A stretch of 64,000 nucleotides of DNA. Origin: Escherichia phage vB_EcoM_E9. The notes beneath the pieces are model-generated. The model ran no database searches, was not told the DNA's origin, and saw only the letters and a list, made by a program, of their open reading frames with translations. This document shows, one piece after another, positions 1 to 64,000 of this stretch. Location of the stretch: the sequence record PP886229. One strand, 5' to 3'. How positions within the stretch are numbered: the first letter of the stretch is position 1; every line of letters starts with the position of its first letter. Both the position numbers and the translations under genes were made by a program.

Positions 1-1050
1 GCCCCCTTAACATTCTCTTAACAATTTCTTAACAATCCCTACATAGTTATGCTTGTTAGAGACTTGTTAGCCCCTTGTTAAATCTCTGTTAAGACCACGT
101 AAAAGCCTTGTAAGAGTCTTTAGCATAGCCTTTAAAGCCTCTGTAAAGCCCTATAAAGAGGTGTCTACATAGTTGGGGTGTAATTACTAGGAAGAGACTT
201 AAAAGAGCTTACAAAGAGCTATAGAGAACTTTTAAGAGGTATGTTTAGAGAATCACTAAGAAAGAGAGGGAACTATAGACCAAGAGATAGTGACCATGTT
301 AATAGCTTGTTAAAAAGATTAAACACTTGTTAGGAATTTGTTAATTATCTTAACAAAATAACTCTTAAAAATTAACTTGTTAGCTCTTATTAGTCATCTG
401 TTAAGACTCTGTAAAACCTATGTATCAACTGTTAAGAAACTGTTACACCCTTGTTAGCTCTGTTAAGAATCTGTTAAGACCTCTGAAGAGATGTTAAGAG
501 GTTGTAAGAACTGTTAAGAGATTGTTAAGGATATTTTAAAATTTTGCAAAGGGGATGTTACAGGGATGTTAAGGGCTACCAAGCAGATATACATCTTCTA
601 CAGATATTTTTGAGTTCCTTCAAAGACCCTAAAAAATGACTTGATAACCCTATTTTATAAAAATTTTAAAATTCTGAATAATTACCTAGACAGTCTTTTA
701 AAAATACAGGCATAAACAGGCTTATAAGATACCTTGTTAGTACCGTGTTAGACCTTGTGAGATAAGGTCTGAAAAGATATTCCTGTTAAGTTTGTTAAAA
801 CAGTCTATATAGAGGCTTAGTAATACCTAGTGAACACCTATAGAGGGTAACATAGCTAACCTAGAGATTAAGAGGTGTATAGGGGCTTCTAAGAGGGTGT
901 AGAGGTGTGGTTAAGGTGATTGTATAGGTTGCTAAGAAGGCTTGTTAGAGGGCTATTTAGAAGGTTTATACAGAGGGCTATTAAGACCACTAGATAGTTA
1001 CTAAGATACTATATAGTACTATATAACTATATATAGAGAGTAAGCTTAAG
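1..1050. repeat. Non-coding region saturated with short direct repeats, core TGTTA(A/G) (CTTGTTAG, CTGTTAAG, ATGTTAAG variants), more than 30 copies
   Basis: No ORF in the track before 1055; motif recurs at e.g. 60-100, 300-350, 400-530, 730-800, 1050-1065. Confidence 0.7.
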
Positions 1051-1074
1051 AAGGATGTTAAGAAGGGTAGATAT

Positions 1075-1083
1075 TTATCCACA
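1075..1083 (+). promoter_or_regulatory. Single DnaA-box-like 9-mer TTATCCACA next to an AT-rich stretch (1110-1160)
   Basis: Exact consensus string; a single 9-mer could occur by chance. Confidence 0.2.
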
Positions 1084-1193
1084 TATGATGGTGACCCAGA
1101 GGTTGGGACAACCGATGAAATTTTATAAAAATTATAAATTTCGTAAAATTTACTCAATAAAAAGCCCCCAATTAAGGAGGCTCTTAAGATATT

Positions 1194-1787
1194 TTAAATC
1201 AGTGTTTCCAGAACTGTCTTCAGTGATGACTTGGTTGTCTGATAAAAATGAGTAAATCCATTGTTGTTATCGAATACCTGCATCATGATATCATCTCCCT
1301 TGATTGGGTACACTCGAATATCATAGTGAAACCCATTAAAGACAGCAGAACCATTACAGAATGAACTAAAGTCATCCACTGAGATATACTCTTCATGTCC
1401 TGTGATTTTTATACAGATACCTTTACTCGGTCTCTTAGGATTGATATCTTCCATCACAGACATACTCTGTCCACCAAGAGATACCATAGTGACCACTTTA
1501 CGGTTCTTCTGTCTAAAGTACATCTTAACTTTCTGTAAAGTGTCTTCATAGAACGGATAAGACTTCTCTACAAAGATTCCTTCAAGTGGCTCTTTACCAT
1601 TTTGAACCTCTCTGTAACCCCGTACTGCAAAGATAATTTGTTCTAACCTATTAAGGCTTTCTTCGTAGAGTGCTCCACGAATATCACTCCAATCAAGGAC
1701 TAGGTAGTTACCTTCAACATCTTTTAAGTTATCTTTTTCCATAGCTATCACACCATTATCGTAAAACTTGGTAAGCTGGAACTGCAA
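1194..1787 (-). CDS. hypothetical protein (ORFan block)
   Basis: 197 aa ORF, part of a co-oriented tightly packed minus-strand block. Confidence 0.5.
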   Translation of the reverse strand: MQFQLTKFYDNGVIAMEKDNLKDVEGNYLVLDWSDIRGALYEESLNRLEQIIFAVRGYREVQNGKEPLEGIFVEKSYPFYEDTLQKVKMYFRQKNRKVVTMVSLGGQSMSVMEDINPKRPSKGICIKITGHEEYISVDDFSSFCNGSAVFNGFHYDIRVYPIKGDDIMMQVFDNNNGFTHFYQTTKSSLKTVLETLI

Positions 1788-2220
1788 ACTTGTTGCCGTT
1801 GTTCTTAATGAGGTCTTCTTCTGTTACTAAGAATGTAATCCCACATAAGTGTGTGTAGTGGCTATCATACTCAAATATTTTAAGTAAGTATTTACCATCA
1901 TGGTAAACAGATTCTACTACACCTTTTGCAACAATCTTTCCAGTCTTGAAGTCTTTAAGGTGGTATACGTTACCAACTTTAGGAACTGTTTTCATCTCAG
2001 GTTCTTTTAGTTTCTCACCAACTTCTACATCACCTAGTAAGTGAGAACTTTCAAAAGCTACATGTTGCATATAAGCCTCTGAGCATTCCCAGATAAAACA
2101 ATGCACAAGAACCTTAGCTGCATGTCTTGAACAATTCAACTTATCACAAATCTCTTTGTACATTTCATCTTTAGTTGAATTGGTAAGCATTGCTTTTCGA
2201 ACGACTTCTTTAATTTTCAT
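1756..2220 (-). CDS. hypothetical protein
   Basis: 154 aa ORF in the packed minus-strand block. Confidence 0.5.
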   Translation of the reverse strand: MKIKEVVRKAMLTNSTKDEMYKEICDKLNCSRHAAKVLVHCFIWECSEAYMQHVAFESSHLLGDVEVGEKLKEPEMKTVPKVGNVYHLKDFKTGKIVAKGVVESVYHDGKYLLKIFEYDSHYTHLCGITFLVTEEDLIKNNGNKFAVPAYQVLR

Positions 2221-2638
2221 AAGCTCTCCGAATAACCTTATTAAGCATCTCTAAAGTCAGCTTTCCAGATTCTAAATGTGGCACAATAAGTTTTAAAGCT
2301 TTTTCAACATCATGCACAACATCTATTATACCTTCTGCATAGGCTTCTACAAGGATATCTTTTACATTTTGTGATTTACCTTTTTGTGGTATCACTAGAC
2401 GCATATCAAACTCATTTGCTTGAGGATGGTTCTTACCTTGCCAATAACCGTCTTTGTTAAAGCTGATGTAGTCACCGTGGTAAAAGTGTACACCATGAGC
2501 TTTAAACTTCTCCAGCACAAGGCATTGAATTGGGTATTCAGTATTCCACTCCCTGACTCCTATAACCTTCACTGTTGCGATGTACTCCTGTGTTTTTGTA
2601 TCTATGATGTCAAGTTCTTGACCAGCTATGATTTGCAT
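2210..2638 (-). CDS. hypothetical protein
   Basis: 142 aa ORF, overlaps the downstream gene start. Confidence 0.5.
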   Translation of the reverse strand: MQIIAGQELDIIDTKTQEYIATVKVIGVREWNTEYPIQCLVLEKFKAHGVHFYHGDYISFNKDGYWQGKNHPQANEFDMRLVIPQKGKSQNVKDILVEAYAEGIIDVVHDVEKALKLIVPHLESGKLTLEMLNKVIRRAYEN

Positions 2639-2692
2639 ATTCGCTACCTTATAAGTTCCTACAAAGGGGCTATCAAGTAACCCCTCAAGTTA

Positions 2693-2917
2693 TTACTCAG
2701 ACTTTTCAGTCTTCTTATCGGATTTCTTACTAGTCTTCTTCTCAGCTTTCTGCTCAGGTTCCTTCTCAGAAGTTGCCTTGATAACCATATCAAGAAGCTC
2801 TGATAAGTCACTCTTCAGCAGAGTAACAGGCTGCTCATTGTAGAAGTTTTTGTCAAGATAAACTTTGAACTCTTCAATAGAAGGAAATCCAAAAATTGGT
2901 ACAGGTGTCTTAATCAT
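2693..2917 (-). CDS. hypothetical small protein with Lys/Glu-rich C-terminus
   Basis: 74 aa ORF. Confidence 0.4.
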   Translation of the reverse strand: MIKTPVPIFGFPSIEEFKVYLDKNFYNEQPVTLLKSDLSELLDMVIKATSEKEPEQKAEKKTSKKSDKKTEKSE

Positions 2918-2993
2918 TACTTAGTTTCTCCATAGGCATCTTTTAAGATTGCCTTGTTAATCATTTCAGCGATTGCAAAACGAACACATACAG

Positions 2994-3497
2994 CTATAAT
3001 TGTAGGTTGCATTCTTTACTTACCTCTTCAAGTTTAACCTCAGAGTCCTTAAGTCGTTTCTTATGAACTCTGAATCTCATTAGTGCGATGATGATACCAA
3101 CTAAAGGAACAGCATACAAGTACCAAACATCATACCCCTTTGCAGTAATCTGTGTAATGGTCAAGTCTTGAGCTATGGAACTGATTGCTGATACTGCCAG
3201 TAATGTTGCTAAGAAAAATGCCAGTACCATTACCGTACTTAAACAACCTCTGGCATGGTGTTCATGCTTAATGCACTTATTCTTTTCGTCAACAACCCTG
3301 TTATAGTCGTTTGTAAAGTCTCTGTAGAAAGCTTTCAAGTATTCTTTATTGTAGCCTTCAAAGCAACCTGTACCGTACCAATAATCACCACCAAAATGTG
3401 CTATGATACCAGTGTCACCATTCGGTTTAGTTACTCTCAAAGAGGTGTGATGACGAGTGTCTTGATAATCTATTTTGTATCTTTCTTCGTAAATCAT
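2994..3497 (-). CDS. putative membrane protein
   Basis: 167 aa; two hydrophobic helices near the C-terminus (LSTVMVLAFFLATLLAV, YAVPLVGIIIALM). Confidence 0.5.
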   Translation of the reverse strand: MIYEERYKIDYQDTRHHTSLRVTKPNGDTGIIAHFGGDYWYGTGCFEGYNKEYLKAFYRDFTNDYNRVVDEKNKCIKHEHHARGCLSTVMVLAFFLATLLAVSAISSIAQDLTITQITAKGYDVWYLYAVPLVGIIIALMRFRVHKKRLKDSEVKLEEVSKECNLQL

Positions 3498-3712
3498 TTT
3501 CTAATCCCTCTCAATCGTTTGTTCCACTCAAGGTCAACAAGTCTTTGTAGTACTTTACCTCTAGGTGTTACACCTTTTAAATCTGCATCATAGCAATGGT
3601 AAAAGTCACCTTCAGCGTGTTTACCATAGCATTTTCTGATGTTCTGACTCCTACGATACTGCTCTAATAGGGACAGTTTGTAGTAATCTTCAACTGTAGT
3701 TAGTTTTTTCAT
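3494..3712 (-). CDS. hypothetical protein
   Basis: 72 aa ORF, stop/start overlap with neighbour. Confidence 0.4.
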   Translation of the reverse strand: MKKLTTVEDYYKLSLLEQYRRSQNIRKCYGKHAEGDFYHCYDADLKGVTPRGKVLQRLVDLEWNKRLRGIRK

Positions 3713-3795
3713 TCTTTCACCACGTATCTTCTCAAGAAACTAAAAAGGGAACTACCTCTCGATAGCTCCCATCATAGTTAATGTTGTATATTCGG

Positions 3796-4377
3796 TCAAG
3801 AGTATTTTTTAGGCAGTAATGCACTGCGCTTGTTGCTCTCTTCACTCAATAGTGCGATAAACTCATCACCTTTCCCTTTCCACGGGCTGAATGTAGGTAT
3901 GTGTTCTCTGATAGCCTCAATCACTGTCTTTAGTGCGTTATTCTTTAACCACCAATCAGACACTGCCGAAGCTACAATGTAATAAGCACCATCATCTGTG
4001 AAGATTGGCTCAGAGATACATGGTGAAATCATAGTTGTAATGATAGAGCCATTATTCATGTAGTATGTTCTTTTTTCAACCTTGTCAAGAAGCTTGTGAA
4101 GGTCTGCAAAGAGACTTACCACCTCTTTATGGTCAATATCTTTTTCAAGATTTGCTCTGTACTTTAATAGTGCAGCATCAACCTCTTTATCATTGAATTT
4201 GAAGTACTGGACTTCTTCATTCACACATACACTGATATTGTTAGTGTTTATCGTCAATTTGCACAGTTTGACTGGAGAGTTGATGTTGGTCTGAAAAAGT
4301 GCTACACAGCCTTCTACATTTCCGAAATGTTTTACTAATGTAACTTCTGGTTGGATGTGTTCATGCTCTTCTGACAT
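3796..4377 (-). CDS. hypothetical protein
   Basis: 193 aa ORF. Confidence 0.5.
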   Translation of the reverse strand: MSEEHEHIQPEVTLVKHFGNVEGCVALFQTNINSPVKLCKLTINTNNISVCVNEEVQYFKFNDKEVDAALLKYRANLEKDIDHKEVVSLFADLHKLLDKVEKRTYYMNNGSIITTMISPCISEPIFTDDGAYYIVASAVSDWWLKNNALKTVIEAIREHIPTFSPWKGKGDEFIALLSEESNKRSALLPKKYS

Positions 4378-4721
4378 TATAGTTTCCTCATTAAATACTT
4401 TTTAAGTTGTGTGTTAGGTTTCTCAAAAACTTCTATAGAAGATATCTTGACAGACTCACCACGCATACCTGTATGTTTAAATATATAATACTCTAACATC
4501 CCTATGTACTTTGCTGGTAAGTCATACTTAACGTACACCGTTACAGAATCCTCAAATTCAACAACCTTTGTACCATCTTTGTAGTTAAACTCTTTAGGGT
4601 GGTTGTAATTGTCGATGTCGTACATTAAAAAGAGTCTTTTCCGTTGCATGTCGAGCTTGTTGGTTAAAGACTCTTTGATATCTGAGAAGTTTTTGTACAC
4701 TGTGACATGGAGATTACTCAT
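4377..4721 (-). CDS. hypothetical protein
   Basis: 114 aa ORF. Confidence 0.5.
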   Translation of the reverse strand: MSNLHVTVYKNFSDIKESLTNKLDMQRKRLFLMYDIDNYNHPKEFNYKDGTKVVEFEDSVTVYVKYDLPAKYIGMLEYYIFKHTGMRGESVKISSIEVFEKPNTQLKKYLMRKL

Positions 4722-5007
4722 CGTTAAACTCTCTGACGAAGAAATAGTTGACTTTATTATTACCTACCATAAGGTCAAAGCAGGTATTCTCAAAAGGTTT
4801 GTTGTAGGCATCGTATGAAGTGTACGTATCAGCTACTTGTTTAGTATTGAGCTTTTTACTTGATGGATTTAAGAGGCCACCATACAGTTTCTTGATAGCC
4901 TCTTCTACAACAGACCAGATGATTTCGTCAGTAATTTCTTCGTACAGGTCAAGTTCACGCTCTAGTGAGAAGTCACAAATAGGGAAAATAACCTGTACTT
5001 TACTCAT
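4714..5007 (-). CDS. hypothetical protein
   Basis: 97 aa ORF. Confidence 0.45.
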   Translation of the reverse strand: MSKVQVIFPICDFSLERELDLYEEITDEIIWSVVEEAIKKLYGGLLNPSSKKLNTKQVADTYTSYDAYNKPFENTCFDLMVGNNKVNYFFVREFNDE

Positions 5008-5408
5008 TAACGAATAACCTGTGTGACTTGAATTGCTTCAGTTACGGACAAATCACCTACTTTCTCTTCTTTGATAAAAGTGAAGGTGAGTTCAACAGGT
5101 TCTTCCTCTTCTTCTTCTTGCTCAACTGGAATACCGTTAAGCTCATCAAAGATTGATTGGGTAGTCCAGTCTTCTCCACCATCTGGATAGTGGATGGCAT
5201 AAAGAGGAAACTCTAAATTATACCAAGCAAAAACAGGACAACCGTCTGCATCATCTCGGCATCTGTGGAGGTACGTATTTGTACCTTCAAAATGCAAATG
5301 AAGATTGCCATTCTTCTCAAATAGAAGAGCATCTCGCAGGTCTAGTTCCTTATTTTCGCTGTAACGACTGACATCAACTTTAACGTGGATATGACTGTTA
5401 TTATTCAT
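5007..5408 (-). CDS. hypothetical protein with poly-Glu stretch
   Basis: 133 aa ORF, EQEEEEEEP run. Confidence 0.5.
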   Translation of the reverse strand: MNNNSHIHVKVDVSRYSENKELDLRDALLFEKNGNLHLHFEGTNTYLHRCRDDADGCPVFAWYNLEFPLYAIHYPDGGEDWTTQSIFDELNGIPVEQEEEEEEPVELTFTFIKEEKVGDLSVTEAIQVTQVIR

Positions 5409-5799
5409 AAAAACCTCTCTCTGCTTGTTCGATTTTTGCTCTTAAAGTTTCGCAATGCTGTAAATGGTAGTTAGCTTCTTGTTCATGTGTTGCTAACTGC
5501 CTTTCAAGAACAGTTTTATAGTAACCTGCAAGTTGCTCTTTTGTCAATGGGTGCTCTGAAATAATATCAAGTCCACTTTCACCAAGAGGATTGAATTGTC
5601 CATGCTCATTGACATTGTAAGTCTCAAACTTGAACATACCATTGTTCACAGACTCAATAGGTGACAGTTCAACAAGCTCTACAGTAAACCGTGTATACAC
5701 CTTGTCGCCTCTTGAAACTACATTGTTTCCAATGATGCGTACAAGTGAACCGTTACGAGTGTACTTAAAAGTCCCAAAGTCACTAGCCCAAAGTTTCAT
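5401..5799 (-). CDS. hypothetical protein
   Basis: 132 aa ORF. Confidence 0.5.
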   Translation of the reverse strand: MKLWASDFGTFKYTRNGSLVRIIGNNVVSRGDKVYTRFTVELVELSPIESVNNGMFKFETYNVNEHGQFNPLGESGLDIISEHPLTKEQLAGYYKTVLERQLATHEQEANYHLQHCETLRAKIEQAERGFYE

Positions 5800-5824
5800 A
5801 GTTTTCTCCTTAGAAAATAAAAAA

Positions 5825-5840
5825 GGCTCCCGAAGGAGCC
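5825..5840 (-). terminator. Rho-independent terminator hairpin (GGCTCC-CGAA-GGAGCC) with U-run on the minus strand
   Basis: Perfect 6-bp GC-rich stem; A-run 5813-5824 on plus strand. Confidence 0.6.
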
Positions 5841-5850
5841 TATGAAGATA

Positions 5851-6315
5851 TTACTTTGGATATACACTGTCAAGATAAATGTCAGCTTCCATTCTACGTC
5901 TGTTTTTCAAGCCGTTTGAAGTGACCTTCTCACCTTTGACTGTAATCTTGTTCCACCACTGCATAGCTTCTGCACAACCTACCTTATTACCAGCATTGTG
6001 GCGCTTGATAAATGTAGAATCCTGCATAGCTGTGATACCGATGTTGTATGTTTCACTTACAAGTGCATCGAACTCATTCTGAGAAGTAGGAACCTTGATA
6101 GCTTTGTTCACTGCTGCAACAAACTTTTCAACATCTGCGAGAAGATACTGTTCAGCTTGTTCAGCAGTAATTTTCATACCCATCTTAACAGGTTTTCCGT
6201 CAATACGGATTGTGCCATACCCAATTGTTGGGATTCCGGCAGAGTCTTTGTAAGCCTCTAACTTCAGACCTTCAAAGAACTTAATAGCTTCTAAACCTTT
6301 TCTTGAGAGTTGCAT
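5851..6315 (-). CDS. phage lysozyme (GH24, T4-lysozyme-like endolysin)
   Basis: 154 aa; N-terminal E-x8-D-x5-T catalytic-triad spacing in FEGLKLEAYKDSAGIPTIGYGT. Confidence 0.8.
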   Translation of the reverse strand: MQLSRKGLEAIKFFEGLKLEAYKDSAGIPTIGYGTIRIDGKPVKMGMKITAEQAEQYLLADVEKFVAAVNKAIKVPTSQNEFDALVSETYNIGITAMQDSTFIKRHNAGNKVGCAEAMQWWNKITVKGEKVTSNGLKNRRRMEADIYLDSVYPK

Positions 6316-7448
6316 TATGCCTCCCCTGTTGGGTTAACTGTAACTGTTGCCGCATTAGATGTTACAGAGCCACCTGCACCAGTTACTACACAAGTGTAAG
6401 AACCTGCATCAGCAGCAGTTGCACCTTCTTTGGTGTAAGTTGCAGCAGTTGCGTCTGGGATGACTTCCTCACCTTTCTTCCACTGGTAACCTGTTGCACC
6501 AGTTGCCACAACATTCAGCGTTAAGGTCTCACCTTCAGTGATTTCTTGATTTGCTGGCTGTTGAGTGATTACAGGAAGAGCATTCACAGTAACTGTCGCT
6601 GCATTAGATGTGACTGAACCACCTGCACCAGTTACAACACAAGTGTAAGAACCTGCATCTGCTGGAAGCGCACCAGTCTTGCTATAGGTAGCATTTGTAG
6701 CTGAAGGGATGTTAGAGCCATCTTTCTTCCACTGGTAACCTGTTGCACCTATTGCAGTCACTTCCAAGTTGATGTTTCCACCCTCATTAATGGTCTGACT
6801 AGAAGGTTGCTTGGTAATCACTGGTAGTGCATTAACAGTAACTGTTGCCGCATCTGAAGTAACACTTGTTCCAGCCTCTCCAGACACAACACAAGTGTAT
6901 GAACCAGCATCAGAAGGTGCTACGGATTGTTTTGTGTAAGTTGCAGAGGTAGCACTGGAGATGTCCTCACCACCCTTCTTCCACTGATATCCAGTGGCGT
7001 TAGTTGCAATAACACTTAGGGTAAGTGTTCCACCCTCATTGACCGTTTGGTTTGTTGGTTGTTGAGTAATTGCTGGTGGCTTAATAGCATCCTTCAGCTT
7101 AGCATTCAACATTGAGAAAGGTTTAACTCTTGCCAGCCATTCACAGTAAATTGTGTCAACATCTTTACCGTTGATGATTGCATACTGTAAATCCATGAAG
7201 AAATCAGCAGTCCTCATCTGTGCACCAACACTGTAAAGGAGTTCATCACTAAAAGGGACTTTGTAGTCTGGTTTGTAGTCAAACTTCTCAACCTCTGCGA
7301 TATCAGCTTCAGGCCAATATGAACTATAGGTAAGTGGTAAAATAGCCTCTTGATATGTTCTAAAATCATATCTCTTACCAGCCTTTACATTTGCAATGAA
7401 GCCCTTTACAAATTCTTTGAAGTCTGGATAAGTCTTTGCTTTAATCAT
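6315..7448 (-). CDS. Ig-like domain protein (three tandem Ig-like repeats) with N-terminal domain paralogous to the next gene
   Basis: 377 aa; three ~80 aa repeats each ending ATGYQWKKG...DAGSYTCVV...ATVTV; DNA shows three ~250 bp tandem repeats. Confidence 0.7.
   Translation of the reverse strand: MIKAKTYPDFKEFVKGFIANVKAGKRYDFRTYQEAILPLTYSSYWPEADIAEVEKFDYKPDYKVPFSDELLYSVGAQMRTADFFMDLQYAIINGKDVDTIYCEWLARVKPFSMLNAKLKDAIKPPAITQQPTNQTVNEGGTLTLSVIATNATGYQWKKGGEDISSATSATYTKQSVAPSDAGSYTCVVSGEAGTSVTSDAATVTVNALPVITKQPSSQTINEGGNINLEVTAIGATGYQWKKDGSNIPSATNATYSKTGALPADAGSYTCVVTGAGGSVTSNAATVTVNALPVITQQPANQEITEGETLTLNVVATGATGYQWKKGEEVIPDATAATYTKEGATAADAGSYTCVVTGAGGSVTSNAATVTVNPTGEA
6330..7060. repeat. 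Three tandem ~250 bp coding repeats encoding the Ig-like domains
   Basis: Near-identical stretches such as CCACTGGTAACCTGTTGCACC recur at ~6480, ~6725 and ~6975. Confidence 0.7.
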
Positions 7449-7816
7449 TTCTTTTTAGCCTCTAAACGTGCGTTTAATCTGAAATAGCCTTTATGTTGTG
7501 GAGACACATCACCAACAACAATACCTTCAACTTTATAACCCTTACCGATTACATACTGGATATCCATAAGAAACGTACCAAGCCCAACAATGTGGAACAT
7601 TGGGTATAGTAACTTATCTGAATCTGGAAGTTTGATGTCTGGGTTATAGGTAGGTTGCTCGGCAGTTGGTGTAATATCCTCTTCAGGCCATCTACTCATT
7701 CTCCATGTTAAAGGTGATGAAATAACATCGTTAAGATTGTATTTTTCACCATTCTCCACGGAGCGGATATAGGATTGTAGGAAGCAATAAAAGTCTTTTG
7801 CACTCTTAGCCTTCAT
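7445..7816 (-). CDS. hypothetical protein, paralog of the N-terminal domain of the Ig-like protein
   Basis: 123 aa; shares the WPE(A/E)DI...FMD(L/I)QY(A/V)I motif pattern with the 6315-7448 product. Confidence 0.55.
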   Translation of the reverse strand: MKAKSAKDFYCFLQSYIRSVENGEKYNLNDVISSPLTWRMSRWPEEDITPTAEQPTYNPDIKLPDSDKLLYPMFHIVGLGTFLMDIQYVIGKGYKVEGIVVGDVSPQHKGYFRLNARLEAKKK

Positions 7817-7838
7817 TAAATATCCTTATAAATAGATA

Positions 7839-7854
7839 AAGGGGCGTTAGCCCC
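7839..7854 (-). terminator. Hairpin AGGGGC-GTTA-GCCCCT downstream of the 7864-8454 gene
   Basis: Perfect 6-bp stem; T-rich tract on minus strand. Confidence 0.4.
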
Positions 7855-7863
7855 TGTTTATAC

Positions 7864-8454
7864 TTAAGCTTTGGTCTTAAGTAGGTTCTTAAGCTTTTTG
7901 AGATTCATGCTCTCGTCAAACTTAAAACCAAATCCATTGACATAATCAATGAACTCGGATTTCTTACTAAGTGATAGTGCGTAACTCATATCAAAGTTAT
8001 TACTTGTTTCTGCGTCTGGACTAGAGTTCACATCAAATGAAATTTCTGTAGGTTCTTGTTTGCTGCTTCTCATATTATCAATCAATAGACAGGTATAGTT
8101 TGCTGGATAGAAGTTAACACTCCCGTCAACATACCCATACTTATTATTGTGAATGAGACTGGAAAATACCTTAAGAAATGTTTCTGAGTCGTGGCATACA
8201 AGTTTGAATTGACTACATTCACCAAGAGCCACTAAAGAGTAAGGGCTTTCACTATCAATGTCATAATTCGGATTTGATGTTGTAACCGTCACACGCATCA
8301 GGTTATTGGCAATAGTCTTCTGCTTAAAAGAATTTGGAACATAGTGAAGACCTCTGTCACACTGGTTAACCAACTCTTTCAATAGGTCGTTTGCATATGG
8401 TGAGTTAATTGATACAGAGCCATCACTATTGTAATTAAAACTTACTGTTAACAT
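7864..8454 (-). CDS. hypothetical protein
   Basis: 196 aa ORF. Confidence 0.5.
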   Translation of the reverse strand: MLTVSFNYNSDGSVSINSPYANDLLKELVNQCDRGLHYVPNSFKQKTIANNLMRVTVTTSNPNYDIDSESPYSLVALGECSQFKLVCHDSETFLKVFSSLIHNNKYGYVDGSVNFYPANYTCLLIDNMRSSKQEPTEISFDVNSSPDAETSNNFDMSYALSLSKKSEFIDYVNGFGFKFDESMNLKKLKNLLKTKA

Positions 8455-8681
8455 TTTTCAGTTCTCCTGCGATTTATAATTTTGCTGCAATAGAGAAACG
8501 AAGTAAACTCACTGGAAGAAACCATTAAGTGTTGTTCACTAGATTGAGCCATTGCCCTGAAATACATTCCAGTCAAAGCATCATAGTGACTATTCTTTCC
8601 AATTGAGGTTATATAGCCATGACTCTTTGCAGTTTGATATAAATCTATAATATCTGCGATTTCTAATTGGGAACTACACAT
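8448..8681 (-). CDS. hypothetical protein
   Basis: 77 aa ORF. Confidence 0.4.
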   Translation of the reverse strand: MCSSQLEIADIIDLYQTAKSHGYITSIGKNSHYDALTGMYFRAMAQSSEQHLMVSSSEFTSFLYCSKIINRRRTEKC

Positions 8682-8845
8682 AGATAATCCTCTTGTCTTC
8701 TGTAATTTTGAAAGAACAGGTACAGACCAATTTCAGAGGATGAATAGTAGAGTAACTCTACCCTTTTTGATTCCTTACAGTGATTGGTATTTTTACCTTT
8801 CTTCGGGTTATTTGATTTTCTCATTAAGTCTCCTTTGTAGAACAA
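8663..8845 (-). CDS. hypothetical small basic protein
   Basis: 60 aa ORF, first gene of the minus-strand block. Confidence 0.3.
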   Translation of the reverse strand: MFYKGDLMRKSNNPKKGKNTNHCKESKRVELLYYSSSEIGLYLFFQNYRRQEDYLCVVPN

Positions 8846-8923
8846 GGCAGACCTACAGCTTTAAGTAAGATGGTACAGTAATCCATACAACAAGTCAAGA
8901 ACTATTGCAAGTTAAAAAAGTTG

Positions 8924-8946
8924 TTGACAAAGTACTTGACAAGGTG
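8924..8946 (+). promoter_or_regulatory. Conserved double-TTGACA element TTGACAAAGTACTTGACAAGGTG in a divergent promoter region
   Basis: Near-identical 23-mer recurs at 51031-51053; both sit where gene orientation switches from minus to plus. Confidence 0.5.
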
Positions 8947-9073
8947 TAGGCTTATAAATACTTAGAAGATAACTTAAAAGGTTCCTCTAAAAAGGCTATT
9001 TAAACAGATATCTTTCTGGATATCTATCTTTTATCTTAAAAGCCTTTTAAGAGGTCTTATAAGAGGCATACCA

Positions 9074-9445
9074 ATGAAAAACAGAACAAACAAAGGCCAG
9101 TTTAAAAAAGGCCAGTCTGGAAACCCATCTGGAAGACCAAAAGGCTCTCGTAACAAAAGCTCACTTGTAAAAGCTCAACTGACCATTGATAATTCTGCTG
9201 AGTTTGCTGCAAAGTTGTTTGAAGCAATTGTTACAAGGGACGCTGCTAAGCTTGCAGAGTTCGGTTTAACGACTGACGATGTAAACCTGAAGTCGATGAT
9301 GGAAGCTGGTAAAACTATCATGACTCACTCAGCAGGTGAGATGAAAGCCATTGCAGCAGACACTAAGAAGACTCCTGATAACGGTGGTCAGTCTCAGACA
9401 GATAACAAACCAACGTTCTCTGCTGTAGCGACTCTCAAAAAATAA
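9074..9445 (+). CDS. hypothetical protein with N-terminal Gly/Lys-rich motif (GQFKKGQSGNPSGRPKG)
   Basis: 123 aa ORF. Confidence 0.5.
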   Translation: MKNRTNKGQFKKGQSGNPSGRPKGSRNKSSLVKAQLTIDNSAEFAAKLFEAIVTRDAAKLAEFGLTTDDVNLKSMMEAGKTIMTHSAGEMKAIAADTKKTPDNGGQSQTDNKPTFSAVATLKK

Positions 9446-9458
9446 TTTTAAAAGGTGT

Positions 9459-9493
9459 TGACAGACTCTACAAAGTTGCTCTAAAGTCTGTCA
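9459..9493 (+). promoter_or_regulatory. Putative promoter: TTGACA -35 hexamer embedded in an 8-bp palindrome (GACAGACT ... AGTCTGTC)
   Basis: TTGACA at 9459-9464; inverted repeat arms at 9461-9468 and 9486-9493. Confidence 0.35.
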
Positions 9494-9526
9494 CATCAAA
9501 CAACAAATGAGAGAAGAGAGTAAAAT

Positions 9527-10942
9527 ATGAGCGAATTATTTAAACATGCGCACCTTCATGTAGGTCGAACTGAAAATGGTGCTGTAAACCATACTTCATC
9601 AATGTCTGCTCTTGTGGACTTTTACAAAGCTGCTGGTTCCAGCCGTAGTAATGTAGAAATCTTACCAGACTTGTTCTACAAAGCTTTGCGTGAGGATGTT
9701 GATGTTGCAGTTCGTATTTTACTGCATATGCGAGATGTACGAGAAGGTATGGGTGAGCGTAAAGCTTTCCGAACTGTTTTACTTCAAGCGATTGAAGATA
9801 AAGTTTTAGAGCCTACACAGGTTCTTCGCATTATGGATAAGATTGCAGAACTTGGTCGTTTTGATGACTTCAAAATCTTCGTAGGTACTCGTTTTGAGAC
9901 AGATGCCTTCAAACATTTAGAAGCAGCATTACTAGACCCTGCAACATCAGGTTTAGCGGCTAAGTGGTTACCACGAGTAAAACCACGCCACAAACAGTTT
10001 GTAAAACGTTTCTGTAAGTTTGCAAACTTAAGTGAGAAGGAGTATCGCACACTGTTATCTGCACTGTCTGATACGGTTGAGCAAAAAATCTCTGCTAATG
10101 AGTTTGGTAAGATTGACTACAGCAAGATTCCTTCACTCGCTGCTGCACGTTACCAAAAGCTCTTTAACCGTAAAGATGGGGAACGTTACAAAGCTTACAT
10201 TGAGTCCTTATCAAAAGGTGAGGCTAAGATTAACGCTGGTGCTGTTTACCCATACGATGTGATTAAATCTATCAAGTATGGTAATGCAGATGTTGCTAAT
10301 GAGCAGTGGAAAGCACTACCAAACTGGATGGCAGAAGGTGAGAACATCTTGTGTATGACTGATGTTTCAAGCTCAATGTCTTGGGTGAATATTGGTTCAA
10401 TCACTGCCCTTGATATTGGTGTATCACTTGCTTTGTATGTAGCAGAACGCAACACTGGTTGCTTTAAGAATGAGTTAATGGTTTACTCAACAAACCCTCA
10501 CTTCATCGAACTGAGTGGTGATTTACGAAACCGTCATCGTCAGGTAATGCGTCATGTTGAATATGGTTCAACTAACTTACAAGCAGCTTTTGACCGTATT
10601 CTTGAGGTAGGTAAGCGAAACAACTTGACTCAGAAAGATATGCCAAGTAAGCTTATTATCTTCTCCGATATGGAGTTCAATCAGGTTGATGGAGCTAACG
10701 GTCGTACAAACTTTGAAGCAATTCAGAGTAAGTACAAAAAAGCTGGATACGAAATGCCACAACTAGTATTCTGGTACTTAGCAAACCGTAATGGTACTTG
10801 CGAAGTATCTGTTAAGGATAATGGTGTAGCGATGGTATCAGGGTTCTCTCCAGCCACTTTAAAAGCTCTGCTTGGTGGTGAGAAGTTTGACCCAATCAGC
10901 GTAATGCTCAAAGCAGTAATGATTGACCGTTACATCTGGTAA
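9527..10942 (+). CDS. von Willebrand factor A (vWA) domain protein with large N-terminal domain (TROVE/DUF2828-like suspected)
   Basis: 471 aa; MIDAS-like DxSxS motif (CMTDVSSSMSW) in the C-terminal half. Confidence 0.55.
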   Translation: MSELFKHAHLHVGRTENGAVNHTSSMSALVDFYKAAGSSRSNVEILPDLFYKALREDVDVAVRILLHMRDVREGMGERKAFRTVLLQAIEDKVLEPTQVLRIMDKIAELGRFDDFKIFVGTRFETDAFKHLEAALLDPATSGLAAKWLPRVKPRHKQFVKRFCKFANLSEKEYRTLLSALSDTVEQKISANEFGKIDYSKIPSLAAARYQKLFNRKDGERYKAYIESLSKGEAKINAGAVYPYDVIKSIKYGNADVANEQWKALPNWMAEGENILCMTDVSSSMSWVNIGSITALDIGVSLALYVAERNTGCFKNELMVYSTNPHFIELSGDLRNRHRQVMRHVEYGSTNLQAAFDRILEVGKRNNLTQKDMPSKLIIFSDMEFNQVDGANGRTNFEAIQSKYKKAGYEMPQLVFWYLANRNGTCEVSVKDNGVAMVSGFSPATLKALLGGEKFDPISVMLKAVMIDRYIW

Positions 10943-10961
10943 AAAAGTTTTAAAAAGGGTA

Positions 10962-10990
10962 TTGACAATGTGTTTGATACCCTTTAATAT
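10962..10990 (+). promoter_or_regulatory. Sigma70-like promoter TTGACA-N17-TAATAT upstream of the tRNA array
   Basis: Exact -35 hexamer, 17-nt spacer, -10 TAATAT; -35 sits inside inverted repeat GGGTAT/ATACCC. Confidence 0.5.
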
Positions 10991-11108
10991 GTTCTACATA
11001 GAAACGAAATGAGAGCTTTTCTAAGATACTGAAAAATATTTTAAAAAAGTTCTTGACAACCACTAAAAAATAATGTTAAAGTGGTTACATAGAGTTTGAA
11101 AAGTTTAT

Positions 11109-11185
11109 CTCTGTTTAGCTCAGCTTGGTAGAGCGTTCCGTTTGGGGCGGTAAGGCCGGAGGTTCAAGTCCTCCAACAGAGACCA
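11109..11185 (+). tRNA. tRNA-Pro (anticodon TGG)
   Basis: 7-bp acceptor CTCTGTT/AACAGAG, D-arm GCTC..GAGC, T-arm GGAGG-TTCAAGT-CCTCC, 3' CCA. Confidence 0.7.
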
Positions 11186-11192
11186 AATTAAT

Positions 11193-11270
11193 GTTCCAGT
11201 AGACAAAATGGTAAAGTCACCACTCTTTCAAAGTGGATATTTGAGGGTTCAAATCCCTTCTGGAACGCCA
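11193..11270 (+). tRNA. tRNA-Glu (anticodon TTC)
   Basis: Acceptor GTTCCAG/CTGGAAC, anticodon stem CCACT/AGTGG, T-loop TTCAAAT, CCA. Confidence 0.7.
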
Positions 11271-11277
11271 GTTTTGA

Positions 11278-11350
11278 CAGAAGACCAATTGCAGCAAACT
11301 TAATCTTATTCATCTGACACGAAATCGGACAAAGAAGAGATTTGGTCTGG
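11278..11350 (+). ncRNA. Stem-bounded tRNA-sized element, copy a (CAGAAG-AGACCAA ... TTGGTCT-GG)
   Basis: 7-bp terminal stem 11282-11288/11342-11348; conserved CAGAAG leader and CAGCAA box; no T-loop consensus. Confidence 0.4.
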
Positions 11351-11361
11351 TCATTAAGAAT

Positions 11362-11438
11362 TGCGGGTATAGAGAAAGGGCGTCTCACATGTCTCATTAG
11401 CATGGTATCGGCAGGTTCGACTCCTGCACCCGCCTCCA
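11362..11438 (+). tRNA. tRNA-Met-like (anticodon CAT), mismatched 1:72 pair
   Basis: Anticodon stem CATGT/GCATG, T-arm GCAGG-TTCGACT-CCTGC, CCA. Confidence 0.55.
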
Positions 11439-11444
11439 AATTTA

Positions 11445-11508
11445 CAGAAGACCGTTTACAGCAATATTTATTAAATTTTTAGCGGAAAAATTGAAAGATA
11501 CGGTCTGG
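11445..11508 (+). ncRNA. Stem-bounded element, copy b (CAGAAG-AGACCGT ... ACGGTCT-GG)
   Basis: 7-bp terminal stem with compensatory changes relative to copies a and c. Confidence 0.4.
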
Positions 11509-11521
11509 TAATACTAAACAT

Positions 11522-11598
11522 GGTTAGGAAGCACATAAGGTATGTGCGGTCGCCTGTTAAGCGAATGGCACAGGGTTCGAATCCCTGACTAACCGCCA
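11522..11598 (+). tRNA. tRNA-Asn (anticodon GTT)
   Basis: D-arm GCAC..GTGC, T-arm CAGGG-TTCGAAT-CCCTG, CCA. Confidence 0.65.
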
Positions 11599-11607
11599 AA
11601 TTTAAAT

Positions 11608-11695
11608 GTGTCGTTATCCCGTAGATGGTAGCGGTGGGGACTGTAAATCCCTTGTCATTGAGACTCGGTAGGTTCGACTCCTACACGGCACACCA
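11608..11695 (+). tRNA. tRNA-Tyr (anticodon GTA), long variable arm
   Basis: Acceptor GTGTCGT/ACGGCAC, anticodon stem GGGGA/TCCCT, T-arm GTAGG-TTCGACT-CCTAC, 88 nt. Confidence 0.7.
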
Positions 11696-11701
11696 AATAA
11701 A

Positions 11702-11779
11702 GGTTATGTAGTTTAATCTGGTTAAAATACTCCCCTGTCACGGGAGATGATGTGAGTTCAAGTCTCATCGTAACCGCCA
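11702..11779 (+). tRNA. tRNA-Asp (anticodon GTC)
   Basis: Acceptor GGTTATG/CGTAACC, anticodon stem CTCCC/GGGAG, CCA. Confidence 0.7.
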
Positions 11780-11866
11780 AATTATAATAAGTATTTCAAG
11801 ATGATGTTTTGAGAGGGCTATTTAGCCCCTCCCTTAAAGAGTTCTTACGAGTATTCTTTAAAGGAG

Positions 11867-11940
11867 CAGAAGACCAAATTCAGCAAGTTACTTAAAATTT
11901 CAAGCCAATTTAATTTTGAAAAATTTAAAACTTGGTCTGG
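11867..11940 (+). ncRNA. Stem-bounded element, copy c (CAGAAG-AGACCAA ... TTGGTCT-GG)
   Basis: 7-bp terminal stem 11871-11877/11932-11938. Confidence 0.4.
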
Positions 11941-11953
11941 CTCAAAAATTTTA

Positions 11954-12085
11954 CAGAAGACCGTTTACAGCAAAACTTAAACAATCTATTTCTCCGGTAA
12001 AGAAAAGGCGAAGGTTCGATTCCTTCACTCGGCAGATGTCGAGTTGGTGTAATGGTAGCACTTAAGATGATAAACAACGGTCTGG
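11954..12085 (+). ncRNA. Stem-bounded element, copy d, enclosing tRNA halves in permuted order
   Basis: 8-bp terminal stem AGACCGTT/AACGGTCT (11958-11965/12076-12083); contains a T-arm and a D-arm in reversed order. Confidence 0.4.
11989..12061 (+). tRNA. Candidate circularly permuted tRNA (anticodon GGT, Thr-like): 3' half 11989-12034 precedes 5' half 12038-12061
   Basis: 3' half has anticodon arm TTTCT-CCGGTAA-AGAAA, T-arm GAAGG-TTCGATT-CCTTC, acceptor ACTCGGC; 5' half has acceptor GTCGAGT (7 bp with one G-U) and D-arm GTGT-AATGGTA-GCAC. Confidence 0.35.
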
Positions 12086-12086
12086 T

Positions 12087-12230
12087 AATTATCTTTGTAG
12101 ATAAGTTATTAAGCTTACCTGTGAGTATGCGACCACAAAGGGTGAAAGGGCAAATTCTAGATTTAAACCCAACAAGGCACATCGCTACAGACCTTAAGCA
12201 AGTCTGGGTAGCTTATCTACAAAGATAATT
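12087..12230. repeat. 19-bp perfect inverted repeat AATTATCTTTGTAGATAAG (12087-12105 / 12212-12230) flanking ~106 bp
   Basis: Arms are exact reverse complements. Confidence 0.6.
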
Positions 12231-12234
12231 TAAT

Positions 12235-12310
12235 GGAAGTGTAGCAGAATGGTGATGCGGCAGACTTTTAATCTGACAGGCGATGGGTTCGAATCCCTCC
12301 ACTTCTACCA
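12235..12310 (+). tRNA. tRNA-Lys (anticodon TTT)
   Basis: Acceptor GGAAGTG/CACTTCT, loop CTTTTAA, T-loop TTCGAAT, CCA. Confidence 0.6.
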
Positions 12311-12314
12311 ATAT

Positions 12315-12391
12315 GGTTCAGTCGCAGATAAGGTAATGCAGGGGTCTCATAAGCCCTATGAATGTGGGTTCGATTCCCATCTGAACCTCCA
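12315..12391 (+). tRNA. tRNA-Met or tRNA-Ile2 (anticodon CAT)
   Basis: Perfect acceptor GGTTCAG/CTGAACC, loop CTCATAA, CCA. Confidence 0.7.
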
Positions 12392-12392
12392 A

Positions 12393-12468
12393 GCTGGTAT
12401 AGTTAAGAAGGTTATAACACTCCCCTGATAAGGGAACATCGGTGGTTCGATTCCACCTACCAGTACCA
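12393..12468 (+). tRNA. tRNA-Ile (anticodon GAT)
   Basis: T-arm GGTGG-TTCGATT-CCACC, loop CTGATAA, CCA. Confidence 0.65.
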
Positions 12469-12483
12469 ATTTCAATAAAGTTG

Positions 12484-12512
12484 TTGACATTGAGATGTGA
12501 CTACTTTATAGT
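12484..12512 (+). promoter_or_regulatory. Sigma70-like promoter TTGACA-N17-TATAGT inside the tRNA array
   Basis: Exact -35 at 12484-12489 and -10 TATAGT at 12507-12512 with 17-nt spacer. Confidence 0.55.
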
Positions 12513-12805
12513 AACTGAAAATAATTCAGCATATGTATAATTCAAACACCAATACATGAGCGTTAGACGTAACACAATGTGGGGAAATTTGTTGTACATA
12601 TTCTGAATAGTTTTCGTTGCGTAGCGTCTATTTTGCAAATTTAAAATAAATGCAAACGACAATGTTTTTCTGGCAGTAGCTTGATAGGCTAAACACCAGT
12701 GAGGTCTTCCAATCCCTCATCAAAGAATTTGGCGTACTAGCCCACGGTATGATTAATAAGGTGGGCATCTTTAAGGGCTTTCTAAGAGAGTCTTTAAAGA
12801 TTAAT

Positions 12806-12882
12806 GCACCCTTAGTTCAATTGGATAGAGCAACGGTCTTCTAAATCGTTAGTTACAGGTTCGAATCCTGTAGGGTGTGCCA
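12806..12882 (+). tRNA. tRNA-Arg (anticodon TCT)
   Basis: D-arm AGTTCAATTGGATAGAGC, loop CTTCTAA, T-loop TTCGAAT, CCA. Confidence 0.7.
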
Positions 12883-13024
12883 AATAGTTAGCAGATTGCT
12901 TAGACGACCTTATCGGGTCTCCGTGTAAGGAGGTGGTCTGTATCTCATGTTTTCCAGAACATGTAAATAATCTGAGAAGGGGCTTTACAGTGTTGCGAAA
13001 ATACGGTAAGCTTCGAATTACAGT

Positions 13025-13107
13025 ATGGGACGATGTTAAGACTCTAAGGCATGAGCAACGGCCTCCAAAACCGTTTCAAAGGGGTTCAACTCCTCCGTCC
13101 CATGCCA
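13025..13107 (+). tRNA. Atypical tRNA-like sequence, anticodon unassigned
   Basis: Acceptor ATGGGAC/GTCCCAT plus T-loop-like GGGGTTCAACTCC and CCA, but no clean D-arm or 7-nt anticodon loop. Confidence 0.3.
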
Positions 13108-13120
13108 AAGTCTTATTAGG

Positions 13121-13208
13121 GGTAGGTAGCGGCTAATGGCAGCCAAACAGTCTTGAAAACTGTTGCCACTGTAGAGATACGGTGAGGGTTCGACTCCTTT
13201 ACTTACCG
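13121..13208 (+). tRNA. tRNA-Ser (anticodon TGA), long variable arm
   Basis: Anticodon stem ACAGT/ACTGT, loop CTTGAAA, long variable arm, T-loop TTCGACT; no encoded CCA. Confidence 0.6.
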
Positions 13209-13364
13209 CCTAATAAGATTTACACCGTCCATGCTTGCTCGCATTTTCGGTTTATCCCTCGTGTATTGTCGTACACTGATAAAGCACCTAGCAGGTGTCA
13301 CGGAGAAGAGATAATATCAAGCTCTCCAAAGGTTCTAGTCACCGGATTAAACAAGACTATGCAA

Positions 13365-13384
13365 AGACCTATTTAGGTCTTTTT
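13365..13384 (+). terminator. Rho-independent terminator AAGACCT-ATTT-AGGTCTT followed by TTTTT
   Basis: 7-bp stem plus T-run, inside the tRNA array. Confidence 0.6.
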
Positions 13385-13463
13385 AGAGGGCTTCTAAGGT
13401 TATTACAGCTTGTTGTGGAACCTTGTTGCTTAGGTTCTTAGAAGTTCTCTAAAAAGATTTAAT

Positions 13464-13541
13464 GGGAGATTGACGGTAATTGGTAAACCTACCATCCTTA
13501 GAAGTTGGTGTTTGAGGGTTCGAATCCCTTGTCTCCTACCA
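13464..13541 (+). tRNA. tRNA with apparent anticodon TAG (Leu-type) but short variable arm; identity uncertain
   Basis: Acceptor GGGAGAT/GTCTCCT, T-arm GAGGG-TTCGAAT-CCCTT, CCA; 78 nt. Confidence 0.5.
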
Positions 13542-13548
13542 AATTAAT

Positions 13549-13624
13549 GCAGGTGTAGCAAAATGGTTATGCGGCTGACTCTTAATCAGTAAGACGATGG
13601 GTTCAATTCCCTCCACCTGTACCA
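13549..13624 (+). tRNA. tRNA-Lys (anticodon CTT)
   Basis: Anticodon stem GCTGA/TCAGT, loop CTCTTAA, CCA. Confidence 0.65.
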
Positions 13625-13630
13625 AACAAT

Positions 13631-13706
13631 GGGGTCATAGTTTATATGGTTAAAATTCTAGTTTTGCAAACTTGGGAACTGAGTTCAATTCTCAGTGACT
13701 CCACCA
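13631..13706 (+). tRNA. tRNA-Ala (anticodon TGC)
   Basis: Acceptor GGGGTCA/TGACTCC with the G3:U70 wobble typical of tRNA-Ala; CCA. Confidence 0.75.
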
Positions 13707-13712
13707 ATTAGT

Positions 13713-13787
13713 GCATCCATAGTTTAAACGGGAAAATTACAGTCTTCCAAACTGAGGTTGAGGGTTCGATTCCCTCTGGATGCTCCA
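13713..13787 (+). tRNA. tRNA-Gly (anticodon TCC)
   Basis: Perfect acceptor GCATCCA/TGGATGC, loop CTTCCAA, CCA. Confidence 0.7.
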
Positions 13788-13794
13788 AATTAAT

Positions 13795-13870
13795 GCTCCT
13801 ATCGTATAATTGGCTATTACGGTTGCCTTGTAAGCAACTTATCAGGGTTCGAATCCTTGTGGGAGCACCA
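13795..13870 (+). tRNA. tRNA-Thr (anticodon TGT)
   Basis: Anticodon stem GTTGC/GCAAC, loop CTTGTAA, T-loop TTCGAAT, CCA. Confidence 0.7.
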
Positions 13871-13874
13871 ATTT

Positions 13875-13961
13875 AGAGGTCAAGTGAAAGACCGCTTTGA
13901 GTCAACTGAAGACCGTAACAAATTCCACGGAGTTGAGTTAGCGGCACAACTTCAGACCTCT
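13875..13961 (+). ncRNA. Stem-bounded ~87 nt non-tRNA element (AGAGGTC ... GACCTCT) containing GAAGACC motifs
   Basis: 7-bp terminal inverted repeat 13875-13881/13955-13961; no T-loop consensus. Confidence 0.3.
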
Positions 13962-13966
13962 TTAAT

Positions 13967-14041
13967 ACTCGCTTAGTTTATATGGTAAAACACCACCCTT
14001 ACAAGATGAAGAAAAAGGTTCAAGTCCTTTAGTGAGTACCA
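13967..14041 (+). tRNA. tRNA-Val (anticodon TAC), weak anticodon stem
   Basis: Acceptor ACTCGCT/AGTGAGT, D-arm GTTT..AAAC, T-arm AAAGG-TTCAAGT-CCTTT, CCA. Confidence 0.5.
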
Positions 14042-14042
14042 T

Positions 14043-14120
14043 GTTCCAGTATCCCAATTGGTAGAGGATGCAAGCTCAAACCTTGCACTAGTGACGGTTC
14101 GAATCCGTCTTGGAACACCA
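14043..14120 (+). tRNA. tRNA with anticodon CAA (Leu-type) but class I architecture; identity uncertain
   Basis: Perfect anticodon stem GCAAG/CTTGC, loop CTCAAAC, T-arm GACGG-TTCGAAT-CCGTC, CCA. Confidence 0.55.
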
Positions 14121-14125
14121 ATTTT

Positions 14126-14201
14126 GCAGGATTAGTTCAAATGGATAGAGCAACAGTCTACGAAGCTGTTAATAGGGGTTCGAATCCCTTATCCTGCACC
14201 A
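14126..14201 (+). tRNA. tRNA-Arg (anticodon ACG)
   Basis: Perfect acceptor GCAGGAT/ATCCTGC, loop CTACGAA, CCA. Confidence 0.7.
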
Positions 14202-14219
14202 ATTAAGTAAGAGGGATTT

Positions 14220-14462
14220 ATGCAAACATTAATAGTCGTTGAACATGAAAATTCCAATAGCATTGAGTTTGTAAGGGTTCCCACTATAGATACCCACATT
14301 TTCTTGAAAGTCGGCTGGGGATGCGACCCAATAAGAGTAGAAAAATTTATTGGTCATTGCTTTGGTGGAAGACAACTTAAAAGTGTCAATTTTGAGACAA
14401 TGCTACCAGAAAACTCAGAAACAAATAATAATGCTTACCTCCTTACGAGGATTAGACAATGA
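14220..14462 (+). CDS. hypothetical protein embedded in the tRNA array
   Basis: 80 aa ORF in a tRNA-free gap, stop overlaps the next ORF start. Confidence 0.4.
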   Translation: MQTLIVVEHENSNSIEFVRVPTIDTHIFLKVGWGCDPIRVEKFIGHCFGGRQLKSVNFETMLPENSETNNNAYLLTRIRQ

Positions 14463-15016
14463 GATACTTAAAATATGTTTCATGGATTTTCTTAGCTTTG
14501 TTAGAGCCATTTGCAGCAATCTTAGCAGTTATCTTAGCACCTTTTGTAGTTCCATTTTACAGTGAGAAGAAAGGACACTTACCTTTCGGATTTAGATGGA
14601 TGGAAACTTATGACAACCCGATTGATGGTGATGAAGGTCATGTCAAACGATGGGCTAAGATTAGAAAGATTGGTAAGCTTGGTGTCTATTTACAGAGAGT
14701 TGGATGGCTCTGGAGAAACAAAGCTTATAACTTCTCTTACCATGTGTTAGGAAGAGATGTAAAAGATGTTACTAAGTGGAAAGGTAATATCAACGTAAGC
14801 TCTGACCCTGAAGATAATCAGACAGGTTATCTCCTAATGTGGAACAGTAATGCTTGGGGATTATTCGCTTTTATCCCATCAATTAAAGTCTTTGGTAAAC
14901 AATTCTACTGGAGAATTTATGTTGGATGGAAACTTAAAAGTGTTGTCCCAGAAGAAAGAGCATTCTCAAGGGAAAGAGTTATGTTGGCATTCTTTATTCA
15001 TCCACTAAGAAAGTAA
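14459..15016 (+). CDS. putative membrane protein embedded in the tRNA array
   Basis: 185 aa; N-terminal hydrophobic helix (WIFLALLEPFAAILAVILAPFVVPF). Confidence 0.5.
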   Translation: MRYLKYVSWIFLALLEPFAAILAVILAPFVVPFYSEKKGHLPFGFRWMETYDNPIDGDEGHVKRWAKIRKIGKLGVYLQRVGWLWRNKAYNFSYHVLGRDVKDVTKWKGNINVSSDPEDNQTGYLLMWNSNAWGLFAFIPSIKVFGKQFYWRIYVGWKLKSVVPEERAFSRERVMLAFFIHPLRK

Positions 15017-15024
15017 AGATTTAA

Positions 15025-15100
15025 AGGGGATTAGTTTACAAGGTTAAAACCTCGGTCTTTGAAATCGAAGAAGTTGGTTCAATTCCAACATCCCCCGCCA
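15025..15100 (+). tRNA. tRNA-Gln (anticodon TTG)
   Basis: Anticodon stem TCGGT/ATCGA, loop CTTTGAA, T-arm GTTGG-TTCAATT-CCAAC, mismatched 1:72 pair. Confidence 0.6.
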
Positions 15101-15102
15101 AT

Positions 15103-15181
15103 GCTCCATTACTCCAATTGGCAGAGAGGCCAGACTTAAAATCTGTGTTATGTATCGGTTCGAATCCGATATGGAGTACCA
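15103..15181 (+). tRNA. tRNA with anticodon TAA (Leu-type) but no long variable arm; identity uncertain
   Basis: Acceptor GCTCCAT/ATGGAGT, loop CTTAAAA, T-arm ATCGG-TTCGAAT-CCGAT, CCA. Confidence 0.5.
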
Positions 15182-15186
15182 AATTT

Positions 15187-15262
15187 AGCGGTATAGCATA
15201 ACTGGCAATGCAGCAGTCTCTGAAGCTGTCTTATTAAGGTTCAAATCCTTATGCCGCTGCCA
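15187..15262 (+). tRNA. tRNA-Gln (anticodon CTG)
   Basis: Anticodon stem GCAGT/GCTGT, loop CTCTGAA, T-arm TAAGG-TTCAAAT-CCTTA, CCA. Confidence 0.6.
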
Positions 15263-15293
15263 CTTCTAAGGGTTCTTACGAGAGTCCTTAAAT

Positions 15294-15369
15294 GTGGCCT
15301 TATCATAAATGGTAATGACCCATGCTGTGAACATGGTCTATACGGGTTCAAATCCCGTAGGTCACCCCA
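15294..15369 (+). tRNA. tRNA-His (anticodon GTG)
   Basis: Perfect anticodon stem CCATG/CATGG, loop CTGTGAA, CCA. Confidence 0.65.
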
Positions 15370-15375
15370 ATTTAT

Positions 15376-15451
15376 AGTCCAAGTAGCTTATATGGTTAAA
15401 GCGCGTGTCTGAAAAACATGAGAAGAGGGTTCAAATCCCACTGGACTACCA
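15376..15451 (+). tRNA. tRNA-Phe (anticodon GAA)
   Basis: Loop CTGAAAA, T-loop TTCAAAT, acceptor 3' strand CTGGACT, CCA; overlaps the GTG start proposed by the ORF track. Confidence 0.55.
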
Positions 15452-15467
15452 ATTTCAAAGGTGCTTA

Positions 15468-16202
15468 ATGAAAGAGATGACAGAACAAGGTAAGGAGATT
15501 TTTAATCTCTTAAAAACCGGTAGAGGGTTTTCTAACCCCCTTATTACTGGTGCAGCAGTTCTCGGTGGAACCGTAGCTGCCTCTACATCACTTGTAAGCT
15601 CTATTAGCTCTGTAACAGACCCTACAATAAAGGATAAGCTTGTTGCTGCTGGGCTTACAACAGTTCTGCTTAATAGCTTTACAACGAGTCTGACAAGCAC
15701 TACATCAACTACTAAGACACTGACAGATTACGGTCAAAAGTCCATTGATGAGTTTTCATCACGTATGCAGGTAGCAAAAGGATATTCCAATGTTATGGGT
15801 GCAGCAGGAGAGCAAGTCGGTTGTACGCCATTTAGTGGTATTATGGGTGTTGCTACAGAATATGGTCAAAAAGCTATTGACACGATTAACAACACGTTAG
15901 ACAGTGTTAATGATGTATTAAGTGACTTACAAGATGCTATTGATAAAGGTCTTGATACTGTTTCTGATTTAGCTAACCAAGCTGTTAGCAAGATTAATGA
16001 AGGTATCTCGAAGATTACAGCTTATGCAGATGAAGTTGTGCAGATGATTGAAGAAGAAGCTGCCCTTATTGCAGAGTACCTTAAAACGAATATCAATGGG
16101 TTCTTAGCAGGTATCTTACCAGACTGGTTTGACGATGCTTGTAAAACTGGTGTGATTGACACTATTGCAACACAAGAAATGAAGAACGCATTACAGAAAT
16201 AA
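15468..16202 (+). CDS. hypothetical Ser/Thr-rich protein with N-terminal hydrophobic segment
   Basis: ORF track 15405..16202 starts at a GTG inside tRNA-Phe; in-frame ATG at 15468 (MKEMTEQ) clears the tRNA. Confidence 0.5.
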   Translation: MKEMTEQGKEIFNLLKTGRGFSNPLITGAAVLGGTVAASTSLVSSISSVTDPTIKDKLVAAGLTTVLLNSFTTSLTSTTSTTKTLTDYGQKSIDEFSSRMQVAKGYSNVMGAAGEQVGCTPFSGIMGVATEYGQKAIDTINNTLDSVNDVLSDLQDAIDKGLDTVSDLANQAVSKINEGISKITAYADEVVQMIEEEAALIAEYLKTNINGFLAGILPDWFDDACKTGVIDTIATQEMKNALQK

Positions 16203-16203
16203 T

Positions 16204-16296
16204 GGAAGATTAACCCTAAAAGGTAAGGGAGCAGTTTGCTAAACTGCCAGTAGCTGAGAAATCGGTGTACCAGTTCAAGTCTGGTATCTTCCTCCA
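16204..16296 (+). tRNA. tRNA-Ser (anticodon GCT), long variable arm
   Basis: Perfect anticodon stem GCAGT/ACTGC, loop TTGCTAA, T-arm ACCAG-TTCAAGT-CTGGT, CCA; 93 nt. Confidence 0.65.
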
Positions 16297-16300
16297 ATTT

Positions 16301-16376
16301 GAATCCGTGACAGAAATGGCTATGTGCCTGTCTGCAAAACAGGTTTATAAGGGTTCGAGTCCCTTCGGATTCTCCA
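16301..16376 (+). tRNA. tRNA-Cys (anticodon GCA)
   Basis: Perfect acceptor GAATCCG/CGGATTC, anticodon stem CCTGT/ACAGG, loop CTGCAAA, CCA. Confidence 0.7.
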
Positions 16377-16413
16377 AGTTATTTTACTCTCTCTCAATTA
16401 AAATAATAATAAT

Positions 16414-16473
16414 GCCCTGCTATAAGTATTCTTCCTTTCGCTACCGAAGAGTATTTTTAGACAGGGCTTTTTT
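16414..16473 (+). terminator. Rho-independent terminator closing the tRNA array (GCCCTG ... CAGGGC + TTTTTT)
   Basis: Stem arms 16414-16419 and 16462-16467 followed by T6. Confidence 0.5.
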
Positions 16474-16538
16474 ACAGAGTTATACTTTATAAGAAGCCTT
16501 ATACAGTATGTCTCTGACGTACATTGTGGTTTCTCCTT

Positions 16539-16562
16539 GACGGTCTCTGTACCGTCTTTTTT
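16539..16562 (+). terminator. Rho-independent terminator GACGGT-CTCTGT-ACCGTC + TTTTTT
   Basis: Perfect 6-bp stem plus T-run. Confidence 0.6.
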
Positions 16563-16598
16563 AAGGGGAAACATGATTAATTATTTGGAGAAAACATA

Positions 16599-16799
16599 AT
16601 GAGCGAGACCGTTTATAAAGAACTTTATGAAGCTAACAAAAAGCTAGAATTTATGCAGAACACTATCATGGCGATTGCAGACAGATTGTCTGTAGCAACA
16701 GGTATTGATATCAAAGAAGCCTCTATGGATGCACTTCTTGATGCTGTTGATGCAAAGTTCGAAGTTAAGAAAGAAGAGACTGCTACAGACTCTGAATAA
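16599..16799 (+). CDS. hypothetical small protein immediately upstream of terminase
   Basis: 66 aa ORF preceded by GGAG. Confidence 0.45.
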   Translation: MSETVYKELYEANKKLEFMQNTIMAIADRLSVATGIDIKEASMDALLDAVDAKFEVKKEETATDSE

Positions 16800-16820
16800 T
16801 TCTATTTGCGGAGGTGCTTA

Positions 16821-18422
16821 ATGGACTTAAATGCTGTTAAGCAGAAGCGAGTGGAAGATGTTAGGAAAGTCCTAGCTGGAGAGTTGGGGCTTTCTGATGA
16901 AGTAAAAGAAATTATCAAATCATTCGGTAAAGACCCCTCTAAATTCCTTCCAACTCAAATTCTGACTTTATTAAGATATACACCAGACCAAGTTAGACTT
17001 ATCTTCAAATTGATGACTGATAAGAACTATGTAGCCCCTCAGCCGGGTTCTCAAGAGGTCTTTTTAAATACTAATGCTGACTTGGTTTTATATGGTGGTG
17101 CTGCTGGTGCTGGTAAAACTGCTGCATTGTTAATGGACTCTTTAAGGTTTATTGAAGACCCTAACTATAATGCTGTATATTTCCGTCGAAATACAACACA
17201 GTTACAAGGTGGTTTATGGCCTGCTGCAAAGAAACTATTTGGTAAGTTTGGTGGGGTTCCTCACGAGCAGAAGATGACTATCACGTTCCCTTCTGGGGCA
17301 ACTATTAAGTTCACCTACCTAGAACTTGAAAAGCACGCTGAAGGTCATCAGGGTATTGAATACTCAGCTATCTACTTTGACGAAGGTACACACTTCTCTG
17401 CTTCACAGATTTCATACCTACAGACCCGTCTACGTTCTGGCGCTGAAGGTGACTCATACATGAAGATTTCTATGAACCCAGATAGAGACCACTTCATTTA
17501 TGATTGGGTAGAACCCTTCTTAGATGAAGAAGGTTACCCAGACCCTGAGAAGTGCGGTCGTATTCGTTGGTATGTTATGAATGATGGTGTGATGGTTTCT
17601 GATTGGGAGAGAGACAAGATTCTTGAAATGTTCCCTCTTGAGATTCCTCAGACATACACCTTCATCTCTGGTACGATTGATGATAACCCAATTCTTGACT
17701 TCTTAGAACCTAAATATCGTGGTAAGTTGGAAAACAACACACCTGTAAACGTTGCAAGACTTCGTTTCGGTAACTGGAAGGCTCGTGCAGAAGGTTCAAA
17801 CTATTGGCAAAGACAGTGGTGTGAGATTGTTGATTCACTCCCAGAAGATGTGTTTGATGTCAGAGCATGGGACTTAGCAGCGACTTTACCATCTGAAATT
17901 AACCCTAACCCAGACTGGACAGCGGGTGTTAAGATGGGTAAATCTAAAAAAGACGGTTGCTATTATATCATTGATGTAGTAAGATTTAGAGATAGACCCT
18001 CTGGAGTCGAAACACAAATTAATTTGACTGCTGAAAGTGACGGTAAGCGAACTGGTATTTTTATCCCTCAAGACCCAGGCGCTGCTGGTAAATCCTATGC
18101 AACATCCCTCATCAGGAAACTTGCCGAGAAAGGTTATCGCGCAAGAGCTAAACCAACAAATAAAGATAAAGTTACCCGCTTTGCGGGATTTTCTGCTGCT
18201 TCTGAAGCTGGACTTGTAAAAGTCTTGAGAGGTAGTTGGAACGAAGCTTACTTTCAAGAACTTGAAGGTTTTTGTGGTGATGGCAAAACTAAAGATGACC
18301 AAGTGGATGCTACCAGTGATGCTTTCAACAGTCTTAATGAAGTTAAATTATTCAAGCCACCATCAATGGGTGCTCACACAGACTTAGTGAGAGGAAACCC
18401 ATATGAGGGGCTTAGACGTTGA
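16821..18422 (+). CDS. terminase large subunit
   Basis: Walker A-like LYGGAAGAGKTAALL; ~530 aa; ORF track starts at TTG 16806, ATG 16821 follows a GGAGG RBS. Confidence 0.85.
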   Translation: MDLNAVKQKRVEDVRKVLAGELGLSDEVKEIIKSFGKDPSKFLPTQILTLLRYTPDQVRLIFKLMTDKNYVAPQPGSQEVFLNTNADLVLYGGAAGAGKTAALLMDSLRFIEDPNYNAVYFRRNTTQLQGGLWPAAKKLFGKFGGVPHEQKMTITFPSGATIKFTYLELEKHAEGHQGIEYSAIYFDEGTHFSASQISYLQTRLRSGAEGDSYMKISMNPDRDHFIYDWVEPFLDEEGYPDPEKCGRIRWYVMNDGVMVSDWERDKILEMFPLEIPQTYTFISGTIDDNPILDFLEPKYRGKLENNTPVNVARLRFGNWKARAEGSNYWQRQWCEIVDSLPEDVFDVRAWDLAATLPSEINPNPDWTAGVKMGKSKKDGCYYIIDVVRFRDRPSGVETQINLTAESDGKRTGIFIPQDPGAAGKSYATSLIRKLAEKGYRARAKPTNKDKVTRFAGFSAASEAGLVKVLRGSWNEAYFQELEGFCGDGKTKDDQVDATSDAFNSLNEVKLFKPPSMGAHTDLVRGNPYEGLRR

Positions 18423-18438
18423 TAGCTAGGTGAGAAGA

Positions 18439-19905
18439 ATGGCAGATATTACAGAAACACAAGAAAGCTTACCACCATTTAGAATGGGTGAAGTAGGTTC
18501 TTTGGGTCTGAAGGTTAAGAATGGAAGAATCTATGAAGAACCTCGTCAGGCACTAAGGTTCCCTGAAAGTATTAAAACTTTCCAATTAATGATGCGTGAC
18601 CCTGCTGTAGCAGCATCTGTAAATATTATTAAGATGTTTGTCAGAAAAGTCAACTGGAGATTCGTACCTCCAAAGGGAAAAGAGCAAGACCCTAAAATGC
18701 TTGAAAGAGCAGACTTCTTTAATTCTTTAATGGATGACATGGAGCATGATTGGGCAGATTTTATTAACTCTGTAATGTCATTCTGCACTTATGGGTTCTG
18801 TGTTAACGAAAAGGTTTATAAGAAACGTCAGGGTAAAAAAGGAAAGTACCAGTCAAAATTTGATGATGGTCTAATTGGGTGGGCTAAATTACCAATCAGA
18901 AACCAGTCAACACTTGATAAGTGGTATTTTGACGAAGACTTTAGAAAAGTTACTGGTGTTAGACAAAATCTAAGAAATGTTTCACATATTGCTGGAGCAA
19001 TTAATCTTGGAGAAAGACCACTAACAAGAAAACTTCCACGAGCTAAATTCATGCTGTTTAAGTATGATGATGAGTATGGTAACCCAGAAGGTCGTTCACC
19101 ATTACTTAATGCTTATGTACCGTGGAAGTATAAAGTACAGATTGAAGAGTATGAAGCTGTTGGTGTTTCAAGAGACTTAGTAGGTATGCCAAAGATTGGT
19201 TTACCACCAGATTATCTTGATGAAAATGCAGAACCTGAAAAGAAAGCTTTCGTACAATACTGCAAAACTGTTGTTAATGATATGATTGCTAACGACAGAG
19301 CAGGTTTAATCTGGCCTAGATATATCGACCCAGATACTAAAGAGGATATTTTTGAGTTCTCATTAGTTTCTAGACAGGGTGCTAAAGCATACGATACAGG
19401 TTCTATTATTGACAGATATTCCAAGCAAATCATGATGGCATTTATGTCAGATGTTCTTGCTATGGGTCAGTCAAAATACGGTTCATTCTCTCTTGCAGAT
19501 TCTAAGACAAGCTTATTAGCAATGTCAGTAGATATTCTGCTGAAGCAAATTAAGAACGTAATTAACCGTGACTTAGTTGCACAGACTTATGCTCTTAATA
19601 TGTGGGATGATGAAGAACATGTGCAAATCACATATGATGATATCGAAACTCCAGACCTTGAGGCAATTGGTTCTTATATTCAGAAGACTGTTGCAGTAGG
19701 TGCTTTGGAAGTTGACAAAGAGCTATCTAACAAACTTAGAGAGCATATTGGTCTTCCTCCTGCTGATGAGTCTCAGCCAGTATCTGAAAAGCTTTCTCCG
19801 AATAGTCAAAGCCGTTCAGGAGACGGTTATAAGACCGCTGGAGAAGGTACTGCAAAGACACCTTCAGCGAAAGACCCAAGCACAGCAAATAAGGCAAATA
19901 AATAA
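18439..19905 (+). CDS. portal protein (putative)
   Basis: ~490 aa ORF directly after terminase; ORF track starts at GTG 18430, ATG at 18439. Confidence 0.6.
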   Translation: MADITETQESLPPFRMGEVGSLGLKVKNGRIYEEPRQALRFPESIKTFQLMMRDPAVAASVNIIKMFVRKVNWRFVPPKGKEQDPKMLERADFFNSLMDDMEHDWADFINSVMSFCTYGFCVNEKVYKKRQGKKGKYQSKFDDGLIGWAKLPIRNQSTLDKWYFDEDFRKVTGVRQNLRNVSHIAGAINLGERPLTRKLPRAKFMLFKYDDEYGNPEGRSPLLNAYVPWKYKVQIEEYEAVGVSRDLVGMPKIGLPPDYLDENAEPEKKAFVQYCKTVVNDMIANDRAGLIWPRYIDPDTKEDIFEFSLVSRQGAKAYDTGSIIDRYSKQIMMAFMSDVLAMGQSKYGSFSLADSKTSLLAMSVDILLKQIKNVINRDLVAQTYALNMWDDEEHVQITYDDIETPDLEAIGSYIQKTVAVGALEVDKELSNKLREHIGLPPADESQPVSEKLSPNSQSRSGDGYKTAGEGTAKTPSAKDPSTANKANK

Positions 19906-20405
19906 TGGCTGAAGTTATCTCTATTTCAAATGCTACACGAGTGCATTCGTATAGAGGTGTCCTTATCATTACTGATAAGTTATCTGTAGAGGCTGGCTCA
20001 AGGGTCAGCCTTTCAGGTTATGTTAGTGATGGTGGAATCTCTGACGTTTTCACTATTTGTAGGTTACTTGATGCACCAATGAGTGGAAAACCGTTTATTT
20101 CAGGAAATTGTAGTGAAATTGTTAAAATTCCATTTGACAGTTCATGCCTTTTGGGTGTAAAGTTATATAACTGCGAGAATAAACGTATCAATGTTAATAG
20201 CATTGAAGCCGCTTTCATTACCCTCGACACTGCATTTCAATCTCCAATGACAGTTAATAAAGAAACAAACAGACTTGAATACATTTTTTCACAAAATGAT
20301 TACAAAGTACTTGTCAAAGGTAAAGTATATGATATGATTGTAAATGTGGTAGATGAATCTGGTAACCATTCAACAGTCCTTAAACAAAAAGTAAGGTTTA
20401 ATTAA
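19905..20405 (+). CDS. hypothetical head-module protein
   Basis: 166 aa ORF between portal and protease. Confidence 0.5.
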   Translation: MAEVISISNATRVHSYRGVLIITDKLSVEAGSRVSLSGYVSDGGISDVFTICRLLDAPMSGKPFISGNCSEIVKIPFDSSCLLGVKLYNCENKRINVNSIEAAFITLDTAFQSPMTVNKETNRLEYIFSQNDYKVLVKGKVYDMIVNVVDESGNHSTVLKQKVRFN

Positions 20406-20737
20406 TGGGAACATTAACTATTGATGGTAAGAATAAAATCCTCGCCACGCTAACCCCAACGACTATTATTTTACACAATGTAGACCCAACGGCAGACCCT
20501 ACAGCAAATAAGGTTACTCAGCCAGTGGCTATTTATTTTTCTGAACCGGATAATGGCTTAATTGCCTCAGAAGACACAGTTAATATTACTGTCCCAGCTT
20601 CTGCAACGGTCTCACACTATAGCTTGTGGGATGCTAACGATAAATGCGTGGCAACTGGTGCTCTTAGCAAACCTCAATTCTTTGCTGAAGAAGGTATCTA
20701 TGTTATCTCTTCAGTCTCTGTAGATTTAAACAAATAG
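20405..20737 (+). CDS. hypothetical head-module protein
   Basis: 110 aa ORF, stop/start overlap. Confidence 0.5.
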   Translation: MGTLTIDGKNKILATLTPTTIILHNVDPTADPTANKVTQPVAIYFSEPDNGLIASEDTVNITVPASATVSHYSLWDANDKCVATGALSKPQFFAEEGIYVISSVSVDLNK

Positions 20738-20748
20738 GGTGAGTAAAA

Positions 20749-22095
20749 ATGAGTTCGAATATCTTCAGACTTGCTGATAGATTATTCAACCAACCTTTAC
20801 TAGCCACTGAATCATTAGCTCACTCAGCAGCAACTTATGTGAATAACAGATTGCTGGGTGATGTCCAAGCAGCAGTAAACTTTGATAAACCCAAAGGTGA
20901 AGCAAGAAGTCTTTTAAAAGTAAGAGATGACATTGCTATTATCCCTATTATGGGTGGTTTAACTCATCGTATGACATTCATTGATGCAATGTGTACAGGT
21001 GGTTTAAGCTCTTATGAAGGTTTACGTAGAGGCTTTGACGAAGCTCTAGCAGATGAGTCAATCAAGACTATTGTTCTGCACATTGATTCTGGTGGCGGTG
21101 AAGCTTCAGGTTGCTTTGAATTAGCACGTCACATCATGGCTTCAAGAGGCCAAAAGAAAATTATTGCTTATGTAGATGAGTTCGCTTGTTCCGCTGCATA
21201 TGCTCTTGCATCTTCTGCTGAAGAAATTATTGCATCACCAGATGCAGATGTTGGTTCTATTGGTGTAATCATGGTTCATCAGGAATTAACTAAGGCATTT
21301 GAAAAGAATGGCGTAACAATTAACGTCATCAAAGCTGGTGAGTTTAAAGGTATGGGTTCACCATTCCAAGCACTTTCAGAAGAAAGCAAAGAAAGACTTC
21401 AAAAGAGAATTAATGATACCTACGCAACCTTTACAGGTTTTGTAGCTGAATCTCGTAATCTCTCTGAAGAAGCTGTAAAGAATACTGAGGCAAATGTTTA
21501 TTCTGCTCAGGAAGCTCTTGAACTTGGTTTAATTAACTCAATCATGTCTCAAGATGATTTCTTAAATTACTTACAAGGTTCTGAAGAGGCTCCTGTAAGT
21601 TTAAACGTTAACAATTCAGGTGAAGAAATGACTGAACAAGAAAAGCAAGAACTAGAAGCTTTGCGTCTTCAGGTTGCTCAAATGAAAGCTAAAGAACAGG
21701 AAGCTGCTTTGTCAGATTTGACTAATAAGATTTCTGCTTCTGCTGAAGCTTTTGGATTTGATGCAAAAGAAGCTGCAACGACTATTTTAGGTGCTGGTCT
21801 TGATAACCCTCTGAGCGTTCTGTTTATGAATGCTATGGAAGGTGCTAACCAGAAACTTAATGAAACTATCGCGTCCCATGCTTCTGCAATGGAAGAAAAA
21901 GAATCAGAAATTACCAAGCTGAAAGAAACTGCTGGTGCTGTTCTTGAACATTCCAACGCTATGGAAGAAGTGGGTAATGACGGCGAAGCTGATTTGGTTG
22001 AAGAAGAAAAAGAACCAGCTAAGAATGCTTCCGAAGACACCGCTGAACAACGCAAACTGGCTCTCCAGAATGCTCTAAAATCTCTTATCAAATAA
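20749..22095 (+). CDS. prohead protease (S49/ClpP-like) fused to a scaffold-like acidic coiled-coil C-terminus
   Basis: 448 aa; VLHIDSGGGEASG motif; C-terminal Ala/Glu-rich region. Confidence 0.65.
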   Translation: MSSNIFRLADRLFNQPLLATESLAHSAATYVNNRLLGDVQAAVNFDKPKGEARSLLKVRDDIAIIPIMGGLTHRMTFIDAMCTGGLSSYEGLRRGFDEALADESIKTIVLHIDSGGGEASGCFELARHIMASRGQKKIIAYVDEFACSAAYALASSAEEIIASPDADVGSIGVIMVHQELTKAFEKNGVTINVIKAGEFKGMGSPFQALSEESKERLQKRINDTYATFTGFVAESRNLSEEAVKNTEANVYSAQEALELGLINSIMSQDDFLNYLQGSEEAPVSLNVNNSGEEMTEQEKQELEALRLQVAQMKAKEQEAALSDLTNKISASAEAFGFDAKEAATTILGAGLDNPLSVLFMNAMEGANQKLNETIASHASAMEEKESEITKLKETAGAVLEHSNAMEEVGNDGEADLVEEEKEPAKNASEDTAEQRKLALQNALKSLIK

Positions 22096-22106
22096 GGAAC
22101 ACAACA

Positions 22107-22484
22107 ATGGCATATCAAGGTTTTACTAAGTTAGGTAAAAGAGAACCTCTGAATGATATCATTCTTTGGGAACAGGTTACCCCAACAGGCCACTCTCGTA
22201 AAGAGTACACTCCACAGGCATCTACAGAATACCGTGTAGGTGAAGTTCTGAAAGCAGATGGTACTAAGGTACAAGCTGGAGAAGAAGCCCAAGCAGACTC
22301 TGTATGTATCGTTAATTTCTACGCAGACCTGCAACTGTCTTATCATGGTCAGTTGAAAGTTGTTGGTATTTACCGTGACGCAGAACTGAAAGACATGTTG
22401 ACTCTTGAATCAAGCGTTGACGCTACTGAAGTCAAGAAAGCTCTGGCTGCTAAAGGTATTGATTTCGTACCAACTGGCCTGTAA
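22107..22484 (+). CDS. hypothetical head protein (possible decoration protein)
   Basis: 125 aa ORF between protease and capsid gene. Confidence 0.45.
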   Translation: MAYQGFTKLGKREPLNDIILWEQVTPTGHSRKEYTPQASTEYRVGEVLKADGTKVQAGEEAQADSVCIVNFYADLQLSYHGQLKVVGIYRDAELKDMLTLESSVDATEVKKALAAKGIDFVPTGL

Positions 22485-22517
22485 TAACAATAATAAGACA
22501 TTCTGGAGAATTTTACA

Positions 22518-23627
22518 ATGTTGACTAATTCTGAAAAAAGCAGATTTTTCCTTGCTGACCTGACTGGTGAAGTCCAGTCTATCCCAAATACTTATGGGTA
22601 TATTTCCAACTTAGGTCTGTTCCGTTCAGCACCAATCACCCAAACTACTTTCCTTATGGACTTGACTGATTGGGATGTTAGCTTGCTTGATGCGGTAGAC
22701 CGCGATAGCCGTAAAGCAGAGACTAGCGCACCTGAGCGTGTTCGTCAAATCAGCTTCCCAATGATGTACTTCAAAGAAGTTGAAAGCATCACTCCTGATG
22801 AAATTCAGGGTGTACGTCAGCCAGGCACTGCAAACGAGCTTACTACTGAAGCTGTAGTACGTGCTAAGAAGCTGATGAAGATTCGTACCAAGTTTGATAT
22901 TACTCGTGAGTTCCTGTTTATGCAAGCTCTGAAGGGTAAAGTTGTCGATGCTCGTGGTACTCTGTACGCTGACCTGTACAAGCAGTTCGACGTTGAGAAG
23001 AAGACTATCCACTTCGACCTTGACAATCCTAATGCTGACATCGACGCTGCTATTGAAGAACTGCGTATGCACATGGAAGACGAAGCTAAGACTGGCACTG
23101 TAATCAACGGTGAAGAAATTCACGTAGTTGTTGACCGTGTATTCTTCAGCAAACTGGTTAAGCATCCTAAGATTCGTGACGCTTATCTTGCACAGCAGAC
23201 TCCACTGGCTTGGCAACAGATTACTGGTTCTCTGAGAACTGGTGGTACTGACGGCGTTCAGGCTCACATGAACACCTTCTACTACGGTGGTGTTAAGTTT
23301 GTCCAGTACAACGGTAAGTTCAAAGACAAGCGTGGTAAGGTTCATACTCTGGTGAGCATTGATGGTGTTACTCAGGATGGAACTGTAGGTGTAGGTCATG
23401 CTTTCCCTAACGTTTCTATGCTTGGTGAAGCAAACAACATCTTCGAAGTGGCATATGGTCCATGTCCTAAGATGGGTTATGCAAATACACTTGGTCAGGA
23501 ACTGTATGTATTCGAATACGAAAAAGACCGTGACGAAGGTATCGACTTTGAAGCTCACTCTTACATGCTGCCATACTGTACTCGTCCTCAGTTGCTGGTA
23601 GACGTTCGTTCTGACGCTAAAGGCTAA
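22518..23627 (+). CDS. major capsid protein (putative)
   Basis: 369 aa ORF after protease/scaffold; codon usage consistent with high expression; position-based. Confidence 0.65.
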   Translation: MLTNSEKSRFFLADLTGEVQSIPNTYGYISNLGLFRSAPITQTTFLMDLTDWDVSLLDAVDRDSRKAETSAPERVRQISFPMMYFKEVESITPDEIQGVRQPGTANELTTEAVVRAKKLMKIRTKFDITREFLFMQALKGKVVDARGTLYADLYKQFDVEKKTIHFDLDNPNADIDAAIEELRMHMEDEAKTGTVINGEEIHVVVDRVFFSKLVKHPKIRDAYLAQQTPLAWQQITGSLRTGGTDGVQAHMNTFYYGGVKFVQYNGKFKDKRGKVHTLVSIDGVTQDGTVGVGHAFPNVSMLGEANNIFEVAYGPCPKMGYANTLGQELYVFEYEKDRDEGIDFEAHSYMLPYCTRPQLLVDVRSDAKG

Positions 23628-23648
23628 TATTCTTAAGGAGGGTTATTA

Positions 23649-24098
23649 ATGTGTTATACAGGCGACCCAGCCAATAACCCTCTTGATAGAGTAAGAATCC
23701 TCTGCACAGACACCAATAATGATGAAATTCTTATTGAGCAGTCTGTGCTAGAGTGGTTCTATCTAGAATCTGGAAAGGATGAAAAGAAAGCAGCCATCAA
23801 AGCTCTTAAATATTTACTCTTTCAAGTAGCCAAGATGGGAGATGAGAAGGTTGGTGGTGTTTATTTACGTAACTCTTCCAGATTCAAATCTCTGAAAGCT
23901 GTTTATGACGACCTTGTTAAAAGCTCTGTTTCAGGACTACCCTATGCAGGTGGTATTAATCAGTGCGACATTGACATGCGTCGTCAAAATCCTTGCTCTG
24001 TCAAGAAATACACAGAATATGGTGATGCTGCCAGATACGAAGGCAGAGATTACTGCAACCGTGTTAATGGCGTATTTATTATCGAGCGAGATGAATAA
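23649..24098 (+). CDS. hypothetical head-tail joining protein
   Basis: 149 aa ORF after capsid gene. Confidence 0.45.
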   Translation: MCYTGDPANNPLDRVRILCTDTNNDEILIEQSVLEWFYLESGKDEKKAAIKALKYLLFQVAKMGDEKVGGVYLRNSSRFKSLKAVYDDLVKSSVSGLPYAGGINQCDIDMRRQNPCSVKKYTEYGDAARYEGRDYCNRVNGVFIIERDE

Positions 24099-24580
24099 TG
24101 GTTAAAAGGGTTATTCACCCCGCTAGAGCAAAATTAGTCGGGGCTATGAAGAACTTGCAAACGGCTAATGCTCAAGTTGGGTATTTTCAAGAACAAGGTC
24201 AACATAGCTCTGGTTTTTCTTATCCTGCTTTAATGTATTTACAAGAAGTTATTGGGGTTCCTTCAGCTTCTGGTAAAGTATATCGTAGGTTGTTTGAAAT
24301 CACTATGATGCTAAACAGACAGACCTTGTTAGAGCAGACTAAGAAGAATCTATATAAGCAACTTAGCAGTCTCAACACAGACCCTTCAAATACCTTAGAA
24401 GCATTTGCAAAGAATGCTCAGAAGGCAATTAAAAGAGGTTTTGGTAATTCTGCTATCCTCCCCCCTAACGCACCTTCCACAGTCAAGAAAAAAGGCTTTA
24501 ATGCACCTCTTGTTGAGACAGGTGACTTAAGGGAGAACCTTGCTTATAAAATTTCTACTAAGAAGGGTATTAAAAAATGA
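24098..24580 (+). CDS. hypothetical head-tail joining protein
   Basis: 160 aa ORF, stop/start overlap. Confidence 0.45.
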   Translation: MVKRVIHPARAKLVGAMKNLQTANAQVGYFQEQGQHSSGFSYPALMYLQEVIGVPSASGKVYRRLFEITMMLNRQTLLEQTKKNLYKQLSSLNTDPSNTLEAFAKNAQKAIKRGFGNSAILPPNAPSTVKKKGFNAPLVETGDLRENLAYKISTKKGIKK

Positions 24581-24978
24581 GACTCTTAAACAGACACAGC
24601 TTTGTAGTAAAGCGTAAAGTCTCTGAAGACGGTTATTATAATGATGATGGTGATTGGGTAGCTTCACAAGATATTGTAGAGGTTAACTGTAAAGGTAATA
24701 TCCAGCCATACATCAAAGGTTCTGTAAAGAACGGTACACAGATTGCTTTACCAGAAGGTATTAGACTCACTGATACGAGAATCTTGTATACCACATATAA
24801 ACTTAGAACTTCAGATGATGTAGAGTGGAATGAGTCTGACATTGTTATGATTGATGGTCATGAGTATGAAGTATTTATGACTATGGATTGGTCACAACAA
24901 TTAGCCCATACGTCCCATTATGAATATATCATTATTAGAAGGGATAAAATGAATGCAGTTAGAAACAGCAGAACTTGA
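24577..24978 (+). CDS. hypothetical head-tail joining protein
   Basis: 133 aa ORF. Confidence 0.45.
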   Translation: MRLLNRHSFVVKRKVSEDGYYNDDGDWVASQDIVEVNCKGNIQPYIKGSVKNGTQIALPEGIRLTDTRILYTTYKLRTSDDVEWNESDIVMIDGHEYEVFMTMDWSQQLAHTSHYEYIIIRRDKMNAVRNSRT

Positions 24979-25552
24979 AAAAGGTCTAGTTAGAACCTTA
25001 GTGGATGTTATTGGTCACAGACTAGCTCGTGATAAAAATAATAGACCAAATGTAATTAGAGCTTACCCTTCTGATAACTCAAATGACAAAGGTTTAAAAC
25101 CTGACCAACCATTTATTACCGTATATTGTCAAGATGCTGCAACACCTTATGGTTGGGTTCTTGATAAGTTTGTTGAGGATGATGTAGTTTGCTACAGAAT
25201 TGCTTTTCAGATTCCTGTACTGATTACGGTAAATGGTAAAGGTGCTCACAGTATTATGCTGGAGCTTAAACAACGATTAGAGATGAGTTCAGTCAGAGAT
25301 TTAATTCTTGAAGAGACAGGAGCTACAGTTTTAGACACTGGAGCTATCCCAAATGACTATACTTATCTTAATACAGATTTCGAAAATTCTGCACCTCTTG
25401 TTGTAACTCTTGTAAAAAATTCAGTCCTGAAAGATGAACGTGGAGGTATTATTGAACGTGTCATCATTGATGGTGGATTAGTTTACGAAGAAGGACAAGA
25501 GCCACCAGAATATACTATCCATCTAGATGTAGACTCCAAAGGGGTAAAATAA
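24953..25552 (+). CDS. hypothetical tail-completion protein
   Basis: 199 aa ORF. Confidence 0.45.
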   Translation: MQLETAELEKGLVRTLVDVIGHRLARDKNNRPNVIRAYPSDNSNDKGLKPDQPFITVYCQDAATPYGWVLDKFVEDDVVCYRIAFQIPVLITVNGKGAHSIMLELKQRLEMSSVRDLILEETGATVLDTGAIPNDYTYLNTDFENSAPLVVTLVKNSVLKDERGGIIERVIIDGGLVYEEGQEPPEYTIHLDVDSKGVK

Positions 25553-26905
25553 ATGTGGAATCCAATTGTTAATGTAGATATTACATTGAACACCGCAGGA
25601 ACTACAAGAGAAGGTTTTGGGCTACCACTATTTTTAGCTTCAACAGATAACTTTGAAGAAAGAGTCCGTGGTTACACTTCCTTAACTGAAGTTGCTGAAG
25701 ATTTCGATGAAAATTCTGCTGCATATAAGGCTGCTAAACAACTTTGGAGTCAGACTCCTAAAGTAACCCAGCTTTATATTGGTAGACGTGCTATGCAGTA
25801 CACTGTATCAATTCCTGACTCTGTTACTGAAAGTACAGATTACTCTTTAACTGTAGCTGTGAGCGGTGGAATCTCTCAGCCATTCCAGTACACTTCACAG
25901 GCATCAGATACCGCTGAGAAGGTGCTACAGCAGCTTAAAACACAGATTGAAGCAGAACCTTCTGTAAAAGACCTTGTTACTGTCAATGTAACTGGTGCTG
26001 GCGGTTCAGCAACAATGGTAATCACCAAAGCTGGCGACAATGACTTCGTGAAGGTTACTACTACAGCACAAACAGTGTCAATTGCAAGCACAACTGCTGA
26101 CACAGCATCGACTGCTCTGGCAGCTATTGAAGCTTATTCAACTGACTGGTATTTCATTGCAGCAGAAGACAGAACTCAACAGTTTGTCTTAGCAATGGCT
26201 TCTGAGATTCAAGCTCGTAAGAAGATTTTCTTTACAGCTAACTCTGATGTAGCAGCACTGCAAGGTACAGAATTAGCCAGTGCAAATGACGTTCCAGCAC
26301 AACTTGCTAAGAATAAGTACACTCGTACAGTTTGCTTGTGGCATCACACAGCAGCAGAAGATTATCCAGAAATGGCATACATCGCTTATGGTGCTCCATA
26401 TGATGCAGGTTCAATTGCTTGGGGTAACGCACAGTTAACTGGTGTAGCTGCTTCTCTACAGCCATCTAATCAGAGACCTCTGACAAGTATTCAGAAGTCA
26501 GCTTTAGATGCACGTCACTGTAACTTTATTGACCTTGATGGTGGTGTTCCAGTGGTTCGTAGAGGGATTACTTCTGGTGGGGAATGGATTGATATCATCC
26601 GTGGTGTTGACTGGTTAGAATCAGACCTGAAAACTTCTCTGAGAGACTTGCTAATTAACCAGAAGGGTGGTAAGATTACTTATGATGATACTGGTATTAC
26701 CCGTATTCGTCAAGTCATTGAAACCTCTCTGCAAAGAGCAGTCAACAGAAACTTCCTGTCATCTTACACAGTTAATGTTCCTAAAGCCTCTCAAGTTGCT
26801 TTGGCAGACAAGAAAGCTCGCATCCTGAAAGATGTTACCTTCGCAGGTATCTTAGCAGGGGCTATCTTGGATGTTGACTTGAAAGGTACAGTGGCTTACG
26901 AATAA
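25553..26905 (+). CDS. tail sheath protein (putative)
   Basis: 450 aa ORF directly upstream of a ~150 aa tube-sized ORF, chaperones and tape measure. Confidence 0.5.
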   Translation: MWNPIVNVDITLNTAGTTREGFGLPLFLASTDNFEERVRGYTSLTEVAEDFDENSAAYKAAKQLWSQTPKVTQLYIGRRAMQYTVSIPDSVTESTDYSLTVAVSGGISQPFQYTSQASDTAEKVLQQLKTQIEAEPSVKDLVTVNVTGAGGSATMVITKAGDNDFVKVTTTAQTVSIASTTADTASTALAAIEAYSTDWYFIAAEDRTQQFVLAMASEIQARKKIFFTANSDVAALQGTELASANDVPAQLAKNKYTRTVCLWHHTAAEDYPEMAYIAYGAPYDAGSIAWGNAQLTGVAASLQPSNQRPLTSIQKSALDARHCNFIDLDGGVPVVRRGITSGGEWIDIIRGVDWLESDLKTSLRDLLINQKGGKITYDDTGITRIRQVIETSLQRAVNRNFLSSYTVNVPKASQVALADKKARILKDVTFAGILAGAILDVDLKGTVAYE

Positions 26906-26920
26906 TAGAGGTAAATTGGA

Positions 26921-27367
26921 ATGGCTATGTATCAGCAATATTCCCCTAAAGACGTTGTGTGTAGCTGGAATGGTATTGCCATTGAAGGCTTTGCCCCAGA
27001 CTCATTCTTACGTCTACAGAGAACATCACCACTTGTGACACCAGTTGTAGGTGCAGGTGGTCAAGTTGCTCTGACAAGAAATGCAGACAAGACAGGTACT
27101 ATTGAGATTGAGTTAATGCAGACTTCTCTCTCTAATCAGATGCTTTCTGCAATTCAAGCTAAACAAGACAATATGGAACTTGAAGAAGATATCTCTTCTA
27201 ACTTCGTAATCTACGACCCATCAGGCTCTGTTCTGGCAACCGGTATTAATGCTTGGTTGCAGGAATTACCACAGATTGAACTTGGTCGTGACCAGAACTC
27301 TAAAACTTGGATTTTTGGTTGTGAGAAGCTAGACTACACTTCTACAATTCCAGCGTCAAGTGTTTAA
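26921..27367 (+). CDS. tail tube protein (putative)
   Basis: 148 aa ORF between sheath candidate and chaperones. Confidence 0.45.
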   Translation: MAMYQQYSPKDVVCSWNGIAIEGFAPDSFLRLQRTSPLVTPVVGAGGQVALTRNADKTGTIEIELMQTSLSNQMLSAIQAKQDNMELEEDISSNFVIYDPSGSVLATGINAWLQELPQIELGRDQNSKTWIFGCEKLDYTSTIPASSV

Positions 27368-27378
27368 TAAATCCTATA

Positions 27379-27411
27379 AGGGGGAGACTTTAAAAGGTCT
27401 TCCCCTTTTTT
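27379..27411 (+). terminator. Hairpin GGGGGAGAC...GTCTTCCCC followed by T-run
   Basis: Imperfect GC-rich stem followed by TTTTTTGTTTCTTTT. Confidence 0.5.
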
Positions 27412-27440
27412 GTTTCTTTTAAAAGTATTAAGGAATCACA

Positions 27441-27839
27441 ATGAAAACAGAATCTAGAGTAATTAATGGTAAGAAAGTAAATATCGTTCTGCTTGGGGCA
27501 AGAGATGGTATTAAGATGTCTATGAAGTTGGGTAAAATTGTTGTTCCAACATTTGCACAGATGCTGTCAAGCCTGACTGATAAAGATAAGAAAGAAGCTC
27601 CGATGGTTCCGTTTAAAGAACTTGTTGAAGCTTGTTTTGACAGAATTGAAGAAATTAACCTTGAAGAAATGGCTACCCTGTTATTTCAAGGGGCAACTGT
27701 TGATGACTTCCCACTTAATATTGATACATACTTCCAAGCAAACTATGGTGAATTTATTGATTACTTAGCATTTGCGCTGGAGGCAAACTTCGGAAGTTTT
27801 TTCGAAGCAAGCATTTTCAAAAGCCTAACTTCTCAGTAA
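27441..27839 (+). CDS. tail assembly chaperone (putative)
   Basis: 132 aa acidic ORF immediately upstream of tape measure. Confidence 0.45.
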   Translation: MKTESRVINGKKVNIVLLGARDGIKMSMKLGKIVVPTFAQMLSSLTDKDKKEAPMVPFKELVEACFDRIEEINLEEMATLLFQGATVDDFPLNIDTYFQANYGEFIDYLAFALEANFGSFFEASIFKSLTSQ

Positions 27840-27841
27840 AC

Positions 27842-28080
27842 ATGGGTAATACTCTACAGACACCACTGACTGATGCTGCTGTAGAGGCAACCTATGAAGA
27901 AGCAGACGAGATGAAATTTGTGCTTGCTATTTATGGTATGGAAGGGTGTAAAGAAACACTTGACCAACTCTTTGCTATGACATTCTCTGATTTATTATCA
28001 TTGAGACAATTTCTTGAAATTCAGAGGTCGTATAAAGAGGAAATTGCTTACAACGAACTTAGAAGAGCAGGAAAAATGTA

Positions 28081-28081
<1 letters not shown>
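27842..28081 (+). CDS. tail assembly chaperone, second small ORF (putative)
   Basis: 79 aa ORF between chaperone and tape measure. Confidence 0.4.
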
Positions 28082-33465
<5,384 letters not shown>

Positions 33466-33466
<1 letters not shown>

Positions 33467-34935
33467 TGGCAGGACTAACTACAACAGGATTACAAACTCT
33501 AAGATATCAGGAGATTTTTGATAATATCAAATCAAGACTTCTTAGAGATATTTCACCAAACCTTGACGTTTCTGAAGATAGTCAATTAGGACTCTTCCTA
33601 GCTTCAATTGCAAGGTCTTTAGCAGATACTCATGAGATTCTATCAGAAGTCTACGATGGGGGTACAATTGATAAGGCTGAAGGCTTTAACCTTGATGATA
33701 TTACAGCTTTAAATGCGGTATACAGATATGTTGCTCAGGCAACAAGAGGTCAAGTTGAGTTTACTGGAACGACTGGTGCTACCATTCCTTCAACAACAAG
33801 ATTAAGAAGTACTGCCGGAAACATCTTTTATCCAGTTAATAATATTACCCTTACTCCATCATATTGTGTTGAAGCTGTCCTTGAAGTTAACTCTTTACGA
33901 ACTGATGCAGATTATGTTATTATTATTGATAACGTCATTTTCTCATATAAACCAACCTCATCAGACACAATCACCACACTTCTAACAAAATTAGCAGAAG
34001 CTATTAATGGTGGTATTGTAGCAAAAGCAGAAGTTATTAATGATGGAGCCGCACTAAGAGTCTATAAAGACGAGGGTGATATCATTGCAAGAACAAACCC
34101 TATGGTTGTCACTGCAACAACATTTCTGACCTTTACAAAAATTACAACTATTTCAGATGTAGTAGCTGAAGAGGTTGGTGCTACCCCTGCTTTGGCTGGT
34201 ACGCTTATTGAGATTGAGACAACTGTTGATGGTCTTGACAGTATTTATAACAGGTATGACTTAACAACTGGTAGAAACGAAGAAACTGACACAGAACTTA
34301 GACAGAGATATTTAGAGTCTTTAGCAGTTACTGGTGTAGGGACTTTGGATGCAATTGTAGCTGCTGTTAAAAGAGTTCAAGGTGTCTCAGATGCTTCAGG
34401 TGTTGAGAATGATACTGAAGAGACAAGCTCAGAAGGTCTTCCACCAAAATCTTTTAAGATTGTTGTAGTTGGTGGTCAAAATGATAATGTTGCTCAAGCA
34501 ATCTGGGATACAAAACCTGCTGGTATTAGGGCTTATGGCTCAATTTTTGGTACAGCCCATGATTTAGGTGGTTTGGCACATAATATTTATTTTAGCAGAC
34601 CAACACCAAAATACGCATTTGTTAAAGTCTCTTACTCTTTATATGATGAAGAAAGCTTGACAATCCCTGAAGAGGATATCAGAGACAGCATTGTACAAGG
34701 TATTAATGCCTACGGAAGAACTCTTAAGGTTGGTAATGATGTTATCCCTAACAGAATCTATGGACATATCTATGACGTAATTAAAGGTATTGAGATTAAT
34801 GAAGTTAAAGTAGCATTATCAAATAGCCAATCAGTTCCACCTAGTGACGGGCAGTATACTACAGCAAGAATTACTGTTGACGGTGACCAATATACTGTTT
34901 GGGAAAGCAGTCAGTATACCATCACTAAGGAGTAA
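33466..34935 (+). CDS. baseplate J-like protein (putative)
   Basis: 489 aa ORF in baseplate position. Confidence 0.5.
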
Positions 34936-34937
34936 TA

Positions 34938-35792
34938 ATGTTTGAAAAGATTGATAGTGTTTATTACAAAACACTTGATGAAAGGACTGTAACACAGTTT
35001 AAAGATAAATTTATCTATACAAGTATCTTGAAAGCAATCACTGATGAGTTACAAACTCTAGAGGATGTTTGCTGGCAGATGCACACAGAGAGAAATATCA
35101 GGACGTCAGTAGGCCAACAACTGGATAATATTGGCTCACTGATTAAAGTTCCTAGACCTTTAGGTGCAGATGATGAAACATATAGAGCTATGCTTTATAT
35201 CCAAATCTTCCTAAGACGCTCTGACACCACCCCAACATTCTTGCAAAAAGCAATTATGACACTATATGGTGCAACTTTCTCTCAGATTTTTGAGCATATT
35301 ACTCCTAAGACTGGTGGTATCGTTATCCGTATCAACACTAGGAAAAGCGTTCTAGATGCTGCATATACACTGTCAAAGATTTCTGCAACAACTACTGGCT
35401 CCGCTGTTATCTTAAGAGATGTTACTTTAAAAGGAACTGCTTGGACTCCTGTAGAGGTTGCTGATTCATCACTTGCTATTGTTGATGATAAAGAGAACTG
35501 GTTTGTAACTGACGCTAACAGAGGTCTTGTCACAAATAACACTGGTGGCTCTCTGGAGTCCAACCTAGTAGGGAGCCTTGCAGATGCTGGTGTTATTGAT
35601 GGTTACTTTAAGGTTGACAGAACAGCAAACTCACAGAGTGATGATTATATGACTGTAGATAGGTCTAATAACAGTGGATATTTCATCGTTGGTAAAGAAG
35701 CTATCGCAGGTGGTGCATACGGAATCATGGCTGAGGTTGCACAAATTGTCAAAGGCAGAAAAGATAAATCACAACAAGAAGGAAATTCTTAA
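34938..35792 (+). CDS. baseplate/tail-fibre attachment protein (putative)
   Basis: 284 aa ORF. Confidence 0.4.
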
Positions 35793-36094
35793 TGGCAGTT
35801 TTAAATTGGTCTACAAATGAAGTAGATACTGATGGTAACCAGTTAAAAGTTTTACCACCACCGGAAGTTCAAGAGACAGGTCTTTTAAAGGGTGAGCCTA
35901 TGGGTAGACAGTGGTTCAACTATATTATCAACTACCTGCTTAATAAAGTAAACGGCACTGTTGGTGAAGTTCGCTCATATGCAACTGAGCAACCAGATTT
36001 AGTGGCTAATGGCTGGAATCTGATTAAGTCTGAGACAGGGACTGCATCAACAAGTACAAGAAACCTTTACACATATGAATATGTAGGAGCTTAA
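35792..36094 (+). CDS. hypothetical tail protein
   Basis: 100 aa ORF. Confidence 0.4.
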
Positions 36095-36096
36095 TA

Positions 36097-37272
36097 ATGG
36101 CAGTAGGTGAAATTCAAATCAGTGCCTTGCCACAAGCGGCCTTACCAGTTGATTTAAGTGATATCTTCCATCTTAAGCAAGGTGTTGAGGATAAAAGATG
36201 TACGCTTGAACAGTTGTTAGCACCTCACGCATCTCTGAGGAATAACCCTCATGGTGTAACCAAATCACAAGTGGGTCTTGATAATGTTATTAACTCTCTT
36301 CAATTAGTTGCAGCTAATAACTTATCAGATATTGTGAATGTTGCTGAGGCAAGAGCAAATCTACAAATTATGTCGTCAGAGGAAGTGAATAACTTAATTC
36401 AGCAACATATTGACGATAAAAGTAACCCACACAATACAACGAAAGCACAAGTTGGATTAAGTAATGTTCAGAACTGGACAACATCTAATCTGTACAATGA
36501 AGATGCTGATAAGTATGCTACCGCGAAAGCAGTTAATAATTTATACAAAGCTATCCAAGCGTCATATCCAGTAGGGACTATTCATCTATCTGTTAACTCT
36601 GCTAACCCATCCACTTACTTGCTTTGTGGAGGTACTTGGGAGTTAGTTTCTAAAGGTAGAGCACTAGTTGGTTATGATACAGATTCTAGACCTGTTGGTT
36701 CAACGTTTGGTTCTCAGACTGTAGCATTAACAAATAATAATTTACCAGCACATACCCACTCTATCTATCTAACAGGTGGTGGTCATACACACTCTGCAAG
36801 TGTATCTATCTCTAGTTTTGATTATGGTTCAAAAAGTACATCAACTTTTGATTACGGTACAAAAACGACTAATAGTGCTGGTGCTCACACTCACACGTTT
36901 AGTGGCACAACAAGTAATGCTGGTAACCACAACCATAGAGTCCCTATGAGGGGTAATGATAGGGGTGGCACAAACGCTATTACTGCATCTGCTGATGCTG
37001 GTGTTGGTAATGCTATGTATACTGATTTAGCTGGTGCTCACACCCATAGCTTCTCAGGTACAACTGCATCATCTGGTGCTCATAGCCATACTGTCGCAAT
37101 TGGTGCTCACAGCCACACTGTTAATATTGGTTCGCACAGTCATACAGGAACTGTTACTGTTTCTAGCTCTGAGCATACACACTCAGGGACATCTGGTTCT
37201 GTTGGTGGTGGTCAAGCTTTCAGTGTTGAGCAGCCATCTTTTGTAGTGTATGTGTGGCAGAGAACAGCTTAA
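36097..37272 (+). CDS. tail fibre protein with C-terminal His-x-His repeat region
   Basis: 391 aa; C-terminal HTHSIYLTGGGHTHSAS ... GAHSHTVAIGAHSHTVNIGSHSHTG. Confidence 0.65.
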   Translation: MAVGEIQISALPQAALPVDLSDIFHLKQGVEDKRCTLEQLLAPHASLRNNPHGVTKSQVGLDNVINSLQLVAANNLSDIVNVAEARANLQIMSSEEVNNLIQQHIDDKSNPHNTTKAQVGLSNVQNWTTSNLYNEDADKYATAKAVNNLYKAIQASYPVGTIHLSVNSANPSTYLLCGGTWELVSKGRALVGYDTDSRPVGSTFGSQTVALTNNNLPAHTHSIYLTGGGHTHSASVSISSFDYGSKSTSTFDYGTKTTNSAGAHTHTFSGTTSNAGNHNHRVPMRGNDRGGTNAITASADAGVGNAMYTDLAGAHTHSFSGTTASSGAHSHTVAIGAHSHTVNIGSHSHTGTVTVSSSEHTHSGTSGSVGGGQAFSVEQPSFVVYVWQRTA

Positions 37273-37318
37273 TTTCTTTACAGGGGCTATAAAGCCCCTT
37301 TTAAGAGGAAAATTTATA

Positions 37319-39868
37319 ATGGCAGATTACAAATTGAGTCAATTAAACTCAATCGACACAATTCGTTCAGAAGACCTATTGCACATCAGAGTTAAGAAAA
37401 GACCTGAAATGTTGGGTGACGAAGACCGTAGAATGACCTATCAAGACTTCTTAGCTTCTTTCAAACTTGAAAGATTTGTTCAGATTGCTGGTAGTACTAT
37501 GACAGGTGACTTAGGTATTGTTAAGTTACTTTATGGTGGTAAGGCAGTATTTGACCCAACAGGCTCTTCTGAGGTTACTATTGGGGATGTTTTAAAGACT
37601 TTTAAAATTAACGCAAATGGTCTTAAACTAGCTATTGCAGATGCTTCAAGGTCAGCAACTGTTTATCATACTCTGAATAAACCAAGTCCTAATGAGCTTG
37701 GGATGAGAACTAATGAAGAGAATGATGAAAGATATGCAAGGCTTGCTATCACAAATAACTTCAGCATTAGGCAAGCAATCGTAACTGATGGTGAGCAGTT
37801 AACTCTTAAGAAGGCAACCAATGCAGGTGCTTCATATATTCAAGGTAGAGATGCTAATAACCAGCAAACTTGGTATGTTGGACAGGGAAATGCAAACAGC
37901 AATAATGTTTATTTGTACAATCATACTACTGGTGCAATGTTAACCCTTGATGCAACAGCAGCATTTAATAAGTCACTTAGAATTGCTGGTCAAGTTCAAC
38001 CTTCGGATTTCTCTAACTTAGATGCCAGATACTTTACTCAGACAGTTGCTAATCAGAGATTTGCACAGTTAGCTGGTAATAACACTTTTACAGGTGCTAA
38101 TACATTTAGGACTATGAGTATTATCTCAAATGCTGCTGCTATCACACTACAATGTGCATCAGCAAACGAATCCCTGTATCTACTTGCAAAAGATTATCAA
38201 GGTGGTAACTTATGGTATGTTGGTAAAGGTAGCTCAGGTGATGGTGTAACTATCTACAACTATACCACTAACACCTCTTTGGTCTTAGATGCTGCTGGAG
38301 TATCAGCAAATAAAAATGTCAGAATCACTGGACAAGTTCAACCTTCAGATTGGGCTAACATTGACTCTAGATATATTCCGGCAGCAACATTAAGTACAAT
38401 TGCAAGAACTAATGCAAGGAATACTTTTAATGGTGTACAGACAGTTGTTACGGATAATGAAGGTCTGATTGTTAAAAACTCTACTCAGAATAGACCATTA
38501 TATATTCGTGGTGTGGACACTACTAATGTATCAAGATGGTGGATTGGTGTTGGTGGTGCTGATACGAATGATGTTACCCTAAATAACAGTTATTCTGGAA
38601 CCCAATTGGTTCTCGGGAATACAACATCATACATTAACAAAACATTGACTATTGCTGGACAAGTTCAACCTTCAGATTTCTCTAACTTAGATGCTAGATA
38701 CTTTACGCAAAGTGCTAGTGATAGCAGATACCTAAGAATCAGAAGCACTAGCTTCAATGTGGGAAACACTGATAAGTGGGCTAAAATTGCCACTGTTGTT
38801 ATGCCACAATCAGCATCCACTGCTGTTATTGAGGTATTTGGTGGGTCAGGTTTTAATATTAATACACCAAACCAAGCAGGTAAATGTGAAATTGTTCTGC
38901 GAACTTCAAATAACAACCCAAAGGGCTTAAATGTTGTTGCTTGGAGAACATCAGATAACACCATTGTCAGGGATATTGGTTATGTGAATACTTCTGGAGA
39001 CACCTATGATATTTACTATCTTGCTGGTACGTATCAAAACGGCACAACGACAAGGGTTCAGTCTTCTAGTAATGCAAGTGTACAGTTGTTTGAAGTCCCA
39101 CAGACATTTGATGATGCTCCACAAGGTATTGTGAAGGGTACAATTGCAAAATACTACACAAGTTTGCAAAAACCAACCCCTTCAGATATTGGTGCATACA
39201 CTAAAGCAGAGACTGACCAGAAAATTGCAGATGCAATTAGTGACTCTACAGACCTGAATAAAATCTACCCAGTAGGTATTGTAACGTGGTTTAACAGCAA
39301 TGTTAACCCTAATACAGCACTTCCTGGGTTAACTTGGACGTACCTGAACAATGGTGTGGGTAGAACTATTAGAATTGCAGCAGCAAATGGTTCAGATGTT
39401 GCTACAACTGGTGGTTCAGACTCTGTAACGTTATCTGTTGGTAACTTACCTTCACACACGCATAGCTTCTCTGCTACCACTTCATCATTTGATTATGGTA
39501 CTAAGACTTCTAGCACAACTGGTAACCATAACCACAACAGGGGGACTATGGAGATTACTGGTACAGTAGGTTACTTCAGAAGTGATTCTAGCAGCTTCTA
39601 CACAGCAAGTGGTGCATTCACACTTGGTAGTTCAACTGCTTCTAAAGGTTTTACTGGTTCTAACTTCACTTATGGTATCCCTGCTAACTTCAATGCGTCA
39701 AGAACTTGGTCTGGTGTAACGAATACAACAGGTAACCACAGCCACACTGTTGGTATTGGTGCTCACAGCCACACAGTTAGCGGTAACACAGGTGGTACTG
39801 GTTCTGGTTCAGCATTTAGTGTTACTAACCAGTTCTACAAGTTAATGGCTTGGGTAAGAACTGCTTAA
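37319..39868 (+). CDS. long tail fibre protein with three internal repeats and C-terminal His-x-His repeat region
   Basis: ~850 aa; repeat (R/T)I(A/T)GQVQPSD(F/W)(S/A)N(L/I)D(A/S)RY at three positions; C-terminal GNHSHTVGIGAHSHTV; ATG 37319 after AAGAGG RBS. Confidence 0.7.
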   Translation: MADYKLSQLNSIDTIRSEDLLHIRVKKRPEMLGDEDRRMTYQDFLASFKLERFVQIAGSTMTGDLGIVKLLYGGKAVFDPTGSSEVTIGDVLKTFKINANGLKLAIADASRSATVYHTLNKPSPNELGMRTNEENDERYARLAITNNFSIRQAIVTDGEQLTLKKATNAGASYIQGRDANNQQTWYVGQGNANSNNVYLYNHTTGAMLTLDATAAFNKSLRIAGQVQPSDFSNLDARYFTQTVANQRFAQLAGNNTFTGANTFRTMSIISNAAAITLQCASANESLYLLAKDYQGGNLWYVGKGSSGDGVTIYNYTTNTSLVLDAAGVSANKNVRITGQVQPSDWANIDSRYIPAATLSTIARTNARNTFNGVQTVVTDNEGLIVKNSTQNRPLYIRGVDTTNVSRWWIGVGGADTNDVTLNNSYSGTQLVLGNTTSYINKTLTIAGQVQPSDFSNLDARYFTQSASDSRYLRIRSTSFNVGNTDKWAKIATVVMPQSASTAVIEVFGGSGFNINTPNQAGKCEIVLRTSNNNPKGLNVVAWRTSDNTIVRDIGYVNTSGDTYDIYYLAGTYQNGTTTRVQSSSNASVQLFEVPQTFDDAPQGIVKGTIAKYYTSLQKPTPSDIGAYTKAETDQKIADAISDSTDLNKIYPVGIVTWFNSNVNPNTALPGLTWTYLNNGVGRTIRIAAANGSDVATTGGSDSVTLSVGNLPSHTHSFSATTSSFDYGTKTSSTTGNHNHNRGTMEITGTVGYFRSDSSSFYTASGAFTLGSSTASKGFTGSNFTYGIPANFNASRTWSGVTNTTGNHSHTVGIGAHSHTVSGNTGGTGSGSAFSVTNQFYKLMAWVRTA

Positions 39869-39947
39869 TCACTTGTTGACTGATTGTTAAGATGGTGTTA
39901 ATATTCTTTATGGGTATTCTCACCATCTTGGCTGATGAGGTGATTAA

Positions 39948-40145
39948 ATGCCTACAATCCTAGCAATTCTTCTAAAAAATCTAGGTAGCTTCTTCTGGAA
40001 ACTCATTTTATCCCTTCTAAGTGAATACATGATTGAGAAAGTGTTCTTTAGGCTTGCAAGATACCTTGCGAGTAAAACAGACACACCTATTGATGATGAG
40101 TTCGTAGATAACTTAGAAAAAGCTTTTAAGGGGGAAAATAAATGA
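39948..40145 (+). CDS. small hydrophobic protein (holin-like candidate)
   Basis: 65 aa with N-terminal hydrophobic helix. Confidence 0.35.
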   Translation: MPTILAILLKNLGSFFWKLILSLLSEYMIEKVFFRLARYLASKTDTPIDDEFVDNLEKAFKGENK

Positions 40146-40513
40146 AGTGGCTAGAGGAAGCTTTTAAAAATAATATTGGTGCAATTGTAGTTGGTATTTT
40201 TAGTGTTATTGGGATGTATACCACCATGCAAGTTTCAAGTGGTAAACAAGAAGTGTCTGTCACAACAAAGTTACAGCAGCTAGATAACTATTCCAAAAGT
40301 AATTATTCAGCTATTCGTGATTTACAGTCTGACATGAGATTGATTCAGCTAGGGATGGAGAACCAGAAAGTTCAGTTAGAGAATGTTAAGGGTGAGAATG
40401 CAAAACTTACCAAAACTCTTGATAAGTTCTCTGATAGTGTGAACAATCTGGCTCAGTCAGTATCAGCCTTGCAAGCTATTACTGAAAAGAACACAAAGAA
40501 TACTGAAAAATAA
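40142..40513 (+). CDS. membrane-anchored coiled-coil protein (spanin-like candidate)
   Basis: 123 aa; N-terminal TM helix IGAIVVGIFSVIGMY then coiled-coil-like region. Confidence 0.4.
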   Translation: MKWLEEAFKNNIGAIVVGIFSVIGMYTTMQVSSGKQEVSVTTKLQQLDNYSKSNYSAIRDLQSDMRLIQLGMENQKVQLENVKGENAKLTKTLDKFSDSVNNLAQSVSALQAITEKNTKNTEK

Positions 40514-40520
40514 AATTTTA

Positions 40521-40547
40521 AGGCTCCTTTTTACGGGAGCCTTTTTT
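40521..40547. terminator. Bidirectional Rho-independent terminator between convergent gene blocks
   Basis: GGCTCCTTTTTACGGGAGCC hairpin flanked by A-run and T-run. Confidence 0.65.
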
Positions 40548-40550
40548 GTT

Positions 40551-41450
40551 TTATTTACCTACTGACAGAGGTGCTTCAATCTTTCCTGCATGTTGGTAGT
40601 TGTTAATGCCACCAACAAAGTCACTTGCAGTGAGATGTTTTAAGTCACTTAAAGTGTTAAGTGGGATACCAATCTCAAAAGTAGGTGCATGGAACTCTTC
40701 ATTGTTCAGTAGTTCATAAACCTGTTTCATGTGGTTCTGATAAATCTGGGTATCTCCAAAGACACCTATCAAGTACCGTGGAGTGTATCCAGTCATCTTA
40801 CAAAGAACTTCCAGAATAAAGCCATAAGATGCAATATTAAACGGAAGTCCTAAAAAGGTGTCTACAGAACGCTGATACCATTGTAAGTCAACTTCACCCT
40901 CGTTAGTGATATAAATCTGAAACAGAACATGACAAGGTGCTAAAGCCATTGAGTTTGCTGCAATATCTGCTGCATTCCAAGCATTAACAAGCATGTAACG
41001 GTCTGTGATATCACCCTTCATCTTTGTTACTAAGGTCTCTAACTGGTCTACAACACAACCATTATGACCTTCAAAGTTTCTCCACTGAACCCCGTAGATT
41101 CTTCCACCTGCATCTTCTAACCAATCTTGTTCAGAAGAGTAATTAGAGCTTAACCAGCGTTTAAAATCATCTGACCAGATTGTCCAACGTTCTCCATCAT
41201 TTTCACCCCAAGTGCGGTAACGGAGTTCACCCAGCTTATTCTCACCATTCAGGAACCATAAAGCTTCCCCAATAACTTGCCGTGTAAACACCTGTTTAGA
41301 TGTTAAGAGTGGGAAACCAGTTCGCATATCAAAACGAAACTTAGGTGGAGCAAATGCAGAGATAACATCTCCAGTTCGTGTAGTACGCAGTTCACCAACG
41401 GATAAAACATGGTTCAGGATATTTTTGTAACTTGAGTCTGCTTGTGACAT
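40551..41450 (-). CDS. thyA: thymidylate synthase (ThyA family; dUMP hydroxymethylase not excluded)
   Basis: ALAPCH active-site Cys and YQRSVDTFLGLPFNIASY motifs. Confidence 0.75.
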   Translation of the reverse strand: MSQADSSYKNILNHVLSVGELRTTRTGDVISAFAPPKFRFDMRTGFPLLTSKQVFTRQVIGEALWFLNGENKLGELRYRTWGENDGERWTIWSDDFKRWLSSNYSSEQDWLEDAGGRIYGVQWRNFEGHNGCVVDQLETLVTKMKGDITDRYMLVNAWNAADIAANSMALAPCHVLFQIYITNEGEVDLQWYQRSVDTFLGLPFNIASYGFILEVLCKMTGYTPRYLIGVFGDTQIYQNHMKQVYELLNNEEFHAPTFEIGIPLNTLSDLKHLTASDFVGGINNYQHAGKIEAPLSVGK

Positions 41451-41451
41451 A

Positions 41452-41997
41452 TCAAAAGTGTCCTTTTACTTGTGGTGTATAGATATCAAAAGTTGCTTTT
41501 CCATCTGCTGATGGTCTTGACTGAATCTTAGCAAAAATTTTACGGTCATGCAACTTGTCAAAGAAGTTCTCAAAAGGTAGATACACAGTTGCCTCTTCAG
41601 TCACTTCATGGAAAACTGTATGAAACACTACATCAGCATACGGTAAAGCACTGACAAGAATACCTGCACCACCAATTACGAAAACATCTTCTTCAATATT
41701 ACTGTCAAGATACTTTAAAAATGCTCCAAAAGAGTCTTGATGAGCTTTAGCAAACATAACATCATCTTTACTAAAATCTATACCATAATAAGGCACAGAG
41801 TTTGTTAAGATAAGGTTTTCACGTTCAGGTAAAGGATTACTTCCCAGAGTCTTGAAAGTCTCGTTACCCATTACTACTAAGTTATCTTTAGTGAGTCTCT
41901 TAAACTCTTGCATGTCCTCTTTATGTCGAGGCCACGGCATACCAGTTGGAGTACCAAACTCCCCATTTTCACCACTTGCAAAGATTAACTTAATCAT
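41452..41997 (-). CDS. dihydrofolate reductase
   Basis: GMPW, VVMGNETFKTL and VIGGAGI motifs; adjacent to thyA. Confidence 0.7.
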   Translation of the reverse strand: MIKLIFASGENGEFGTPTGMPWPRHKEDMQEFKRLTKDNLVVMGNETFKTLGSNPLPERENLILTNSVPYYGIDFSKDDVMFAKAHQDSFGAFLKYLDSNIEEDVFVIGGAGILVSALPYADVVFHTVFHEVTEEATVYLPFENFFDKLHDRKIFAKIQSRPSADGKATFDIYTPQVKGHF

Positions 41998-42254
41998 TTT
42001 GTAAATCCTCTCTTAATGAACCAGTTGATAACATTCTTCACAGCTTTATTGCTATGGTAGATTAAGTGTGGGGTAGGTTGGTATGAACCATAAGCCCAGA
42101 AAGCAATAATTTCACTACACCCTGTACACCTTGTACTCTCTTCGGCAATATGACCGTTGACTATTTCACTCACCTCACCTTGTAAGTCTGTACACCCACA
42201 ATGTGGACAACGGATAGGTGTTCCATCAGACTCATAGCAGTGTTCAATTTTCAT
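41994..42254 (-). CDS. zinc-ribbon protein
   Basis: 86 aa with CPHCGC ... CTGCSE cysteine pairs. Confidence 0.45.
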   Translation of the reverse strand: MKIEHCYESDGTPIRCPHCGCTDLQGEVSEIVNGHIAEESTRCTGCSEIIAFWAYGSYQPTPHLIYHSNKAVKNVINWFIKRGFTK

Positions 42255-42770
42255 TTATTTAACCTCAAAAACTGGCTCAAGAACCAATATAAAGTCTACA
42301 CAGTCATCTTCTTCATCCAGAATACCATCAAAGTTCTTAGGAACGAAGTCGAAGAGGCTCATAACAAAACAGTCAGAAGTAACCCTAATAGTGCCTCCCA
42401 TATTCTCTACAGTCAACACTGTACGACTTTCTTTTACCTCTCGCAGAAGATTGTTCACAAAGTCATCTAAGAAGTGCTTCATCAGTGACTTAAAGCCTTT
42501 AGGGTAATCTGTACCAGAGTATGTTTCAATCTGGGGCACAAGCTTAACATTTATACTAGTCTTTGTTAAGAACGTGCTAGAGAACATACTATCAGGTAAC
42601 TTACAAACAATCTTTCCAGTACCTTCATGTTCAATCTCAACAAAACCAGCTTCATCGCCACATGTAACTATTTTAAAAGATGCTTCATTCTCATACTGTG
42701 AAGCCATAAACTTTTTAAGCATTTCTTTAAGGAAATCTGCATGAGCATCTTGTAAGTAGATATCAATCAT
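42255..42770 (-). CDS. hypothetical protein
   Basis: 171 aa ORF. Confidence 0.5.
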   Translation of the reverse strand: MIDIYLQDAHADFLKEMLKKFMASQYENEASFKIVTCGDEAGFVEIEHEGTGKIVCKLPDSMFSSTFLTKTSINVKLVPQIETYSGTDYPKGFKSLMKHFLDDFVNNLLREVKESRTVLTVENMGGTIRVTSDCFVMSLFDFVPKNFDGILDEEDDCVDFILVLEPVFEVK

Positions 42771-42783
42771 AATTCATCACCTA

Positions 42784-43143
42784 TTATGGGAACAGACACT
42801 TAATGTCATCGTTTTTGAAAACGAAGCTTGTGTAGTTGTGACCGTCAACATCCAGCCAAACAGCCTGAACATCTACACCATCAAGATTGTGGTAAAGCTC
42901 TTTGATGAAGTGGTCTTTCACAATCTGGCTGCTAGTTGTTTCCAGCTTAATGTTTGAGATTGCTGAACCTACAGCCATATAACCCATTACACGTTTCTTC
43001 TCAGTATGCTTAATCTTACCATCTTTGTAAGCCATAATGAGATTGGAAAGAATCTTCACACCATAATACTTTTCAAGGTGAGTAGGTACACCATAAAAGC
43101 CTAATGCGAAGTTTTCAGAGTGGATAATGTTTTCACGTTTCAT
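42784..43143 (-). CDS. hypothetical protein
   Basis: 119 aa ORF. Confidence 0.5.
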   Translation of the reverse strand: MKRENIIHSENFALGFYGVPTHLEKYYGVKILSNLIMAYKDGKIKHTEKKRVMGYMAVGSAISNIKLETTSSQIVKDHFIKELYHNLDGVDVQAVWLDVDGHNYTSFVFKNDDIKCLFP

Positions 43144-43144
43144 A

Positions 43145-43474
43145 TTAATCTGCCAGCCTTAAATTAAAGTTAACACCAAATTTTTCACATACTTCCAACA
43201 TAAACTCAAGGGAGACATTACCAGTGAGATTGATTATGTTGGATACACGAGCCTGAGAGATACCACAAATTTTAGCAACTTGCTCTTGAGAAAGACCTCT
43301 GGATTTAATCTCTCTCTTAAAACGATGTGCAACGAAGTCTCTCATTTCGTCTACATCCATTGGACAAATATAACTCTCCATTTCAGCTTCTCTGTCAGCC
43401 TCCCAATCATCTTGTGGAGCATAAGGGTCAAAAACCTCATTCATCTTTCTTCTTCCGTTTGCGTGAAGTGTCAA
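43145..43474 (-). CDS. helix-turn-helix (XRE/Cro-type) DNA-binding protein
   Basis: C-terminal LSQEQVAKICGISQARVSNI HTH signature; acidic N-terminus. Confidence 0.6.
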   Translation of the reverse strand: MTLHANGRRKMNEVFDPYAPQDDWEADREAEMESYICPMDVDEMRDFVAHRFKREIKSRGLSQEQVAKICGISQARVSNIINLTGNVSLEFMLEVCEKFGVNFNLRLAD

Positions 43475-43649
43475 TCAATGAATCTATGTTTGTAGCCCTA
43501 ACCTTTTCACGTTCATCGTTAAGATAATCATCGAGAATCTTTTCAATCTGTGAATCATCTTGACAGATGACTGTAAAGACTGTAAAGCCGTCTGTATCAT
43601 CAATTATCTTACCATAACCGCTTCTGGGATGTAACTTTTTAAGAGCCAT
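43437..43649 (-). CDS. hypothetical protein with basic C-terminus
   Basis: 70 aa ORF. Confidence 0.4.
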   Translation of the reverse strand: MALKKLHPRSGYGKIIDDTDGFTVFTVICQDDSQIEKILDDYLNDEREKVRATNIDSLIDTSRKRKKKDE

Positions 43650-43650
43650 A

Positions 43651-44034
43651 TCAAATACCTGTGCAGCTTCTGTTTTCTAAGAAATACTCAACACCATACA
43701 TAGCTTTTTGCATCAAATCTTCTTTAAACTGAATACGATGATTAAGCATAACCTGTACATCAATATCATCATGGTGCTTCTCTTTAATATTTGCAGATTG
43801 CAGGAAATACTCTGCAAGAACACGATACTGATAGTCAGTTACCTTATCCGTCATCTCTGTCAAAGACTCTTCAGAGATTGGTTTAAGCAACTCACCATTA
43901 GATAGAGCAACACCTTTAACAATCTGACAAGTGTCTTCTGGAACACCTGATAAGTCCACATTTGGAAGTTCTGTTGCATTGACTGGTAAATTTATTGCCA
44001 TAACCATTGCAGCAGCTAATAAAATCTTTTTCAT
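43651..44034 (-). CDS. secreted/periplasmic protein (signal peptide)
   Basis: 127 aa; N-terminal MKKILLAAAMVMAINLPVNA. Confidence 0.5.
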   Translation of the reverse strand: MKKILLAAAMVMAINLPVNATELPNVDLSGVPEDTCQIVKGVALSNGELLKPISEESLTEMTDKVTDYQYRVLAEYFLQSANIKEKHHDDIDVQVMLNHRIQFKEDLMQKAMYGVEYFLENRSCTGI

Positions 44035-44139
44035 AATGACCTCAAAGTTATATTAAATTTTGTATTACGTTGAGTATAAAAATAAGCTATAACACCTGAC
44101 TTGTCAACAGATTTTATAGCTTATTTGGCAGATTTTTTA

Positions 44140-44372
44140 TAAGGCTACTGCCATCCTTCCATACATTACCTCACCTGACCTGACCTGACCCTACCTAACA
44201 TTACCGTGCCACACCTCACTTAAAAACCCTCTTAAAAGACTCTTAAGTGATGTAATCGAATTTTTATGTAGCTCCGATTAACTACCCATACCTCACCTCA
44301 TCCAACCATACCATGCCTTACCAGACCGCACCTTACCTTACTAAAAGACCCTGTTTAAAGACCTTTTAAAAA
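44140..44372. repeat. Composite C-rich, G-poor repeat block 1: two sub-units of head motif, (Y)ACC-rich core and conserved tails
   Basis: Tails CACTTAAAAACCCTCTTAAAAGACTCTTAAGTGATG (44217-44251) and AAAAGACCCTGTTTAAAGACCTTTTAAAAAG (44342-44372) recur in block 2. Confidence 0.7.
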
Positions 44373-44373
44373 G

Positions 44374-44390
44374 GAGCCTCCGAAGAGGCT
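44374..44390 (-). terminator. Hairpin GAGCCTC-CGAA-GAGGCT directly downstream of the 44402-44842 gene
   Basis: GC-rich stem with T-run on minus strand. Confidence 0.5.
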
Positions 44391-44401
44391 ACCTAGTCAA
44401 C

Positions 44402-44842
44402 TTAGAAAGGTTTTCTACGTTGCTTGTTAATGTTAGCTTTCATAGCAGCTAAATGGTTTTGCTGTTCAATCAGTCGTGAACGTTCTTGATGACTAAGTGC
44501 CATAGTGTTCACATTCTCAATCGCTTGAGTGGCTTGCTTTAAAGCTCGACCAATCTTGCCAGACATTTTACGTTTTGCAATAGTTGCTTGATGCTTAGGT
44601 TCAACCACACGATAACCAACACCCATTGAAGCAACCAGATAAATCTTCTCTTCTTTAAGAAGCTTCTCAATAAACTTCTCAAGTCGGTTTAGACGTGTAA
44701 GCGCATAAGCCTTCATTTCATCTTCGTACTTAACAATGTCACCTTGATAAGTTGGCTTCACAATACCTAAGAAGGTATCCATCTCAGAATGTGATACAGT
44801 GTCACCGTAACTAAACTTTGCTGCTAATGCTTTTGTATTCAT
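44402..44842 (-). CDS. hypothetical protein (cassette gene 2)
   Basis: 146 aa ORF, basic C-terminus. Confidence 0.5.
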   Translation of the reverse strand: MNTKALAAKFSYGDTVSHSEMDTFLGIVKPTYQGDIVKYEDEMKAYALTRLNRLEKFIEKLLKEEKIYLVASMGVGYRVVEPKHQATIAKRKMSGKIGRALKQATQAIENVNTMALSHQERSRLIEQQNHLAAMKANINKQRRKPF

Positions 44843-44844
44843 AA

Positions 44845-45450
<606 letters not shown>

Positions 45451-45519
45451 TTAGTTGATTGTTAAGTTGTTTGTAAAGAACCCTCAACAGAAGACTCTTT
45501 AGAAACTTGGTAGATTTTT

Positions 45520-45792
45520 AATGTGGCTACTACCATCCACCCATACCTCACAACACCATGCCATACCCGACCGGACAAGACCAGACCCTACCGCGCCAGA
45601 CCTCATTAAAAGACCCTCTTTAAAGACCTTTTAAAAAGGTAAGTCTCATTTTAATGTAGCTGAGACTAACTACCCATACCCTACTTTACCTTACCGTACC
45701 GTACTTTACCCGACCGTACCGGACAATACTTAACCCTACCTCACCCGACCGGACATCACTTAAAAACCCTCTTAAAAGACTCTTAAGTGATG
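45520..45792. repeat. Composite C-rich repeat block 2, paralogous to block 1 with sub-units in swapped order
   Basis: Shares GGCTACT(G/A)CCATCC, TGTAGCT...TAACTACCCATACC and both tail motifs with block 1. Confidence 0.7.
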
Positions 45793-45856
45793 CTGGTGAG
45801 TACCCGTTGGTTTATGCTGCTCAGTATACTCACCAAATTTTCTATGTCAACAACTT

Positions 45857-46996
45857 TTATTCATAATCTCGTATAACCAGCCCAACAGGGAACTGTAAAG
45901 ACCCCTTACGAGTCATCTTCTGGAACTGAACCGTTAAAGGCTTCCCGATAAACTCTTCAGGATGCTCAGCAAGATACTGTTTCTTCTCATGAGTAGTCTT
46001 CCATGAGACATCTACAAAGACGTTAGGAAGAGTCTCTACAACGAACTTGCCATGACCACGTTTATCGGTCTTTACACCAGTCACTTTAAACTCTTCAGTG
46101 TGCATCTTCTTGTGTTTAATCAAGAAGTATGAACGGTGACAACACTCGTAGAAGGAGTCTTCAGAGATTGAACGGTACATTGCACCTTCAAACTTAGCTT
46201 CAACCCACTTATCATGAGCTTCATCGAACTCTTCCCAAGAATTTACACGACGAGACTTAACAGGGACAACTTTACAGCCATCTCTAAAGTCATTCAATGG
46301 TGAAGTCTCAATAATATCTCTACGCTCAGGCCACGTCTTAGTACTGTCACAGATATCGTACCAGTAAAACTTGAGCAAGTGTCTGTCAGGATTGTCTTCA
46401 TTTTTAATCATAGAGACAATATCTTCTAAGTCCCACCCATGAGCATAAATCTCTCCATCAAATTCATCAACATCTTTGTGGAGCCTTAACATTGCCATAA
46501 TGTCAGGTATTAGTTCAGTAGGGATTTTGTAAACAGTATTTTCACGAGAATATGCTGTGAATACACTGCCAATACTTAAGTGCCTTGAAATCCTACAACG
46601 GACACCATCAAGTTTCGGTTGAGCATCAGCAGGGAACTTCAGATACTTCGCATGACTAACCTTTGCAGCATCATGAGCAAGCTGTACACCTACCTTCTCA
46701 GTATTCTGTGCAGACTCTTTTGTGTAAGCATAACCTTTGCGGTCAACTTGTTTTTTATACTTAGCAGCAACTTCAAAGAGAGCTTGCTGTTCAGCGTTAC
46801 GCTCGTTCTTTTTACCGATGTTTTTAGGTTCTGCTGTATACTCTTCAAACATCATCTTGCCATTTTCTTTACCGTAGGTTGTAATAACTTTGTCACCTAC
46901 AGCGACACATGACCAGACGTTAAAAGAGCCATCTTTATTTTGTTTGTATAGAGTTGTCATTTTATTCCTCTGAGTGATACCAAGTGTTGCAAGCAT
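45857..46996 (-). CDS. ATP-dependent DNA ligase
   Basis: KxDG adenylation motif (PKLDGVR), EGAMYR and FLIKHKK motifs. Confidence 0.7.
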   Translation of the reverse strand: MLATLGITQRNKMTTLYKQNKDGSFNVWSCVAVGDKVITTYGKENGKMMFEEYTAEPKNIGKKNERNAEQQALFEVAAKYKKQVDRKGYAYTKESAQNTEKVGVQLAHDAAKVSHAKYLKFPADAQPKLDGVRCRISRHLSIGSVFTAYSRENTVYKIPTELIPDIMAMLRLHKDVDEFDGEIYAHGWDLEDIVSMIKNEDNPDRHLLKFYWYDICDSTKTWPERRDIIETSPLNDFRDGCKVVPVKSRRVNSWEEFDEAHDKWVEAKFEGAMYRSISEDSFYECCHRSYFLIKHKKMHTEEFKVTGVKTDKRGHGKFVVETLPNVFVDVSWKTTHEKKQYLAEHPEEFIGKPLTVQFQKMTRKGSLQFPVGLVIRDYE

Positions 46997-47153
46997 TACA
47001 TGCGTAAAGCTCTAAGTCATTTTTATCTGGTTTATGAAAACAGTTTGCTCCGCAGTGGCAACGAAACGGCTTTCCACCAACTGTCAGGATGAAAGATTGA
47101 ACCTTTCCATCAGGAGTTCGTACAGCATTTTTATGCTTATCTTCTTTGTTCAT
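46962..47153 (-). CDS. small zinc-finger protein
   Basis: 63 aa with CHC ... C ... CNAC cysteines. Confidence 0.45.
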   Translation of the reverse strand: MNKEDKHKNAVRTPDGKVQSFILTVGGKPFRCHCGANCFHKPDKNDLELYACNACNTWYHSEE

Positions 47154-47356
47154 TTTCTCTTACCACCAATCTCTACGTCAATAACCTGAACATCACCAGC
47201 AACATCAAACTTGTGAATGATGCTTTCCACAGTGTAAGTCCAACCATCGATGCGAACCAATTCACCTTCTCGTGGGACTATTGGGTTACGTTGAGCTACG
47301 GTTGTAGTGGAGTGAACAACATCATAACAATAGGTATAGTTTACTAGGACTTCCAT
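47150..47356 (-). CDS. hypothetical protein
   Basis: ORF track 47150..47455 overlaps the lipoprotein gene; internal ATG at 47356 (MEVLVNY) follows a GAGG RBS and removes the overlap. Confidence 0.4.
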   Translation of the reverse strand: MEVLVNYTYCYDVVHSTTTVAQRNPIVPREGELVRIDGWTYTVESIIHKFDVAGDVQVIDVEIGGKRK

Positions 47357-47366
47357 CGTGAAAACC

Positions 47367-47603
47367 TCACTCAATAACCGTAGTATGTGATTGACCATTT
47401 TTGCCATAGCTATAAGATGTTGTTGTTTGAGAGTTTGGACATCTGACAACAACAATATCTCTGCTTATGGCATCGCCATGTAACTTGTAGACTTTGCAAT
47501 CTTGCATCTCTGGTGGGAGGCTATAAGAAGCATTTTTATCCTCGTAAGAGGGATTGCAGCCAGCTAGAAAAATAACACCAAGCACAATTACTGCTTTCCA
47601 CAT
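47367..47603 (-). CDS. small lipoprotein (superinfection-exclusion candidate)
   Basis: 78 aa; signal peptide with lipobox LAGC (MWKAVIVLGVIFLAGCNPSY). Confidence 0.6.
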   Translation of the reverse strand: MWKAVIVLGVIFLAGCNPSYEDKNASYSLPPEMQDCKVYKLHGDAISRDIVVVRCPNSQTTTSYSYGKNGQSHTTVIE

Positions 47604-47617
47604 AGCACTTCTCCTAT

Positions 47618-47773
47618 TTACTGTTCACGATGTTCTACTTCTCTATATGTACGCCGGTAGTATATGATGAGCTGTGCTAATTCGCTACTTTTAACATCTG
47701 AGCGTAACAGTTGCCAATCAAAACCTTTACCGACCCTTCCATATAAACTAAAGAATTTTACTTTGCGTTTCAT
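47618..47773 (-). CDS. possible small ORF (~51 aa)
   Basis: ATG on minus strand at 47773; below the ORF-track size cut-off, coordinates approximate. Confidence 0.2.
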   Translation of the reverse strand: MKRKVKFFSLYGRVGKGFDWQLLRSDVKSSELAQLIIYYRRTYREVEHREQ

Positions 47774-47790
47774 TTTGGTGTTCCCAATAC

Positions 47791-48018
47791 TCAGAGGTCA
47801 ATGCTAATACGTTCACCCTTAAGGACTCCTGTACGGTCTCTTGCAATCTTACCGTCAACAATAAGGATATGCGCAGACTTTAAAGATTCACTATTAAAAC
47901 CTTTTACGAACTTACTAGGCATCACCACAATAAGCATCTCTTGAATCAACTCTGGAGTGTAGCAATTATCGTGAAGTTGCTGAATAACGTCTGAAAGTGT
48001 CATTTTTGATGTCTCCAA
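47791..48018 (-). CDS. hypothetical protein
   Basis: 75 aa ORF. Confidence 0.45.
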   Translation of the reverse strand: METSKMTLSDVIQQLHDNCYTPELIQEMLIVVMPSKFVKGFNSESLKSAHILIVDGKIARDRTGVLKGERISIDL

Positions 48019-48209
48019 TACTCAATATCAATAAGTTCTTGTGCAATACTTTTCATATTACCTTTCAAGAAAACCTTCTCAGAACCTGAAAGAGATGAAT
48101 TGTCAATCAACCTGTTTATTCTCTCAAACAACTTCTGCTTACGATTCTTGATAGTTTCCTTTGAAGCACCTTTCATCATTGCTGCATGGGTTCTTCCACG
48201 GTGGCTCAT
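48000..48209 (-). CDS. hypothetical basic protein
   Basis: 69 aa ORF. Confidence 0.45.
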   Translation of the reverse strand: MSHRGRTHAAMMKGASKETIKNRKQKLFERINRLIDNSSLSGSEKVFLKGNMKSIAQELIDIEYWRHQK

Positions 48210-48270
48210 AATCGCTCCTATATAAGATATTGTATAAGGTACTCTTCCATGAGCACCTTGTCAATACTAA

Positions 48271-50970
48271 TTAGTGAACCTCAAGCCAGCTTTTACCAAC
48301 CTTACCAGTACCTGTAACAAGTGTTTCTTTCTTAAGACCTAAGTTCTTAGAAGCTTGTCCATAATACCAGTCAGTAACTGCTTTCACTTCTGCCGTCATA
48401 CTTTCTGGACATTCCCAGCTTGTTTCATCGTGATATGCGCAGAGCAAACGAGCACCAATAGCTGGTTGACGACCATTCAACTTCATCAAACCTTCGTCAA
48501 TCATACGACGACAAGCAAGGTTAATTGCCTCGTTTTGAATCTGAGCCTCCGAACCCATAAGCAAATAATTCAATAGCTTATGTGGAGATTTACACCATAA
48601 CCAAGCTCCAGCAACCTTTACAAAACCCCCTTTAGAGATTGCAGCAGTCTTACCAAAAACCTCTTCAAGTGCCTTTTTAGTCGCTTTGTAGTCAGCTTCT
48701 AAGTCATCCAGCAGCTTCTTAATTTTAGGCAAACGAATAAAGTAAGTCTGTTTGGTCAGTGCACCTTCCTGAGTAGTTGCAGCTTTAATCGTCTTAGCAA
48801 ACTTCTCATCACCTGCACCGAACAGCAGTGCATAGATACCATTCTTAGCTTTCTTACGACCCTTACTAATCTCATGAAGAAGATTCTCATCCTGAGTAGC
48901 TCGGCAAGTCAAGATATCCTGCTCATCATTCAAGCTAAAGTAAATACTGTTCAGTGTGTGTGCATCAGTCCCTGAATAGACAACGTAAAGGTCATTCTCA
49001 GAGTCATAGCGTAGGTACTTATCAATCTCTGGATTGAGGTACTCATCAAAGTGTTTGCAGTAATAGCATCCATCTTCTTGACGAATAAACTCAATCTCTT
49101 CTTTACCTTGCGTTACCGCTTTGGTGAAGTCTTTGTCACCCATAAAGTTACAAAGAAGAACTAGCTGGGCTGAGTTCATGTCTACAGAGACAACGTTAGT
49201 ACCTTCTTCACAAATCCACACTGCCCTCATTGGTTCCCCATAGACAGCAGCACCAGACGGTACGTTTACAATACCATACTGTGTCATACGTCCAGTTGAA
49301 GTACCAAATACCATTGCACCAGCACTAAGGCGACCATCAGGACGAATCTGGTTCAGCCAACCTTTTTCATCATCCTTTGAGTTCTCAATAGTTCTGCGTC
49401 GGTGCATCAAAGTATAGTACTTAGCAATCTTCTGTCCAAGCTCACCTTCAATCGTATCATAAGATGATTCAGTAAGTTTTGGTGAAGTACGGATTAAGCA
49501 AGGCTCAAGCAAATCTGTGTACTTCTTCACAGACCAGTTATGTTCAATGTACTGGACACCTTCATGTTCAACATAACTCAAACCACACCGTTCCACCATC
49601 TCATCCCACTTAGGATGTTTTGTAATCATCTTTTTGTTGTCTTTGAAGCGACAAACCTTAACAGGACGACCATCAGAGTCTTTCTTATAGTTCCAGTCAT
49701 CTGGAATCCAACCAACTGATTTCAAGTAGTCTTTAACAACTGCTACCTGAGTCATACGAGAAACTTCGAACTCAATTGGTGTATATGGTGCATCAATCAA
49801 ACCTGTGTAGCGACTTGACTCAAGCTTAAAGTGGTTAACAACATGACTGTTATAGTACTTCACAGTTTTAACTGTTTTTACTGGCTTCCAGTCTTTGCAC
49901 TTCTTACCAATCTTTGCATTCAACTCATTGCAAATTGCACGAGCATCCTTCATTGCTACAAAGCCTTCCTTGTGCTCTTCGCCAGTTACAGAGTTGGTTG
50001 GTGTATAGCAATTCCGCTTTTCAATGTTAAAAATCTTTGTAGTTGGCTTACCAAATGGCTTGATTTCATATGTCTGCATCTCACCGTTACGTACCTGCTG
50101 ACGATACTTTGTCTTAGGGTACTTGGTAATTCTCTTCAGTCCATCTGCATGACCTAATGCTTCAACATACTCATTCCAAGCTTTTGCAAATTCTTCTCCA
50201 GTGACTTTACCTTTGGTCTTAATAGTTGGAGGAAGATGTGGTTCAACTTCTGAAGCAAGCTCATTAGTCAACTTGTCAAGTTCCTTTACATGGAACTCCA
50301 TAAGTTCTTTATCAGCTTTCCAACCATTGATAGCTTGTTGACTCATCCAGAAAGATGTTTCTTTAGCTCGCATGTAGGTTTCATAAGTATCTACGCCACA
50401 CTTCTTCAGCTTGAGATATTCATTATCCAGTGCGCGTTTAGTTTTGGCGTTAATACGGATATCTTCCACAACACGAGTGAAGATTTCTGCATTCCACACA
50501 CCCCAATGTTCAATCTCTGGTTTACGTACACCAACACGAGCACCCCATGCAGCCAAGCCATGAGCACCTTTATAACCTTTTGGAGTTGGTCTATCCATCC
50601 ACTGAACACGGGACTGGATAAGAGAATCCTGAAAGAAATTACTCCACGGCTTACACTTTGGATTATCAAAGTTCCACAAATCAGGTGCAATGTGATTGAA
50701 AACCCACCAGTCATACCCTAGACCATTATGGATGCAAAGCCGTTTTGCCTTTAACGCAAACTCAACACCTTCACGCAAACCACCCTTAATGTACTTGGTA
50801 TACTTGTGACCGAGGATAGGCTCATCTGTAAAGACCCATACAGGTGGCTCTTCATCGTCAGATTTATAGTCTGCGAAAGCCATTACGTGTACTTTAGTGA
50901 ACTCAAGGAGTAAACCATCAGTTTCTGTATCACCAACTAAATGTAAGTTTTTAAAATCTACGTTTTCCAT
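48271..50970 (-). CDS. DNA polymerase, family A, with 3'-5' exonuclease domain
   Basis: Exo motif VGDTETDG near the N-terminus; YHDE motif C near the C-terminus; ATG at 50970 follows a GAGGGAG RBS. Confidence 0.8.
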   Translation of the reverse strand: MENVDFKNLHLVGDTETDGLLLEFTKVHVMAFADYKSDDEEPPVWVFTDEPILGHKYTKYIKGGLREGVEFALKAKRLCIHNGLGYDWWVFNHIAPDLWNFDNPKCKPWSNFFQDSLIQSRVQWMDRPTPKGYKGAHGLAAWGARVGVRKPEIEHWGVWNAEIFTRVVEDIRINAKTKRALDNEYLKLKKCGVDTYETYMRAKETSFWMSQQAINGWKADKELMEFHVKELDKLTNELASEVEPHLPPTIKTKGKVTGEEFAKAWNEYVEALGHADGLKRITKYPKTKYRQQVRNGEMQTYEIKPFGKPTTKIFNIEKRNCYTPTNSVTGEEHKEGFVAMKDARAICNELNAKIGKKCKDWKPVKTVKTVKYYNSHVVNHFKLESSRYTGLIDAPYTPIEFEVSRMTQVAVVKDYLKSVGWIPDDWNYKKDSDGRPVKVCRFKDNKKMITKHPKWDEMVERCGLSYVEHEGVQYIEHNWSVKKYTDLLEPCLIRTSPKLTESSYDTIEGELGQKIAKYYTLMHRRRTIENSKDDEKGWLNQIRPDGRLSAGAMVFGTSTGRMTQYGIVNVPSGAAVYGEPMRAVWICEEGTNVVSVDMNSAQLVLLCNFMGDKDFTKAVTQGKEEIEFIRQEDGCYYCKHFDEYLNPEIDKYLRYDSENDLYVVYSGTDAHTLNSIYFSLNDEQDILTCRATQDENLLHEISKGRKKAKNGIYALLFGAGDEKFAKTIKAATTQEGALTKQTYFIRLPKIKKLLDDLEADYKATKKALEEVFGKTAAISKGGFVKVAGAWLWCKSPHKLLNYLLMGSEAQIQNEAINLACRRMIDEGLMKLNGRQPAIGARLLCAYHDETSWECPESMTAEVKAVTDWYYGQASKNLGLKKETLVTGTGKVGKSWLEVH

Positions 50971-51030
50971 TTTTACTCCCTCTAAAATCATTAACCTCAT
51001 ACATTACTGCAAAAAATTATAAAAAGCAAG

Positions 51031-51053
51031 TTGACAATGTACTTGACAAGGTG
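51031..51053 (+). promoter_or_regulatory. Second copy of conserved double-TTGACA element TTGACAATGTACTTGACAAGGTG
   Basis: 22 of 23 nt identical to 8924-8946; in the divergent region between polymerase and the plus-strand block. Confidence 0.5.
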
Positions 51054-51227
51054 TTAATCTTTGCGAAGTGGGTTTTTACTTAAAAGGTTACTTAACAGTT
51101 TAACTATACAGATACTTTAAAACTCTTAAAAGATTATTTAATAGCTTTTAAAAAGCTTTAAAGTATAACGTATAGAATACGTTAAGATAAAAGATTAAAA
51201 CTTAATAGTTACTTAAAAGAGGCTTAC

Positions 51228-51650
51228 ATGCAGAAAATGTTTGTTCACCCAGACATAGCTGACTTTGTTAGGGCTTTGCAGAAGTTGGAAGAACTTGACA
51301 TTGCTGCTCAACGGGAATATGCTCACCATCACAGGAGAATGGTTGATATACAACATGAAATAGAGTTGTCTGAAAACTATGAAGATGACTTAAAATGCTC
51401 TGTATTTGAGCATATGAAAGATGTTGCTACAGCGAGACGTAAAGCTAAAGATACAGTTGCTTTACTAGATTCTCTTAAAAAGAGGTTGCAAAGTGGTACA
51501 GACCTGTGTAATCTAGCGTCACTGATTAACGATGTTGAAACTTCTTGGGATAGACATTACTATCCACGTTCTGAAAAGACACTTGACTTTTCTTCATCAG
51601 AAAACTTAAAATATTCTAGAAAGAAACTTAACCAACTGAGAGAGAAATAA
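51228..51650 (+). CDS. hypothetical protein
   Basis: 140 aa ORF. Confidence 0.5.
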   Translation: MQKMFVHPDIADFVRALQKLEELDIAAQREYAHHHRRMVDIQHEIELSENYEDDLKCSVFEHMKDVATARRKAKDTVALLDSLKKRLQSGTDLCNLASLINDVETSWDRHYYPRSEKTLDFSSSENLKYSRKKLNQLREK

Positions 51651-51651
51651 T

Positions 51652-52464
51652 ATGAATACTACTGTAGACCAGATGCTTGAAGAAAAAGGTATTGACGAAG
51701 CATTCTTAATCAATGCCGTAGAAAGCATGGCTATGATTCTTCGTGGAAACAACTACACAGAACAGTTTATGCCTGCAAGCTATAACTTGCCTAAAGACAA
51801 GTCTGATAACGGTGCTTTTGCAGAACAGGTTAATATGATGCTGTGTGACAAAACGCTTGCTTTAGCATCTATCGTTGTAGGTGTTGATGCTCTTGCAGAG
51901 TTAATTTTTTATGAGATGCAGAAAAATGACTATATTGCCATGACCTCTGAAGAAAAAGACTCGCTACTGCTCTTAGATAATAATGAGCTAGTTGACCTGT
52001 TAATTTCGTCAACGAGTGCTGTTATGGCTGCTCTTGAGAAGCGCATGGAAGAGAAGCTGTCACGATATGAAAAACTTGATTGGGGTGTAGAAGAGTTAAA
52101 CCCACGAATCAAAGAGATTATCCAGCAAACTAAAGACTCTTTAGCAGAAGCTGTGAAAGATGATTCTGTAGCTGATGTAGAACCACTACAGGTGAAGGTC
52201 GCTCTGATGATTCCAGCTATTTCTACAATGATGAATATCGTTGCACTAATCCAACTTTCTCAGATGTTGGGTGTCACCATTGAGTTCGTTGAGGAGATGA
52301 CTGGTGGTGTAAGTATGCAAGCAATCAATGATGTTTTGGTAAACATTGGTGCTTCAATCATTGAAGAGAAGCTGCGTATTAACTTCGGTGATGATTTTGT
52401 GAAGCAAATCTCAGCTATGGCTGAAAAAGAACACTCACAGATTAATACTGACCGACTGCACTAA
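51652..52464 (+). CDS. hypothetical protein
   Basis: 270 aa ORF. Confidence 0.5.
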   Translation: MNTTVDQMLEEKGIDEAFLINAVESMAMILRGNNYTEQFMPASYNLPKDKSDNGAFAEQVNMMLCDKTLALASIVVGVDALAELIFYEMQKNDYIAMTSEEKDSLLLLDNNELVDLLISSTSAVMAALEKRMEEKLSRYEKLDWGVEELNPRIKEIIQQTKDSLAEAVKDDSVADVEPLQVKVALMIPAISTMMNIVALIQLSQMLGVTIEFVEEMTGGVSMQAINDVLVNIGASIIEEKLRINFGDDFVKQISAMAEKEHSQINTDRLH

Positions 52465-52482
52465 GTCTTTATAAACCTTACA

Positions 52483-52506
52483 AGCCTCCTTAGTTGGGGG
52501 CTTTTT
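52483..52506 (+). terminator. Hairpin AGCCTCC...GGGGGCT + TTTTT
   Basis: GC-rich imperfect stem followed by T-run. Confidence 0.4.
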
Positions 52507-52525
52507 AGTAATTAAGGGAGACAAA

Positions 52526-53269
52526 ATGAGTAATATTATTGCATTTACTGGAAAGGCACGTTCTGGAAAAGACACCTCATGTTCTATTGTTAAGAATATC
52601 TTAGAAGATGAGTATGGCTACAATGTTGCAGTAATGGCATATGCAGACAACCTTAAGCTATCTGCATCAAAGATATTTGACCTGACTTGGAATGACCTAT
52701 ACGGTGAAACTAAAGAGACTCCACAGGTTTTTGATTTATCATACTCTGAACTAATGTTCAAAGTTACAGAAGCTATGGAGTTCACCTTCAGAGATGAACG
52801 TTACCATATGGACTTTAAGCTTATGTCGGAGTTAACCGGACGATTAATCATGGAACTTAAGAAGGTCGCTAAACCGACTCTATTGACACGTCTGGGGTTT
52901 AGTAAAAAGTATAAATTCTCATCAAGGCAAATTCAACAGATTTGGGGCACTGAAGTTATCCGTAAAGTTATGGGTGACAAATTCTGGGCTAAAGACCTCG
53001 AAACACGGATGGTTCGCTTCTTTGAATCTTGTTCACTAAGGAATCAAGAGGGTGTTGTTTTAATCAGTGACTTAAGGTTTGACTCTGAAGCTGAGTGGCT
53101 GAGTAGATTTGCACACCAAACTATTGAAGTAAAAAGAGACAATGTGGATAAGGTTTCATCACATGTTTCAGAAAATGGGATTTCTACCAAATATGCGCGT
53201 GACATTATCCATAATAATGGTACTCTTGAAGACCTTGAAAGCAAGCTAAGAGCTATCCTGAAAATTTAA
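52526..53269 (+). CDS. deoxynucleoside monophosphate kinase (T4 gp1-like)
   Basis: N-terminus MSNIIAFTGKARSGKDT resembles T4 dNMP kinase MKLIFLSGVKRSGKDT. Confidence 0.65.
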   Translation: MSNIIAFTGKARSGKDTSCSIVKNILEDEYGYNVAVMAYADNLKLSASKIFDLTWNDLYGETKETPQVFDLSYSELMFKVTEAMEFTFRDERYHMDFKLMSELTGRLIMELKKVAKPTLLTRLGFSKKYKFSSRQIQQIWGTEVIRKVMGDKFWAKDLETRMVRFFESCSLRNQEGVVLISDLRFDSEAEWLSRFAHQTIEVKRDNVDKVSSHVSENGISTKYARDIIHNNGTLEDLESKLRAILKI

Positions 53270-53277
53270 AATGGAGA

Positions 53278-53478
53278 ATGAAGATGAGAGTAAAAGATAA
53301 TTTTAAGGTTATTGACCATCGTTTAGTGGAACTCTCATCTCTTTCCAATGAGGTAATGATTGAACGTCTTAAGAGAGTTGAATCACGAAGGAAAGAGATT
53401 GCAGATGAGATTCATGAACTGGACAAGATTGAAAATGGATTGAAGGCAGAACTACAACGAAGAGGTGCTAATGTCTAA
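53278..53478 (+). CDS. hypothetical small coiled-coil protein
   Basis: 66 aa ORF. Confidence 0.4.
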   Translation: MKMRVKDNFKVIDHRLVELSSLSNEVMIERLKRVESRRKEIADEIHELDKIENGLKAELQRRGANV

Positions 53479-55456
53479 AGGTCGTAAATTGAAAGAGGCT
53501 GGTCAGTTTATTGGTCATTGTGCATGTCCACGTTGTGGTTCATCAGATGCTGGTTCAATCTACCATCATGACGATGATTCTTATTCGATGACTTGCTTTA
53601 GTTGTAACAAAGGTTTCCCAGAGTGGGATTTTGATAAAGGACAAATCGTGAGCACTTATTCTACCGGTTCAGATAATAAAAACCGTACTTTCCGTGGAAT
53701 GGATTTAGATGACGTAAAAGAAAACCTAGAAGCAATGGACTTGAAAGACAGGAAGATTCCTGCAAAAGTCCTTGAACGTTTGGGTATCAAGGTTGACATT
53801 GACAGTGATGGTGAAATTGACGCACATTTCTACCCAACTTACAAACGTAATGAAGATGGCAAGCTAGAACATGTTGGCTACCGTGTTCGTCACCGTTACC
53901 CAGAAGACCACCCAAAAGAACACCTACGTGGTAAGCTAAAAGACTTTTCAGGTGGTGTTGGAGATATTAAAGGCGAACTGGCAATGTTCGGTTCATGGAT
54001 TGCTCCAGAAGGTGGGAACAGACTGTTCATCTGGGAAGGTGAGATGGAATGTGCGACAGCTATCTACATGACTTCTTTGGCGATTAAAGATAAGTCTCGT
54101 CGTAAGAATTACTGTCACGTATCTGTTCCATCAGGTGCAAACATTAAGTCTATTAAGGACAACTATCAGTACATCACATCATTTGATGAGATTTACTTGT
54201 GCTTTGATAACGATGAAGCAGGTGCTAAAGCTACCAAAGAGGCTGCTGGTATCCTACCTATTGAGAAGGTTCGTTTGTTCCAGTATCCAGAAGGTGTAAA
54301 AGACCTTAACGAATGGTGGACAAAGTTCTATAAAGAGAAAGACACAGTTCTGGAAGGATTTAAACAGCGTATCTACAACGCACCTCGTTACTGCCCTGCT
54401 GGTATCAAGAACTTCGCAGATGGTTTTGAGGCAATGAAGAATCGTGGTCAGATTCCATTGATTCCTTTCCCAGAATCTTTCGGGGATTTGAATAGGTTGA
54501 CTTATGGTGGTTACGGTTTAGGTGAGATTACAACTCTGGCAGCACCATCTTCAGTAGGTAAATCAGCATACACCCGTGAAATGATTTACACTGCTTGGAA
54601 GGAAACCGATTACAATATTGGTGTAATTCCAGTTGAAGATACCTATGAAGAGTTGATGGAGATGCTATGTGCAATCCACCTGAGCAAGCAGATTTCTGAG
54701 ATTCCTTATGACGAACGTGATTGGGATGAATTAAAGGAAGCACACGCAGAACTATCTAAAGGTCGTCGTATCCACATCGTAGACCATCAAGGGGCAATTG
54801 ACCAAGATAACCTGCTGGAATTTGTTGACTATCTTGTTAACAGTTTAGACTGTAAGATTATTATTCTTGACCCTATTACGTTGGCTCTGTCACGTTCAGA
54901 TACGGATGAAGAGGAAGTTTTGTCTGAACTATTGCGTCGTTGCAAACGCTATCAGTATGCACAGGTTAACGTCTGTCACGTTCGTAAGAGTGCAGGTGGT
55001 CAGAAAGCCAACTCTGAAGGTGGAGATATCTCTGAAGAGGATATTAAGGGTTCTGGTGCATACTTCCAGATTTCCATGAACAACATTCTGTTAATGCGTA
55101 ACAAGGTTGACCCAGACCCTGTTAAGAAAAACTTGACAAAAATCAAGTTAACTAAGTGTCGTCGTCATGGTAAGTCAACAGGTATTGCTGGTCATACTTG
55201 GTACAATCCAGACACAGGACGTCTTATCAAAGCTTCTGGGTGTGGTGTTGACATTGATGGTGCAGCAGAAAATATTCGTCAACAGTTTGGTATTGGTGAA
55301 GCTGAAGACCATTATGATGACTCTTTACCTCATTATGAGGATGAAGTGTTTGACCGTGAGGCTGGTGAAGTTTATACTGAAGAACAGCGTCAAAGCTCAA
55401 CGATTCCACCTGTATTAAGTGAGGATGCAGATGACTGCCCGTTTGAAACTGAGTGA
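53465..55456 (+). CDS. bifunctional DNA primase-helicase (T7 gp4-like)
   Basis: N-terminal zinc ribbon CACPRCGS...CFSCNKG, TOPRIM-like region, Walker A LAAPSSVGKS, helicase motifs. Confidence 0.8.
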   Translation: MLMSKGRKLKEAGQFIGHCACPRCGSSDAGSIYHHDDDSYSMTCFSCNKGFPEWDFDKGQIVSTYSTGSDNKNRTFRGMDLDDVKENLEAMDLKDRKIPAKVLERLGIKVDIDSDGEIDAHFYPTYKRNEDGKLEHVGYRVRHRYPEDHPKEHLRGKLKDFSGGVGDIKGELAMFGSWIAPEGGNRLFIWEGEMECATAIYMTSLAIKDKSRRKNYCHVSVPSGANIKSIKDNYQYITSFDEIYLCFDNDEAGAKATKEAAGILPIEKVRLFQYPEGVKDLNEWWTKFYKEKDTVLEGFKQRIYNAPRYCPAGIKNFADGFEAMKNRGQIPLIPFPESFGDLNRLTYGGYGLGEITTLAAPSSVGKSAYTREMIYTAWKETDYNIGVIPVEDTYEELMEMLCAIHLSKQISEIPYDERDWDELKEAHAELSKGRRIHIVDHQGAIDQDNLLEFVDYLVNSLDCKIIILDPITLALSRSDTDEEEVLSELLRRCKRYQYAQVNVCHVRKSAGGQKANSEGGDISEEDIKGSGAYFQISMNNILLMRNKVDPDPVKKNLTKIKLTKCRRHGKSTGIAGHTWYNPDTGRLIKASGCGVDIDGAAENIRQQFGIGEAEDHYDDSLPHYEDEVFDREAGEVYTEEQRQSSTIPPVLSEDADDCPFETE

Positions 55457-55712
55457 TAGTTATAAAAGAGAGGGGTTCATACCCTTCTTTGAAGAAAAAA
55501 GTTTAAATAAATTTCAGGAAGAGTGTTTGACAAAGATTGATAGGTTCTATAGAATGCTCTACATGAAATGTGATGGAGGCGTTGAGGTAGAAGAAAAGTT
55601 CCATCACAGTATGATAACAGTCACTATTACTATACCTCGACATAATATTGGTTGGTTGTTTATAATTAAAGAAAATGTGTTTGAATATCAAGTATATCGG
55701 AGAATATCATGA
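55419..55712 (+). CDS. hypothetical protein
   Basis: 97 aa ORF overlapping the helicase 3' end; ATGA overlap with the next small ORF. Confidence 0.35.
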   Translation: MRMQMTARLKLSDSYKREGFIPFFEEKSLNKFQEECLTKIDRFYRMLYMKCDGGVEVEEKFHHSMITVTITIPRHNIGWLFIIKENVFEYQVYRRIS

Positions 55713-55858
55713 AACACTCTAAAGCATTTGAAAAAGTTTTTGGGGATTCCTTAAAAGCCACTGCTGGCAAACCAGCAAAATACTATGAAGAGAAGCGTGT
55801 AAGAACTGGAAAAACTGCACGTAAAGCAGCTTCTAAAGATAAGCACAACTTCCAGTAA
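55709..55858 (+). CDS. small basic protein (~49 aa)
   Basis: ATG at 55709 overlaps the upstream stop; below ORF-track cut-off. Confidence 0.3.
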   Translation: MKHSKAFEKVFGDSLKATAGKPAKYYEEKRVRTGKTARKAASKDKHNFQ

Positions 55859-55930
55859 TTAATGTTTGACAATAGAGTATCAACAAATTAGAATTGGTAC
55901 TCTTCATAAATTGAGATAGAGGTTTAAATA

Positions 55931-56788
55931 ATGTCTAAAGTTGTTAAAATGAAAGCTCCGGTAGAGAAGTACAATGGTACTGAACGTCAAACTCTGCGTT
56001 ACCTGCTGAAAGATGTCTGGTTTTATTACCTGAACACTTCACCACGTCCGGGAAAAGGTAAATCAATTGATAAGAAATTCCCAGGAAAAGACTGCAACTA
56101 CAGTGTTTCAATTCTGGCAGAAGATGGTAACAAGCTGTTTAAAGAGTTCACTAAGTCTAAGAAAAACCCAGAAGGTTGGGATAAAGTTACTACTGAAGCA
56201 GTTGATGCAGATGACTTCGAAGAGAAGTTTGGTTGCAAACCACCATTTGAAGCAGATACTTACTACATCTTGAAAGTAAGTCGCGCAGCAGCTTATAAGG
56301 ATGGTGCTGTGTGGACAGCTAAACAGTCATTCCCTGTAATGCTGATTGAAGAAGTAAATGGTAAACGTGTAGCTGTTAAACAGCCGATGAAGAAAATCAA
56401 AGCTCAAGCATCTGACAAACACGAAGATGACAAGAACTATGATGTAATCCATCCAGATATTGCAGTCGGTAACGGTTCTTTTGGTAGTGTGATTCTTTCT
56501 ACTCACTTCTACACTTTTGAAAACAATGTTCTGACAAAACCTATTCAGGAACAGTTTATCATTGATACTCTTGTACCTTACACTGGTGGTAACGGTGCTA
56601 ATGGCGAACCTGAACTGGATGAAGACGAACTGGCTATGCTTGGTCTTGACGGTGTCGAAGATAACGGTGAAATCACTGAAGAAGACGCAAAAGACCACAA
56701 ACCTTCGAATGATTCTGATGATGGTGACGATGAAGACTTGCCAGACCCAGATGACGAAGGAGATGAAGACTTCGATACAGAAGACTAA
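55931..56788 (+). CDS. single-stranded DNA-binding protein (T7 gp2.5-like) with acidic C-terminal tail
   Basis: 285 aa; C-terminus DDGDDEDLPDPDDEGDEDFDTED; located in the replisome cluster. Confidence 0.6.
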   Translation: MSKVVKMKAPVEKYNGTERQTLRYLLKDVWFYYLNTSPRPGKGKSIDKKFPGKDCNYSVSILAEDGNKLFKEFTKSKKNPEGWDKVTTEAVDADDFEEKFGCKPPFEADTYYILKVSRAAAYKDGAVWTAKQSFPVMLIEEVNGKRVAVKQPMKKIKAQASDKHEDDKNYDVIHPDIAVGNGSFGSVILSTHFYTFENNVLTKPIQEQFIIDTLVPYTGGNGANGEPELDEDELAMLGLDGVEDNGEITEEDAKDHKPSNDSDDGDDEDLPDPDDEGDEDFDTED

Positions 56789-56805
56789 TCTCTAAAAGTT
56801 ACTTT

Positions 56806-56835
56806 AAAGCCCTGTACTTAGTATGGGGCTTTTTC
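56806..56835 (+). terminator. Hairpin AAAGCCC...GGGGCTTT + TTTT after the SSB gene
   Basis: GC-rich stem followed by T-run. Confidence 0.5.
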
Positions 56836-56850
56836 ATATGGAGAGTCACA

Positions 56851-57891
56851 ATGGAGAAGTATACGCTAACAAAACTTCCCGATTCAGTTACACATGTCTT
56901 TATTGACTCTGATAGTATTGCCTATAAAGGTGCTTGTGTAGTTGAGAAAGCAAAATATAAATATGTCAATAAACTCACAGCAGAAGAATCTGAACCATTT
57001 GATAATGCAAAAGACGCTGCAAGATGGTTAGCAGACCAGAGAATCTTTGTGGAAGAACTTGGCCTGACATTTGATGAAGATGAATGGGAAAGACAGACTT
57101 GGAAAGAAGCTAAGAGTGAAAAAGAAGCTATCATGGCTACTCAGCAGGTTCTTCAGGAATGGCTTAAGGTTGTTGGTAAAGAAAGAACTTGGGTAGGTTA
57201 TCTAACAGAGAAGGGTGTACATAAACATAAAGACATTAAAGGTCTTGAGCACCAATATCAAGGTAACCGTAAAGAGGCTGTCACACCAACACACTTAGTC
57301 GCTTGTCGTGAATATCTTTTATCCAGACCAGAGTTCAAACTCTTAAAGGGTGGCTTCGAAGCAGACTCAATCGTAATTGCTAAAGCTGAAAAGATGGGTA
57401 AGAAGGCTGCTCTTATGAGTATTGACAAAGACCTTCGACAAGCTGAAGGGACTTATTGTATTGATATGACTTATGAAAAGTCACCACTAATTTTTATTGC
57501 TGACAATAATGTTGGTAATATCTGGGATTGTCCTATCAAATCAAAACCAAAAGCTGCAAAAACAGTTGGTGTAGGTTTTAAATTTTTGTGCTATCAGGCT
57601 GTTGCTGGAGACAATGCAGACAACTACTTCGGACTTAAAGGTGCTGGCAAAGTAGCTGTGATGAATGCTTTAGATGGTAAAGAGACATACAAAGAGTGTC
57701 TTGATGCTATCTATGAACTCTATGCTAAAAAAGACTCTTATACCTATGTGTCATGGGATGGACAGACCGTTACAAAGACACCGTTAGAGTTAATGGAACA
57801 GCATTTCTGGATAGCATATCAAGAGAGAAATCCAAAAGATAATTTCTCTTTTAAGAAATATAATTGGGAGCCGTGTATGAATGAAGATTAA
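56851..57891 (+). CDS. 5'-3' exonuclease / flap endonuclease (RNase H-like)
   Basis: 346 aa in the replisome cluster; N-terminal acidic VFIDSDSIAYKG. Confidence 0.55.
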   Translation: MEKYTLTKLPDSVTHVFIDSDSIAYKGACVVEKAKYKYVNKLTAEESEPFDNAKDAARWLADQRIFVEELGLTFDEDEWERQTWKEAKSEKEAIMATQQVLQEWLKVVGKERTWVGYLTEKGVHKHKDIKGLEHQYQGNRKEAVTPTHLVACREYLLSRPEFKLLKGGFEADSIVIAKAEKMGKKAALMSIDKDLRQAEGTYCIDMTYEKSPLIFIADNNVGNIWDCPIKSKPKAAKTVGVGFKFLCYQAVAGDNADNYFGLKGAGKVAVMNALDGKETYKECLDAIYELYAKKDSYTYVSWDGQTVTKTPLELMEQHFWIAYQERNPKDNFSFKKYNWEPCMNED

Positions 57892-58378
57892 AGGATTTGG
57901 CAATTGTCCTACCTATGGTCATTGGGTATCTTTATGTGGGGAAGTTGACCCCACTAAACATTTTGGTTTTGTCTATTTAGTACACTGTAAGAAAACCGGA
58001 CAATATTATATTGGAAAGAAACAGCTTAATAGCGTGACCAAAAGAAAAGTTGCTGGCAAGACTCGGAAGAAGGTAGTCACTAAGGAGAGTGATTGGATGA
58101 CTTATGAGACTTCTTCTGAGTATATTAAAAAAGATATTGAGAGCTTTGGAAAAGAATTTTTTGACTTTTACATTATCCAAACCTACTACACGAAAGGTGG
58201 TCTAGTTTATGGTGAAGCAAACCTCCAACATAAATTCGATGTAATGACAAAAAGGATTGACTCTAAGCTCAGACTCTTCTACAATGCCAATATTGCAGCA
58301 ATTAAGTTTATCACTAAAGAAACTTATGAAGATGCTGAAAAAAGAATCCATAAGGTAATGAAAGCAAATTGTGCTTGA
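57881..58378 (+). CDS. GIY-YIG domain nuclease (homing-endonuclease-like)
   Basis: N-terminal GFVYLVHCKKTGQYYIGKK matches the GIY-(x10)-YIG pattern. Confidence 0.6.
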   Translation: MKIKGFGNCPTYGHWVSLCGEVDPTKHFGFVYLVHCKKTGQYYIGKKQLNSVTKRKVAGKTRKKVVTKESDWMTYETSSEYIKKDIESFGKEFFDFYIIQTYYTKGGLVYGEANLQHKFDVMTKRIDSKLRLFYNANIAAIKFITKETYEDAEKRIHKVMKANCA

Positions 58379-58384
58379 TAACTA

Positions 58385-58630
58385 TTGAGAGAGAATAAAA
58401 TGTTTAACAAAAGTAAAGCTGTGAGTCATGTAGCAAAGGTTGACAGCAAGATTGAAGAACTTGAGCGCATTCTTGCAAATGCCAGAGAGTCAATAATTAA
58501 AGAAGTTGAAGCTGTTGAATCTCAAATGCAGCACCTAATGCTTAAACGTCAAGAGTTACGTGAGCATCTGGAATATATTGAAACACGAGAGCTAAAAGTT
58601 AACAGATTTTTAAGGAGTCCGAATGTTTAA
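58385..58630 (+). CDS. hypothetical coiled-coil protein
   Basis: 81 aa ORF. Confidence 0.45.
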   Translation: MRENKMFNKSKAVSHVAKVDSKIEELERILANARESIIKEVEAVESQMQHLMLKRQELREHLEYIETRELKVNRFLRSPNV

Positions 58631-59378
58631 CTCAAGAGAATCAGTAAAAAACTGGAATCTTCGTTGCGGAAACACCCAAAAGCAACCTTACAGTGATGAG
58701 TATTGGGAATCTTTGAAATCCCAGTCTCTGTGTATGCTTGAAGAAGCAAAAGAGCTTGTAAAAGCAATTGAAGAGAAAGACCCCATTGAGACACTGGATG
58801 CTCAGGCAGATTTGCAATATGTTCTTGACGGTCTAATTTATCTGTCACAACATGACCACAATGGCGCTATGGAAGCTGTTTGCCATAATAATGACCTGAA
58901 GTATACAGACGACTATGAAGAAGCTTTAAAGCGTCTTGCAGATGTTGAGAAGCGTACTGGTCAAGAGTGTATTATCAGAATGTCAGTGGTTGATGGTAAA
59001 GAGTGGTATGCGATTGTCCGTGCAGCCGATGGGAAGATTATGAAGCAATCAAATCTCCCTAAAGTTCAACTTGGTGAATACATTGTAGAACTTGAAAGCC
59101 AAGAACTTTTTGTGGTAGTATCTGAGACATGCGTTATCTGCAAAGGTATTGTAGGTAGCTTAAAGGATTTGGGTGTAGATGGTTTTGTAGAAGTTAATCC
59201 AATTACCTCTAAAGCAGATAAAGATTTCTGTAAAGAGAATGGACTATGGATTGCAGATATTGTCTACTACGATGGTGAGCAGTTCCATGTAACCTCATAC
59301 CCGAAACTGAATTATGATGCTAATAACCTGAAGTGCTGGTTAAAAGGGGTTGGTTATAATGGATTCACAGAACATTAA
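58623..59378 (+). CDS. hypothetical protein, possible MazG-like NTP pyrophosphohydrolase N-terminal domain
   Basis: Spaced acidic residues in EEAKELVKAIEEKDPIETLDAQADLQYVLDGL. Confidence 0.35.
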   Translation: MFNSRESVKNWNLRCGNTQKQPYSDEYWESLKSQSLCMLEEAKELVKAIEEKDPIETLDAQADLQYVLDGLIYLSQHDHNGAMEAVCHNNDLKYTDDYEEALKRLADVEKRTGQECIIRMSVVDGKEWYAIVRAADGKIMKQSNLPKVQLGEYIVELESQELFVVVSETCVICKGIVGSLKDLGVDGFVEVNPITSKADKDFCKENGLWIADIVYYDGEQFHVTSYPKLNYDANNLKCWLKGVGYNGFTEH

Positions 59379-59682
59379 TAAAGAAGGTGTGGCTCAGAAG
59401 AGCCACTTCTCAAACTACAATATTTCTATGACGGTGTTTATGAATGACCCGTTACTTGAGAAGTATGGTGAGACTCCAGATACACTTCTGGATAATGAAC
59501 AAGTTTTAAAAGCAGTCCTGTACAAATATGGGATTGATATTGAGAAAGAGTATTCCTTTGAAATCTGCCAACACAGAAATACTTTTGGTAAAGTTGTGAT
59601 GGCTCCACTCTTCATGGGTGTAGAAAGAACCGACTATGGTTGGTTATATCTAAAAAGAAACTTGGAGAAATACCGTGTCTAA
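59350..59682 (+). CDS. hypothetical protein
   Basis: 110 aa ORF. Confidence 0.45.
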   Translation: MVIMDSQNINKEGVAQKSHFSNYNISMTVFMNDPLLEKYGETPDTLLDNEQVLKAVLYKYGIDIEKEYSFEICQHRNTFGKVVMAPLFMGVERTDYGWLYLKRNLEKYRV

Positions 59683-60010
59683 AGCAAAAAAGTTATCTTA
59701 TGATGACATTATCTCAGGTACTAAGTTAGGTGTTGACAGTATCGGACAAGACGTTAAGCACGGTGACACAGTTATGTACTGTGACGACCGAAGAGGCAGA
59801 AGTGCAATCTTGTTTGGAAGAATTGTTTGCAAAATGCGAGGCAATTACGTTGTTGCAGACATGGATGTGAACGTTACACAAAAACTTGAAACAATTATGG
59901 ATACTAGTACACCATCATGGTTCCTGAATTGTATGCACACTTCTTCAGTCACAAAAGTAAGTGATAAGTTTTACGATATGTGGCAGAATGAGCAAATTTT
60001 CAAGATTTAA
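59675..60010 (+). CDS. hypothetical protein
   Basis: 111 aa ORF. Confidence 0.45.
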   Translation: MSKAKKLSYDDIISGTKLGVDSIGQDVKHGDTVMYCDDRRGRSAILFGRIVCKMRGNYVVADMDVNVTQKLETIMDTSTPSWFLNCMHTSSVTKVSDKFYDMWQNEQIFKI

Positions 60011-60015
60011 ACTAG

Positions 60016-60038
60016 GGAGCCTCTTCGGAGGCTCTTTT
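60016..60038 (+). terminator. Rho-independent terminator GGAGCCTC-TTCG-GAGGCTC + TTTT
   Basis: Perfect 8-bp stem with tetraloop and T-run. Confidence 0.65.
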
Positions 60039-60056
60039 CATCTGTAGGATTTAAAA

Positions 60057-62291
60057 ATGATTAAGACAATTAAAAAATCAAACGGTACAGTAGTAAACTT
60101 TGACCCAGAAAGACTGAATAAGTGGGCATCATGGGCAGACAAGCGTGGAATTATCTGGTCAGAAGTCACTATGGAAGCCATGAAGCGTGTCTATGAGGGT
60201 TGCACTACAAAAGAGATGCACCAAGCCATGATTGATGTTTGTGTTGATAAACAAACTCAAGAGTACTCAGATATGGCTGGACGGCTACTTCTAGGAATTA
60301 TCTACAAAGAAGCCTTTGGAGGCTTTACTAAGGTTCCTACGCTGGTTACCTTCGTTAAAAATATGGAGAGAGCAGGACTTTGGGAGAAGATGGACTATTC
60401 TCAGGAAGAGCTTGAATACCTGCAAGGGTACATTGTGCACTCAAAAGATATCTCTTACGGTTATGCAGTCCTGAAACAGTTTAGAGACAAGTATGGTATC
60501 CGTGATATTAAAACGGGAAGACTTTTTGAGTCACCGCAGTTTATGTTTATGGGTATGGCTATGAAAGCCTTCGAGAAGCAACCAAAGCACCGTAGACTGC
60601 AAGATGTTATCAAGCTGTACACTTACCTATCTGACCTGAAGATTAATGCTCCTACGCCTTATCTGAATGGTTTAAGAGCTACTAAATCAGGTTATGCGTC
60701 ATGCTGTTTGATTAAGGCAAATGATACTGCTGAATCACTTGGTATTGCTGCAAAGGTTGCTTATGATATGACTACAAAGCAAGCTGGTATTGGGATGCTG
60801 ATGGAGACTCGTACTATTGGTGATGGTATCCGTCAAAATACTATTGAGCACATGGGTAAACTACCTTATTACAAGCTTGTACGTTCATCTGTAGAGGCAA
60901 ACAAACAGAAGAGTCGTGGTGGTTCAGCTAACAACTTCTACACCGCTCTAGACCCGCAGATTGAAGATTTACTGCGTTTGAAGCACCCTACAACGGTTCC
61001 TTCGAAACGTATTAACGAGATGGACTACTCATTTGGTACAAATGATTATTTCTGGCAGTGTGTTCAATATGATACAGACTGGTTGCTATTCTCTTACAAG
61101 GATGCGCCAAAACTCTATGACATGTTCTACACAGCATCTGCTGATGAGTTTGCTATGGCAGTTGGTCACGCAGTACATTCAGGTGTTAAGCACAGACGAG
61201 TAAAGGCTCGTGAAATTGCTAAACTGTTTATCCAGCAGCGTTATGCAACAGGTCGTGTGTATCCATTCTTCACAAATAATGCAAACACACATACACCATT
61301 TAAAGAGCCTTTGAAGATGTCAAATCTTTGTATGGAAATTGTGTTGCCAGTGTACGGCTTTGAGAAAGAGACAGACCTTTACAGAGATGATGCTGTGAAA
61401 GAGGATGGTGAGGTAGCTCTTTGCTTCCTAGCTAGTTTGGTTGCAGGGAGAATTTCAGAAGATGAATACGCTGACGTTGCTTATTATGCTCTTGCAATGG
61501 TTGACTCCGTTATTGACCTTATGGATTATCCGTATCCGTCGATGCGTAACCATGTTCAGAAGCGTCGTTCTGTTGGTATTGGCCTTACAAATGTGGCTCA
61601 TTACCTTGCAAAAAATTACGTGAACTACTCTTCAAGAGCAGGTAAGACGAAGCTTCATGAGCTTGCTGAAATGCACTCTTACTACTTACACGAAGCTTCT
61701 TTAAGACTTGCTAAAGAACGTGGTGTACCTGAGTATATGCAGTTCACTAAGTATCCTGAAGGTTGGGTTCCTCCGAAGACAGCTAACAGGAAGATTGATG
61801 AGAAGCATGATGCAAAACTTCGTTATGATTGGGATGACTTAGCACAACGTATTAAAGAAAATGGTGGAATCCGTAACTCTGTATTAGAAGCTTACATGCC
61901 TAATGAGAGTTCTTCACTGGCAACTAATACGACAAACGGCTTGTACCCAATTCGTGACTTTATTTTAACTAAAAAGTCTGCAACTGGTAACGTACTGTTT
62001 ATTGTTCCAGATTACGAAGAGTTGAAGTATGTCTATGAAATTGCTTGGGATATTGATACCTTTGACCTGATTGATTGTTATGCAATTGTTCAAAAGTTCA
62101 CTGGTCAAGCTATCTCTTCAGATTTCTATGTTGACTACGCAAAAGCTAAGAAGGTATCATTGTCTCAAGCTTTGAAGTACATGATTTATGCCAACTCAGT
62201 AGGTATGAAAACCATGTATTACCTTAACAGTCGCATTGGTGTAGGTAAATCTGCACTGCAAGATGCTTATTGCGAGGGTTGTGGTGTTTAG
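60057..62291 (+). CDS. nrdA: ribonucleoside-diphosphate reductase, large (alpha) subunit, class Ia
   Basis: 744 aa; N-terminal ATP-cone-like region; active-site SNLCMEIVLP motif. Confidence 0.85.
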   Translation: MIKTIKKSNGTVVNFDPERLNKWASWADKRGIIWSEVTMEAMKRVYEGCTTKEMHQAMIDVCVDKQTQEYSDMAGRLLLGIIYKEAFGGFTKVPTLVTFVKNMERAGLWEKMDYSQEELEYLQGYIVHSKDISYGYAVLKQFRDKYGIRDIKTGRLFESPQFMFMGMAMKAFEKQPKHRRLQDVIKLYTYLSDLKINAPTPYLNGLRATKSGYASCCLIKANDTAESLGIAAKVAYDMTTKQAGIGMLMETRTIGDGIRQNTIEHMGKLPYYKLVRSSVEANKQKSRGGSANNFYTALDPQIEDLLRLKHPTTVPSKRINEMDYSFGTNDYFWQCVQYDTDWLLFSYKDAPKLYDMFYTASADEFAMAVGHAVHSGVKHRRVKAREIAKLFIQQRYATGRVYPFFTNNANTHTPFKEPLKMSNLCMEIVLPVYGFEKETDLYRDDAVKEDGEVALCFLASLVAGRISEDEYADVAYYALAMVDSVIDLMDYPYPSMRNHVQKRRSVGIGLTNVAHYLAKNYVNYSSRAGKTKLHELAEMHSYYLHEASLRLAKERGVPEYMQFTKYPEGWVPPKTANRKIDEKHDAKLRYDWDDLAQRIKENGGIRNSVLEAYMPNESSSLATNTTNGLYPIRDFILTKKSATGNVLFIVPDYEELKYVYEIAWDIDTFDLIDCYAIVQKFTGQAISSDFYVDYAKAKKVSLSQALKYMIYANSVGMKTMYYLNSRIGVGKSALQDAYCEGCGV

Positions 62292-62346
62292 TTTTAATAA
62301 CTATGAGGGTCGTAAAAGACCCTCTAAAATTAACTTTGGAGGGTCT

Positions 62347-62616
62347 ATGAAAGATTTAATCAGAGAAGCAAGAAAGCAATTTGACAGCCCTTTGTACTTA
62401 CTATATAAACCACGCAACACCCTGTACTACATTAACAACTCACCAATAATGGTTAAACAGCCAGATGGTTCTTGGTCTGAAGGACTTCATTATATTGATG
62501 TGAGAGATGGTAAAAATTATGTAAGGCCATTTGACCTGTTTAAAAAAGAAAAATGGGAAGTGCTTGGTAAGCCACAAGCCTTAGAGATGATAAAGAAAGG
62601 AGAAATCACACTATGA
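62347..62616 (+). CDS. small protein encoded between nrdA and nrdB
   Basis: ORF track 62263..62616 overlaps the nrdA 3' end; ATG at 62347 follows a GGAGGG RBS and a perfect hairpin. Confidence 0.4.
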   Translation: MKDLIREARKQFDSPLYLLYKPRNTLYYINNSPIMVKQPDGSWSEGLHYIDVRDGKNYVRPFDLFKKEKWEVLGKPQALEMIKKGEITL

Positions 62617-63686
62617 TTAACCAACACCCAATCTTTTTAGGTGGTGAGAGAAAGACGTTTGACTCACTTAATAAACACTACCCAAAAATCTTTGAACTAT
62701 ATAAACAACAAAAAGCACAAGACTGGTCAGAAGATGAGTTCCCTTTTGAACAATCACGTCTTGATTTTGAGAGTGTACCAGCATCAATGTCAGGTGTAAT
62801 GCTTGAGATTCTTAAGTGGCAGTGGGAAGCAGATACCCAAGTTGCTAAGAGTTTAGCATTTTCCTTTGCACCATTCATCTCTGATGACATTTATGCAACT
62901 GCAATTGTGAAGCAGACTGAGATTGAAAACCTACACGCTCTCACTTACTCGGAGATTGTAAGGCAATGTATTAAAAATCCTGAAACAATCTTAGATGAGA
63001 TTAACCAGAACATTGCTGTACAAGACCGATTAAAAACTGTGAACCGTGTTCTTGAAGAATTGCTGGACGAAGGTATAAACTATCGGCTGAGTTATGTCCG
63101 TGACTCACTTCTGGATAAAGACCCTTTACACTTCCATAAAGTAATTCTAAAAGGTCTATTTGCAGTTACTGCACTTGAAGGTATTTCTTTTATGGCATCC
63201 TTTGCATGTACTTTTGCACTTGATGCTCAAGATAAATTTCAAGGTATTGCTCAAGCTGTCCAGAAAATTATGCTTGATGAAATCCTTCACACTAAAATTG
63301 ATATTGAAGTTTTAAAAGAAACTTTAAGAGATGATGGGTGGCAAAAAGCTTTCCAACAAATTCTTCCAGAGATTAAAGTAATCTTAGATGAAGTAGTTGA
63401 AAGTGAAGAGAAATGGTCGTATTATATCTTCTCCGAAGGACGTGCTGTAGTTGGGTTAAATACAAAGCTTCTTCATGAGTGGGTTTACTATAATGCTGCC
63501 CCACTGTATGATATGTTTGGCATTCCCAGAGATTTTGTAGCTCCTAAAGAACCACCTTTGAAGTATATGATTAAGAAGATGGAAATTGATAAAGAGCAGA
63601 ATGCTAATCAGGAGCAACAGAACGGTGCGTATTTATTGAATACTGTTGTAGATGATTTGAATAGTGGATTTTTAGAGGTTCATTAA
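62613..63686 (+). CDS. nrdB: ribonucleoside-diphosphate reductase, small (beta) subunit
   Basis: 357 aa directly downstream of nrdA; size and position typical of NrdB. Confidence 0.75.
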   Translation: MINQHPIFLGGERKTFDSLNKHYPKIFELYKQQKAQDWSEDEFPFEQSRLDFESVPASMSGVMLEILKWQWEADTQVAKSLAFSFAPFISDDIYATAIVKQTEIENLHALTYSEIVRQCIKNPETILDEINQNIAVQDRLKTVNRVLEELLDEGINYRLSYVRDSLLDKDPLHFHKVILKGLFAVTALEGISFMASFACTFALDAQDKFQGIAQAVQKIMLDEILHTKIDIEVLKETLRDDGWQKAFQQILPEIKVILDEVVESEEKWSYYIFSEGRAVVGLNTKLLHEWVYYNAAPLYDMFGIPRDFVAPKEPPLKYMIKKMEIDKEQNANQEQQNGAYLLNTVVDDLNSGFLEVH

Positions 63687-63928
63687 TGACTTATGTAATT
63701 TACTCCAAAACTGGATGCCCTCAGTGTGAGACTGCAAAGAATTTTGCGAAAGCTCGTGGTATTGACCATGTTGTGAGAATGTTAGGGCAGGATTATGAAC
63801 TGTCAGACCTGATGGATATTGCACAGATGCCAGTTCGTCAGATGCCATTCATCATGAAAACTGACGGTCAAAACCTAAAACCTGTTGGAACGCTACAGAA
63901 TTTTATGGCAGAGGTGAACAATGCTTAA
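63686..63928 (+). CDS. glutaredoxin / NrdH-like redoxin
   Basis: 80 aa; CPQC redox motif near the N-terminus; adjacent to nrdAB. Confidence 0.7.
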   Translation: MTYVIYSKTGCPQCETAKNFAKARGIDHVVRMLGQDYELSDLMDIAQMPVRQMPFIMKTDGQNLKPVGTLQNFMAEVNNA

Positions 63929-64000
63929 ACGCCTTTGGGAAGGTTTGGTTGTTGATGCACCAGCTATTGTGATTGGTATGCTTGTTGTTAACCTATTTAC
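63920..64000 (+). CDS. partial ORF running off the window end (hydrophobic N-terminus)
   Basis: ATG at 63920 overlapping the upstream stop; truncated by window. Confidence 0.3.

What the first reader, a model, noticed from the sequence alone, without database searches (positions are those of the whole stretch)
11989..12061. Candidate circularly permuted tRNA gene (3' half upstream of 5' half)
Within element d, an anticodon arm (TTTCT-CCGGTAA-AGAAA, anticodon GGT), a perfect T-arm (GAAGG-TTCGATT-CCTTC) and a 3' acceptor strand ACTCGGC are followed after a 3-nt linker by a 5' acceptor strand GTCGAGT (7 bp with the upstream 3' strand, one G-U) and a D-arm GTGT-AATGGTA-GCAC. Every tRNA arm is present but in permuted genomic order. 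Permuted tRNA genes are known in a red alga and some archaea; one in a phage would be new. It may instead be a rearranged pseudogene.
Basis: inference. Interest (0 to 1): 0.7.

Follow-up and report, generated by a model that had tools for sequence, protein, structure and literature searches.

The report
Phage Y RNA with tRNA-like module
The "permuted tRNA" is real in the sequence, but it is most likely the tRNA-mimicking half of a small Y-type RNA that partners the Ro60-like protein encoded just upstream in this Felix O1-like phage; this looks like a previously unrecognised branch of a known RNA-protein system rather than a new kind of tRNA gene.

Summary
Only the linker differs: it is 4 nt, not 3. 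ARAGORN calls the rearranged sequence tRNA-Thr(GGT), and of 127,840 identically rearranged windows only this site and one artefact gave a call.

It is not a tRNA gene or a pseudogene. It sits inside "element d" (11951-12088), one of four paralogous RNAs in the phage tRNA array. All four are closed by the same covarying two-part stem followed by UUNCAGCAA.

The order V hairpin, T arm, closed acceptor-like hairpin, D arm is the published architecture of YrlA bacterial Y RNAs. The ORF just upstream (9527-10942, DUF2828) models as a Ro60 ring.

Across Ounavirinae the T and D arms are invariant and the acceptor-like helix covaries. The "anticodon" loop varies and has 6 nt in many close relatives.

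A covariance model finds full-length homologues beside DUF2828 genes that are only 39-47% identical, always on the gene's strand.

It fails Rfam's YrlA model and lacks the GNCGAA motif, so I rate it a new variant of a known kind. Some relatives encode N-CCA in the acceptor loop, so RNase P opening remains possible.

The parts
9527..10942 (+). Gene for a 471-aa Ro60-like protein (alpha-helical ring plus vWA/MIDAS domain; Pfam DUF2828 + DUF7788), the proposed protein partner
   Evidence: Pfam DUF2828 3e-29 and DUF7788 1e-43. PHROG 850 'RNA-binding protein'. AF2 model pLDDT 87, pTM 0.87. The top 11 Foldseek PDB hits are all Ro60/TROVE/Rsr, aligned over the full length, E 3e-8 to 4.5e-7, TM 0.40-0.65. 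DxSxS MIDAS residues D279/S281/S283 are invariant. Mycobacteriophage homologues are annotated 'Ro-like RNA binding protein'.
10962..11082 (+). Two sigma-70-like promoter matches (10962-10990 and 11053-11082) upstream of the tRNA/Y-RNA array; probable source of a polycistronic precursor
   Evidence: 10/12 matches each. No + strand terminator-like site and no stronger promoter match before 12484. These are consensus matches only; co-transcription is inferred.
11275..11353 (+). Element a: short Y-like RNA without a tRNA-like module. P1 TGAC/GTCA, internal loop AGA vs G, P2 AGACCAA/TTGGTCT, then TTGCAGCAA
   Evidence: the MFE fold forms P1 and P2. R1 hit 37.6 bits.
11442..11511 (+). Element b: short Y-like RNA. 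P1 TTAC/GTAA, P2 AGACCGT/ACGGTCT, then TTTACAGCAA
   Evidence: R1 hit 51.1 bits. SUSP2 has the compensatory P1 variant TTGC/GCAA.
11864..11943 (+). Element c: short Y-like RNA. P1 GAGC/GCTC, P2 AGACCAA/TTGGTCT, then ATTCAGCAA
   Evidence: Not reported by R1 with default filters in the window; the assignment rests on the sequence itself and on orthologues.
11951..12088 (+). Element d: long Y-like RNA. Closing stem plus the tRNA-like module that is the finding
   Evidence: R1 153.7 bits (by construction). Present in 251 phage records.
11951..11973 (+). 5' half of the proposed protein-binding module of d: P1 5' strand TTAC (11951-11954), loop AGA (11955-11957), P2 5' strand AGACCGT (11958-11964), TTA, CAGCAA (11968-11973)
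   Evidence: P1 and P2 covary among paralogues and orthologues. CAGCAA is conserved in distant phages.
11989..12005 (+). Poorly conserved; corresponds to the variable V stem-loop of YrlA
   Evidence: Loop sequence and length vary. This helix has the lowest pairing support, 75-78% of cells paired.
12010..12026 (+). T arm GAAGG-TTCGATT-CCTTC
   Evidence: Invariant in Ounavirinae. The stem covaries and the loop is conserved in distant homologues.
12027..12044 (+). Acceptor-stem-like hairpin (AS): ACTCGGC - AGAT - GTCGAGT, 7 bp, closed by a 4-nt loop
   Evidence: Three pairs show changes on both sides within Ounavirinae. All 7 pairs covary in the wider set. Loop variants are listed.
12045..12061 (+). 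U8-G9 equivalent plus D arm GTGT-AATGGTA-GCAC (A14, G18, G19 and A21 equivalents present)
   Evidence: invariant, including a U-G pair that would be A-C on the other strand. The stem covaries in distant homologues.
12077..12088 (+). 3' half of the closing stem of d: P2 3' strand ACGGTCT (12077-12083), unpaired G (12084), P1 3' strand GTAA (12085-12088)

Best explanation
Element d (11951-12088, + strand) is a YrlA-type Y RNA of a Felix O1-like phage. The 'permuted tRNA' at 11989-12061 is its tRNA-like effector module.

Proposed mechanism, with each step marked:

1. Transcription and release (inferred). The RNA is transcribed with the tRNA array from the promoters at about 10962-11082. It is released when RNase P and the 3'-processing enzymes cut out the flanking tRNAs.

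2. Folding (shown by covariation). Its ends pair into a two-part stem: a 4-bp P1, an internal loop of AGA opposite G, and a 7-bp P2 that starts with conserved A-U and G-C pairs. This is followed by the single-stranded motif UUNCAGCAA.

3. Protein binding (inferred). This module, shared with the three short paralogues a-c, is proposed to be the binding site for the Ro60-like ring protein encoded immediately upstream (9527-10942). The basis is conserved gene-RNA linkage and orientation, plus analogy with Ro60-Y RNA complexes.

4. tRNA mimicry. The interior folds as V hairpin, T arm, closed acceptor-like hairpin and D arm (secondary structure shown by covariation). By analogy with the S. Typhimurium YrlA crystal structure it should reproduce the tRNA elbow, without a usable anticodon or a free CCA end (inferred).

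5. Function (inferred, effector unknown). The elbow mimic recruits a tRNA-recognising host factor, or gates access to the ring protein. Candidates are PNPase as in the RYPER complexes, RNase P, modification enzymes or RNA repair enzymes. The protein would thereby be directed to structured RNA or tRNA quality control during infection.
For: 1. Architecture. V - T - AS - D enclosed by 5'/3' pairing is what Chen et al. 2014 (PMC4201824) and Wang et al. 2018 (10.1101/312249) describe for YrlA. It shares the invariant T and D stems and the variable V and AS.

2. Protein partner. The upstream ORF models as a Ro60 ring plus vWA domain. The top 11 PDB hits are all Ro60/TROVE/Rsr, and the MIDAS motif is invariant.

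3. Paralogues. Four elements share the closing stem with compensatory changes. P1 is TGAC/GTCA, TTAC/GTAA or GAGC/GCTC, and TTGC/GCAA in SUSP2. P2 ends in AA/TT or GT/AC.

4. Orthologues. The AS helix is ACTCGGC/GTCGAGT, ACACGU/GCGUGU or ACCCUUC/GAAGGGU, while the T and D arms are invariant.

5. Distant phages. Model R1 gives 49 hits in 75 loci whose DUF2828 genes are 39-47% identical. All lie on the gene's strand, and many abut the gene. In the 31-sequence alignment 94.8% of cells pair, against 35-45% in slid controls, and 29 of 32 pairs change on both sides.

6. A scan independent of the tRNA-like part (helix + CAGCA + complementary helix + G). It gave 75 hits within 700 nt of the gene in 46 of 75 loci on the gene strand, and 0 on the other strand.

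7. Link to known YrlA. In mycobacteriophage LeBron a DUF2828 homologue is followed by a sub-threshold Rfam YrlA match (39.8 bits, E 8e-6). R1 also hits that site.

8. Strand. Invariant G-U pairs and the strand bias show that the structure is RNA on the + strand.
Against: - No expression, end-mapping or binding data exist. The RNA-protein interaction is inferred only from linkage.
- Rfam's YrlA model finds nothing in 11260-12240 even at E<=10.
- The GNCGAAN0-1G motif that marks canonical YrlA is absent.
- The protein matches Ro60 by predicted fold only. Sequence searches of the PDB are not significant (best E 0.23).
- The A3 alignment used for covariation was fitted to the model.
- Natural deletion variants (SP116, ESCO56) show the module is dispensable for propagation.
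- The effector bound by the tRNA-like part is unknown even for canonical YrlA.
Confidence: 0.78

Rival explanations
1. The same Y-type RNA, but with the acceptor-like hairpin opened. RNase P would cut 5' of G12038. The 3' side would be trimmed and CCA-added, as shown for M. smegmatis YrlA. The result would be a two-piece, Ro-bound tRNA-like RNA with a free acceptor end, which might even be aminoacylated.
For: - The AS here is 7 bp and stacks on a 5-bp T stem, followed by A at the discriminator position. [quoted passage not shown]
- In 5 of about 16 independent lineages the AS loop starts with N-CCA directly after a 7-bp stem: Moogle/Mordin GCCA-AACA, L103 ACCA-ACUAU and CCCA-AU, L072 GCCA-AUU, L111 GCCA-AUUUAU.
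- My rough binomial estimate for that by chance is about 4e-6.
- None of these sites is an ARAGORN tRNA.
Against: - This window encodes AGAT, not CCA.
- Sister genera close the helix with a UACG tetraloop on 6 bp, and other lineages use GNRA or 3-4-nt loops. Opening is therefore not a conserved requirement.
- The encoded CCA may be a relic of origin from a tRNA dimer, the Sim & Wolin model cited.
- S. Typhimurium YrlA and Yrn1 are not cleaved.
Confidence: 0.12
2. A genuine circularly permuted tRNA-Thr(GGU) gene. Its precursor would be circularised or ligated at the 26/27 junction and opened at the acceptor stem, yielding a decoding tRNA.
For: - All arms are present, and ARAGORN accepts the rearranged sequence.
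- The flanks pair (P1/P2), as in permuted pre-tRNAs.
- The array otherwise has only tRNA-Thr(UGU).
Against: - The anticodon loop is not conserved in sequence or length. It is C33 here and a 6-nt loop in many close Felixounavirus. The 'anticodons' are GGT, ATA, ATG and TTT-like.
- The junction has AGA opposite G between P1 and P2, not a bulge-helix-bulge motif (read from the sequence).
- No CCA is encoded.
- The same closing stem encloses three cargo-less paralogues.
- A splicing endonuclease of the archaeal/eukaryal type has not been reported in bacteria.
Confidence: 0.03
3. A rearranged, decaying tRNA pseudogene, for example the remnant of a tandem tRNA duplication trimmed at both ends.
For: - tRNA arrays recombine. 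In SP116 the T loop of this element has recombined with that of tRNA-Lys.
- The module is dispensable in SP116 and ESCO56.
- Origin of YrlA from tRNA dimers has been proposed.
Against: - T and D arms are invariant across three genera.
- The AS helix is maintained by compensatory changes.
- Homologous structures with full covariation occur in phages whose partner protein is only about 40% identical.
- None of this is expected of a neutral relic.
Confidence: 0.02
4. The four elements are only structured spacers or processing signals of the tRNA operon (for example RNase III or RNase E entry sites). They would have no dedicated protein partner, and the tRNA-like cargo of d would be incidental.
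For: They lie between tRNAs, a few nucleotides from mature tRNA ends. No binding data exist.
Against: - The helix + CAGCAA elements track the DUF2828 gene in position and orientation in 46 of 75 distant loci and never on the opposite strand. This holds also in phages where they directly abut the gene rather than tRNAs.
- A conserved single-stranded CAGCAA and an invariant tRNA elbow are not needed for a nuclease entry site.
Confidence: 0.05

Closest known systems
YrlA (Y RNA-like A; Rfam RF02553) of Salmonella Typhimurium, Mycobacterium smegmatis and mycobacteriophages, partner of the Ro60 orthologue Rsr
   Same: - Encoded next to a Ro60-type gene.
- The 5' and 3' ends pair into a protein-binding stem.
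- The interior is V stem-loop, T arm, closed acceptor-like hairpin and D arm, with tRNA elbow nucleotides.
- T and D stems are highly conserved, while V and AS are variable.
- Short paralogues without the module exist (compare YrlB).
- The published descriptions say YrlA RNAs resemble circularly permuted tRNAs.
   Different: - No Rfam YrlA hit.
- No GNCGAAN0-1G motif. Instead there is a conserved P2 start (A-U, G-C) flanked by purines, plus UUNCAGCAA.
- The partner is Pfam DUF2828/DUF7788, not an annotated TROVE protein.
- There are four copies interleaved with tRNA genes in a phage tRNA array.
- The V hairpin looks like an anticodon arm (5 bp, 7-nt loop).
Circularly permuted tRNA genes of Cyanidioschyzon merolae and Thermofilum pendens
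   Same: The 3' half (T arm and 3' acceptor strand) lies upstream of the 5' half (5' acceptor strand and D arm). [quoted passage not shown]
   Different: - No bulge-helix-bulge junction.
- No conserved anticodon loop.
- No evidence for, or enzymology of, circularisation in a coliphage.
- The element belongs to a family whose other members carry no tRNA parts.
Thermus phage phiLo Ro60 with Yrl1/Yrl2 (PMC12135203) and Deinococcus radiodurans Rsr-Yrn1-PNPase (RYPER)
   Same: A phage- or bacterium-encoded Ro60 ring with adjacent small stem-bulge-stem RNAs. The phiLo Ro60 crystal structure is the top structural match of the window's protein.
   Different: The phiLo Yrls use the CGAA motif, and the terms 'tRNA-like' and 'YrlA' do not occur in that paper. 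Yrn1 has a different arm orientation.
Two-piece (permuted) tmRNA genes
   Same: A permuted tRNA-like domain enclosed by a long-range helix. A tmRNA-like tag frame lies 550 nt downstream in the same array.
   Different: - The acceptor helix has no G3-U70 alanine identity pair.
- The D arm is complete.
- Three tRNA genes and a promoter separate it from the tag frame.
- ARAGORN finds no tmRNA at default settings.

Membership tests
YrlA-type bacterial/phage Y RNA | Encoded close to, and co-oriented with, a Ro60 orthologue gene | tested here: met
   Element a starts 333 nt and element d about 1 kb downstream of ORF 9527-10942, on the same strand. The ORF is Ro60-like by predicted fold. The linkage is conserved in distant phages.
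YrlA-type bacterial/phage Y RNA | tRNA-like domain in the order (V) - T arm - closed acceptor-like stem-loop - D arm, with conserved T-loop and D-loop nucleotides | tested here: met
   The T loop is UUCGAUU, the D loop is AAUGGUA, and the U8 equivalent is present.
YrlA-type bacterial/phage Y RNA | GNCGAAN0-1G motif near the 5' end (proposed Rsr contact) | tested here: not met
   The 5' region reads UUACAGAAGACCGUUUACAGCAA. Distant homologues keep only R-AG...UUNCAGCAA.
YrlA-type bacterial/phage Y RNA | Match to Rfam RF02553 at gathering score (69 bits) | tested here: not met
   No YrlA match at E<=10 in 11260-12240. The model is in the library: it scores 39.8 bits on LeBron.
YrlA-type bacterial/phage Y RNA | Physically bound by the Ro60 orthologue; carries the tRNA modifications psi55 and D | not testable with these tools
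   Needs RIP/EMSA and modification mapping.
Circularly permuted tRNA gene (C. merolae / archaeal type) | 3' half upstream of 5' half, with acceptor strands complementary | tested here: met
Circularly permuted tRNA gene (C. merolae / archaeal type) | Bulge-helix-bulge motif at the junction, for the splicing endonuclease | tested here: not met
   The junction region has P1 (4 bp), then AGA opposite a single G, then P2 (7 bp). It lacks two 3-nt bulges on opposite strands staggered by a 4-bp helix (read; fold).
Circularly permuted tRNA gene (C. merolae / archaeal type) | Functional, conserved 7-nt anticodon loop (U33, purine 37) with a conserved anticodon | tested here: not met
   C33 here. Many Felixounavirus have a 6-nt loop. 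The loop sequence differs between genera.
Circularly permuted tRNA gene (C. merolae / archaeal type) | Circular intermediate and a mature collinear tRNA | not testable with these tools
   Needs circular RT-PCR or split-read RNA-seq.
Ro60 / TROVE protein family (for ORF 9527-10942) | alpha-helical (HEAT-like) ring plus C-terminal vWA domain with a MIDAS motif | tested here: met
   AF2 model. Full-length Foldseek matches to 9kop, 2i91, 1yvr and 2nvo. DxSxS is invariant.
Ro60 / TROVE protein family (for ORF 9527-10942) | Significant sequence match to TROVE/Ro60 | tested here: not met
   Pfam gives DUF2828 + DUF7788, not TROVE. phmmer and a profile HMM against the PDB are not significant; Ro60 is the best profile hit at E 0.23.
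Two-piece tmRNA | Alanine-identity acceptor stem (G3-U70) and a tag reading frame on the coding piece contiguous with the 5' acceptor strand | tested here: not met
   The acceptor pairs are G1-C72, U2-G71 and C3-G70. The tag-like frame at 12640-12684 is separated from it by three tRNA genes.

The most novel reading that the evidence does not exclude
Felix O1-like phages, and hundreds of other phages that carry a DUF2828 protein, would encode a distinct, undescribed branch of the Ro60-Y RNA system, marked by helix + UUNCAGCAA. In this branch the tRNA-like module would not be merely a closed mimic. In at least some lineages, and possibly here, RNase P would open it to expose an encoded or added CCA end. 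That would create a Ro-tethered, two-piece, circularly permuted tRNA that could be charged. It could also act as bait or decoy for host tRNA-targeting nucleases, or engage the translation or tRNA-repair machinery during infection.
Probability: 0.12. Interest if true: 0.8.

Novelty: new variant of a known kind. Interest (0 to 1): 0.55.

Why it matters
- It turns an apparent oddity, a permuted tRNA in a coliphage, into a testable ribonucleoprotein hypothesis in an easily handled E. coli/Salmonella phage system.

- If the assignment holds, Ro60-Y RNA systems are far more common in phages than current annotation shows. DUF2828 homologues occur in 709 phage records, and element d occurs in 251.

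- These RNAs use an RNA signature (R-AG-helix, UUNCAGCAA) that the Rfam YrlA model does not detect in this window.

- The function of the tRNA-like module of Y RNAs is an open question. The following features give a genetic handle on it:
  - four paralogues, with and without the module, in one operon;
  - natural deletion variants;
  - relatives with an encoded CCA;
  - co-location with phage tRNA arrays, and in one relative (Listeria phage AG20) with an RtcB-type ligase gene.

- A practical consequence is that these intergenic gaps are currently annotated as 'none' or as spurious small ORFs.

Tried and rejected
- **Rfam scans**: only a weak partial tRNA hit and no YrlA hit. The absence is meaningful, because the YrlA model is in the library.
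- **The repeats as sigma-70 promoters** (TTGACA/TTTACA...): rejected. Element c has no -35 box, the -10 boxes are poor, and the 'boxes' covary as an RNA helix with a downstream partner.
- **A DNA-level structure** (recombination site or cruciform): rejected because of invariant G-U pairs and complete strand bias.
- **Bulge-helix-bulge reading of the junction**: not present.
- **Element d as the tRNA-like domain of a two-piece tmRNA**, prompted by the downstream ANDNVFLAVA frame: rejected. There is no G3-U70 pair, and three tRNA genes plus a promoter lie in between. The relaxed ARAGORN calls span neighbouring tRNA genes (my reading of their coordinates).
- **Sequence-only searches of the protein against the PDB** led nowhere. 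A structure prediction was needed.
- **My first motif scanner** was too permissive: 202 hits on the gene strand against 139 on the other strand and 67 in shuffled sequence. I replaced it with a stricter one that includes a position and strand control.
- **Literature searches** for DUF2828 or Felixounavirus together with Ro60, TROVE or Y RNA returned no paper that links them. I could not read Supplemental Table S2 of Chen et al. 2014 (22 phages) or the 2020 Annual Review. Prior listing of these phages therefore cannot be fully excluded.
Full report
**1. Observation**

- hairpin TTTCT-CCGGTAA-AGAAA, 11989-12005
- spacer AGGC
- T arm GAAGG-TTCGATT-CCTTC, 12010-12026
- ACTCGGC, 12027-12033
- AGAT, 12034-12037
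- GTCGAGT, 12038-12044
- TG
- D arm GTGT-AATGGTA-GCAC, 12047-12061

The linker is 4 nt, not 3. Position 33 of the would-be anticodon loop is C. No CCA is encoded.

ARAGORN calls the rearranged sequence tRNA-Thr(ggt). As a chance control I applied the same rearrangement at every offset of both strands, giving 127,840 constructs. Calls came only at four adjacent offsets of this site and once inside tRNA-Pro.

**2. Context**

The window is a Felix O1-like phage (Ounavirinae). The 455-nt gap that holds the finding matches 251 phage records, most at 95-99% identity. It lies in an array of 26 tRNA genes at 11109-16376, all on the + strand.

The finding sits inside one of four repeated elements:
- a, 11275-11353
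- b, 11442-11511
- c, 11864-11943
- d, 11951-12088

Each element is closed by the same two-part stem:
- an outer 4-bp helix P1 (TGAC/GTCA, TTAC/GTAA, GAGC/GCTC, TTAC/GTAA);
- an internal loop of AGA opposite a single G;
- an inner 7-bp helix P2 (AGACCAA/TTGGTCT or AGACCGT/ACGGTCT).

This is followed on the 5' side by TTNCAGCAA. The differences between copies are compensatory. RNAfold forms P1 and P2 in all four, and in d it also forms the V, T, AS and D hairpins. Elements a-c carry only a small AU-rich hairpin where d carries the tRNA-like module.

**3. Close relatives**

I compared Felixounavirus, Suspvirus and Mooglevirus.

- The T and D arms are invariant.
- The acceptor-like helix (AS) has three forms:
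  - ACTCGGC-AGAT-GTCGAGT here;
  - ACACGU-UACG-GCGUGU, 6 bp closed by a UNCG tetraloop, in SUSP2, Sf13 and ESh22;
  - ACCCUUC-GCCAAACA-GAAGGGU in Moogle and Mordin.
- Three AS pairs change on both sides.
  - CCGGTAA here;
  - CTGGTAA in SUSP2 and Sf13;
  - a 6-nt CGGTAA in many Felixounavirus;
  - CTATAAA or CTATGAA in ESh22-like phages;
  - ATTTTCA in Moogle.

This pattern fits neither a decoding tRNA nor a decaying pseudogene.

Invariant G-U pairs, for example in the D stem, would be A-C on the other strand. The structure is therefore RNA on the + strand.

Two natural deletion variants show the module is dispensable. SP116 arose by T-loop to T-loop recombination with tRNA-Lys. ESCO56 is the second.

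**4. The neighbouring gene**

ORF 9527-10942 (+, 471 aa) ends 333 nt upstream of element a.

- It hits Pfam DUF2828 + DUF7788 and PHROG 850 'RNA-binding protein'.
- Sequence searches of the PDB are not significant.
- An AlphaFold model built from a 37-sequence alignment has pLDDT 87 and pTM 0.87.
- Its top 11 Foldseek PDB matches are all Ro60/TROVE/Rsr proteins, aligned over the full length: Thermus phage phiLo Ro60, Xenopus and human Ro60, and Deinococcus Rsr. E-values run from 3e-8 to 4.5e-7 and TM scores from 0.40 to 0.65.
- All other matches are isolated vWA domains at E > 1e-3.
- The DxSxS MIDAS residues are invariant.
- Homologues occur in 709 phage records. The mycobacteriophage ones are annotated 'Ro-like RNA binding protein'.

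**5. What is known**

Chen et al. 2014 (PMC4201824) describe YrlA RNAs, encoded next to Ro60 orthologues in bacteria and 22 phages.

- They have a 5'/3' stem that carries a protein-binding motif.
- The interior is ordered V stem-loop, T arm, closed acceptor-like stem-loop, D arm.
- T and D stems are nearly invariant, while V and AS are variable.
- M. smegmatis YrlA has a 7-bp AS. It is cut by RNase P and then receives CCA.

Wang et al. 2018 (10.1101/312249) solved the tRNA-like domain. [quoted passage not shown]

Element d has this architecture.

**6. Test in distant phages**

I built a covariance model (R1) from ten Ounavirinae versions of d. I searched 75 IMG/VR loci that encode DUF2828 proteins only 39-47% identical to the window's protein.

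- R1 gave 49 hits at E<=1, all on the gene's strand.
- Many directly abut the gene: L072 7388-7506 and 7509-7630 after a gene end at 7371; L047 5821-5948 before a start at 6001; L103 7790-7922 and 7996-8117.
- The full-length hits keep UUNCAGCAA, a V hairpin, a T arm, an AS, a U-R dinucleotide and a D arm, with all helices covarying.
- On the 31-sequence alignment 94.8% of cells pair, against 35-45% when partners are slid.
- 29 of 32 pairs change on both sides.
- The covariation score is 0.50, against at most 0.08 in the slid controls. The caveat is that this alignment was fitted to the model.
- ARAGORN finds no tRNA at these sites.

A scan that ignores the tRNA-like part looked for a 6-bp helix, 2-4 nt, CAGCA, the complementary strand and a G. 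It found 75 elements within 700 nt of the gene in 46 of 75 loci on the gene strand, and none on the opposite strand. Short forms without the module also occur, including directly upstream of the gene in Listeria phage AG20 and Vibrio phage phi-Grn1.

**7. Relation to canonical YrlA**

Rfam holds YrlA (RF02553). It scores 39.8 bits (E 8e-6, below the gathering score of 69) just downstream of the DUF2828 gene of mycobacteriophage LeBron, and R1 hits the same site. This links DUF2828 proteins to YrlA-type RNAs.

The same Rfam model finds nothing in the window at E<=10, and the GNCGAAN0-1G motif is absent. The conserved features here are different:
- a P2 helix that begins A-U, G-C;
- an unpaired purine on each side of it;
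- UUNCAGCAA.

I therefore place element d as working like YrlA. I do not file it as a member of the Rfam family as currently defined.

**8. An unexpected subclass**

In five independent lineages the AS loop starts with N-CCA directly after a 7-bp stem:
- Moogle/Mordin, GCCA-AACA
- L103, ACCA-ACUAU and CCCA-AU
- L072, GCCA-AUU
- L111, GCCA-AUUUAU

My rough binomial estimate for 5 of about 16 lineages by chance is about 4e-6. There are two possible explanations: these RNAs are opened by RNase P to expose an encoded CCA, or they retain a relic of origin from tRNA dimers. Other lineages use GNRA or UNCG tetraloops or 3-4-nt loops, as here (AGAT).

**9. Mechanism**

Shown:
- the RNA secondary structure, by covariation;
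- the Ro60-like fold of the neighbouring protein, by prediction and structure match;
- the conserved linkage and co-orientation of the two.

Inferred:
- co-transcription with the tRNAs from promoter-like sites at 10962-10990 and 11053-11082, and release by tRNA processing;
- binding of the P1/P2/CAGCAA module by the Ro60-like ring;
- presentation of a tRNA elbow mimic that recruits or gates a tRNA-recognising host factor, such as PNPase as in RYPER, RNase P, or modification or repair enzymes.

I give this 0.78. The rivals are an RNase P-opened two-piece form (0.12), mere processing spacers (0.05), a true permuted tRNA (0.03) and a pseudogene (0.02).

**10. Novelty**

Y RNAs with tRNA-like modules, including in phages, are known. 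The kind is therefore not new, and the 'permuted tRNA' topology is the published description of YrlA.

What appears to be new:
- the Ounavirinae and DUF2828 setting;
- the distinct conserved RNA motif, which the Rfam YrlA model does not detect in this window;
- the four-copy arrangement inside a tRNA array;
- the CCA-bearing subclass.

Literature searches found no paper linking DUF2828 or Felixounavirus with Ro60, TROVE or Y RNA. I could not read the supplementary phage list of Chen et al. 2014.

Verdict: new variant of a known kind, interest 0.55.

Noticed in passing
window 12517-12805 (tag frame 12640-12684): There is a tmRNA-like mRNA region: AAUAAAU GCA AAC GAC AAU GUU UUU CUG GCA GUA GCU UGA UAG, which reads ANDNVFLAVA**. 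The peptide is conserved in Felixounavirus, Suspvirus and Mooglevirus with synonymous changes. It is preceded by a strong promoter-like site at 12484-12512 (11/12). Rfam tmRNA_permuted scores 23.6 bits and tmRNA 15.2 bits, both below gathering. ARAGORN finds no tmRNA at default settings. Its relaxed calls span neighbouring tRNA genes, judging from their coordinates. I saw no tRNA-like domain of its own, so this may be an orphan or highly divergent phage tmRNA.
   Followed up: partly
window about 13024-13104: This is a tRNA-like sequence that ARAGORN misses. Rfam tRNA-Sec scores 23 bits. My manual reading gives acceptor AUGGGAC/GUCCCAU, G73, an encoded CCA, T arm GGGG-UUCAACU-CCUC and loop CUCCAAA (anticodon CCA). 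It could be an atypical tRNA-Trp, the one common specificity absent from the 26 called tRNAs. Relaxed ARAGORN gave an unconvincing call.
   Followed up: partly
window 12087-12230: A 144-nt long-stem RNA structure lies directly after element d and before tRNA-Lys. Its MFE is -46.9 kcal/mol and its z-score is -5.9, with 0 of 200 shuffles folding as well. The 22-nt arms are 95% complementary. The stem shows compensatory changes in SUSP2, Sf13, ESh22 and Moogle, and the interior has a conserved TTCTAGATT. There is no Rfam match. Some records annotate a small ORF here.
   Followed up: partly
L115 (Salmonella phage SP116) 1500-1595; L116 (Escherichia phage ESCO56) 1515-1570: These are natural deletions. 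In SP116 the T loop of element d is fused to the T loop and 3' end of tRNA-Lys(UUU). This removes the AS, the D arm, the downstream hairpin and most of tRNA-Lys. In ESCO56 the stretch from tRNA-Tyr to the 3' part of element d is lost. It shows T-loop-mediated recombination within phage tRNA arrays.
   Followed up: yes
L111 1393-1844; L114 5216-6458: Other DUF2828 loci carry RNA-rescue or RNA-repair neighbours. L111 has an ARAGORN permuted tmRNA (tag ANDNNAYGAYALAA). Listeria phage AG20 has an RtcB-type 'tRNA splicing ligase' about 1.2 kb downstream of the DUF2828 gene.
   Followed up: no
window 11812-11861 and 15268-15292: A GC-rich hairpin (GAGAGGGCTATTTAGCCCCTCCC) is followed by the motif AAGAGTTCTTACGAGTATTCTTTAA. 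The motif recurs at 80% identity at 15268-15292, between tRNA genes (family D19). Its function is unknown.
   Followed up: no

Follow-up and report, generated by a model that had tools for sequence, protein, structure and literature searches.

A conserved structured RNA in the tRNA array of Felix O1-type phages and its possible connection to a Ro60-like protein and Y-like RNAs

Results

An inverted repeat within the tRNA array

The window analyzed here is a 64,000-nt stretch of the Escherichia phage vB_EcoM_E9 genome (PP886229), a Felixounavirus (Felix O1-type, Ounavirinae) to which many records are 97-99% identical. Twenty-six tRNA genes lie on its + strand between positions 11109 and 16376, and a gene for a protein with a predicted Ro60 fold is found directly upstream of the array, on the same strand and 1.1 kb before the element described here (Table 1). 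Promoter-like sites occur at ca. 10962-11082, with the next strong one at 12484, and the scan for terminator-like sites lists none on the + strand between them. The 455-nt gap between tRNA-Asp and tRNA-Lys contains a perfect 19-bp inverted repeat, with the arm AATTATCTTTGTAGATAAG at 12087-12105, its exact reverse complement at 12212-12230, and a spacer of 106 nt. Both arms thus lie where the original prediction had placed them, around a spacer of about 106 bp and, as it had also said, between the RNA that we designate d (ending at 12088) and tRNA-Lys(UUU). The repeat can be extended to 22 nt with 95% complementarity (12087-12108 with 12209-12230), and it amounts to 24 pairs once G-U pairs are counted. 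It ends 4 nt before tRNA-Lys, and the stem that it forms overlaps RNA d by 2 nt.

Table 1. Features of the Ro60-like gene, tRNA array and structured RNA element (positions in the 64,000-nt window)
Feature	Position	Strand	Evidence
Ro60-like protein gene (predicted fold), 471 aa	9527..10942	+	Pfam DUF2828 + DUF7788, AlphaFold model
Y-like RNA a	11275..11353	+	shared module; R2 37 bits
Y-like RNA b	11442..11511	+	shared module; R2 54.5 bits
Y-like RNA c	11864..11943	+	shared module
Y-like RNA d, YrlA-type permuted tRNA mimic	11951..12088	+	stem-loop order, R2
Whole element, ~144-nt structured non-coding RNA (P1-P4 and proposed pseudoknot)	12087..12230	+	MFE fold, covariance model R1
P1 5' strand (includes left arm 12087-12105)	12087..12110	+	fold, alignment
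J1/2 segment GCUUA, proposed pseudoknot partner of P4 loop	12113..12117	+	complementary to UAAGC 12195-12199
P2 hairpin, type-specific sequence	12115..12145	+	MFE fold
P3 hairpin, apex AAAUU-CUA-GAUUU within conserved GAUUCUAGAUU island	12148..12170	+	fold, alignment
P4 hairpin CAGAC-CUUAAGCAA-GUCUG, most conserved part	12188..12206	+	alignment
P1 3' strand (includes right arm 12212-12230)	12207..12230	+	fold, alignment
4-nt linker to tRNA-Lys	12231..12234	+	tRNA-Lys start 12235
tRNA-Lys(UUU), directly downstream of element	12235..12310	+	

When the arm was sought across the 64-kb window with up to three mismatches, these two sites were the only ones found (chance expectation 0.05), and a count of two was reached in none of 100 shuffles. 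Folded as RNA, the segment 12080-12234 yields -46.9 kcal/mol (z = -4.6), which was equalled by none of 200 shuffles; the expectation of a long stem-loop in RNA is thus borne out. We identify the repeat as the terminal stem (P1) of a + strand non-coding RNA, encoded here and about 144 nt long, in which P1 encloses the hairpins P2, P3, and P4; we regard it as very probable that the element is an RNA gene of one kind or another. A covariance model of the element (R1), built on the two sequence versions described below as types A and B, scores 139.6 bits over 12087-12230.

The element belongs to no curated RNA family. Rfam 15 was searched at E<=1 over 6.5 kb and at E<=10 over 1 kb, and neither search matched anything in 12087-12230; because even these permissive thresholds gave nothing, known ribozymes, riboswitches, tmRNA, and Y RNA models do not explain it. 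Strings resembling parts of the hairpin and hammerhead ribozymes (AGAA, CUGUGAG, and GAAA, picked out by eye) are not conserved in type B and were rejected. The idea that the repeat is a termination structure, also part of the original prediction, fares no better: the stem is AU-rich and is followed by UUAAUGG rather than a U tract, and the terminator scan does not list it.

Sequence versions and distribution

The element occupies the same site in ca. 250 Felixounavirus, Mooglevirus, and Suspvirus genomes and exists there in two sequence versions. Type A accounts for about 190 phage records, and type B, of equal length and in the same place, for about 60 (Mooglevirus, Suspvirus, and some Felixounavirus). 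When a type B Felixounavirus is compared with the window, the flanks are 97-98% identical and the interior from P1 to P4 only ca. 55%. A hairpin equivalent to P2 is also present in the type B consensus. A third version, type C, was recovered by R1 in three Hafnia phage records (E 2e-5 to 3e-4), where it lies just upstream of tRNA-Arg; a tRNA closely abuts the element in types B (tRNA-Lys) and C (tRNA-Arg) as well.

Among the sequences searched, R1 homologs are confined to the Ounavirinae. The model found no match in Erwinia phage phiEa21-4 (first 50 kb), T4, KVP40, Klebsiella phage FBKp34, or mycobacteriophage Crossroads, and scans of IMG/VR and metagenomes with conserved strings returned Ounavirinae contigs only. 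The element was not matched in E. coli genomes. A search for the repeat elsewhere in this genome and in relatives, as first proposed from the sequence, finds it single-copy in the window and syntenic in ca. 250 relatives.

Selection on RNA structure

Comparison of the three sequence versions shows that P1, the apex of P3, and P4 are kept by selection. These helices comprise 33 pairs, which are 98.8% paired over 20 distinct sequences of types A and B; when the partners are slid, the figure falls to 29-46%. The 24 column pairs of P1 are 98.3% paired, with changes on both sides at four of them; the four apical pairs of P3 and the pairs of P4 are 100% paired, one of the latter with a GC/AU double change. 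Counted together, both sides have changed at five pairs (UA/CG twice, GC/CG, UG/GC, and GC/AU), and because few independent lineages stand behind this covariation, it amounts to good support rather than proof. Three further pairs at the base of P3 covary within type B. A model-derived alignment (A4) was left out of all counts because reverse-strand matches of the palindromic stem had entered it.

Type C extends the pattern. Its P1 is a 21-bp stem of unrelated sequence, and its 23-nt P4 core does not differ from that of Mooglevirus type B; variants within type C carry A-to-G changes that make G-U pairs in P1 and P4. In three sequence versions, then, compensatory and G-U changes preserve the stem as well as the inner hairpins, which favors "another structured small RNA" among the possibilities first raised for the repeat. 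Several G-U pairs are invariant, for example those at P1 alignment columns 20-132 and 23-129. On the other strand, or in a DNA cruciform, each of these pairs would become an A-C mismatch, which points to the + strand RNA as the folded molecule; both the invariant and the newly arising G-U pairs speak against the cruciform that had been offered as an alternative.

A loop-junction complementarity

All three types show complementarity between the P4 loop and the junction just 3' of the P1 5' strand. The loop and junction read UAAGC/GCUUA in type A, UUAGC/GCUAA in type B, and UUUAGCAA/UUGCUAAA in type C, and complementarity of this kind arises in shuffled sequences at frequencies of 0.12, 0.05, and 0.00065, respectively. 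This recurrence suggests a pseudoknot between the P4 loop and the junction. Because the type A pairing would compete with the base of P2 or the top of P1, we infer the pseudoknot rather than regard it as demonstrated. Pairing in trans between the P4 loop (UAAGCAA) and UUGCUUA at 13428-13434, within a second long hairpin of the array, was also considered and set aside, since it shows no covariation in type B phages.

A Ro60-like protein is encoded upstream of the array

The ORF directly upstream of the array was modeled with AF2 (pLDDT 87.4, pTM 0.88). The top nine PDB matches to the model are all Ro60/TROVE/Rsr proteins and extend over the full length (TM 0.50-0.65, E 6e-9 to 2e-6); they include Thermus phage phiRo60 (9KOP), Xenopus Ro60, and Deinococcus Rsr. 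The model has the layout of Ro60, namely a helical-repeat ring and a C-terminal vWA domain with a MIDAS motif, whose DxSxS sequence (D279-x-S-x-S283) is invariant. By sequence, the ORF matches nothing in the PDB, and Pfam matches DUF2828 and DUF7788 only, not TROVE; unlike the Ro60 proteins of the Pfam TROVE family, it would belong to a DUF2828/DUF7788 branch. It is 31-34% identical to mycobacteriophage proteins called "Ro-like RNA binding protein". Judged by its modeled structure, the product is predicted to be a Ro60-fold (TROVE+vWA) protein.

The Ro-like gene is found at >=80% identity in 250 records, and its product is 97.7-98.7% identical between type A and type B phages. Klebsiella phage FBKp34 has the same order as the window, with a Ro-like gene and then a tRNA array, and in Listeria phage AG20 a Ro-like gene lies among tRNAs near an RtcB-type ligase. 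Hafnia phage Zyzzx carries the type C element; the Ro-like gene is absent from its genome (tblastn E<=1) and Y-like modules are absent from its array. The first 50 kb of phiEa21-4 lack the Ro-like gene, the element, and the Y modules. Phage Ro60 proteins with Y-like RNAs are already documented (PMC4201824), and those of Thermus phage phiLo were shown in complex with the host PNPase (PMC12135203); in a Listeria phage, abundant ncRNAs near an Rsr-like gene have been proposed to be Y RNAs (PMC12282133). Our literature searches found nothing on a Ro60/Y RNA system in Felix O1-type phages, nothing relevant on Felix O1 transcriptomes or small RNAs, and no phage literature on DUF2828.

Four Y-like RNAs precede the element

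RNAs a-d share one design, consisting of a 3-4-bp outer stem, an AGA/G internal loop, and a 7-bp helix AGACCNN/NNGGUCU whose 5' strand is directly followed by the string (U)U.CAGCAA. The outer stems covary between copies (GAC/GUC, UUAC/GUAA, and GAGC/GCUC); in RNA d, the enclosing helix reads UUAC-AGA-AGACCGU/ACGGUCU-G-GUAA. This helix of RNA d surrounds, in order, a variable (V) hairpin, a T arm (GAAGGUUCGAUUCCUUC), an acceptor-like hairpin that covaries fully between genera, and a D arm (GUGUAAUGGUAGCAC). With the order V, T, acceptor-like, D, RNA d shows the circular permutation of a tRNA-like fold by which YrlA, the bacterial tRNA-mimic Y RNA, is defined (PMC4201824). RNAs a-d also have in common a CAGAAG segment, at the position taken by GNCGAA in bacterial Y RNAs.

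A model of RNA d (R2), built from Ounavirinae only, finds full-length homologs beside Ro-like genes in FBKp34 (58.5 bits, E = 7e-12), Cronobacter phage LPCS28 (E = 8.5e-6), and mycobacteriophage Crossroads (E = 8e-4). The signature of these RNAs, the helix followed by UACAGCAA, is repeated several times in the gaps by the Ro-like genes of all three phages, and in FBKp34 and LPCS28 some of the Ro-adjacent RNAs end in AU-rich terminal stems of 21-22 bp that enclose the module. An R2 match in phiEa21-4 was discarded because it lies at a tRNA-tRNA junction, a known artefact (PMC4201824). A scan with CAGAAGACC..CAGCAA returned more than 120 mostly chance matches and was too unspecific to be used. 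The Ro60-like gene, the Y-RNA-like set, the inner architecture of the element, and the proposed pseudoknot had all escaped the original prediction.

Relationship of the element to Y RNAs

P4 resembles the helix and AGCAA string of the Y-like RNAs without their insert. Set against the (U)UACAGCAA module, it has the helix CAGAC/GUCUG and the loop CUUAAGCAA, reading ACAGAC-CUUAAGCAA-GUCUGG in full; the type B counterpart is ACAGACC-CUUUAGCAA-GGUCUG. Five AGAC(C)..AGCAA sites are clustered on the + strand within 920 nt (11282-12201), and P4 is the fifth of them. It carries AAGCAA or UAGCAA rather than CAGCAA, so that the C in front of AGCAA is missing, and it receives no score from R2. Its possible copy of the helix and AGCAA module would liken the element to the Ro-adjacent RNAs of four phage lineages.

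The comparison with established Y RNAs gives likeness in setting and outer form. Like the Y RNAs of Salmonella and Mycobacterium (YrlA/YrlB), the YrlA-like RNAs of mycobacteriophages, and Yrl1/Yrl2 of phiLo, the element lies on the same strand beside a gene for a protein with a (here predicted) Ro60 fold. Its two ends pair with each other in a long terminal stem around a structured interior, as in Y RNAs (PMC4201824; PMC12135203), so that the element agrees with them in adjacency to a Ro-like gene and in terminal pairing. It is also one of a local set of several RNAs that includes a tRNA mimic (RNA d). As for co-occurrence with Ro60, the element and the Ro-like gene are both present in ca. 250 Felixounavirus, Mooglevirus, and Suspvirus records, and Hafnia phage Zyzzx has the element alone.

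The differences lie in the interior. None of the Ro-binding motifs, which are GGUCCGA in animals, GNCGAAN0-1G in bacteria, and CGAA in phiLo (PMC4201824, PMC12135203), occurs in 12087-12230, nor does the CAGAAG of RNAs a-d; P4 reads ACAGACC without the AAG. The YrlA stem-loops (V, T, acceptor-like, and D) are likewise absent from 12087-12230, which gives no tRNA or R2 match, so that, unlike Y RNAs, the element has no tRNA-like domain. Its module is set in an internal hairpin, the loop of which may be occupied by the pseudoknot instead of being free for protein. Also unlike Y RNAs, the element is embedded in a tRNA operon and persists in Hafnia phages that lack the Ro-like gene, Zyzzx among them. 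R1 finds nothing beside the Ro-like genes of other phage groups, and P2-P3 does not co-vary with the near-constant Ro-like protein. Since a Ro-binding motif is a defining feature of Y RNAs and is missing here, we file the element as Y-RNA-related rather than as a Y RNA.

Discussion

A possible role beside the Ro60-like protein

Our leading reading, which we hold tentatively, is that the element is related to Y RNAs, is released by RNase P, and serves as a scaffold or decoy. It would be co-transcribed with the tRNAs from the promoter-like sites upstream of the array, and RNase P cleavage at the 5' end of tRNA-Lys would generate its 3' end. P1 would hold the ends together and stabilize the RNA, and could perhaps also serve as an RNase III site that separates it from RNA d. 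Once folded, the RNA would bind protein in trans, as a scaffold or as a decoy, within a phage Ro60/Y-RNA pathway that would monitor or repair structured RNAs; tRNAs, or host exonucleases such as PNPase, are plausible targets of that pathway. Recognition would fall to the P4/pseudoknot core, and the fast-diverging P2-P3 would form a lineage-specific module. Because CAGAAG is missing from the element, the partner may be one that recognizes the helix and AGCAA module, and not the Ro-like protein itself.

Release of small RNAs through a linked tRNA has precedents in MALAT1/mascRNA and in tRNA-linked viral small RNAs, which depend on RNase P. As with MALAT1/mascRNA, a tRNA structure a few nucleotides downstream would set the 3' end of the RNA before it; unlike that case, the downstream structure here is a real, functional tRNA-Lys in an array. 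Among phage RNAs, the closest in setting are the species 1 and 2 RNAs of T4 (rnaC and rnaD, 119-139 nt), which also lie within a tRNA cluster, adjacent to tRNAs and on the tRNA strand, and which are small stable RNAs with no function assigned in the T4 record. The element has no homology to them (R1 finds nothing in the T4 tRNA locus), the folds differ, and rnaC is tRNA-like where the element is not.

Alternative readings

The absence of CAGAAG and the persistence of the element in Hafnia phages without a Ro-like gene make a Ro-independent role a serious rival, even if we judge it rather unlikely. On this account, the element is a stable RNA with a partner of its own, an old passenger of the Ounavirinae tRNA operon comparable in location to the T4 species 1 and 2 RNAs, and its likeness to the Y-like module reflects shared ancestry or chance. 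The Hafnia phages carry an identical P4, the potential pseudoknot, and a long P1 without either the Ro-like gene or the Y-like RNAs, and the element always abuts a tRNA. In one concrete form of the idea, P4 would imitate an anticodon stem-loop and so sequester a host enzyme directed at tRNAs, for instance an anticodon nuclease or a modification enzyme: by eye, P4 and the anticodon arm of the adjacent tRNA-Lys share a CAGA/UCUG stem, and the P4 loop starts with CUU and ends with AA. This phage group also has a polynucleotide kinase, an enzyme typical of phages that face tRNA cleavage. However, the likeness to the anticodon arm is short, and where P4 changes from CAGAC to CAAACC, tRNA-Lys is unchanged. 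Moreover, the element holds the last of five helix and AGCAA copies on one strand in so short a stretch, has a long terminal stem like those of RNAs beside Ro-like genes in other phages, and co-occurs with the Ro-like gene across the ca. 250 genomes.

In its boldest version, this account would have the element found an undescribed class of pseudoknotted, Ro60-independent phage RNAs, with P4 as an anticodon-arm decoy and the Ro60/Y-like layer acquired later, which we consider a long shot. The same long shot would make the Y-like RNAs and the Ro60-like protein a second layer of a single tRNA-protection strategy.

A processing role for the P1 stem, which the original prediction had named as one option, is plausible from its sequence and position. 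A duplex of ~20 bp is about the minimum for RNase III, the stems of which bracket structured RNAs in polycistronic transcripts (16S and 23S rRNA, T7, lambda). P1, as a duplex of 22-24 bp between two functional RNAs, is long enough and resembles the rRNA-flanking stems and the T7 and lambda sites in enclosing a structured RNA with at least 20 bp; it differs in that the enclosed RNA has a conserved core of its own, and it is more perfect than classical phage sites. It is improbable, in our estimation, that the element is purely such a cis-acting processing or insulating structure, one that separates a Y-like RNA from tRNA-Lys, prevents misfolding between neighbors, and has a functionless interior. 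The nearly perfect P1 does sit exactly between two functional RNAs with linkers of 0 and 4 nt, and the array offers parallels: a second long hairpin (13373-13462, z = -5.5) is conserved and abuts tRNA-Leu likewise, and a 13-bp stem brackets tRNA-Ser. But the most conserved parts are the inner P4 and its pseudoknot partner, which are identical or compensated while the P1 of type C is wholly changed; P3 covaries too, and a mere processing stem needs no conserved 100-nt interior.

A mobile element, a DNA signal, or a small protein gene is, taken jointly, highly improbable. A cruciform or protein-binding palindrome serving replication, packaging, or recombination could draw on the perfect 19-bp arm and on a conserved central TCTAGA palindrome, and a small protein on an ATG-started, 58-aa ORF (12052-12228) that spans the element, where some records annotate hypothetical proteins. 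We give these two little credence: a DNA signal would not account for the invariant and new G-U pairs, and the ORF exists at this length in this window only, being 4-35 aa in 19 of the 19 other sequences checked, and its start falls inside the D arm of the tRNA-like RNA d. Least credible of all is a miniature inverted-repeat element inserted in the array, as had been suggested from the sequence, for although terminal inverted repeats surround a core of ~100 bp and two versions with sharply bounded divergence share one site, phage, IMG/VR, and metagenome searches found it at the syntenic Ounavirinae site only, it is single-copy in the window, and nothing in E. coli genomes matches it; an empty site was never seen, and G-U-preserving changes indicate selection at the RNA level.

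Implications

If the Y-RNA-related reading is correct, Felix O1-type phages would possess a compact Ro60-like protein, at least four Y-like RNAs, and an extra structured RNA, all interleaved with tRNA genes in one operon. Ro60/Y RNA particles would then be physically linked to tRNA supply. Felix O1-type phages are classical Salmonella and E. coli phages that are easy to grow and engineer, and they would offer a tractable system for the role of such particles in bacteria and phages. We regard this putative operon of Ro60-like, Y-like, and tRNA genes in a classical enterobacterial phage as a more valuable result than the element itself. The sharply bounded exchange of interiors between types A and B, beside a nearly constant Ro-like protein, suggests a diversifying specificity module, and such replacement is the pattern expected of host-phage conflict. 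Recognition of the RNA gene would also correct the annotation of ca. 250 genomes; in the records that we inspected, the element is either unannotated or overlaid by spurious "hypothetical protein" calls.

A Ro60-like protein and nearby Y-RNA-like genes

The protein encoded immediately upstream of the tRNA array is Ro60-like, combining a TROVE-type fold with a vWA domain. Pfam assigns it DUF2828 and DUF7788, and its counterparts are labelled hypothetical in most related records. Homologs are found in 709 phage records from many families. All four Y-RNA-like genes that follow share a helix module, CAGAAGACC..CAGCAA..GGUCUGG. The last of the four is a circularly permuted tRNA mimic of the YrlA type, and phages of Klebsiella, Cronobacter, and Mycobacterium carry homologs of it next to their Ro-like genes.

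Features in and beside the tRNA array of phage vB_EcoM_E9
Feature	Position	Strand	Details
Ro60-like protein ORF	9527-10942	+	471 aa; immediately 5' of the tRNA array
Y-RNA-like genes (n=4)	11275-11353, 11442-11511, 11864-11943, 11951-12088	+	interspersed with tRNAs
Strong promoter-like site	12484-12512	+	TTGACA-17-TATAGT; precedes gap 12517-12805
Shine-Dalgarno-like string	12917-12940	+	UAAGGAGGUGGUCUGUAUCUC; non-coding gap of the array
Unannotated tRNA-like sequence	13027-13105	+	T arm GGGGUUCAACUCC; CCA-containing loop CUCCAAA; 3' ...CCAUGCCA
Inverted repeat, 13 nt	13108-13120 / 13209-13221		92% complementary; flanks tRNA-Ser(UGA) almost exactly
Second long hairpin	13373-13462	+	26-nt arms, 85% complementary; z = -5.5

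In Klebsiella phage FBKp34 (L157, 6003-6116) and Cronobacter phage LPCS28 (L168, 4895-5135), tRNA-like genes with their parts in normal order carry a helix + UUACAGCA/UAUUCAGCA module inserted at the anticodon arm, or in place of it; these genes, which adjoin Ro-like genes, look like chimeras of a tRNA and a Y-like module. The Ro-like gene of Listeria phage AG20 (L167, 5716-7023) is surrounded by tRNAs, with a 'tRNA splicing ligase' of the RtcB type 1.2 kb away; this arrangement resembles the bacterial rsr-yrlBA-rtcBA operon.

Other features of the array

The gap behind the promoter-like site may hold a phage tmRNA-like gene. Rfam returned weak plus-strand matches to tmRNA (E = 0.0047, 12616-12805) and to permuted tmRNA (E = 0.086, 12517-12684), and a tag-like frame at 12652-12684 (GCA AAC GAC AAU GUU UUU CUG GCA GUA GCU UGA) reads ANDNVFLAVA*; ARAGORN called no tmRNA in the gap. 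By eye, a similar stretch occurs in the array of Erwinia phage phiEa21-4 (L154, gap 23873-24289). The latter phage also keeps the Shine-Dalgarno-like string (24367-24495), and in a separate gap (22974-23200) has a hairpin loop, UUUCACCUCCUUG, similar to the 3' end of 16S rRNA.

The unannotated tRNA-like sequence received no ARAGORN call and scored just 23 bits against tRNA-Sec in Rfam; it could represent either an unusual tRNA-Trp or a pseudogene. The inverted repeat around tRNA-Ser(UGA) is like an extended processing stem. The second long hairpin ends right before tRNA-Leu(UAG) and is kept in relatives with the type B version of the structured RNA at 12087-12230; it includes UUACAGC as well as a conserved UUGUUGCUU, to which the AGCAA motif is complementary.

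Within that structured RNA, base 12148 is C (in GGGCAAAUUC) where nearly all relatives with the type A version have T, a single T-to-C difference. This change removes a TAA stop and opens a 58-aa ORF (12052-12228) in the window alone; in the basal part of hairpin P3, it replaces a U-A pair with a C-A mismatch.

Follow-up and report, generated by a model that had tools for sequence, protein, structure and literature searches.

Three short tRNA-Leu genes in the phage tRNA array

The window analyzed here is a stretch of 64,000 nucleotides from Escherichia phage vB_EcoM_E9 (sequence record PP886229), a Felix O1-like myophage (Felixounavirus) of Salmonella and E. coli, and it covers about 64 of the 87 kb of the phage genome. 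A 26-gene tRNA array lies on its plus strand (11109-16376; ARAGORN and Rfam), in a region that is 96-97% identical to Felixounavirus genomes. ARAGORN places three Leu genes in this array, all on the plus strand: tRNA-Leu(UAG) at 13464-13541 (78 nt with the encoded CCA, 75 nt without), tRNA-Leu(CAA) at 14043-14120 (also 78 and 75 nt), and tRNA-Leu(UAA) at 15103-15181 (79 and 76 nt). These calls are identical, in coordinates and in anticodons (TAG, CAA, and TAA), to those of a preliminary description of the locus in which the tRNAs had been folded by eye. The Felix O1 genome paper (2010) lists three genes of the same lengths as tRNA-Leu in its Table 1 (PMC3185647). Mis-assignment of the anticodons is ruled out, as ARAGORN, Rfam, and the covariance model R1 described below all put the same 7-nt anticodon loops. 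The Rfam RF00005 scores are 40.0 bits for Leu(UAG), 46.2 for Leu(CAA), and 47.5 for Leu(UAA), all above the gathering score of 29; in the Rfam alignment of Leu(UAG), the acceptor register is displaced by one base.

The ARAGORN cloverleaves, split into domains, give variable loops of UGUUU (5 nt) in Leu(UAG), ACUAGU (6 nt) in Leu(CAA), and GUUAUGU (7 nt) in Leu(UAA). A class II arm comprises about 10 nt or more and forms a stem-loop; the phage loops are shorter and stemless, compared with variable regions of 13-15 nt in the tRNA-Leu of E. coli (leuW, leuX, and leuZ), T5, and T4. Automated folding thus agrees with the class I shape, with no room for a long arm, that had been described by eye. 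The tRNA-Tyr (88 nt) and both tRNA-Ser (90 and 93 nt) of the same array retain their class II long arms.

The D-arm of Leu(CAA) reads UCC-C13-AAUUGGUAGA-GGA, with a 3-bp D-stem and a C13.A22 mismatch, and the gene carries U48 and A73-CCA. Leu(UAA), with the D-arm CUC-C13-AAUUGGCAGA-GAG, likewise has U48 and A73-CCA, together with G1.U72 and a C27.U43 mismatch. Both genes therefore bear C13, the signature of the main type I subclass. Leu(UAG) has G13, a subtype that recurs in T5-like and Aeromonas phages, along with an encoded A73-CCA, G1.U72, and A37. Its oddities are an extra nucleotide before A14 and a U30.U40 mismatch in the anticodon stem. This mismatch is also found in the IrisVonRoten and EspYZU08 homologs, where the neighboring pair changes compensatorily, and phage momo carries the other Felixounavirus allele of Leu(UAG), in which 4 of the 5 anticodon-stem pairs have changed in a compensatory manner.

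Conservation and relatives of the three genes

Each gene is conserved in 263-354 phage records, so that none of them is a chance match. Identity is at least 95% in 239 phage records for Leu(CAA) and at least 99% in 215 for Leu(UAA), Felix O1 among the latter. A BLAST search of 5,426 complete E. coli genomes with the phage Leu(UAA) as query returned no match.

A precedent exists on the same host: in the Tequintavirus phages IrisVonRoten, BF23, and phage 5, a 77-nt Leu(UAG) occupies an Ala-Leu-Ser slot in which T5 has an 85-nt class II gene. We considered whether the T5 gene is the IrisVonRoten/Felix gene with an arm added and rejected this, as the stems differ all along; in this slot, one gene has thus been replaced by another, and the change is not a clean indel. 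The BF23/phage 5 record holds no amber-suppressor or other functional note on the type I Leu gene.

The phage genes belong to a widespread class of type I tRNA-Leu

Single-sequence minimum free energy folding missed the cloverleaf for two of the three genes and gave weak z-scores (-0.3 to -2.3), and comparative evidence was therefore used in its place. Specifically, the type I class of short tRNA-Leu, represented by the S. coelicolor CAA gene and defined here by alignment A1 and model R1, is marked by a Leu anticodon, a variable loop of 5 nt or more that is unpaired and ends in nt 48, and a Leu-type D-arm with a 3-bp stem and a 13.22 mismatch; all three phage genes belong to it. R1 is a type I Leu covariance model that was built without Felix-like sequences. 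Its scores for Leu(UAA), Leu(CAA), and Leu(UAG) (72.2, 71.0, and 58.4 bits) rank first to third among the 26 tRNAs of the window. The best non-Leu score is that of tRNA-Glu at 57.5 bits, from which Leu(CAA) and Leu(UAA) are clearly separated and Leu(UAG) only marginally so (0.9 bits above). Counting against Leu(UAG) in particular are its irregular D-region, its U.U mismatch, the lowest Rfam score of the three (40 bits), and its nearness to tRNA-Glu on R1.

In an alignment of 120 diverse short tRNA-Leu sequences, 97.8% of cells pair, versus 59.8% after shuffling and at most 47.8% after sliding, and double changes are present at 20 of the 20 pairs. These values show selection on the cloverleaf that has a 5-nt variable loop. 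Among 167 unique short viral tRNA-Leu, A73 is found in 154 (the 13 "U" calls at this position coincide with a one-base shift by ARAGORN), U48 in 165, and a 3-bp D-stem in 147. This pattern matches that of 160 long tRNA-Leu and differs from that of 1168 other class I tRNAs, where the same features occur in 628, 403, and 189 sequences, respectively. The D-loop statistics are partly circular, because the scans demanded AATTGGYAGA.

In the scans, short tRNA-Leu turned up in more than 120 bacterial genomes and more than 120 viral contigs, T5-like coliphages included, and about 1 in 8 sampled viral contigs with a Leu-type tRNA has the short type. The settings are other phage tRNA arrays, bacterial tRNA arrays, and single chromosomal genes in Actinomycetota. 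Of the three class II families, Leu alone loses the arm, in keeping with the established identity rules, by which the arm is measured by SerRS but not by LeuRS. Altogether, the three phage genes are members of a widespread, little-noticed class of type I tRNA-Leu. The literature that we searched, including the papers on Felix O1, Sf14, phage tRNA evasion, Schlafen, OLD, and CRISPRi-ART, nowhere mentions a short-arm phage tRNA-Leu, and the same search found no reports of aminoacylation, expression, or suppression for any phage type I tRNA-Leu.

Sequence-level leucine identity elements are kept

We lined up the three genes with E. coli leuZ, leuW, and leuX and judged them against the E. coli LeuRS identity elements listed in a review (PMC9976931; see also the introduction of PMC6614811). 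A73 is present in all three, as ...A-CCA after a 7-bp acceptor stem. U8, A14, A15, and U48 (the final variable nucleotide) are likewise found in all three, with the extra nucleotide before A14 in Leu(UAG), and the U8-A14 and A15-U48 pairs are as read from the sequence. G18G19 and A20a occur in each of the D-loops (AAUUGGUAGA in Leu(CAA), AAUUGGCAGA in Leu(UAA), and AAUUGGUAAA in Leu(UAG)), for which the host has AAUYGGUAGA, and the T-loop UUCGAAU (U54, U55, C56, and A58) is common to all three. At the level of sequence, then, the Leu identity elements are all kept. According to the review, E. coli LeuRS does not use the arm itself as an identity element, and earlier E. coli work had found it dispensable, even in a minimal tRNA-Leu (PMC9976931).

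Marks of mischarging were looked for in the three sequences and are absent, namely the G3.U70 of Ala, the long arm and G73 of Ser, and the G-1 of His. In addition, published tRNAscan-SE isotype scores, a check suggested in the preliminary description, are available for the tRNA set of the relative Sf14, whose CAA gene is about 96% identical to that of the present phage. There, the Leu model scores highest for each of the three genes (67.4 for TAG, 49.1 for CAA, and 60.2 for TAA), each flagged "Consistent" (PMC12482277, Table 2). For Leu(TAG), the margin is just 1.7 bits, with Ile2 at 65.7 and Lys at 63.4 (PMC12482277).

Codon meaning and demand

In the 56 open reading frames of the window, TTA, TTG, and CTA make up 27.7%, 12.7%, and 11.2% of Leu codons, so that the cognate codons of the three tRNAs account for 52% of the phage Leu codons. 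We examined the meaning of these codons in NrdA, using 43 homologs of 48-59% identity; this comparison covers one protein with 7-10 codons per type and reports what a codon means rather than which tRNA reads it. UUA columns are 84% Leu and CUA columns 78% Leu, and for each of these codons the strongly conserved columns are Leu in 5 of 5 cases. UUG columns are 50% Leu, with two conserved ones being Leu and one Ile. UUA and CUA thus keep their Leu meaning in phage NrdA; UUG is less clear-cut, with no sign of reassignment.

Comparison with known systems

Charging of a type I tRNA-Leu by LeuRS has been proven in Streptomyces coelicolor, whose tRNA-Leu(CAA) has, like the phage genes, a Leu anticodon and no long arm. 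It has a 5-nt variable loop and coexists with class II tRNAs that are served by the same single LeuRS; U8-A14 matters for its charging, and a 5-nt loop that includes nt 48 is both the minimum and sufficient (PMC6614811). The preliminary description had taken it that bacterial LeuRS substrates always have the long arm. This premise is contradicted by the S. coelicolor enzyme (PMC6614811) as well as by the more than 120 bacterial genomes with short tRNA-Leu. Unlike the Streptomyces gene, the three genes studied here are phage-encoded and lie in a tRNA array, with U48 instead of C48 and loops of 5, 6, and 7 nt. ACAGU, the variable loop common in phages and bacteria, departs from the Streptomyces ACAGC at nt 48 only. 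Moreover, all three Leu tRNAs of the phage are type I, whereas S. coelicolor has one such tRNA among several. The host also differs: the phage infects enterobacteria, and Fan et al. 2019, the one experimental study of such a bacterial exception, reported that E. coli LeuRS "could not leucylate" the S. coelicolor type I tRNA-Leu(CAA), describing the enzyme as charging type II only and the bacterial exception as rare (PMC6614811).

Animal mitochondrial tRNA-Leu(UUR) and tRNA-Leu(CUN) share the class I shape and are charged by a bacterial-type LeuRS that relies mainly on A73 and A14 (PMC9976931). However, these tRNAs have a relaxed structure and a dedicated LeuRS, whereas the D- and T-loops of the phage tRNAs are canonical (G18G19 and UUCGAAU) and their CCA is encoded. 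The class II genes of E. coli (leuZ, leuW, and leuX), T4, and T5 have the same anticodons, U48, A73, and frequently G1.U72, and they share the D-loop A14 A15 U16 Y17 G18 G19 Y20 A20a R21 A22 and the 3-bp D-stem. Their variable region spans 13-15 nt and forms a stem, in contrast to 5-7 unpaired nt in the phage genes. At position 13, the class II genes carry G or A, whereas two of the three phage genes carry C. The anticodon loops also differ from those of the host, with C32 and, in Leu(UAG), A37 in place of the host G37.

Functional tRNA-Leu isoacceptors as the likely explanation

We consider it likely that the three genes encode true and functional type I tRNA-Leu isoacceptors, charged by the host LeuRS and decoding UUA, UUG, and CUA. 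Since the other Leu hallmarks that can be read from sequence are kept and the genes belong to the type I class, the tRNAs most likely accept leucine in the ordinary way, with no rewiring of the code. In this proposal, the host LeuRS would charge the phage tRNAs with leucine by reading A73, U8-A14, and A15-U48, along with the positions of G18G19 and A20a within a Leu-type D-loop and the elbow of the D- and T-loops; a long arm is required for none of these elements. The charged tRNAs would decode UUA, UUG, CUA, and perhaps other CUN codons in an AT-rich phage. Charging by the enterobacterial LeuRS, expression, and use in translation are steps that we infer.

The tRNAs might instead be made and yet be poor substrates or non-substrates of enterobacterial LeuRS, conserved for another role; decoys for tRNA-targeting defense nucleases or toxins, regulators, and processing signals in the tRNA operon are possible candidates. 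In its favor, the C-terminal domain of E. coli LeuRS contacts the variable arm in structures, the enzyme failed on the sole natural type I tRNA-Leu for which we found a published cross-test, the Streptomyces tRNA (PMC6614811), and phage tRNAs are known to counter tRNA-directed defenses. We nevertheless regard it as improbable. Every sequence-level element of E. coli LeuRS is kept in the phage tRNAs, including U48, whereas the uncharged Streptomyces tRNA has C48 (PMC6614811), and the earlier E. coli work found the arm dispensable (PMC9976931). A decoy role is also at odds with the conservation of anticodons, anticodon loops, and the encoded CCA, and with the 52% share of the cognate codons; a decoy has no need of three anticodons that are specific to isoacceptors and correspond to enriched codons.

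Two further readings appear highly improbable to us. Non-canonical identity, which the preliminary description had raised as a way for the phage to reprogram decoding in part, would have the tRNAs read Leu codons and carry another amino acid. The odd architecture for a Leu anticodon and the closeness of Ile2 and Lys to Leu in the scores of Sf14 Leu(UAG) (PMC12482277) speak for it, but we found no support for it. Leu is still the top isotype for all three Sf14 genes, the NrdA columns place UUA and CUA at conserved Leu and give no sign of UUG reassignment, and the Leu elements are all present. In addition, the Ala, Ser, and His marks are absent, the other synthetases recognize anticodons absent from these tRNAs (PMC9976931), and a wrong residue at about 4% of all codons would be severely harmful. 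Equally improbable is that the genes are decaying pseudogenes, that is, former class II tRNA-Leu that lost their function upon deletion of the arm. Such decay could account for the stem mismatch and irregular D-arm of Leu(UAG) and for its label of tRNA-OTHER in some records, and the Felix O1 paper marks other tRNAs of the array as pseudo (PMC3185647). However, decay is hard to reconcile with the near-identity of Leu(UAA) and Leu(CAA) across 215 and 239 records, with the compensatory nature of the differences between Leu(UAG) alleles, or with the same architecture and full covariation in 120 diverse sequences, and the long T5 gene does not correspond to the short gene with an arm added.

Implications

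The loss of the arm could be an adaptive counter-defense, in that effectors recognizing class II arms could not see an arm-less tRNA-Leu; by analogy with other phage tRNAs we offer this as a tentative and rather unlikely idea. T5 copies of tRNA-Tyr (versus retron-Eco7/Septu PtuAB) and tRNA-Lys (versus PARIS) differ at the site used by the nuclease, which for tRNA-Tyr is the class II variable arm (PMC13096335). Septu and retron-Eco7 PtuAB cut the tRNA-Tyr arm, and class II tRNAs appear to be preferred by nucleotidyltransferases of the AbiEii/MenT type. With arm-less genes, phages and mobile tRNA arrays would keep Leu decoding when the host tRNA-Leu is inactivated. Leu alone could take this route because LeuRS, unlike SerRS, needs no arm. 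The likeness to T5 is an analogy only, as we found and know of no defense system that targets the tRNA-Leu variable arm in enterobacteria. If the idea is true, enterobacterial LeuRS must charge type I tRNA-Leu, against the published type-II-only statement.

In textbooks and annotation heuristics, a long variable arm counts as a hallmark of bacterial tRNA-Leu. The arm-less type is nonetheless common, being found in classic coliphage lineages (Felix O1 and BF23), in bacterial arrays, and on many actinomycete chromosomes, and the pattern gives a simple account of which class II family can shed its arm. In genome annotation, a short phage tRNA-Leu should be taken neither for a pseudogene nor for a recoding signal. 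The conservation and the codon match of the coliphage versions imply charging in vivo; if it does take place, the recognition rules for enterobacterial LeuRS have to be revised, and the phage tRNAs would be ready-made natural substrates for testing them.

The three tRNA-Leu genes have short variable loops

[quoted passage not shown] The absence of a long arm was likewise borne out, since the variable regions, taken from the ARAGORN cloverleaves and a domain-by-domain split, are UGUUU (5 nt), ACUAGU (6 nt), and GUUAUGU (7 nt), all stemless; the same split gives 13-15 nt for E. coli K-12 leuW, leuX, and leuZ and for T5 and T4 tRNA-Leu. One explanation offered earlier, that the anticodon loops had been mis-assigned, fails, as the loops are placed identically by Rfam and by R1, a covariance model made from an alignment (A1) of short tRNA-Leu. 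The premise that bacterial LeuRS substrates are always long-armed is false because a short-armed kind of tRNA-Leu is already known: the type I (short variable loop) tRNA-Leu(CAA) of Streptomyces coelicolor, whose variable loop is 5 nt (ACAGC), is charged (PMC6614811). The single LeuRS of that species charges it about half as efficiently as type II (long-armed) tRNA-Leu, for which a variable region of no fewer than 5 nt, nt 48 among them, is needed in the type I tRNA (PMC6614811).

The three genes lie in an array of 26 tRNA genes at 11109-16376 (+) called by ARAGORN in the window, 24 of which were recovered by the Rfam tRNA model at its gathering score. The surrounding 5.5-kb region is 96-97% identical to genomes of Felixounavirus, the Felix O1-like myophages of ~87 kb that infect Salmonella and E. 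coli. The tRNA-Tyr (88 nt) and two tRNA-Ser (90 and 93 nt) of the array retain long arms. Annotation of the tRNA-Leu genes at the same lengths dates to the 2010 Felix O1 genome paper, in which their shape was passed over (PMC3185647).

Several other features of the array were observed. The tRNA-Ser(UGA) gene (13121-13210, +) scores 31.1 bits with the Rfam tRNA model against a gathering score of 29 and, alone among the tRNAs inspected, is missing the encoded CCA (3' end GCC); its phiEa21-4 homolog is labelled "possible pseudogene". Between tRNA-Arg and tRNA-Ser, a tRNA-like element (13027-13101, +), uncalled by ARAGORN or by Rfam at gathering score, has a cloverleaf-like fold (-28.4 kcal/mol, z = -2.79) with a 5-bp anticodon stem and a 9-nt loop (CCUCCAAAA) that includes a CCA triplet; its 3' end is ...G-CCA. 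It matches Rfam tRNA-Sec weakly (23 bits; gathering score 47) and scores 15.5 bits with R1. It could be either a degenerate tRNA-Trp or a tRNA whose anticodon loop is expanded. Directly upstream of the array, a 471-aa ORF (9527-10942, +) with DUF2828 and DUF7788 has a full-length match to phrog_850 ("RNA-binding protein"), and this putative RNA-binding protein may act on the array tRNAs. The ORFs within the array (14220-15016 and 15405-16202, +) match phrog_14202 (80 aa), phrog_2143 (185 aa), and phrog_2114 (265 aa), with no assigned function; the last is weakly similar to a GTP-binding-domain family.

Sequence-level leucine identity elements and codon meaning are retained

Apart from the arm, the three phage tRNAs resemble leucine tRNAs. 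All three share U8, A14, A15, G18G19, A20a, U48, A73, and the T-loop UUCGAAU, and their D-arms are like those of host tRNA-Leu (3-bp stem, 13.22 mismatch, and loop AAUUGGYAGA). The isotype-model check suggested in the preliminary description (tRNAscan-SE) is already in print for the related phage Sf14 (26 tRNAs), whose CAA gene is 96% identical to that of the window: the Leu isotype model scores highest for all three genes (TAG 67.4, CAA 49.1, and TAA 60.2), with a slim margin for TAG (Ile2 65.7 vs Leu 67.4; PMC12482277 Table 2).

To assess codon meaning, we aligned one protein, NrdA (60057-62291; Pfam), with 43 homologs of 48-59% identity. Pooled homolog residues are Leu in 84% at the seven UUA codons, 78% at the seven CUA codons, and 50% at the ten UUG codons; strongly conserved columns are 5/5 Leu for both UUA and CUA, and conserved UUG columns comprise two Leu and one Ile. 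This pattern is like that of CUU and CUG, which have no phage tRNA. Therefore, in this one-protein sample, UUA, CUA, and UUG still mean leucine, and the non-canonical identity suggested in the preliminary description is not upheld by either the tRNAs or the codons. Across 56 window ORFs, TTA, TTG, and CTA make up 27.7%, 12.7%, and 11.2% of Leu codons, and in Sf14, TTA and CTA are significantly enriched over the host (PMC12482277); such codon use is compatible with ordinary codon supply.

Leu(UAG) is the most irregular of the three, with an extra nucleotide before A14 and a U30.U40 mismatch. Decay looks unlikely, since both oddities are conserved and pair changes are compensatory. Specifically, the extra nucleotide is present in all four aligned Felixounavirus alleles and changes in step with a purine of the D-loop (in AN17P8, U...A becomes C...G); the mismatch is common to the window, IrisVonRoten, and EspYZU08, while the neighbouring pair changes from A-U to G-C; and in a second Felixounavirus allele (momo, ~90% identity), four of five anticodon-stem pairs are compensatorily replaced. 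The anticodon loop of the window's Leu(UAG), CUUAGAA, differs from UUUAGGU of host leuW (L360; also PMC12482277 Table 8) by C32 for U32, A37 for G37, and A38 for U38, and the m1G37 site is lost because A37 replaces G37. Loop divergence of this type has been proposed elsewhere to serve anticodon-nuclease evasion.

Short tRNA-Leu form a coherent class

We scanned IMG/VR for a Leu-type D-loop, NAR anticodon, and T-loop with any arm length (at least 120 matches) and with a short arm only (at least 120 matches). Among the matches listed, the variable-region length of viral tRNA-Leu is bimodal (167 unique sequences with 4-7 nt, 160 with 9-25 nt), and at the same loci the region is long in 133/135 Ser and 58/58 Tyr. 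Short and long tRNA-Leu among these matches agree in A73 (154/167 and 149/160; other class I tRNAs, 628/1168), U48 (165/167 and 157/160; 403/1168), and a 3-bp D-stem (147/167 and 144/160; 189/1168). The 13 short sequences with "U73" equal in number those beginning with U, a one-base ARAGORN shift. In Lactobacillus phage LpeD (L002 7371-7446 and 7711-7787), ARAGORN starts one base too far 5' and reads the discriminator as U; moving these genes one base by eye regains the G1 start, U8, and A73. This shift is probably behind all 13 cases.

Position 13 covaries with arm architecture: among the matches listed, 114 short tRNA-Leu from viruses and 127 from bacteria have C13 (C13.A22), and 140 of 148 classifiable long ones have G13. 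The window's Leu(UAG) belongs to a short G13 subtype (D-loop GAAYUGGCAUA) that occurs in T5-like and Aeromonas phages.

In A1 (120 non-redundant short tRNA-Leu, 119 viral and one bacterial), 97.8% of cells are paired under a cloverleaf whose D-stem has 3 bp and whose variable loop has 5 nt, compared with 59.8% in shuffles and at most 47.8% when slid; all 20 pairs show both-side changes (covariation score 0.994 vs 0.230). R1, whose source sequences are all at most 85% similar to the three genes of the window, ranks Leu(UAA) (72.2 bits), Leu(CAA) (71.0), and Leu(UAG) (58.4) first, second, and third among the window tRNAs, followed by Glu (57.5) and Arg (55.0). By this sequence model, Leu(UAA) and Leu(CAA) are clear members of the type I class, and Leu(UAG) is a marginal one.

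The tRNA arrays of phages and bacteria commonly hold type I tRNA-Leu

BLAST matches in distant phages were partial, without length gain, so the regions were fetched and run through ARAGORN. Three short tRNA-Leu were found in Aeromonas AhP_Mru1 (Demerecviridae, 77 nt), LpeD (Herelleviridae, 74-77 nt), and Erwinia phiEa21-4 (Kolesnikvirus, 77-78 nt), and two in E. coli IrisVonRoten (Tequintavirus, 77 nt); in all four arrays, Ser and Tyr remain long. Within a 117-base stretch, Cronobacter EspYZU08 (Seunavirus) has a ~77-nt match, 81% identical to the window's Leu(UAG). The tRNA-Leu of T4 (Tequatrovirus, 87 nt) and T5 (Tequintavirus, 85 nt) are class II. The Ala-Leu-Ser slot of Tequintavirus holds the 85-nt class II tRNA-Leu(UAG) in T5 (L005 11625-11709), and IrisVonRoten (L357 8997-9073) and the classic T5-like phages BF23 and phage 5 (L362 1497-1573) have a type I tRNA-Leu(UAG) of 77 nt there; all four phages infect enterobacteria. 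We rejected a simple indel in the 77-nt gene as the origin of the T5 gene; the stem sequences of the two genes are unrelated, so the slot has undergone gene replacement. Among the any-arm IMG/VR matches listed, whose short/long frequencies, like the variable-region counts above, are biased by the search pattern and by the number of matches listed, 10 loci were short-only, 5 had both, and 103 were long-only.

Salmonella phage FG1m (L004 7999-8076) carries a chimeric tRNA-Leu, its 5' two-thirds from Leu(CAA) and its 3' end (3' strands of T-stem and acceptor) from Leu(UAA), which implies that recombination between paralogous type I genes deleted ~1 kb, with the loss of Arg(ACG), Gln(UUG), and two ORFs. 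Pairing in the hybrid acceptor stem is mostly kept.

A short-only scan of bacteria, with one genome per GTDB species, gave at least 120 matches. Among those listed, 98 loci are solitary chromosomal genes, the majority being tRNA-Leu(UAA) from Actinomycetota (Nocardia, Mycobacterium, Gordonia, Arthrobacter, and Bifidobacterium), and 16 are tRNA arrays. In Cylindrospermum sp. NIES-4074 (L274), 26 tRNAs in 8 kb include five short Leu with all five anticodons; Ser and Tyr are long. Every tRNA-Leu found in this chromosomal array and in those of Moorena bouillonii (L300) and Micromonospora sonneratiae (L294) is type I, as in the phage arrays.

Charging, arm loss, and significance

Published work points both ways on whether the host enzyme would charge these tRNAs. 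E. coli LeuRS (EcLeuRS) "could not leucylate" the Streptomyces tRNA-Leu(CAA) and is said to charge only type II (PMC6614811), and in EcLeuRS structures the C-terminal domain contacts the variable arm. Conversely, LeuRS is reported not to depend crucially on the anticodon or on the long arm of E. coli tRNA-Leu (PMC9976931); passages of the same source describe older E. coli work in which the arm is dispensable and a minimal tRNA-Leu without anticodon and variable arms that retains charging and editing. EcLeuRS reportedly requires A15-U48, and the Streptomyces tRNA carries C48 (PMC6614811), whereas the phage tRNAs have U48. BLAST found no match to the phage Leu(UAA) in 5,426 complete E. coli genomes; host LeuRS therefore meets such a tRNA solely in infection. 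The literature searched and the BF23/phage 5 record yielded no charging, expression, or suppressor reports for phage type I tRNA-Leu. Because three anticodon-matched genes are conserved in hundreds of genomes of coliphages and Salmonella phages, we infer that the tRNAs probably function.

Arm loss could reflect relaxed constraint plus deletion bias, if LeuRS has no need for the arm. Arm size is the major determinant for SerRS (PMC9976931 Fig. 2 legend), and this difference between the two enzymes would explain why only Leu goes short. A compatible idea, by analogy, is escape from immune effectors that use class II arms: PtuAB of Septu and retron-Eco7 cuts tRNA-Tyr in its variable arm, and the T5 tRNA-Tyr owes its resistance to a different variable loop (PMC13096335). 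We found no enterobacterial defence system aimed at the tRNA-Leu arm.

Our full-text literature searches found no description of type I tRNA-Leu in phages, and the survey shows them to be common in tRNA arrays of both phages and bacteria. Judged by sequence, the three genes are members of this known but under-appreciated kind in a coliphage/Salmonella-phage lineage, and as such constitute no new decoding system. If charged in E. coli, they would contradict the published generalisation that EcLeuRS charges only type II tRNA-Leu.

Follow-up and report, generated by a model that had tools for sequence, protein, structure and literature searches.

What kind of tail-fibre system is encoded between positions 36097 and 39868 of the window (the whole stretch of 64,000 nucleotides that was analysed, from Escherichia phage vB_EcoM_E9, sequence record PP886229), where two adjacent open reading frames carry dense His-x-His (HxH) motifs near their C-termini, and where do the similarities and differences of these two products originate? 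In a preliminary description, the two frames were taken for tail-fibre genes, their tips were likened to that of the T4 long tail fibre, and a recombinational exchange of tips between the two fibres was proposed. The reading preferred here, with a probability of about 0.9, is that the region encodes both receptor-binding fibres of a myophage of the Felix O1/wV8 type, with needle tips of the gp37 type and domain-wise exchange.

Genomic context of the two fibre genes

The window phage belongs to Felixounavirus, its DNA being about 96% identical to that of KEP1, H12, and wV8. The region under study matched Felixounavirus isolates with DNA identity of 92-97%, covering 89-95%, and the isolate genes beneath these DNA matches carry tail fibre annotation. 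Both open reading frames were found on the + strand as described, and the assignment as tail-fibre genes was confirmed by PHROG matches and by homologues within the genus. The two genes, referred to as the short tail fibre (STF) and long tail fibre (LTF) genes, and the elements next to them are as follows.

35792..36094, + strand, LTF platform protein, 100 aa, homologue of Bas63 gp25 (phmmer, phrog_4141)
36097..37272, + strand, STF gene, 391 aa (open reading frame; phrog_2097 tail fibre, E = 3.7e-139)
37282..37299, + strand, intergenic G+C-rich hairpin between the STF and LTF genes (folding energy, wV8 annotation)
37319..39868, + strand, LTF gene, 849 aa (phrog_4277, 1321 bits over full length)

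The gene order from 5' to 3', wedge 2 (489 aa), wedge 1 (284 aa), platform (100 aa), STF, and LTF, is the same as in Bas63, and the baseplate proteins of the window strongly match those of the Bas63 structure (PDB 9NDY), the spike protein being nearly identical (E = 7.8e-143) and the platform protein matching the "LTF platform protein (gp025)" of 9NDY_S over its full length (phmmer, E = 9.9e-59). Direct orthologues of STF and LTF are wV8 gp82 and gp83, Felix O1 gp76 and gp77, and VpaE1 gp74 and gp75, respectively; Sf14 (gp52 and gp53) and Bas63 (JohannRWettstein; gp26 and gp27), of the same genus or subfamily, also carry homologues in the same two-fibre design with gp37-like HxH tips. With 390 of 391 residues shared, STF is practically the same protein as that of wV8, and 2,698 homologues were found for it in the protein database; LTF is 96% identical to its best database relatives and 86% identical overall to that of wV8.

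The two-fibre arrangement with HxH tips is already published for this genus (Felix O1, wV8, VpaE1, Sf14, and Bas63): the fibres of wV8, Felix O1, and VpaE1 were noted as gp37-like in 2009-2015 (VpaE1, PMC4690856; Felix O1, PMC3185647), and collar, needle, and head tips with HxH motifs were seen on both fibres of Bas63 by cryo-EM (PMC12609058). By homology with these phages, both fibres should be homotrimers with the conserved N-terminal domain plugged into the baseplate, and the short fibre would dock on a wedge protein and the long fibre on the platform protein of 100 aa, whose gene lies immediately upstream of the two fibre genes.

The longest open reading frame of the LTF gene begins at 37250, running into the STF gene. 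The true start is, however, the ATG at 37319 (MADYKL...), which is preceded by the intergenic hairpin and an AAGAGGA ribosome-binding site and agrees with the wV8 annotation. The hairpin has a minimum free energy of -16.1 kcal/mol (z = -2.9; none of 200 shuffles folded equally well), and is followed on its 3' side by UUUU and then by the ribosome-binding site. The corresponding hairpin is annotated as a Rho-independent terminator in the wV8 record; it was missed by a simple terminator scan because only four T follow the stem. The two open reading frames downstream of the fibre genes code for small membrane proteins belonging to PHROGs of unknown function.

A short tail fibre with a predicted needle tip of the T4 gp37 type

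The STF protein was divided into six segments.

36097..36528, + strand, N-terminal putative baseplate-binding and shaft region, aa 1-144 (conservation; Bas63 analogy)
36529..36750, + strand, collar domain, aa 145-218 (Pfam Gp10_C; T4 gp37 collar)
36751..36936, + strand, descending needle strand, aa 219-280, with four HxH motifs at 219, 230, 264, and 278 (alignment to T4 gp37)
36937..37038, + strand, head (distal tip) segment, aa 281-314, presumed receptor contact (variability)
37039..37182, + strand, ascending needle strand, aa 315-362, with five HxH motifs at 315, 329, 338, 347, and 360 (alignment to T4 gp37)
37183..37272, + strand, conserved C-terminal segment, aa 363-391, ending in AFSVEQPSFVVYVWQRTA, and stop codon (conservation)

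A total of nine HxH motifs are present in STF, including those in GAHSHTVAIGAHSHTVNIGSHSHTG at aa 327-351, and four in LTF, where the array GNHSHTVGIGAHSHTV is located; the mean number in shuffled sequences was 1.4 for STF and 0.13 for LTF, and none of 20,000 shuffles reached nine or four, respectively. The HTHS/HSHT arrays of the preliminary description are thus real, but do not form the very ends of the fibres, since 29-31 conserved residues follow them.

The likeness to the T4 long-fibre tip was upheld by comparison with its structure (PDB 2XGF; Bartual et al. 2010), which was matched by STF aa 145-362 at residues 17-227 of 242 (E = 1.7e-26), across collar, needle, and head, and by LTF aa 707-828 at positions 101-218 of the chain (E = 3.8e-7). 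Both fibres follow T4 gp37 in their arrangement, with the collar first, then needle, head, and needle again, and finally the C-terminus; the T4 fibre is, however, composed of four proteins, while those of the window are much shorter single proteins (391 and 849 aa). All seven iron-site motifs of T4 are kept in register in STF, the spacing being 11 | 34,14,37,14,9,9 | 13 against 32,14,37,14,9,9 in T4, and the two additional motifs of STF are located one at each end. The descending strand aligns with T4 motifs 883, 915, and 929, and the ascending strand with 966, 980, 989, and 998. The FDYGTK motif and the 37-residue His-to-His span across the head of T4 gp37 are also found in STF, of which the descending strand carries a tandem FDYG(S/T)K duplication and the ascending strand three 9-aa tandem units, G(A/S)HSHT..., encoded by a 27-nt DNA tandem repeat. 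Among 56 diverse homologues, most of the STF HxH histidines are conserved, six being at least 90% invariant and the others the majority consensus.

Along the protein, column identity was 88-98% at aa 1-144 (21 relatives), for which the baseplate-binding role was assigned from Bas63 (PMC12609058), and 0.80-0.93 at aa 363-391, where the final R-x-A aligns with the C-terminus of T4 gp37 (...IVRLA). The head is the most variable part of STF, with column identity of 0.32-0.49 as compared with about 0.9 in the N-terminus; it is identical to that of wV8 at all 34 residues and to those of other lineages at 7-12 of 34. In AF2 models of a single chain, the mean pLDDT was 68 for STF, with 42-65 over most of needle and head, and below 42 for the LTF tip.

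The sole Pfam match of STF above the cut-off was Gp10_C (PF21939, E = 3.8e-18), and T4 gp10 was also matched in the PDB (E = 2.5e-6 to 4e-5), as if STF were a gp10-like structural protein of the baseplate and not a receptor-binding fibre. These matches, however, span only a collar-like domain of about 100 aa (STF aa 140-240; approximately 439-529 of the 602 residues of gp10), whereas the far stronger match to the gp37 tip continues through needle and head. Moreover, the full-length PHROG matches of STF are tail-fibre families, and the STF homologue is visible as a 430 Å fibre in cryo-EM of Bas63 and Sf14 (PMC12609058; PMC11821841). The baseplate-protein reading is hardly credible against this evidence, and STF is regarded as a receptor-binding fibre.

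A needle segment with FDYGTK and HxH motifs is also shared with the side tail fibres of prophages, such as lambda Stf and P2 H (47-57% identity over about 100 aa), of which the N-terminal shafts differ from those of the window fibres. The side fibres of the lambda Stf and P2 H type rely on separate chaperones of the Tfa/G type. Examination of the neighbouring open reading frames identified no gp38-type chaperone gene adjoining the fibre genes of the window, and fibre-chaperone homologues were reported to be absent from Sf14, for which Mu gp50 and gp51 were checked (PMC11821841).

Putative metal sites of the needle

In the T4 precedent, one HxH motif from each of three chains together holds one iron ion on the needle axis. 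By homology, each chain of the window fibres would leave the collar, run down a thin needle to a small distal head, and return to the collar, and STF could then hold up to nine metal sites, the seven of T4 plus one collar-end extra per strand, while LTF could hold four, flanking a head of roughly double the size. These sites are expected to act as structural rivets of the needle, with specificity residing in the hypervariable head.

Zinc is bound through an HxH site by gp12, the short fibre of T4, and in the 1990s Tetart and Krisch reportedly recognized the "His boxes" of T-even phages as sites of recombination. Neither sequence nor fold similarity to the receptor-binding domain of gp12 (1OCY) was found for STF or LTF. 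The HxH arrays could bind a metal other than iron, such as zinc, or none in some layers, and serve mainly as recombination joints: the two extra motifs of STF and the reduced set of LTF are without solved counterpart, and the motifs lie in conserved DNA flanking the variable head, consistent with joints. This alternative is considered unlikely in view of the seven-motif register with the iron sites of T4 and the retention of most histidines in distant homologues; besides, the roles of metal site and recombination joint are compatible with each other.

A long tail fibre with triplicated shaft domains and an enlarged head

The LTF protein was divided into nine segments.

37319..37708, + strand, N-terminal putative baseplate-binding domain, aa 1-130 (conservation)
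37709..38041, + strand, repeat domain 1, aa 131-241, ending in the IAGQVQPSDFSNLDARYFTQ linker (Pfam gp37_trimer, repeat alignment)
38042..38383, + strand, repeat domain 2, aa 242-355, ending in ITGQVQPSDWANIDSRYIPA (Pfam gp37_trimer, repeat alignment)
38384..38710, + strand, repeat domain 3, aa 356-464, ending in IAGQVQPSDFSNLDARYFTQ (Pfam gp37_trimer, repeat alignment)
38711..39154, + strand, middle beta domain, aa 465-612, swappable cassette (tblastn, comparison with P0164)
39155..39454, + strand, linker (QKPTPSDIGAYTKAETD...) and collar domain, aa 613-712 (conservation)
39455..39535, + strand, descending needle strand, aa 713-739, with HxH motifs at 713 and 737 (alignment to T4 gp37)
39536..39736, + strand, enlarged head (distal tip), aa 740-806, presumed receptor contact (hypervariable)
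39737..39868, + strand, ascending needle strand, with HxH motifs at 807 and 816, and C-terminus ending in AFSVTNQFYKLMAWVRTA, and stop codon (conservation)

Three copies of a module of about 20 aa had been noticed in this protein. Two of these, at aa 222-241 and 445-464, are exact copies of IAGQVQPSDFSNLDARYFTQ, and the third, ITGQVQPSDWANIDSRYIPA at aa 336-355, is diverged; the real unit is, however, a triplicated domain of about 110 aa (DNA periods of 342 and 327 nt; the three copies 38-48% identical), of which the 20-mer is, judged by sequence, the best-conserved end. The repeats matched Pfam PF20744 (gp37_trimer) in three stretches with E = 3.9e-69 and 229 bits (gathering threshold, 21.7). 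Single-chain AF2 models gave beta-rich domains with pLDDT of about 65-86 (64-85 for repeat 1) and short helices in the linkers. The pyramid domain of T7 gp17 (4A0T) was matched by both sequence (E = 4e-4) and fold (Foldseek probability 1.0), and the rod domains of T4 gp34 (4UXG, 5NXH) were matched more weakly by fold; TM-scores were low because one chain of a trimeric fibre was modelled, and the models point to a resemblance at the domain level only. The LTF shaft is thus pictured as three tandem beta domains of about 110 aa, joined by conserved, partly helical linkers, and followed by a T-even-like middle domain. The latter is 30-46% identical to the middle of T-even gp37 (tblastn), rich in indels among relatives, and modelled as a single chain with pLDDT of 50-86, mostly above 70.

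Column identity was 0.88-0.95 in the N-terminal domain (126 of 130 residues identical to wV8), 0.89-0.97 in linker and collar (aa 613-712), and 0.97-0.99 in the ascending strand and C-terminus. The match of the LTF collar to Gp10_C was weak (24.8 bits, under the curated cut-off of 27). The four HxH motifs may correspond to T4 motifs 883, 915, 980, and 989, on which they fall in an alignment with T4 gp37; LTF lacks the two motifs next to the head as well as the last one, and the head is enlarged to 67 aa from about 34. With column identity of 0.20-0.27, this head is identical to lineages other than wV8 at 13-17 of 67 residues, and even to wV8 at only 55 of 67 (12 differences); in the flanking needle, identity to wV8 is 100%.

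For Bas63, seven (STF) and six (LTF) HxH motifs were reported, as compared with nine and four in the window phage. Nine is the common state of STF, found in 20 of the 22 distinct relatives sampled. The four-motif LTF with a large head was limited to the wV8/O157 group among the sampled relatives; L010 carries four motifs with a short head.

Exchange of modules between phages

The preliminary description had proposed that C-terminal modules shared by the two fibres reflect an exchange of tips, as would be the case if one module had recently been exchanged or duplicated inside this genome to give both tips. A common architecture is indeed present (collar, FDYGTK, HxH, and a W-x-RTA end), and the two genes share a 54-nt DNA stretch of 80% identity across the GxHSHTVxIGAHSHTV motif. 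The two tips are, however, only 33-34% identical over about 190 aa with many gaps, which speaks against a recent tip exchange between the two fibres, and the 54-nt stretch, the only DNA common to both, does not extend beyond the His motif, which is under strong constraint. Among relatives, no STF tip is as near to any LTF tip as it is to all the remaining STF tips (identity of at least 49% and at least 199 bits among STF tips), and the STF tip of the window is nearer to T4 gp37 (51% identity over 112 aa) than to the neighbouring LTF tip. Neither sister STF and LTF tips nor long near-identical DNA between them were seen. In a Salmonella-type lineage (L007, L010, L014, L017, and L020), the identity of STF and LTF tips rises to 48-51%, and some exchange between fibres may have occurred there. 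For the window phage, recent exchange or duplication within the genome is very improbable.

Recombination is nevertheless real, acting between phages and cassette by cassette, as judged from alignments with relatives. The variability sits in heads and domain cores, while linkers, collar, and termini are conserved (column identity among relatives), and the identities of individual modules to wV8, L002, and L006 alternate between about 31% and 100%. The core of LTF repeat 1 (aa 146-216) is identical to wV8 at 22 of 71 residues (31%) and to L006 at 68 of 71; repeat 2 is identical to wV8 at 69 and to L002 at 110 of 114; and repeat 3 is identical to wV8 at all 109 residues and to L006 at 35. DNA similarity breaks within the LTF gene at 37756-37964, 38110-38318, and 38415-39169. 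In P0164, the middle cassette of LTF is swapped for an unrelated 77-aa segment with flanks 93-95% identical, and in L004 and L005 the LTF tip shows 88-92% identity to T4 gp37. By these sequence comparisons, the LTF of the window is a new mosaic, with the repeat-1 core like that of HY02-like L006, a repeat 2 of the L002 type, and wV8-type sequence in both repeat 3 and the middle domain. The conserved linkers, collar, and His motifs may serve as recombination joints, and it is therefore proposed that domain cores and heads are swapped between phages, leading to diversification of host range.

Candidate receptors

The window phage probably recognizes the group-4 capsule of O157 and, in the R3 LPS core, the terminal glucose, by analogy with the typing phages TP11 and TP15, of which the receptors were reported in one preprint (bioRxiv 10.64898/2026.07.23.740414) and the tips are identical or near-identical to those of the window phage; the STF tip of TP15 is 100% identical. 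The 12 differences in the LTF head from wV8-type phages weigh against this assignment. As a tentative and rather doubtful extension, the nine-site STF needle and the four-site, large-head LTF might form a two-ligand pair for E. coli O157:H7, one head recognizing the capsule and the other the R3 core glucose, in which the reach of each needle would be set by how many HxH layers it has, and the conserved linker and His motifs would be programmed recombination joints for the swapping of single domains. The identity of the TP15 STF tip, the presence of two receptors for two fibres, and the module-wise breakpoints are compatible with such a pair.

Fibre genes and their neighbourhood

The two fibre genes that the preliminary description placed within 36097-39868 were recovered there as open reading frames, and all three peptides quoted from them were found in the translated products.

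36097-37272 (+), short tail fibre (STF), 391 aa
37319-39868 (+), long tail fibre (LTF), 849 aa
32424-33047 (+), central baseplate spike, 207 aa (three differences in 207 aa from gp21 of the related phage Bas63)

A total of 215 phage records matched the 3.8-kb fibre region in a DNA search, nearly all of them Felix O1-like myophages of the genus Felixounavirus, and the top matches (KEP1, vB_EcoM_H12, and wV8) covered 89-95% of the region at about 96% identity. In these records the matched genes are annotated as tail fibre proteins, and the annotation of wV8 has the matching layout of gene 82, a Rho-independent terminator, and gene 83 ("tail fiber protein"). Upstream of the fibre genes are located the baseplate spike, two wedge subunits, one being Baseplate_J (489 aa), a 284-aa baseplate protein, and a 100-aa protein. 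Against PDB 9NDY (the Bas63 baseplate), the 100-aa protein matched "LTF platform protein gp025" (E = 9.9e-59) and the spike matched "puncture apparatus gp021" (E = 7.8e-143), so that the published structure of Bas63 provides a direct model of the baseplate of the window phage.

The LTF start was set at ATG 37319 (MADYKL...), downstream of a stable hairpin and an AAGAGGA ribosome-binding site, and the upstream ATG at 37250 was rejected as it overlaps the STF gene. The hairpin (37282-37299) gave -16.1 kcal/mol and z = -2.9 on folding, although it was not flagged by a simple terminator scan. A 159-aa gene apparent between the fibre genes in three related loci from IMG/VR (L012, L013, and L024) is an out-of-frame reading frame within the STF gene, which there carries nine His-x-His (HxH) motifs. 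A gp38/Tfa-type chaperone adjoining the fibre genes was also considered and rejected; the two reading frames downstream of LTF encode small membrane proteins, not recognisable fibre chaperones.

Needle tips of the T4 gp37 type

Both proteins were identified as tail fibres with HxH needle tips similar to that of T4 gp37, in agreement with the preliminary description. STF aligned with the crystallised receptor-binding tip of T4 gp37 (2XGF) across collar, needle, and head (E = 1.7e-26), and LTF matched it with E = 3.8e-7. STF contains nine HxH motifs (shuffle mean 1.4) and LTF four (shuffle mean 0.13), and neither count was reached in any of 20,000 shuffles.

Positions of HxH motifs and their spacing
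T4 gp37: 883, 915, 929, 966, 980, 989, 998; spacing 32, 14, 37, 14, 9, 9
STF: 230, 264, 278, 315, 329, 338, 347; spacing 34, 14, 37, 14, 9, 9

The agreement in spacing indicates that all seven metal-site motifs of T4 are conserved in register in STF, including the 37-residue span that holds the head. Two additional motifs of STF lie 11 residues ahead of this set (aa 219) and 13 residues past it (aa 360), and the STF needle thus appears to be longer by one motif per strand at the collar end. In LTF, two motifs are descending (713 and 737) and two ascending (807 and 816), and the head segment is 67 aa in length versus 34 aa in STF. Among 56 diverse homologues the HxH histidines were mostly conserved, six being at least 90% invariant and the others retained in the majority consensus. 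The His arrays had been described as the ends of both proteins; another 29-31 conserved residues follow them.

In T4, the needle forms a coiled beta barrel of six strands (Bartual et al. 2010, as summarised in PMC12609058). That both fibres are homologous to T4 gp37 was noted earlier for Felix O1 in 2010 (PMC3185647) and for VpaE1 in 2015 (PMC4690856), and Bas63 is described as having a collar/needle/head tip on both fibres, with seven HxH motifs in STF and six in LTF, different from the window phage in number (PMC12609058).

Single-chain AlphaFold2 models gave a mean pLDDT of 68 for STF, with the collar best, the His region in extended strands (about 53-68), and the head below 50, one chain being unable to judge an interdigitated trimer. 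The mean for LTF was 52, with about 65-86 for the three repeats and middle domain and below 42 for the tip; in fold searches the LTF shaft matched T7 gp17, WceF, and T4 gp34. The predicted needle rests on sequence homology, the motif register, and the published cryo-EM of a congener.

The spike also carries its own HxH near the C-terminus (NEHTHHY, H188/H190), as a third HxH-bearing trimer of the same tail module as STF and LTF. Iron binding was proposed for the equivalent residues of Bas63 gp21 (PMC12609058).

Conservation of the fibres among relatives

A total of 25 related loci were collected from IMG/VR, and 21 distinct homologues were aligned per fibre.

Conservation along the two fibres
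STF: N-terminal 200 residues, about 90-98%; head (aa 281-320), 32-49%; C-terminus, 80-93%
LTF, conserved: N-terminal 140 residues, 88-95%; three inter-repeat linkers, 77-87%; collar (aa 621-720), 89-97%; last 50 residues, 97-99%
LTF, variable: repeat cores, 37-52%; head (aa 741-800), 20-27%; middle domain (aa 461-620), 23-45%, with large indels

Hypervariable heads
36937-37038 (+), STF head
39536-39736 (+), LTF head

Such a distribution of variation is expected of a fibre with a receptor-contacting head. In the sampled loci, nine HxH motifs were common in STF, with seven in a minority, and six were found in most LTFs. The four-motif LTF with a large head was restricted to the wV8/O157 group; the LTF of one locus (L010) has four motifs and a short head.

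Repeat domains and mosaic structure of the long fibre

Three copies of a module of about 20 aa had been described in LTF. The three copies were confirmed, but the 20-mer marks the end, with the highest conservation, of each of three tandem domains some 110 aa long (repeat 1, aa 131-241; repeat 2, aa 242-355; repeat 3, aa 356-464), which are 38-48% identical to one another. These were defined by a DNA repeat finder and manual three-way alignment, with periods of 342 and 327 nt in DNA, and jointly match Pfam gp37_trimer in three stretches (E = 3.9e-69). BLASTP of STF and LTF, each against itself, gave the trivial hit only.

Exchange of tips between STF and LTF of the window, as proposed in the preliminary description, was not supported: the two tips are 33-34% identical, the shared DNA is a single 54-nt stretch (80%) at the His motif, and the STF tip is nearer to T4 gp37 (51% over 112 aa) than to the neighbouring LTF tip. 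In a Salmonella-type lineage, the STF and LTF tips are about 50% identical, and inter-fibre exchange may therefore have occurred elsewhere.

Mosaic construction around conserved joints has long been established as a principle for the fibres of T-even phages, lambda, and P2; by sequence searches, the fibres are homologous to lambda Stf and prophage fibres.

Agreement of LTF modules with wV8 and with two related loci from IMG/VR (L002 and L006)
Repeat-1 core: wV8, 22/71; L006, 68/71
Repeat 2: wV8, 69/114; L002, 110/114; L006, 67/114
Repeat 3: wV8, 109/109; L006, 35/109
Middle domain: wV8, 146/148
Head: wV8, 55/67

The LTF needle on either side of the head is 100% identical to that of wV8. Three breaks in DNA similarity (37756-37964, 38110-38318, and 38415-39169) are each bounded by conserved linkers. 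P0164, a database relative, shows 95% identity to LTF at aa 1-472 and 93% at aa 610-849, with an unrelated, shorter cassette in the middle, and the first 472 or so residues of LTF are the sole shared part in many members of the genus. The sequence comparison clearly points to exchange of LTF modules between phages.

In two VpaE1-like loci (L004, 4001-6355 of a genome of 88,403 bp; L005, 4001-6364 of 87,372 bp; IMG/VR), the LTF tips share 88-92% identity with T4 gp37 over 97 aa, suggestive of a recent tip transfer between T-even and Felix O1-like phages. The paper on VpaE1 gives only 54% identity to T4 gp37 for the whole C-terminus (PMC4690856).

Predicted attachment and receptors

Based on homology and the cryo-EM literature (PMC12609058, PMC11821841), STF (about 430 Å) would be joined to a wedge protein and LTF (about 630 Å) to the 100-aa platform, and before infection both fibres would lie along the sheath. 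Felixounaviruses use LPS, not protein, as receptor (PMC3185647), and two phages used for O157 typing, TP11 and TP15, are reported to need the group-4 capsule and GlcIII, the terminal glucose of the R3 LPS outer core (2026 preprint, bioRxiv 10.64898/2026.07.23.740414). The STF tip of TP15 is 100% identical to that of the window phage, and the LTF of TP11 is 86% identical overall. From this identity and the ligand dependence of TP11 and TP15, the window phage probably uses the same two ligands, the group-4 capsule and GlcIII of the R3 LPS core. The 12 substitutions in the LTF head relative to wV8 could matter.

Fibres of the STF and LTF types set the host range in Felix O1-type phages, a group with uses in typing of Salmonella and E. 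coli O157, in diagnostics, and in biocontrol. All the elements found here have been described for the genus, most fully in the 2025 structures of Bas63 and Sf14, and the biology does not go beyond the published work on Felix O1, wV8, VpaE1, Sf14, and Bas63. Specific to the window are, modestly, a new mosaic allele of LTF, the HxH counts of nine and four, and the exact domain coordinates. Of practical use is the precise map of domains in the two fibres, covering collar, needle strands, heads, and swappable shaft cassettes, as a guide for engineering or comparing receptor specificity.

Other features of the region

37274-37307 (+), possible extension of the intergenic hairpin by an outer stem
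37034-37246 (+) and 38665-39480 (-), several reading frames of 70-99 aa overlapping the fibre genes
39948-40513 (+), two small reading frames (65 and 123 aa) directly past LTF
40520-40543 (both strands), terminator-like bidirectional hairpin
11109-16376 (+), cluster of 26 tRNA genes

In the outer stem, 37274-37278 pairs with AAGAG (37303-37307) of the LTF ribosome-binding site; by pure inference, the extended hairpin might attenuate transcription or modulate LTF translation. The reading frames of 70-99 aa, out of frame or on the opposite strand, are mechanical products of repetitive, codon-biased sequence, and nothing supports their status as genes. In two related loci the LTF gene is split by a frameshift into two reading frames (L003, 4001-6371, 541 and 259 aa; L007, 4001-6344, 453 and 311 aa), which could reflect an error in sequencing, a pseudogene, or a genuinely split gene.

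The two products encoded past LTF belong to PHROGs of unknown function; a hydrophobic segment lies N-terminally in both, with a coiled-coil-like tail in addition in the second. A nearby gene of Sf14, gp55, was tentatively assigned as 'holin or lysozyme' (PMC11821841). The bidirectional hairpin lies between the late (tail) genes on the plus strand and convergent minus-strand genes, those for thymidylate synthase and dihydrofolate reductase (40551-41997). The tRNA cluster covers most amino acids and includes tRNA-His(GTG); for Felix O1, 22 tRNA genes were reported (PMC3185647).
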